This document shows positions 1 through 20,000 of a stretch of 20,000 nucleotides of DNA, in pieces. Each line of letters begins with the position of its first letter. Position 1 is the first letter of the stretch. The DNA comes from Microthyrium microscopicum (Eukaryota). The notes beneath the pieces were generated by a model, which saw only the letters and a program-made list of their open reading frames with translations, searched no databases and was not told where the DNA came from. The position numbers and the translations under genes were made by a program. The stretch spans positions 769,984 to 789,983 of the forward strand of contig MU004242.1 in assembly GCA_010405405.1 (NCBI GenBank). Reading direction: 5' to 3'.

Positions 1-2130
1 GTGAAAAGGTTTTCGCCTGGCGCGATTTAAGCGGCGCAAAGGAAGACTTATGGGAATTTGTCTGTGACACTTCGACTAGACCTGAGACAGTCGAGACATT
101 CGAAATCGCCGCCATTCGCTGTCAATTCGAGCGCAAATACAAGCGCAACTCGGATACTGCCACAGAAACTGAACTTCAAGAATTCCATTTCGCAGAACAA
201 CCTATACCTTCCGCCAGTCCTATCCTCAAACCATCATCCGCCTCTCCTACAATATCTCCTTCACACACCTCCACACGACTACAGGCTGACGCCACTGAAG
301 CAGACGGAAGCATGTCCTCTAAATCACCAGCTGGAAGAGGGGTCGGCGCAAGCTCTTCTCAAGCTGCTCCCCAGCCCGTAGCTCATCCTGAGGGTCGCGA
401 GACCTATACTCGTGAAGCGGGTGAGCTGCATCTGTTTGACATCGATACTGGTACATTTGTCCTACAAGACAATGCGGTCGAAGCTGTAGTCATGGACTTG
501 GGCAGTTGGAACTACTGGCTCAAAATCACTGGACAAAGCCGAAATTGGCTCGGTCGCATGATTGAAGACGATATCAACCCCGTTTTCAACTTTGAATACC
601 TTTCTGCAATCTTCAACGTTTATGGCGCAGATCATTCAGCCTATTCATGGCTTCTTCGGTTCAAAGATCGAGAAGTTCTGGAAAAGTTCCAGCAAGGTCT
701 TATGCAAGCGCTATGGGAACACAACAATCAGGTAAAATGGGCCAAGCTCAAAGACAACGACCAGGATTACATCCTAGAAGCGTTCAACGACATGACAATG
801 GAAGATGTTGAAGAAGAGCCTGAGGAAGAAATTGAAGAGAGTGATGAGGCAGAAGAGGAGCGACCTCGTCACCGCTCCGAGGAGTATGATTCTGATGAAT
901 CGCAAGATGATACGGAACAGCAAAAGAAGGACGGAAACGTCAACTCACAGCTTGCAATTGGTCAACGCCATAATCGAGCCTTTGTTGTGCGTGGTTCGAA
1001 TATTGGTGTATTCAAGAACGACGACGATGGGCACAATCTCTCATTCGTCACCAATATTCAAAAGGTTGCCACTCCAAAGGGCAAACTATTCTCGCCAAAG
1101 AAGGTCATGTTGCATGCTGGTGACGCAAATCTGATCATGCAAAGCGAGGACAATCCCAACGGAGTTTATCGCATGGATTTGGAGACTGGAAAGGTTGTCG
1201 ATGAGTGGAAGGTGCACGATGATATTGCAATCAATACCTTTGCTCCAGAAACCGTAAGTCTTTCAATATGAAAACACGAAACCACTTTTACTAACAATTA
1301 TCCAGAAATTCGCCCAAATGACCGACCAGCAAACTTTCCTCGGTGCATCCAAGAACGCCATGTATCGCGTCGACCCCCGTCTAGGCGGCAACAAGCTCGT
1401 CGACACCGACCTAAAGCAATACGCCTCCAAAACCGGCTTCACCACTGTCGGCACCACCGAGCAAGGCTACATCGCCGTCGGTTCCGAAAAAGGCGACATC
1501 CGTCTCTATGACCGTCTCGGCATCAATGCCAAAACCAACCTCCCTGGCCTCGGTGATGCCATCATCGGCATCGACGTCTCCGCCGACGGCCGCTGGGTTC
1601 TCGCGACCGCCAAAACCTACCTCCTCCTCGTCGACACACAACAAAAAGACGGCAAATTCGAAGGCCGTCTTGGCTTCGAACGTTCCTTCCCAAAAGAAAG
1701 CAAGCCCGAGCCCCGCCGCCTCGCTCTGACTCCCGCACATGTAGCGCAATTCATGCACGAAACAAAAGCACCCATCAATTTCACGCCAGCGAAATTCAAC
1801 ACGGGCCCAAATCTTGAGGAAACTACCATTGTCACCGCCACCGGTCCCTTCGTCATTTCCTGGTCTCTCAAGAAGATCGTAAAGGGTCAGCGTAATCCTT
1901 ACAGCATCAAGCGCTATACCGACGAAGTCAAGGCGGATAACTTCCGCTTCAACAGCGATAAGGGCATTATTGTGGCTTTGCCGAATGAGGTCGATGTGGT
2001 TATGAAGAAGGCGCTTAAGGCACCCACGCGAGAGAGCATTGCGGCACCACGATTGAGTGCTGCTGGGAGACGGAGTGGTGCGCGGAGAAGCGGGTATTTG
2101 GGGAGAGATGATATTGTTAAGAACTACTAA
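1..2130 (+). CDS. VID27: Vacuolar import and degradation protein 27, 5'-partial; join(<3..1253,1306..2130)
   Basis: The frame of ORF 312..1271 stays open back to position 3 (EKVFAWRDLSG...WEFVCD...CQFERKYKR, typical of the VID27 N-terminal region), so the ATG at 312 is internal. It has a PH-like segment (ELHLFD...YWL...FNFEYLSAIFN...YSWLLRFKD), an acidic linker, and a C-terminal propeller (GYIAVGSEKGDIRLYDRLGINAKT.LPGLGDAIIGIDVSADGRWVLAT). Phase-0 intron 1254..1305 (GTAAGT...ACTAAC...CAG) joins PET|KFAQMT. Confidence 0.95.
1254..1305 (+). other. Spliceosomal intron of VID27 (52 nt)
   Basis: GTAAGT donor, TACTAAC branch site, CCAG acceptor; removal fuses ORFs 312..1271 and 1318..2130 in frame. 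Confidence 0.93.
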
Positions 2131-2726
2131 GAAAGATTGAATGGTTTGGTTGGGCTGAGTGAGATTCGTGTGCAGATTGACTTGGTGGACGCTTGTTGTT
2201 GTTGCGTCCGTAGTCTCGCTGGATAGAATGTGTTGCTGTTTTCTTGTTATATTTCTGCGTTGTTGAACGGCCCTATTTTGTGTTTTATGTTCATGATGGG
2301 AAGGGTGTTTGTTTTGAAAGTATCTTTGGCGTATTTGATTTGACGAGCGTCGATAGTCTCCGCTGCAGTTGTTAGGATCGGTTTTGGGTTTGCTTGGGCA
2401 CTGGTGGATTTGATGTCTATGCGTCTAAGAATCCAGTTCTTGATGTGTGGATTTGATGAAGGATGCGGGATATGAATCAGTAGAAGGAAAGTATGGTAGA
2501 TAGCTACATGAACTCTTCAGTATGTTAGGAAGTTAGGAACGACATTGCATCCCTTTTCTAAATCATTGATCGAATTTCATCTTAAGACGCGCAAGTCTAT
2601 TCTACAAGTCGACTCGAGGAGTATTTCCAACCTCAATATGCAATGACTTGCTTCCTTCACCAAACAATACCTGTGTCTTGGTTCCCACTTTAGCATGGCA
2701 ACCAGATCTCCACCTCAGATGCCCCA

Positions 2727-2954
2727 TTACATCCTGCTCATCGCTTCGGCAGCTGCTGACTTCGCCATCGCAGCTTCGTATTCAATTTCGCAATCTCGAC
2801 AAGGCTCGGTTTTGAGATGGATATGGTCATGAGGAACGCAGTAGATCTGGTGAACTACACAGAACACCGGCTTTCCCTGTTCCCGTTTCCTGCAGTTTCC
2901 CTTGTATTTCTTTGGGCAATGGTGTTTCGTTGTTCCTACTCTCCCGTGTGGCAT
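2727..2954 (-). CDS. Small Cys/His-rich hypothetical protein (75 aa), possible zinc-binding
   Basis: Good fungal start context (CACAATG). Pattern C-x7-C-x10-C-x2-H-x3-C-x2-H-x9-C-x2-C followed by an Ala/Glu-rich helical tail. No signal peptide. The 3' end could be extended by splicing. Confidence 0.55.
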   Translation of the reverse strand: MPHGRVGTTKHHCPKKYKGNCRKREQGKPVFCVVHQIYCVPHDHIHLKTEPCRDCEIEYEAAMAKSAAAEAMSRM

Positions 2955-3292
2955 TGTGATATGATGCCTGGATTGGCGCAGAAAGGTCTTGAGTGTAGAA
3001 AGTGCGTGATGATTGGTATGGATGGCTGTATGTTTGCGAATAATAAACTCAACATAGCTGGTATGTATGCTAGAAAGCTTATTAGTACATATTCTGAAAG
3101 ATGGTGTTGCTCATATTCACAGCAAGTAGCCAAATGACCTATATCTATTAGCTATTGACCAGCCAGTGTTGCAATTTTGTGGCTGCGCCTTCCCTGACTT
3201 ATAGCAAGCAGTCAAAGGGTCCATGATATAAGTGACAGATCGTAATAGAGTCTATACCGCTTGAGAAGTTCCAGTGTCAATGTGTGCATCTC

Positions 3293-3362
3293 CCATCGGA
3301 TGCGCTGGGAATTAAAGCATCTTTTCGTTGACAAGTGCGATGGTGGCCATCGCAGTCGATGG
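3293..3362 (-). repeat. Copy U1 of a ~70-bp palindrome-array element (CCATCG-N4-CGATGG units), reverse orientation
   Basis: CCATCG-GATG-CGCTGG at 3293 and CCATCG-CAGT-CGATGG at 3347 are 54 bp apart. The reverse complement of 3293..3319 matches 6214..6240 at 23/27 nt. Confidence 0.8.
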
Positions 3363-4277
3363 GAGCTGATCAGTTGTTGGGCTCACTGGAAGGGCAGTGT
3401 CATTGTTAATCACATTGGCTCAAGAGCCATATTATCAATTGAAATCTTGAAAGATACCCTGCTCAAATACAGAAATTTGCAAAGCTCTCGTGTGGAGGAA
3501 TCGCCAGGCACAAGCAGTATGTCGGCTGGGAGCTTTTCAGGACCAGGAGAAAATACTCGCTTTCACCACTATGCAATAAAGTCATAACAGGCCCACCGTG
3601 ATCTAGGATTTGTGACATCAGATGTTGTTACTTCTACTTGACGCTCAGTATCCGTAGCCATCACATCGTCGCGAATAATCACCCTTATCGAAAATGGCAT
3701 TCCTGTGCACCCCGATCCATTCTCAAACTGCAGCAAGCTGGAGTTACAGCCGAAGCGAATAGTGTGACGGCTACCTGAAAGGTTATGTACATTGTCAATA
3801 AGACAAAACTTGAAGTTTCTTCAGCCTTACATTTGTGTCATAAGGCTGAAGTGAAGCCTTACCTATTTTGATTTAGCTCAGCCTTGACTCGCTCTTTCCT
3901 TAAATTCTCCCACCATATACCTTCTTATCACCTAGGTATTTCTTTCGTAACGGTATGTAAAAGTCATCGCCCAGAAACTTAATGTTCTTCGCTACTGTCA
4001 ATAGCCACGGAAGACCAATTTTTGAGAATTGTTACCATTGACTAGCAATTCAGCGCGCAACAGGTCAAAAAGCAAACGGTCAGTGTCACCAACCGAAGGG
4101 ATCTGTCACCAGAAAGATAAAGTGGGGTAGGAAGACAAAGTTCTATCATTTATTGTACAAGCGCCGACTCACAGATATCAAAAACTTCATCCCTTCCTTA
4201 TTTCCAGCAATCATCTACTGCCGCCGTAGTGTAGATGCTTAAAGCCTCCTGCAACAAATCGATCCCGAAGCGACATC

Positions 4278-5570
4278 ATGGCCGAAAAGGAGCAAGCGAT
4301 GAGATCTCACGAGAATTCTATGGACTTGGCCTCCTTAAGTCTAAGGCCCAATATTGAGTCCCCCCCACCAAGTCCCACAGGTTCAGCTGTTTCGGAATCC
4401 TCAACGGTGGAGTGGAACCACGTACCTTTCACCGATTTCCAAGCGCAAGTTCTTGAGCTTGGCCTCGAAATTCTCAATGACTCAACTAGAAGTTCGATCG
4501 AGATTGAACGGCTAAGAGGTGGAGGTGAGAACCGAGTAATTGGACTAAAACTCACAAAGCCTGCAACATTCCAGCAACCTTCGGTGGTAGACAATTACGT
4601 TCTTCGAATCCCTCGCCGAATTTGCGATGCCGATTTCCCACATACCATGGCCCAATTGGATTTTGCTGCACGAGTGAGCAGTATTCCAGTTCCAAAGACA
4701 ATCAAGGTGGAATGTTCAAAAGAGAATCCTATTCAGAGTCCTTACCTTTTGCAAGAGCGTATCCCAGGTCAATCTCTGCTGGACGCTTGGCCAGATTTCA
4801 ATCTCTCACAAAAGCTGTCCGTGACTCGACAGATCGCAACCTTGTTCCAGTCGATTCGAGCCTTCCCAGTTTCACGTGGAGGCATTCCGGATCCAAAAAA
4901 AGAACTATTACCTTGGCCGCATCAACCTCCTATACTCCGATATCCTCAATGCAACTCTTCAGGCGAATCTCTGACTGGACCAGCATCTACGGCGTTATTC
5001 CAGAGTCCAACGGACATGTTGCAATCACGGTTGGATGTTTGGATGGAGAGAGATATCAAACATAGAAAGCCACTTTGGGAAATGCTCTCCCAAGGCTTCA
5101 AAAATCTCAACGCCACCACCGGTCTTTTCGAAAGCGAGTTTTATTGGTACCACGGAGACTTCCAGCCTCGGAATCTTCTCGTAGCAGTCATCAGCGAGGA
5201 GGAAGTCAAGATTACCGGTGTGCTAGACTGGGACAACAGCCATTTCGCCCCTGCGGTTGTAGCGTTTGAGCCGCCTTGTTGGCTGTGGATGCAAGATTAC
5301 TGGAAGGATGCTAGTGACCCAACACCTGATGGCACGGAATGGTACATGACCGAGGCGATGCTCTGTGAAAAAGCTGGTTTGATACCTACGAACGATGACG
5401 ACAAACAGATCAAAGAATGCTTTGAAGAATATTTGCAATCGCCTTATGTGCTGAAGTTTGCGTATGCCAACCATGCGGTTGATGCGAGAAGACTGTACAA
5501 AATGGTGCTTGATGGGCTCACGGATCAAGACGTTGGGGAGGTCGCAGTGAAAATCTGCGAACGTCACTGA
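4278..5570 (+). CDS. Aminoglycoside phosphotransferase / choline kinase-like (APH family) protein, 430 aa
   Basis: Long uninterrupted ORF with N-lobe GG.NRVIGL and YVLRIPR, PVP, PYLLQERIPG, a Brenner-type HGDFQPRNLLV motif and metal-binding ITGVLDWD. Confidence 0.88.
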   Translation: MAEKEQAMRSHENSMDLASLSLRPNIESPPPSPTGSAVSESSTVEWNHVPFTDFQAQVLELGLEILNDSTRSSIEIERLRGGGENRVIGLKLTKPATFQQPSVVDNYVLRIPRRICDADFPHTMAQLDFAARVSSIPVPKTIKVECSKENPIQSPYLLQERIPGQSLLDAWPDFNLSQKLSVTRQIATLFQSIRAFPVSRGGIPDPKKELLPWPHQPPILRYPQCNSSGESLTGPASTALFQSPTDMLQSRLDVWMERDIKHRKPLWEMLSQGFKNLNATTGLFESEFYWYHGDFQPRNLLVAVISEEEVKITGVLDWDNSHFAPAVVAFEPPCWLWMQDYWKDASDPTPDGTEWYMTEAMLCEKAGLIPTNDDDKQIKECFEEYLQSPYVLKFAYANHAVDARRLYKMVLDGLTDQDVGEVAVKICERH

Positions 5571-5765
5571 CTTTCTGTCTGTTTAAGTCTGTTTGGAGGC
5601 TCGTTTACCCTGCTAACGGAAGCGATTGTAGTCGAAAAGGTTGAATATATAATCCTGAGAGTTCAATAGTGTAGCAGAAATTATCAAATTGTGTCTAACT
5701 CAACTGGCTTGAGATCAACAGCTTCCAATAATACTCATACTCATATACCTTCAACCACGGTCATC

Positions 5766-7060
5766 ATGAACTCAAATCACATCAAAGACCACGAAATGCA
5801 AGCTACCGCGGCTGGTCCGCAAGATGTAGTGTTATTCACACTAGGTCAGGGGATATCAGCAACCTCAGCTCACTTCATGACATGGTAATTACCCTGAATC
5901 AGAGCAGTTCTGACGAAATCCAAAAACAACATATCTCCCATCGCACTCGATGGCTCCCATAAAACCTGTTCTTGTTCGAGTGCTGTGGGTCCCATCAGAT
6001 GCGATGGCACCCATAACACTTGAACATTATTTTGACCGGGCAAGGCTAAACAGTCCTTTCAACGTGTTGTCCAAAATAATGATCTTATACTAAAACATTT
6101 TAGGTAAGCCTTTTCTAGATTATACCATATTTCTTGACAACATTCAACAAAATCAAAAACAGCGTTGCTCCCATCGCATTCGATGGCTACCATATGATGC
6201 GCTTGTGATCGAGTGCTATAATTCCCACCGCACTCGATGGCTTCCATCAGAAAGCACTTTTATAATCTCTACTGACCAATTCCAGGGATGCCATATACAA
6301 TGACAGGGACGAATCTCGCCGGTACAAAATCCAGAGCTCGTGCAATGTAAGCCTAAAAGATGGAGCCATTGAATTCAAGGCTGGCACTGCGTTCACGAAA
6401 GAATCTCTGTATTCCAAACAAAAGAAACACGGGTTCTTGCAGACGGGCCCCCCCGGACGGCACGCATGGCTCATTTGCGTGGGTATAGAAGGAGGCCCCA
6501 TGAACGGACCGGAGCCACCGAGGATAGATCTTGAGCTGAGACTTGTGAGTGTCTAAGCAAAGAGCACTCTCTTCTTCATGTACTAACTCTTCTAGGAACC
6601 AGGCGATGACAAATGGCGCCGCGCAGGCAGCAATCTCATCACCTATAAGTCCATAACCAAGGCGTTCTGTCACGAAACAAAGCTACGAAAGCTCCTGGAG
6701 GTCACAAATTTTATGGATGGCGAATTATTTGTGATGCCAATCAAAGGTCCGATCGAGATTCCTGACAATGGCTTGCTTGAGTTCCAAGTACACAATCGAG
6801 GCTTCGTGTCCAGGGGTTTGAGAGGACAGCATGTCGGCCGTGGACCAGTGATAGTGCGATGTGTTGTCAATGACGACCTGCCAGGTACTTATGAGTTGTT
6901 GCATGAGCATCTCAAACTTGGGGGATGGCATTTCGAAAGTTGGGGTAGCGGAGAGACTTTTGGGGAGCCCATTGTCATTGATACAAGGAGCTCATATGGT
7001 CCTAAAGTCCCCAAATCTGTCAGATTTGTACCACAATCAGGGGCAAGTGGTAGTGGATGA
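5766..7060 (+). CDS. Multi-exon hypothetical protein. Model A: join(5766..5884,6286..6544,6596..7060), 280 aa. Model B: join(5882..5884,6045..6103,6286..6544,6596..7060), 261 aa
   Basis: Intron 6545..6595 (GTGAGT...TACTAAC...CTAG) joins an open exon 6286..6544 (DAIYNDRDESRRYKIQSSCNVSLKDGAIEFKAG...DLELRL) in frame to EPGDDKWRR...FMDGELFVMP (ORF 6713..7060). Acceptor ACTGAC...TCCAG at 6285; donors GTAATT at 5885 and GTAAGC at 6104. The 3' exons are well supported, the 5' structure is ambiguous, and no domain was recognised. Confidence 0.65.
5938..6007 (+). repeat. Copy U2 of the ~70-bp palindrome-array element (in predicted intron starting at 5885)
   Basis: CCATCG-CACT-CGATGG at 5938 and CCATCA-GATG-CGATGG at 5992 (+54). 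5935..5961 matches 6168..6194 at 25/27 nt. Confidence 0.85.
6171..6240 (+). repeat. Copy U3 of the ~70-bp palindrome-array element (in predicted intron 6104..6285)
   Basis: CCATCG-CATT-CGATGG at 6171 and CCACCG-CACT-CGATGG at 6225 (+54), with the same internal offsets as U2. Confidence 0.85.
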
Positions 7061-7277
7061 ATACCAGGGTACTAAAGAGCGTCTCGGAGTTTTTTCTTGA
7101 TGGAATTTGTCTGAATCTGTTTAAACTGTGTGATTTATCTTGATGCATAGGGCAGTAAGTACTTAACTTAACAAAAAAATATAAAATTGGTGTCAGAGTC
7201 GATTTTCGTCTGCGCAGAAGATATTGTGAAGTATAAGGCTGAGGCTCCGTCTATGCTTTACACTAACCCCTTTCGTC

Positions 7278-8960
7278 CTAGCCACCAGCCTCAATCCCCA
7301 ACTCCAACTTCTCAAATCTCATCAACAACGAACTCACCACCAATAATGCACCACCCGCCATAGCAGGCGCAAACATCTTGCGGATTGTCTCTGCAACCGC
7401 CACTGTCGCGATCTGTATGACTTTATCGTTGGCCGACGCGAACATCGGCGACAGCCGGCCTGCCAATGCAGACCGAATATACTCATCAGGGAAGTCATAT
7501 CCCGCAAATGCGCTCTTGAGCTCGCGAAATCCCTGATTTTGAAAGAGCGATCCTGCAATGGCGAGCGAGATGGACGTCGCGCCCAATTGGGACAGGTTGA
7601 TGAAGCCCAGCGCTTTTGACGAATCTTTCGGCGAGACTTTCGCAACGGCGATGGCGTAGGCGTTTTGCCAGACTAGCCCTGTGCCGGCTGCCACGAGAAT
7701 CTCGTAGCCGTAGATGTTTCCGCCAAGCGTGCTGGTGTTGATGGTATGTAGTAGTGATGTGCCAATCAGGATCAGTGAGCCGCCAGCTAGGTAGTAGAGG
7801 TTGTAGCGTCCAACGATGGGCAGCGTGGCGCCAGCCAACATCACGAAGAAGATAAAAATACAAATGAACGGTAACAGACGGATGGCGGCGCGTATGGCCG
7901 AGTCGCCTTTGGTGAATTGAAAGAATAGTGGGATGTAGTAGAGCGTGATACTTTGAGCCGCTGCACCGCTACTGGTAGCGGTGAAGAGTAAGACCAGAGT
8001 CCGGGATTTGAGGAAATGCACGGGAAAGTTGCGGTCATTGGTGAAGATAGAAAAGGCTTGCTGGACGATGAACGCGATGAAACAGGCGCCGAATACCACC
8101 CAGAGAGCGATAGATCCTCTTGAGTCCCAGGCGTACGTCGAGCCACTGAAGCAGAGAGCAACAATGAAGAGCACGAAAGCTGCGGCGTATAGTGTCGCCC
8201 CGAGCCAGTCGATACTTGCGAGCTTAGTCTTAATGCTGAGATCTGGTCGCGGATTCCTTCCTGGGAAGAAAAAGATGTACGATGGGAAAAACAGACCCGC
8301 GATAGGAAGATTGATGTAAAAGGCCTAAACATTCAAGTCAGTCCAAAACCAAAGCGAGTTGTCAAAACTAATACGTACCCAACGCCAAGTCGCACCACTC
8401 CCAGCAAACAGTCCACCCACCACTGGCCCAAGAATAGACCCAACACCCCAACTAAGCCCAATCAGGGCATTATATAATGGCGTCTCCGCCGGAGTCGTAA
8501 AAGCGGTAATATAGGTCAACGCCCCCAGATACATTCCCGCTCCACCAACTCCAGCAACAACTCGTCCTATAACCAACGTATTCGACGTTGGTGCAGCACC
8601 GCAAATGGCACTACCGACTTCAAACAGGGTCAAGCTGCATATAATCAACCATTTGACGTTAAAGAGCCCATATCCGCGCGAAAAAAGGAGGATAGTTGCG
8701 GCGGAGGCCATGGGGAAACCGATACCAATCCATTGTAGATTCTCGATGTCGCCTAGGTCTTCGTAGACTGGCCCTTGCACGTCGGCAGCGACGGTTGTAT
8801 CGAGGCCGTAGAGGATGGCGCCGAGATAGAGGATGATACAGATCAGGATCCATTTCCAGGTTGGGATGTTGGCGCGGGGGTGCGAAGGAATTGGAGTGTT
8901 ATCCAGTTCTGTGATGTTGTCATCGGCTTCGCTTGAGGGGGCGGAAGGAGGTTTTTCCAT
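7278..8960 (-). CDS. MFS drug/toxin efflux transporter, DHA2 (14-TMS) family; complement(join(7278..8324,8379..8960)), ~542 aa
   Basis: ATG at 8960 (GCAATG context). Motifs LYGLDTTVAAD, FEVGSAICGAAP, IGRVVAGVGGAG, GSILGPVVGG and, after phase-0 intron 8325..8378 (GTACGT...ACTGAC...TAG), WRW|AFYINLP. Many hydrophobic segments. Confidence 0.93.
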
Positions 8961-9257
8961 TGCGGAAGAAGGCAAAGGTAAGAAAAATGGGACGATGATC
9001 GATAGGTGATGAATGGTTTGTTCTCTACATTCTAGGTATGGGAAAACTGGATCTATTTAACAAGACTTGTTAACGACATATTGCTATTCTCTCAACTTCG
9101 AAACTTTAGGAGTCAAGGACAATTAGTGAGCAACCATGATTCGCGCCTTCAAAGTCAACTTGCCATTAATCCTTACTTATCCATCAATATTCTTTACTGC
9201 GAGCCGCGCCTCATTGGAGTCTTGATTCTCCTGGAGACCTTCAGGATTGCTGCAAGA

Positions 9258-9476
9258 GACTTAGTAAGTCGCTCCTTTGAGGCTGAGATTTGACAACCAC
9301 CAAACTATTTTATTGGCCAGCTGGCGTTCGAATCCGATAGCATACTCCGGAGGTCCTAGTAACGCGGATCATAGCCTAGTCATGCTTCTGAGGAGCGTTA
9401 GTAGCGCCGTTCTGCTAACGCGTGTCGGAGAGAGTTAGTAACGCTTCCCGGTAATTCGGCCCAAATGCATCAGTAA
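9258..9476. promoter_or_regulatory. Cluster of Yap/AP-1-like bZIP response elements in the divergent MFS/bZIP promoter
   Basis: TTAGTAA at 9261 (inside palindrome GACTTA-G-TAAGTC, 9258..9270) and at 9435. One-mismatch variants CTAGTAA 9356, TTAGTAG 9398, TCAGTAA 9470. TAGTAACGC occurs twice. Confidence 0.55.
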
Positions 9477-9766
9477 CAAACTCGAGTTGGACAAAATAAG
9501 TATTCGCCATAGTATCAAGATTTGATCAGATTTCATAATCTTGATCTATAACTTAAGGCAATCTCATAATATGAGCAACTGACAGTCGGGGTAGTGGACG
9601 CTGGCATCGCGGATCAGTAATCTTTTCAAGCCCGTGGCTTTATCACCCATTGCTTCTTCCCAAGAGACACAAAGGTGCTACTAAGTCCCGCAAAAATTGT
9701 TCTGGGCTCCTTTCATAACACAGAGTTTAGATTTCAAGTGTCAAAGATCTGCTTTACATCGCAATA

Positions 9767-11157
9767 ATGGTTTCTGATGCGGGAAAGCACCAATCGCAGA
9801 AGCACAAACCAAAACGCAAGATCTCAGAGCTAGATGAAGCCGCAGCAAGGGTGAGCCAATCACACTTTGAAATGAGAAAGATACTAATGTTCTTTCCAGC
9901 GAAGACGAACTCAAACATGCGAAGCTCAACGCGCTTTCAGAAAACGCAACAAGGAAACCATAACATCACTGACACTGCAAAATTCTGATCTTCAAAAGAC
10001 AATTGAAGACTTGAGCGCCTGCTTTCTTAGCTTTACGGATGATTTAGTTGCCTCAGGATGGCTGGAGCAAGATCGCATAGTGGCGAAGAAACTGCAAGCA
10101 ACGATTGAGCAATTCATTGCTATTACGAGGGCATCTCAATCTCCGATCACAGAGAATCCAGCAGGTGATGAACATTTCGAATCCCCAGGGACAACGGACT
10201 CGTCACCGGCAGAGTTCATTCAAGATTTGGCCACACCATCCCCTCTTAAAGAGCCGCTTCCCACCGCGACTGGCATCGATATGAGTTCAACTCAGATGAT
10301 ACTTCCAAACCCACAGGAGACCTTAAGCCGCAAATATACAACCTCAACCACCGAATCAAGAAACATGCTCACTCAGACGTTACCAAGAGCCACGATATTC
10401 TCTTCACTCAACGTACCACCAAGCCCGCAAAGTTATCCCCGTGGCCCTATGCCAACTCACAATCCGCTACTAGACTATCTCCCGCGCATCCCTCGATCAA
10501 TCAACTTCTTCAAACCCAGCTTCGCCCAAAAGCTACAGCTAGAAGCCATACGTGCCGGCCTACGACTCGTCAGTACAGCAGAAGACAACTCTTCCCTCTT
10601 CTACCGAACGTTTAACCGAATCCTAGACCTCCCTACGCGGGAGACCTTCCGTTCACGACTCTATCAAGCTTTGGACGATAACAAATCGCTTCATCCACCG
10701 CCTGAAAATGCCTCATGGTCAGAGTCAGAATCGTTCGCATGGTTGAATGCTTCGGATGTAGCCCGGCACTTTCGCTCGATTGGCATAGATATTGACTCGT
10801 CGCTGGATATCGTTGAGATGGTCCAGATGGAATCGGGCTACTGGCAGGGATTTGCTACTTTCTCTGGAAATGAACAACCATACGACATGAGAGCTTTATA
10901 TCATGCGAATGAACTGGATGAATATGCCATAAATCCTGCTTATAACAATAATGGAGGCTACACAGGGTCTTCTGTGACTGTCGATTTGTCCAAGTTGATA
11001 CATGGTGAGTATTTTTTGTTGTTCAATAGTCAATAGTCAAGATTTGGCTAATGCAAAATCCGAAGAAATTATACAAAGGACACGATGTCATGCCGAGTAT
11101 CCAACGTTCAATAGGCATGATCTTAATGCTGCGCTCACGAGAGCCATGGTTGCATAA
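9767..11157 (+). CDS. bZIP (Yap-like) transcription factor; join(9767..9850,9900..11004,11066..11157), ~426 aa
   Basis: Intron 9851..9899 (GTGAGC...ACTAAT...CAG) gives EAAAR|RRRTQTCEAQRAFRKRNKETITSLTLQNSDLQKTIEDL (basic region plus zipper), in frame with ORF 10011..11036. Intron 11005..11065 (GTGAGT...GCTAAT...AAG) gives the C-terminus LIHEIIQRTRCHAEYPTFNRHDLNAALTRAMVA*. Confidence 0.82.
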
Positions 11158-11694
11158 ACAAAGAATAATCCAACCATCTCGCTGAATGGACGGCCATTGC
11201 ACTGCCATTGTTATTATGGAATCTTTAGATACCGCCAGTAATGTGGAGTGGGTGCTGGTATCATGTAATGCAGGAATATCCAATAACCCGAGAATCAGAT
11301 TTTAAGCCGGCGCATTGGGCACTGGGAGTGTTGGAACGCTACAGGTAGCTTTTAAACAGAGTAGGCCATTCTGAGGAAATAGTCTCTGACGTGCACACTA
11401 AACAGACTTGAGTTGTATAGATGGTCTTTCAATTTCGGAAGTTCCGCTACAATTCTCAAGGACCAACGAGCCCTCATAACACAGCAAAATCGGACTATAA
11501 GATAGATGATAGAAAACTTTTAATATACATAGACCACGTCAAAGACGAATCACAGCTCAGCAAATTTTTGTTAAACTACGACTTAAGGCACTCTTAAATA
11601 CTAATCAGCTCCCGACCGCAGTAGCATCTTCAACAACGTAGTTCACCACCATTCTTTTATACACCACTTAGCAAGATCGCAGCTCAACATCAAC

Positions 11695-12456
11695 ATGCTA
11701 TCCTTTCCTCTCACCCTACTCGCGTTAGCCAGCCAGGCTCTCGCAGCTTGCGACCGCGCCCAACTCCAAAAAGCCGCAGAAAGCTACATCGCAGCCGTAA
11801 CAGCCGGCTCTGGTGGAACACTCGATGTCGCTACCTACACGGAGAACTTCTCAAACGCCAAATTCAAGACTGGAGTAGTCCACTCCAAGCCCGTCAAGAT
11901 CGGTTTCAGCAACAACATCCTCGACACGACCAACTGCGCAACCTTCTCTGAGATCACAGCGCCTCAAAACTCACCACCAATGGTAATAGGCACACAAATC
12001 CACTACGATGGCGACAAGATTGCCAAAATGGAAACAGTGTATAGCACTGATAAGCTAGGCACGTTTAGCAACCCAGCGAAAACACATGGCTACTTTGTCA
12101 AAGAGACACGAGGACCACTGGCCAAAAAGGATAGTCGCAAAACGCTACAGGGCATCGTAGATTCTTACTTCGACAAATTTTCCAATGGGACTATCCAAGT
12201 GCCTCATTTCACGCCTTGTGATCGCGTTGAGGGAAGCATGTACGTCACGCCAGATTGTACCGCAGGTATTATGTCAAGGGCTGGACGAAAGATGACGGAT
12301 CGACGATTCGTTATTGATGAGGATGTTGGTACTGTCTCGATATTCTTGTGGTTCAATGGTCCAGGTGGTTCAGCTGATAGTCACTCTTTCCGGATCGAAG
12401 ATGGGAAGCTGAAGTATGTCCATGCCATTATGGTGCCGACTAATGGGAAGTTTTAA
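11695..12456 (+). CDS. Secreted protein of unknown function (253 aa), conserved fungal hypothetical type
   Basis: CAACATG start context, signal peptide MLSFPLTLLALASQALA, mature N-terminus ACDRAQLQKAAESYIAA, four Cys, intronless. Confidence 0.85.
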   Translation: MLSFPLTLLALASQALAACDRAQLQKAAESYIAAVTAGSGGTLDVATYTENFSNAKFKTGVVHSKPVKIGFSNNILDTTNCATFSEITAPQNSPPMVIGTQIHYDGDKIAKMETVYSTDKLGTFSNPAKTHGYFVKETRGPLAKKDSRKTLQGIVDSYFDKFSNGTIQVPHFTPCDRVEGSMYVTPDCTAGIMSRAGRKMTDRRFVIDEDVGTVSIFLWFNGPGGSADSHSFRIEDGKLKYVHAIMVPTNGKF

Positions 12457-13060
12457 GAAGGTATCTGTTGGCATAGCAATATAGCGATAGATTGTGGAGT
12501 GAAATTATCATCTGCCTTCATTTCAAGCCCACCATGGCATCGGAATAGAACTTGTGCTTGGAGTCCTGATATGTGTGACGTGAATGGGGTTCAGTATTAT
12601 AGATGATAGATCGCATACAATCACCAAACGTGGAGTTGAAGATGGAACTATTTTTAGCGCGTCGGCATTGGAACTTAGTCTGCTGAAAGATTGATGCGGA
12701 GTAAATCATAATTGGTAACATGCAACATTACGGACCCTCCGTCGTTTGCTTACATTAATTGGAGAGCTTTTCGCCGTCTACAAGAATCGTCGTTGCAGAT
12801 GACCAGAATAATATGGAGCTCTGACTGATGTTTTTGCTTTCCTCCGATATATTATCGTGAGTCGTAACTTCCACTGTAAAAGCATCGCAGACCTCTCATA
12901 CAAAGGCTATCCTTTGAGACTTTAATATTATGACTGAAAAGTTCCTCTAGCGTATACCCTACTAGCTAAAGCTATATCGGTCTAATAAATATATTATAAA
13001 AGGTCTTTGTAGTCTTGAAAGCAGAGCCAAACGAAGACCTGAAAGGAGTCAAATGTCTCT

Positions 13061-13073
13061 CCGATCCAACCCG
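13061..13073 (-). promoter_or_regulatory. CGG-N7-CGG alternative oxidase induction motif (AOD2/AOD5-, AcuM/AcuK-type site)
   Basis: CCG-ATCCAAC-CCG on the + strand, ~360 bp upstream of the AOX ATG. A CCAAT lies at 13089. Confidence 0.6.
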
Positions 13074-13323
13074 AAAAGTGGCAATCAACCAATCAGAATG
13101 CTGGGTTCACAGCCTCGACAGCCTTGCGGATCCGGTGATTGCAGTCATTGAGCACAAAAGCATTTACTTTGACCGCTCAAACCCTCGGACTTCTCCTTTT
13201 TGAAAACAAAAAACTGCGAGTCTGTTGGTAGGATTAGTTCCTTGTACAAAATAAGGTTTGCATTCCATGCTTGAGCGCACGGCTGAGTCCATTGCTTATT
13301 CCTTCTTGTCAGGCTCGCCCCGA

Positions 13324-13330
13324 TATAAAA
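13324..13330 (+). promoter_or_regulatory. TATA box of the AOX gene
   Basis: TATAAAA about 100 nt upstream of ATG 13429, followed by a CT-rich leader. Confidence 0.55.
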
Positions 13331-13428
13331 AGTGTCTCACCTTCCCAACTTACTCCATCCAAAATATCACTCAACCAATATCTTCGCCACTCAACTCAAT
13401 ATTTCGAACTTCTTTCCTTCAAGCATCG

Positions 13429-14527
13429 ATGTCGACAGCTGTTAGGATATCAAGCACCTGCCGCCCATTAACAATCCACACCCTCAAAACCCTCAGCAAC
13501 CAAAGCCTCACAAGACCAACTATCTGCGTCCTCTACAACCATGGCGCCCAAAACAAATCCTTTTCCATATCTCAGTCTCTCGCCATGAAAGATTTCTTCC
13601 CCAAGCCAGACAGTCCACACATCCGCCGCACCTCAGCAGCCTGGCAACACCCAGTGTAAGTCGTCCTTACCACCACCATCCACTCAACTAATTACGTCCT
13701 CCAGCTACACCGAATCCCAAATGAACGCGATAACAATCGCCCACCGTTCAGCCCGCACAACATCCGACCGCGTCGCTCTCACCCTCGTTCGTATCCTACG
13801 CTTCGGTCTCGACCTAGCAACAGGCTACAAACACGACAAAGCCGTCGCCCTCTCCAAAAAGGACCCCAAGTTCGCGAACCAAAAGTATGGAATGAGCGAG
13901 CGCAAATACATGATCCGCAACATCTTTCTCGAATCCGTTGCTGGTGTACCAGGCATGGTGGCAGGTATGTGTCGACACCTACGGAGTATGCGGCTGATGA
14001 GGCGAGATAATGGGTGGATGGAAACACTCCTCGAAGAATCATACAATGAGCGCATGCATCTGCTTATATTTCTTAAAATGGCGGAACCAGGCCTCTTCAT
14101 GCGAGTAATGGTTATGGCCGCACAAGGTGTATTTTTCAATGCGTTCTTCCTTGGATACCTCATGTCACCCAAGACGGCTCACCGGTTCGTCGGATATCTT
14201 GAGGAAGAAGCGACGCTCACCTATACGCGCGAAATCGCGGATATGGATGCGGGCAAGTTGCCAAAGTGGGTTGGTATGAGGGCGCCAGATATCGCGATAG
14301 ATTATTATAAGATGGAGGAGGGGAAGCAGACGATGCGGGATGTGCTGCTGCATATCAGGGCGGATGAGGCGAAACATCGGGAGGTTAATCATACGTTGGC
14401 GAATCTGGACCAGAATGAGGATCCGAATCCTTTTGTGAGCACGTTTACGAATCCGGAGAAACCGCATCCGGGAAAAGGGATTGAGCATTTGAAGCCGACG
14501 GGGTGGGAGAGGGAGGATTGTATTTGA
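13429..14527 (+). CDS. AOX1: Mitochondrial alternative oxidase; join(13429..13655,13705..14527), ~349 aa
   Basis: S/T/R-rich presequence, WQHPV|YTE across intron 13656..13704 (GTAAGT...ACTAAT...CAG), and the di-iron motifs FLESVAGVPGMV, LEESYNERMHL, GYLEEEA and IRADEAKHREVNH. Confidence 0.97.
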
Positions 14528-14703
14528 ACTACTTTCATGATTAGCATAGGAATGGTGTATTATGGATTTGGTTGGGTTTGCAGCGATATCAATCTCCTCT
14601 TTAGCGTTCATTCACTATGAGATAAACGGATAGACTTTTTTTGGCAACAGAAAAGCAAATGGGTATCATAGATCTACAGCACCTGTATCATAAAATCATA
14701 TCT

Positions 14704-15606
14704 CTAATCCTCCTCCTCATCAAAATCAACCTCCTTCGGCTCTGTCGGCTCCTGTGCCTCATGGTATTGGATCGCATCGTCAATGTACGCCAACACTGAG
14801 CCCACACTATCCTCATCCCTCACATTCAGCCGCAGGTACGTGACCATGCCGTAATCCTCAATCAACCGCGCCACAGCCCGGTTGAGTGCATTGAATGCTC
14901 CTCCTGACATCTTGCTCTTCGTGCTATCAACCTCCCCTACCACGCCCTCTTCCGCCTCTTCATCATCCGAGTCCGCAAAGGCAATGCGCGTCTCAATGTC
15001 TTCATCAAGGATGTCCGCATCAGGCGTGAAAAACCGCCGCATCTCCCGCCGCGCCATCATTCCCCGCACAAGATCCATTTTGCTGAGCACATTAACATGC
15101 GGCACCCCCAACATCAACATGGCACTCATAGCACTCAATGTTCCCGCAAAAAACTTTGCTTTATCAACCACAAACGTCGCCTCCAGCAAATATGTCGCAC
15201 AGATCCTCATATTCACACTCCCGCTTGTCAATTCCCTAACCAGTGCCGGCAAGATCGGCACATGTGTATACAACTCTATCTGCCCCGGCATATCGATCAC
15301 CACTAATTGATCCTCCGCCACCTCACTCAATGCGTCTGTTAAGAAGCTAAGGTTTTCGAGGAGATATTCGAAGCAGGCGATTAGGCCACCGTTGGGGCCG
15401 AGGTCGAGTTCTTCCATGGCATCGGAGAGGGATATAAGGTCTTGGATGTCGAGATCGGGCTCGTAGTCGAAGGTGGTGGCGGCAGGGTCGAGGTTGATGT
15501 AGAAGGCGCCGCGGCGGTGGGTGCGGAGGTGGGTTAGGAGGGCGGAGGCGAGGGTGGTTTTGCCGGCTCCCGCGGGGCCCATAATTAGGACGCCGAAGGT
15601 GGTCAT
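14704..15606 (-). CDS. GPN3: GPN-loop GTPase 3 (300 aa), intronless
   Basis: P-loop GPAGAGKTT, INLDPA, GPN loop LGPNGGLIACFEYL, DMPGQIELYTH, NVLSKMDL, and C-terminal IDDAIQYHE.QEP. Confidence 0.95.
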   Translation of the reverse strand: MTTFGVLIMGPAGAGKTTLASALLTHLRTHRRGAFYINLDPAATTFDYEPDLDIQDLISLSDAMEELDLGPNGGLIACFEYLLENLSFLTDALSEVAEDQLVVIDMPGQIELYTHVPILPALVRELTSGSVNMRICATYLLEATFVVDKAKFFAGTLSAMSAMLMLGVPHVNVLSKMDLVRGMMARREMRRFFTPDADILDEDIETRIAFADSDDEEAEEGVVGEVDSTKSKMSGGAFNALNRAVARLIEDYGMVTYLRLNVRDEDSVGSVLAYIDDAIQYHEAQEPTEPKEVDFDEEED

Positions 15607-16073
15607 TTTGATGCGGTGGATGTTGTTGGGGATGGTTGATGGAAGAGGGCAGGACGGAGTGTGGTTAGATAGTAGTGGTTGCGCGTATCATGTCCTGGGC
15701 GTTTGGTACTCGTGTGGAACCAAGCTGGTATTTGAGGATAATCGACAGAGTCAAATCGATAGGGGATGCGCAGATTGGGAGGATGGTGGTGGAATTTGTC
15801 TGGAGAAGCAAGATTTGAAGAGGAGGTGAAGTTGGAATTTGAGCGCCATTTTTATGTGTGGATCCGCTACACCTCAACGCGTCCAACTATCGTGGGTTTC
15901 CCTGTACTCTACTTTCTACACATGTTGCATTGTATGATACTGTAATCAAGAGTTCACCATGACCATACGGTCCCTTAATGTACCAAAATCTCATTCTACT
16001 CTACTACTTTGATCCTTCAGTTCTACTCCGTATTACCTTAGTAGATCGATTGAGCGCGTCGCAACGCGCCAGC

Positions 16074-16240
16074 CAGGGTTGTGATTTAATTTAGTACTTT
16101 TTAATTAATTTCGAATTAATACTAATTAAATTAATTTTAATTCTTAATTTTCAAATTAACTTAGTATTAATTTGGGGTCTATACTAATTAAATTAATTAG
16201 GCTGAATTAAGAATTAATTAAATATATTAATTTAAATTAA
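16074..16240 (+). repeat. Probable terminus and subterminal repeats of a RIPped DNA transposon
   Basis: The block starts at CAGGGTTGTGATT. ATACTAATTAAATTAATT is repeated exactly at 16119 and 16181, among many AATTAA units. Confidence 0.45.
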
Positions 16241-18899
16241 TCTATTTTTAGTTATATAATTATTTCTAGTAAAGTTATATACTTTACTATTCCGTTTTCT
16301 TCGTAGAATTCAAATCTGTTCTTAGAATTTTTATATCTATTATAGTTATAATAATATAAATAGATTTAGAAAATATTTAATAATTATTATTAGTAAAATA
16401 AGAATATCTAACTAGTTATAATAGTTATAAAAAAAAGAATAGTATATCTAGATTCCTTAAGTTTTCTAGATACTAAATATATATAATAGCTTATATAAAA
16501 CCTAAATATACTAATAGTTATTAGCTTTAGGTTAAAAGTTAGTAAAATTTATATACTTCTTAATTCTTTTAATTACTTAAAAACAAGATATATAGCTACT
16601 ATTCTAATTATAGCTATAATATAATAAAAGTATATATTAAAATACTCATTATAAATCTAGGAATATAAATATAGTAATAATTTAGCTTAATATTATATAT
16701 TTATTACGTAATTAATATATTTAGAAAAAGAAAATTATAATTTATTAGTTTTATAGTATTTATAGTATTATATATAGTATATTAGCTTTAATTACTATAT
16801 ATATATATACTTATTATATACTAGGAAGTAGTATATAGTAAGTATATTTTCTTATTTAGTTATATATATTATATAAACTTAAAATATTTAACTATTTAAT
16901 ATAGTTTATTAAAAAATAAAGTTCTAAATATATTATATATAATTATTATAAGCTATAAGTATTTTTTTATACTTATAATAGCTATAAAAGATTATTAGAA
17001 GTAGTAATATAGCTTTATATAGTTAATATATATTATTAATAGTATATTTACTATTATTTTATAAATATTAAAAAAGCTAAAATATTTCTATCCTTTATAT
17101 ACTTAGTATAATATTATTATTATAATACTAAAATTACTTTAAACTAATTAGAAAAATAAGCTCTATAAAATAACCTATTTAGATTTGCTTATCTAAGCCT
17201 TAATAAAATAATTATATAAAGAAATTTAAAATAATAAACTATTATTTATTAATAGAACTAGACTTAGATAAGATAAGAAAAGTATAGCATTATAATTAGA
17301 AAAAATAGCTCTATCTACTAATATAATTAGTTTACTTATATAAGCTATACTAATAAATTTTAGAATTTAAATAAGAGAATAAAAATTATATTTCTAGTCT
17401 CTATAAATATCTAGATTATAATTATTAAAATCTACCATATCTTCTACTTCTATAGTATCTAATATACTATTATCTTATATTATAGCCTCTTCTTCTATAA
17501 TAATAGGAGTAGTTTATAGACTATAAAAAGGGCTAGGAGAATAATAGTTAGTAAGTCTAGTTCTTTCTAGATTAATTCCCTTTTTAGCTACTACTCTTCT
17601 TCTATTAGCCTAAATATAATTAGTACAAATATTAATTAATATAGTAATTACTTACTATAGTAACTATATATCTTTCTATAGTTTCTTTTTATTACTTTTT
17701 TTTATCTCTTTTTTACTAAATTATCTATTCTAAATAGCGTAATTCTAGTATATTATTTTTATTAGTTCTAGCTTTAGAACTATAAGGTATTTTTAGCTAA
17801 GAAAGCGTTTTTTTAAAAGGAAATTTAGTAGTAGAATTAGCCTATTTAGGCAGTTAATTTTTAGGCATATCTTAAAATTCTTTAGGCTAATTATTAATAC
17901 TTTATAGAATCCTATTAGATATTAGCTTAATAATTAATAAATAGTAGTTATTTATTACTTATATTTAATTATTATAGCTAGAAATAAAACTAAACTATTT
18001 TAACTATAAATCGTAAAGATTTCCTTCTAATTTTAGTAGTAAAATATATTAATGTTTTCTAATACTAGACTAAACTATTAGTATTTTAAATATAACTAGA
18101 ATAGTAGTATCTTACTAATTAAGCTAAAAGATATATTTATAGTTTAGTTCTTTTCATCATAGAATATAAAAAATATAGAATATATCTAGTTTAATACTAT
18201 TTAGTTAGATTTTCTATTCTAGAAAGCTTTAATAATAAAGAAGCTTACTTTTATCTTTAAAGAAGATTATATAGCTATAAGTAAAGCTAGTAGGTAAGCT
18301 ATTCTTCTTTAGGAGGAAGATTTTACTAGAGTATATTCTTTTTAAAGAAATAAAAGTAGTAGTATAATCTAAAAACTTGCTAACGAATCTCTAAGCTTTA
18401 CTAAGCTAATCTTAAGTCTAAGGGATTACTAAACTTATTAGAAATAACTAAAAAAAGTATTTATTATTTATAGCATAGTATGCTTTCTCTTAGTATAGCT
18501 TATATATTAGCTATTCTAAAAATAATTAGTTAATTAAAAAAAAAGTAAAAAAATAATAATATTAGAAAATAAGGTATAACTTACTTAAAAGTATAACTTA
18601 AGGAAAGCTAACACTATAGCTAAAAAGAGCAAAAAAAACTAAATAAAAAAGTATATTATATAATTAAATACTAATAAGTAAAGTACTAGAAAAGTAGAGG
18701 TAAATATATTAAGTTAGAAAATAGTTATTAAAGTAGAAATAGGCGTATAAGTAGATAACCTAAAGGGCTAGATTACTATACTAAGGCCCTTATTATCTAT
18801 TAGCCCTTAGTATAATTACATATATTATAAATTAGATTAGTATAGTTATATTACTATTTAGATTATTAAGTAAGTTAATATAGATTAAATACTAAAGTC

Positions 18900-19545
18900 T
18901 ACGCATATCTATTTATAATTATAAAGGCTAAATTATAAATAATTATAAGAACCCTATAAGATAAGCGTAGATTAAGAACTAGATTATACATAATTACTAA
19001 GAATAGATAAATAAGTAAGCAAGTATAAATTTAAAGCTAGGATAATAAATAAGTTAAGTAAGATCTACGTTCTAAATTTATGTTATCTATTTATAATTAT
19101 AAGGGCTAGATTATAAGTAAATAAATCTAGACCTAGATCTACGCTTATTTACTAAGATACTTATTATTACTTATAATCTAGCTCTTATTATTATAAGTAA
19201 TTAAGTAAGATCTACGTTATAGATCTTACTTAACTTACGTATTATTCTAGCTTTAGATCTATACTTACTTACTTGTTTATCTATTCCTAGTAATTATACA
19301 TAATCTAGTCTTTAATCTATGCTTATCTTATAAGGTTCTTATAATTACTCATAATCTACCCTTATAATTCTAAATAGATAACGTAGATCTAGAATATAAA
19401 TCTTACTTTACTTACGTATTATCCTAGCTCTAGATCTATACTTACTTACTTATTTATCTATTTCTAGTAATTATGCGTAATCTAGCCTTTAATCTATACT
19501 TATCTTATAAGGTTCCTATACTTACTTATAATTTAATTCTTATAA
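18900..19545. repeat. ~178-bp unit repeated in tandem and inverted orientation
   Basis: TATCTATTTATAATTATAA recurs at 18906 and 19084 (period 178). ACTTACGTATTAT recurs at 19233 and 19410 (period 177). About 19220..19380 is the reverse complement of about 18906..19067, differing mainly by transitions. Confidence 0.85.
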
Positions 19546-20000
19546 ATATCTTATATTTAGCTTATATTTAAACGTAGATTAAACAGTCTAGAAACACTTA
19601 CTTATTAAATAGTTAGATTAGTAATAACTATTCCCTAAAATAGTAGTAAAGGTAGTAAGATAAGAAGAACGTTAGCGTAGTAAACTAGCTCTTTAAATTA
19701 TATATAAGTAGTAGTAGTTTTCCTCTAGAAATAATTATATTTTATCTTATCTTATCCTATTCTATTTTATTCTATTTTATACTCTTTTACTTTCTATTAT
19801 ATTAGTAATACTATTAGTAGTACTACTAGTTTTTTATTTCTATTATATCTACTATATTTTATAGTTATACTAGCCTTTTATAGTTATAAGTAAGTTATTT
19901 TCTATTTAATTTACTTAGTAAATTAACTAACTTTATTTTTAGAAATCTTATTATTTATTAGTATTTCTATAGAAATACTAATAATATATAGATCTTATTA

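What the first reader, a model, noticed from the sequence alone, without database searches (positions are those of the whole stretch)
5885..6285. Intronic ~70-bp palindrome-array element (CCATCG-N4-CGATGG) repeated in neighbouring long introns: possible introner-like or splicing-regulatory family
Seen: two related blocks (5938-6007, 6171-6240) each carry 16-bp palindromes CCATCG-N4-CGATGG at offsets 0 and +54. Each also has a degenerate reverse unit at +35 (GAGTGC core) and CCAT starts at +19 and +73, with identical offsets in both. Both are preceded by AATC(C)AAAAACA. They lie between canonical splice signals (GTAATT 5885 ... TTTGAC..AAG 6044; GTAAGC 6104 ... ACTGAC..CCAG 6285). These introns are 160 and 182 nt, about three times the 49-61 nt of every other intron here. 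The 6-bp arms are better conserved than the 4-nt loops (CACT, GATG, CATT, CACT), which suggests selection on pairing or dyad binding. Established: introner-like elements in Dothideomycete fungi are long, mutually similar, hairpin-forming introns. Inference: a multiplying intron family, an intron-borne MITE, or a structured RNA/protein-binding module that I do not recognise as described.
Basis: partly seen in the sequence, partly recalled or inferred. Interest (0 to 1): 0.8.

Follow-up and report, generated by a model that had tools for sequence, protein, structure and literature searches.

The report
Short hairpin repeat inside fungal intron
The two palindrome-rich blocks are copies of a short, hairpin-forming repeat scattered over this fungal genome (a third copy lies between genes nearby), and they look like small mobile-element relics sitting in one long intron rather than a self-multiplying intron family.

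Summary
CCATCG-N4-CGATGG occurs 6 times at up to 1 mismatch (0.02 expected), always as pairs 54 bp apart. The blocks are three diverged copies (A 5913-6037, B 6147-6277, C 3269-3391 on the opposite strand) of a ~95-130-bp foldback element. Contigs of the source genome's DNA run pile onto A and B at about 7-8 times single-copy depth, each with different flanks, so this is a dispersed family of dozens of loci, not a local duplication.

The intron reading is not supported:
- The proposed 59-nt exon carries an in-frame stop when read from ATG 5766.
- The deposited protein (Microthyrium microscopicum) implies one 455-nt intron. A 401-nt variant fits the only distant relative slightly better.
- An RNA contig runs unspliced across the acceptor at 6285.
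- A-B similarity excludes both donor sites, and copy C is intergenic.
- All 3 arm substitutions break pairing and none is compensated.
- The three copies fold differently.

Best reading: an undescribed MITE-like or foldback repeat lodged in a long intron. No target-site duplication or autonomous partner was found. Interest is low to moderate.

The parts
5913..6037 (+). Copy A of the repeat. It has an A-rich left part (CCAAAAACAAC), 16-bp palindromes at 5938-5953 and 5992-6007, and a degenerate unit around 5973-5989.
   Evidence: Gapped local alignment to B; nhmmer E 4e-32. Foreign contigs of the DNA run align from 5920-5935 to 5953-6007.
5973..6026 (.). A 54-nt near-perfect palindrome inside copy A, centred on the second 16-mer.
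   Evidence: Self reverse-complement alignment. RNA fold of copy A gives -39.9 kcal/mol, z -6.07, and 0 of 200 shuffles fold as well.
6147..6277 (+). Copy B of the repeat, with palindromes at 6171-6186 and 6225-6240. Two foreign contigs already align from 6125/6129, so its left end may lie further upstream.
   Evidence: For 6129-6193 a contig from elsewhere matches 59 of 65 letters, whereas copy A matches only 40 of 65.
3269..3391 (-). Copy C, in opposite orientation and apparently intergenic. It folds end to end as one hairpin, with outer inverted repeats TTCCAGTG/CACTGGAA and inner CTCCCATCG/CGATGGGAG. Its palindromes are at 3293-3308 and 3347-3362.
   Evidence: E 1.6e-31 on the minus strand; -51.8 kcal/mol on the + strand read, z -2.8; minus strand z -4.1. 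No credible ORF or family around it.
5885..6285 (+). The most likely single long intron (401 nt, GTAATT...CAG), holding copies A and B. The deposited model starts it at 5831 (GTTATT, 455 nt).
   Evidence: Frame analysis. The deposited protein P0004 is reproduced by an intron at 5831-6285. The 5885 donor aligns slightly better to the distant relative P0006, score 159 versus 151. Splicing was not shown by RNA: contig 6163-6416 is unspliced.
5766..5884 (+). Putative first coding exon of the orphan gene (in the deposited model it ends at 5830).
   Evidence: Not covered by homology except the junction tryptophan.
6045..6103 (+). It is most likely intronic spacer.
   Evidence: In-frame stop when read from ATG 5766. 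Absent from the deposited protein. Adds nothing to the alignment with P0006.
6286..6544 (+). Second coding exon of the orphan gene.
   Evidence: The alignment to P0006 covers it.
6545..6595 (+). Ordinary 51-nt intron, seen spliced in RNA.
   Evidence: Joint 6544->6596, GT..AG, in one contig of run X5.
6596..7062 (+). Last coding exon of the orphan gene, with its stop codon.
   Evidence: (100% identity to a 262-aa hypothetical protein).

Best explanation
The blocks are members of a dispersed family of short (~95-130 bp), non-coding foldback repeats in an ascomycete genome. The one protein named by a source says Microthyrium microscopicum, a Dothideomycete.

Each member is built from 16-19-bp self-complementary modules (CCCATCG-N4-CGATGG). 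The modules sit near both ends, so the two ends are inverted repeats of each other. An A-rich stretch lies on one side, and in other copies a T-rich stretch lies on the other.

The most likely origin is a non-autonomous DNA element of the MITE or foldback kind. [quoted passage not shown] Copies A and B are separate members lying head to tail inside one long 5' intron (401-455 nt) of an orphan gene, and they supply 256 nt of its length. Copy C sits between genes on the other strand.

Shown: the family is multi-copy and dispersed, the hairpins exist, the frame logic holds, and RNA with copy B unspliced exists. Inferred: mobility by transposition, and that the copies are passengers in the intron rather than its makers. 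Their hairpins may slow splicing of this intron.
For: (1) The family is dispersed.
- In DNA run X4, 64 contigs were laid on 2500-7500 and 53 of them fit only partly.
- Summed depth rises from ~1108 (single copy) to 7845 and 8763 over the bins holding A and B.
- Summed depth at 5951 is 28156, about 25 contigs.
- The foreign contigs each have single-copy depth (1014-1077) and continue into unlike flanks; loose-end consensus agreement is only 0.49-0.77.

(2) A and B are not a local duplication.
- A contig from elsewhere matches B 6129-6193 at 59 of 65 letters, while A matches 40 of 65.
- At 6202 and 6205, 11 and 12 foreign contigs carry the other letter, so B departs from the family majority.

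(3) A third copy in the window (C) lies on the opposite strand. It has 8-9-bp nested terminal inverted repeats, folds as a single 123-nt hairpin, and has no credible gene around it.

(4) The family is not confined to spliced-out sequence.
- Run X5 behaves as RNA: it has two clean splice joints, at 6544->6596 and 7000->7064.
- It has 27 laid contigs, 22 only partly, with depth 334-386 over the elements against 38.5 for the neighbouring gene.
- One 2165-nt contig at depth 55 carries the element at its positions 1927-1999.
- Contig 6163-6416 joins copy B to the downstream exon without splicing.

(5) There is no conserved RNA structure. The three copies fold in three different ways, covariation is 0, and Rfam has no match.

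(6) Loose ends of other copies show full modules where A has degenerate ones, and a T-rich right side mirroring the A-rich left. This fits a modular foldback design.

(7) Collemare et al. 2013 (PMC3609843, passages read) report the same situation in three other fungi: repetitive elements inserted within regular introns that mimic high-copy introns but are not introner-like elements.
Against: - No target-site duplication could be found at any of the 3 copies (read from the and 4 sequences around the ends set). Their exact ends are uncertain.
- No autonomous partner or empty site could be sought, because no genome is held.
- Copies differ by 9-28%, so there is no sign of recent activity.
- I never saw the other copies' sequences. 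I saw only difference tables, coordinates and 30-letter loose ends, so their genomic context (intron, UTR, intergenic) is unknown.
- Both A and B end with YTGACC 6-8 nt before an AG, and each has a GTAA string 28-43 nt upstream. That is what an introner-like unit would look like.
- X4 may be the very sample the window was assembled from. That is fine for counting copies but gives no independent confirmation of the locus.
Confidence: 0.68

Rival explanations
1. Introner-like element. Each block is the core of a self-multiplying spliceosomal intron (5885-6044 and 6104-6285) that brings its own splice signals and a stable hairpin.
For: - The strings GTAATT/GTAAGC, a branch-like TTGAC/CTGAC and an AG are present around both copies.
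- The A-B alignment runs up to TGACC, just before each AG.
- With ATG 5882 the two-intron model is open.
- Copy A is very stable, z -6.07.
- The host is a Dothideomycete, the class in which such elements were described.
Against: - The shared sequence excludes both donors.
- From ATG 5766 the 59-nt exon has a stop. The deposited model and the only relative ignore that exon.
- Copy C has no gene around it, and its flanks do not align with those of A and B.
- An unspliced RNA contig crosses 6285/6286 with 123 and 131 letters on either side.
- There are no compensatory changes.
- Copies are 72-91% alike, not near-identical.
- The supplement of Gozashti et al. 2022 lists this species with zeros where Zymoseptoria has ones (header not seen). 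That screen also scores Dothistroma as zero, so it is conservative.
Confidence: 0.1
2. A dispersed, non-mobile, minisatellite-like array. The 19-bp palindromic module expands and contracts locally and spreads by recombination or repair, not by transposition.
For: - Other copies carry different numbers and orientations of the module. Loose ends after 5953, 5959 and 5961 start new modules.
- No target-site duplication was seen.
Against: - TRF finds no tandem array in 3000-6600.
- The non-module parts are also shared between copies: the A-rich left part, the central GTGCT, and TAATTCCCA in B and C.
- Dozens of unlinked single-copy loci are hard to get without a spreading mechanism.
Confidence: 0.12
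3. A selected cis-acting module: a structured RNA or a dyad binding-site array for a dimeric protein that regulates splicing or transcription of the genes that carry it.
For: - Six dyad-symmetric 16-mers at fixed spacing.
- Arms match in 69 of 72 positions.
- The elements are present in RNA contigs.
Against: - All 3 arm changes break pairing, and covariation is 0.
- The majority second palindrome in other copies is itself imperfect, as seen in the loose ends after 6219.
- The copies fold differently from one another.
- Rfam has no match.
- Arm conservation is built into the way the units were found.
Confidence: 0.06
4. A purely local tandem duplication of a ~233-bp segment within one gene, with no family behind it.
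For: A and B lie 233 bp apart in the same orientation.
Against: - Their flanks do not align.
- Copy C lies 2.5 kb away on the other strand.
- 53 partly fitting contigs come from elsewhere in the genome.
- B is closer to a foreign copy than to A.
Confidence: 0.02

Closest known systems
MITEs and foldback elements (short non-autonomous DNA transposons). Fungal examples such as mimp of Fusarium and guest of Neurospora, and the Drosophila foldback elements whose inverted ends are made of short subrepeats, are recalled and not checked here.
   Same: Short, non-coding and multi-copy, dispersed near and in genes. The ends are inverted repeats, the whole element can fold into a hairpin (copy C), and the inverted ends are built from short repeated modules.
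   Different: No target-site duplication and no autonomous partner was found. Each terminal module is itself a palindrome, and module number and orientation vary between copies. I have not seen either feature described for a fungal MITE; the literature searches found nothing on it.
[quoted passage not shown] 2013, PMC3609843, passage read)
   Same: Repeats that make introns look like a high-copy intron family but failed the stricter tests for introner-like elements.
   Different: Different species.
Introner-like elements of Dothideomycetes (van der Burgt et al. 2012, recalled; Collemare et al. 2013, passages read)
   Same: Same fungal class. Sits in an unusually long intron, has a stable predicted hairpin, and has many related copies.
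   Different: In an introner-like element the repeated unit is the whole intron, with its own splice sites, near-identical copies and compensatory changes. None of these was met here.
Internally symmetrical sister (stw)introns of Hypoxylaceae (Fekete et al. 2021, PMC8469720, abstract read)
   Same: Proliferated fungal intervening sequences with 45-55-nt terminal inverted repeats and no flanking duplications.
   Different: Those are complete, spliced introns integrated seamlessly in coding sequence. Here the repeat is only part of an intron, and one copy is intergenic.
Bacterial REP/BIME palindromic units (analogy only, recalled)
   Same: Small imperfect palindromes clustered in alternating orientation and dispersed in non-coding, transcribed DNA.
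   Different: Prokaryotic, mobilised by a dedicated tyrosine transposase. There is no evidence of any such enzyme here.

Membership tests
Introner-like elements (ILE) | The repeated unit is the whole intron, including canonical donor, branch point and acceptor | tested here: not met
   A-B similarity spans 5913-6037 / 6147-6277 and excludes the proposed donors at 5885 and 6104. The flanks of A, B and C do not align. Copy C has no gene around it.
Introner-like elements (ILE) | Many near-identical copies in unrelated genes | tested here: inconclusive
   There are dozens of copies (53 of 64 contigs fit only partly), but they are 72-91% alike and their gene context is unknown. The row for this species in a published screen reads zero (header not seen).
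Introner-like elements (ILE) | Removed by splicing | tested here: not met
   RNA contig 6163-6416 crosses the acceptor unspliced, at depth 4.7 against 2.64 for the spliced downstream contig. This is one run of contigs, so the splicing level cannot be measured.
Introner-like elements (ILE) | Longer than regular introns, with a stable predicted secondary structure | tested here: met
   The intron is 401-455 nt, against 51 and 63 nt for the two RNA-supported introns. Fold z-scores are -6.07 (A), -2.34 (B) and -2.82 (C). The length, however, comes from two inserted copies.
Introner-like elements (ILE) | Compensatory mutations that keep the structure | tested here: not met
   0 of 6 pairs show a change on both sides, and 3 of 36 cells are unpaired.
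MITE / foldback element | Short, non-coding | tested here: met
   95-131 bp. No ORF or protein family.
MITE / foldback element | Terminal inverted repeats | tested here: met
   Copy C has TTCCAGTG...CACTGGAA and CTCCCATCG...CGATGGGAG and folds as a full-length hairpin. In A and B only the inner palindromic modules are clear.
MITE / foldback element | Target-site duplication | tested here: inconclusive
   None was seen at the 3 copies. I read the flanks in the and 4 sequences around the ends set, but those ends are uncertain. The TGAC near both ends of A and B is shared between copies, so it belongs to the element or its target rather than being a duplication.
MITE / foldback element | Multi-copy and dispersed, with different flanks | tested here: met
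   depth 7-8 times single copy, foreign contigs at single-copy depth, unlike flanks.
MITE / foldback element | Autonomous partner with the same ends; empty sites in relatives | not testable with these tools
   No genome is held. The gene is an orphan, with only the protein itself at 100% identity and two weak hits among 1.84 billion representatives.
Known RNA families (Rfam) / tRNA-derived SINE | Match to a covariance model or a tRNA-like head | tested here: not met
   0 matches at gathering threshold on the whole window and 0 at E<=1 on 3200-6400. ARAGORN found 0.

The most novel reading that the evidence does not exclude
The family is an intron-generating DNA element: a MITE with inverted-repeat ends whose right end supplies a branch point (YTGAC) just upstream of an AG. 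It would have created or rebuilt introns in this terrestrial ascomycete. This would give fungi the DNA-transposon type of introner, a type for which ascomycetes were reported as the outlier lacking transposon signatures (Gozashti et al. 2022, passage read).
Probability: 0.08. Interest if true: 0.7.

Novelty: new member of a known kind. Interest (0 to 1): 0.27.

Why it matters
Mostly this is a caution and a lead.
- It shows how a short dispersed repeat lodged in an intron can pass for an introner-like family when read from a single window.
- It flags an uncertain gene model: three different exon-1/intron solutions keep the frame open.
- It documents an apparently undescribed foldback repeat, built from self-palindromic modules, in a little-studied Dothideomycete whose genome also carries RIP-like AT-rich blocks. 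Such repeats are short enough to escape RIP, which may explain how they persist in dozens of copies.
- If genome-wide analysis showed that copies contribute splice signals, the family would bear on how fungal introns are gained.

Tried and rejected
Copy context, element ends and target-site duplications could therefore not be tabulated.
- Metagenome scan with a 19-letter pattern from copies A and B: 26 loci, each with a single hit, GC 0.41-0.70, none with any other part of the element. These are chance matches.
- Earlier findings of this scan: nothing by place, sequence or words.
- Rfam at gathering threshold and at E<=1: nothing. tRNA: nothing. TRF: nothing but a 15-bp hexamer run. nhmmer with a profile of the 3 copies: no further copy in the window, best other hit E 2.4.
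- Sequencing runs: no RNA holder is listed on record. X5 is only guessed to be RNA, though its two splice joints fit that.
- Parts of the window without X5 cover (2500-3167, 5694-5839, 3335-3456) say nothing about expression.
- No X5 contig shows any of the candidate junctions 5830^6286, 5884^6286, 5884^6045 or 6103^6286. That is no evidence of absence.
- An idea that C shares a GT 22 nt upstream of its end with A was dropped, because the flanks do not align.
- The snoRNA idea (C/D-like strings in B) was dropped: there are dozens of copies and no Rfam match. The idea of a known fungal transcription-factor site was dropped: no recalled motif fits.
- Protein searches for the host gene:
  - The 'longer' length class found none.
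  - The 'near' length class found only the protein itself.
  - The exhaustive search found the protein itself plus two weak hits.
  - Pfam found none.
- Literature:
  - 0 papers hold the species name together with 'introner'.
  - 22 papers hold the species name; none of the 22 listings is about its repeats.
  - 0 papers hold either 16-mer; hits to the shorter strings are unrelated primers.
  - Searches on MITEs plus Dothideomycetes gave nothing relevant.
  - The PDF appendix of Gozashti et al. 2022 was not readable, and I did not see the header of the supplement table.

Full report
**What is in the sequence.** Two are exact CCATCG-N4-CGATGG and two have one mismatch. Across the whole window the pattern matches 6 times at up to one mismatch, against a mean of 0.02 in 200 dinucleotide shuffles; no shuffle reached 6.

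The two blocks align ungapped over 99 nt at 72% and with gaps over 5913-6037 versus 6147-6277. The third copy, 3269-3391, aligns better in reverse orientation (score 74 against 42 versus B). A profile of the three copies finds nothing else in the 20 kb.

**Anatomy.** Copy C is a 123-nt foldback. Its outer inverted repeats are TTCCAGTG/CACTGGAA and its inner ones CTCCCATCG/CGATGGGAG, and it folds end to end as one hairpin. Copy A contains a 54-nt near-perfect palindrome (5973-6026) centred on its second 16-mer, plus the small first hairpin. It is far more stable than shuffles (-39.9 kcal/mol, z -6.07). Copy B folds in a third way and only weakly (z -2.34). The copies therefore share palindromic modules but not one structure.

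Among the six 16-mers, 33 of 36 stem cells pair. The three departures are single changes that break a pair, no pair has changes on both sides, and the covariation score is 0. The apparent 'arms conserved, loops free' pattern is largely ascertainment, because the units were found by their arms. The loops are also not free: they read CACT, CATT, CAGT, or the reverse complement of CATC. TRF sees no tandem array, Rfam sees no family, and there is no tRNA-like part.

**It is a dispersed family.** No genome is held for the window, so I laid contigs of public runs on 2500-7500. In DNA run X4, which holds the whole stretch and may be its source, 64 contigs were laid and 53 fit only partly.
- Summed depth is about 1108 over single-copy sequence but 7845 and 8763 over the bins that hold A and B.
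- Summed depth at position 5951 is 28156, about 25 contigs.
- The foreign contigs have single-copy depth each (1014-1077), match 61-74 letters with 6-14 differences, and run on into unlike sequence.
- The consensus of those loose ends agrees only 0.49-0.77, so the flanks differ.
- At 6202 and 6205, 11 and 12 foreign contigs carry the other letter, so copy B departs from the family majority.
- One foreign contig matches B over 6129-6193 at 59 of 65 letters, whereas copy A matches only 40 of those 65.

A and B are therefore separate family members, not a local duplication. Loose ends of other copies start full modules where A has degenerate ones. They also show an A-rich stretch before the first module and a T-rich stretch after the last, which points to a modular foldback with variable module number. 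I could not see the other copies themselves, only coordinates, difference tables and 30-letter ends. A metagenome scan with a 19-letter pattern gave 26 chance hits in unrelated, mostly GC-rich contigs.

**Where it sits.** The window is fungal. It encodes VID27, an APH-type kinase-like protein, an MFS transporter, alternative oxidase and a GPN-loop GTPase. The last 4 kb have only 17-21% GC. The last exon of the gene downstream of the blocks is 100% identical to a 262-aa hypothetical protein that NCBI names as from Microthyrium microscopicum.

That deposited protein equals exons 5766-5830, 6286-6544 and 6596-7059. This means one 455-nt intron (GTTATT...CAG) containing both blocks. It stays open only if translation starts at ATG 5882, right at the donor. 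A third model, one 401-nt intron from the better donor GTAATT at 5885, is also open. It aligns slightly better to the only distant relative found among 1.84 billion representatives (score 159 against 151, with a tryptophan at the junction). The homology starts at the junction and does not cover the 59-nt exon's product.

**RNA.** Run X5 is only guessed to be RNA, but it shows two clean splice joints: 6544->6596 (GT..AG, the 51-nt intron) and 7000->7064 (CT..AC, a minus-strand 63-nt intron). It does not cover some stretches that the DNA run covers. One X5 contig covers 6163-6416 without a break, joining copy B to the downstream exon across the proposed acceptor at 6285. It has 123 and 131 letters on either side, and its depth is 4.7, against 2.64 for the spliced contig further down. 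So RNA with this part of the 'intron' retained is at least as frequent as the exon in that sample. This is either intron retention or a start inside the region. No X5 contig shows any of the four candidate junctions, which proves nothing. The family is also present in other RNA contigs: 27 were laid, 22 only partly, with depth 334-386 over the elements. One is a 2165-nt contig at depth 55. The family is therefore not confined to spliced-out sequence.

**Copy C.** It lies between VID27 and the kinase-like gene, and no credible ORF or family surrounds it.

**Interpretation.** The evidence fits a family of short non-coding foldback repeats, most likely relics of a non-autonomous DNA element of the MITE or foldback kind. 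Two members lie head to tail in one long 5' intron of an orphan gene and account for 256 of its 401-455 nt. At about 125 bp such repeats would be below the length at which RIP acts (recalled from Neurospora). That would explain their survival in a genome that otherwise shows RIP-like AT blocks.

Mobility itself is inferred. I found no target-site duplication at the three copies, their ends are uncertain, and no autonomous partner could be sought.

[quoted passage not shown] 2013, PMC3609843, passages read). Here the length and, for copy A, the stability criteria are met. The defining ones are not: the shared sequence excludes the donors, one copy is intergenic, an unspliced RNA exists, there are no compensatory changes, and copies are 72-91% alike.

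[quoted passage not shown] That is the closest described situation.

In the supplement of Gozashti et al. 2022 (PMC9860276), the row for this species reads 0 0 0 0, where Zymoseptoria reads 0 1 0 1. I did not see the header, and the screen needs at least four similar annotated introns, so this is weak evidence.

The symmetrical sister stwintrons of Hypoxylaceae (Fekete et al. 2021, abstract) share inverted-repeat ends and the lack of flanking duplications, but they are complete, spliced introns.

**What stays open.** Both A and B end in YTGACC a few bases before an AG, and the branch point for the acceptor at 6285 may lie in the weakly aligned right end of copy B. I therefore keep a small probability that the family contributes splice signals, or even makes introns. 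Only the genome-wide context of the copies and junction-level RNA-seq can settle this.

**Verdict.** The interpretation as an introner-like or splicing-regulatory family in two long introns is not supported. The 'intron-borne MITE' alternative is the best fit. This is a new member of a known kind, of low to moderate interest.

Noticed in passing
window 16001-20000: GC drops abruptly from ~0.49-0.52 to 0.17-0.21. This is an AT-rich block of the kind left by repeat-induced point mutation, directly after the GPN-loop GTPase gene.
   Followed up: no
window 6696-7354, minus strand: One RNA contig of X5 covers 7354-7064 and 7000-6696 with a CT..AC joint, a 63-nt minus-strand intron. It lies downstream of the MFS transporter ORF, which ends at 7278. 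It looks like a spliced 3' UTR running antisense through the last exon of the orphan gene.
   Followed up: partly
window 5831 vs 5885: The deposited gene model uses the weak donor GTTATT at 5831. The donor GTAATT at 5885 also keeps the frame, adds 18 residues plus the junction tryptophan, and aligns slightly better to the only distant relative (159 against 151).
   Followed up: yes
window 3457-3607: A 160-nt RNA contig (depth 4.5) lies in the otherwise unannotated gap between copy C and the kinase-like gene's transcript contig (3948-5693).
   Followed up: no
   Followed up: no
window 3-2130: The VID27 homologue is split over two overlapping frames (3-1271 and 1258-2130), presumably by a short intron near 1260.
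   Followed up: no
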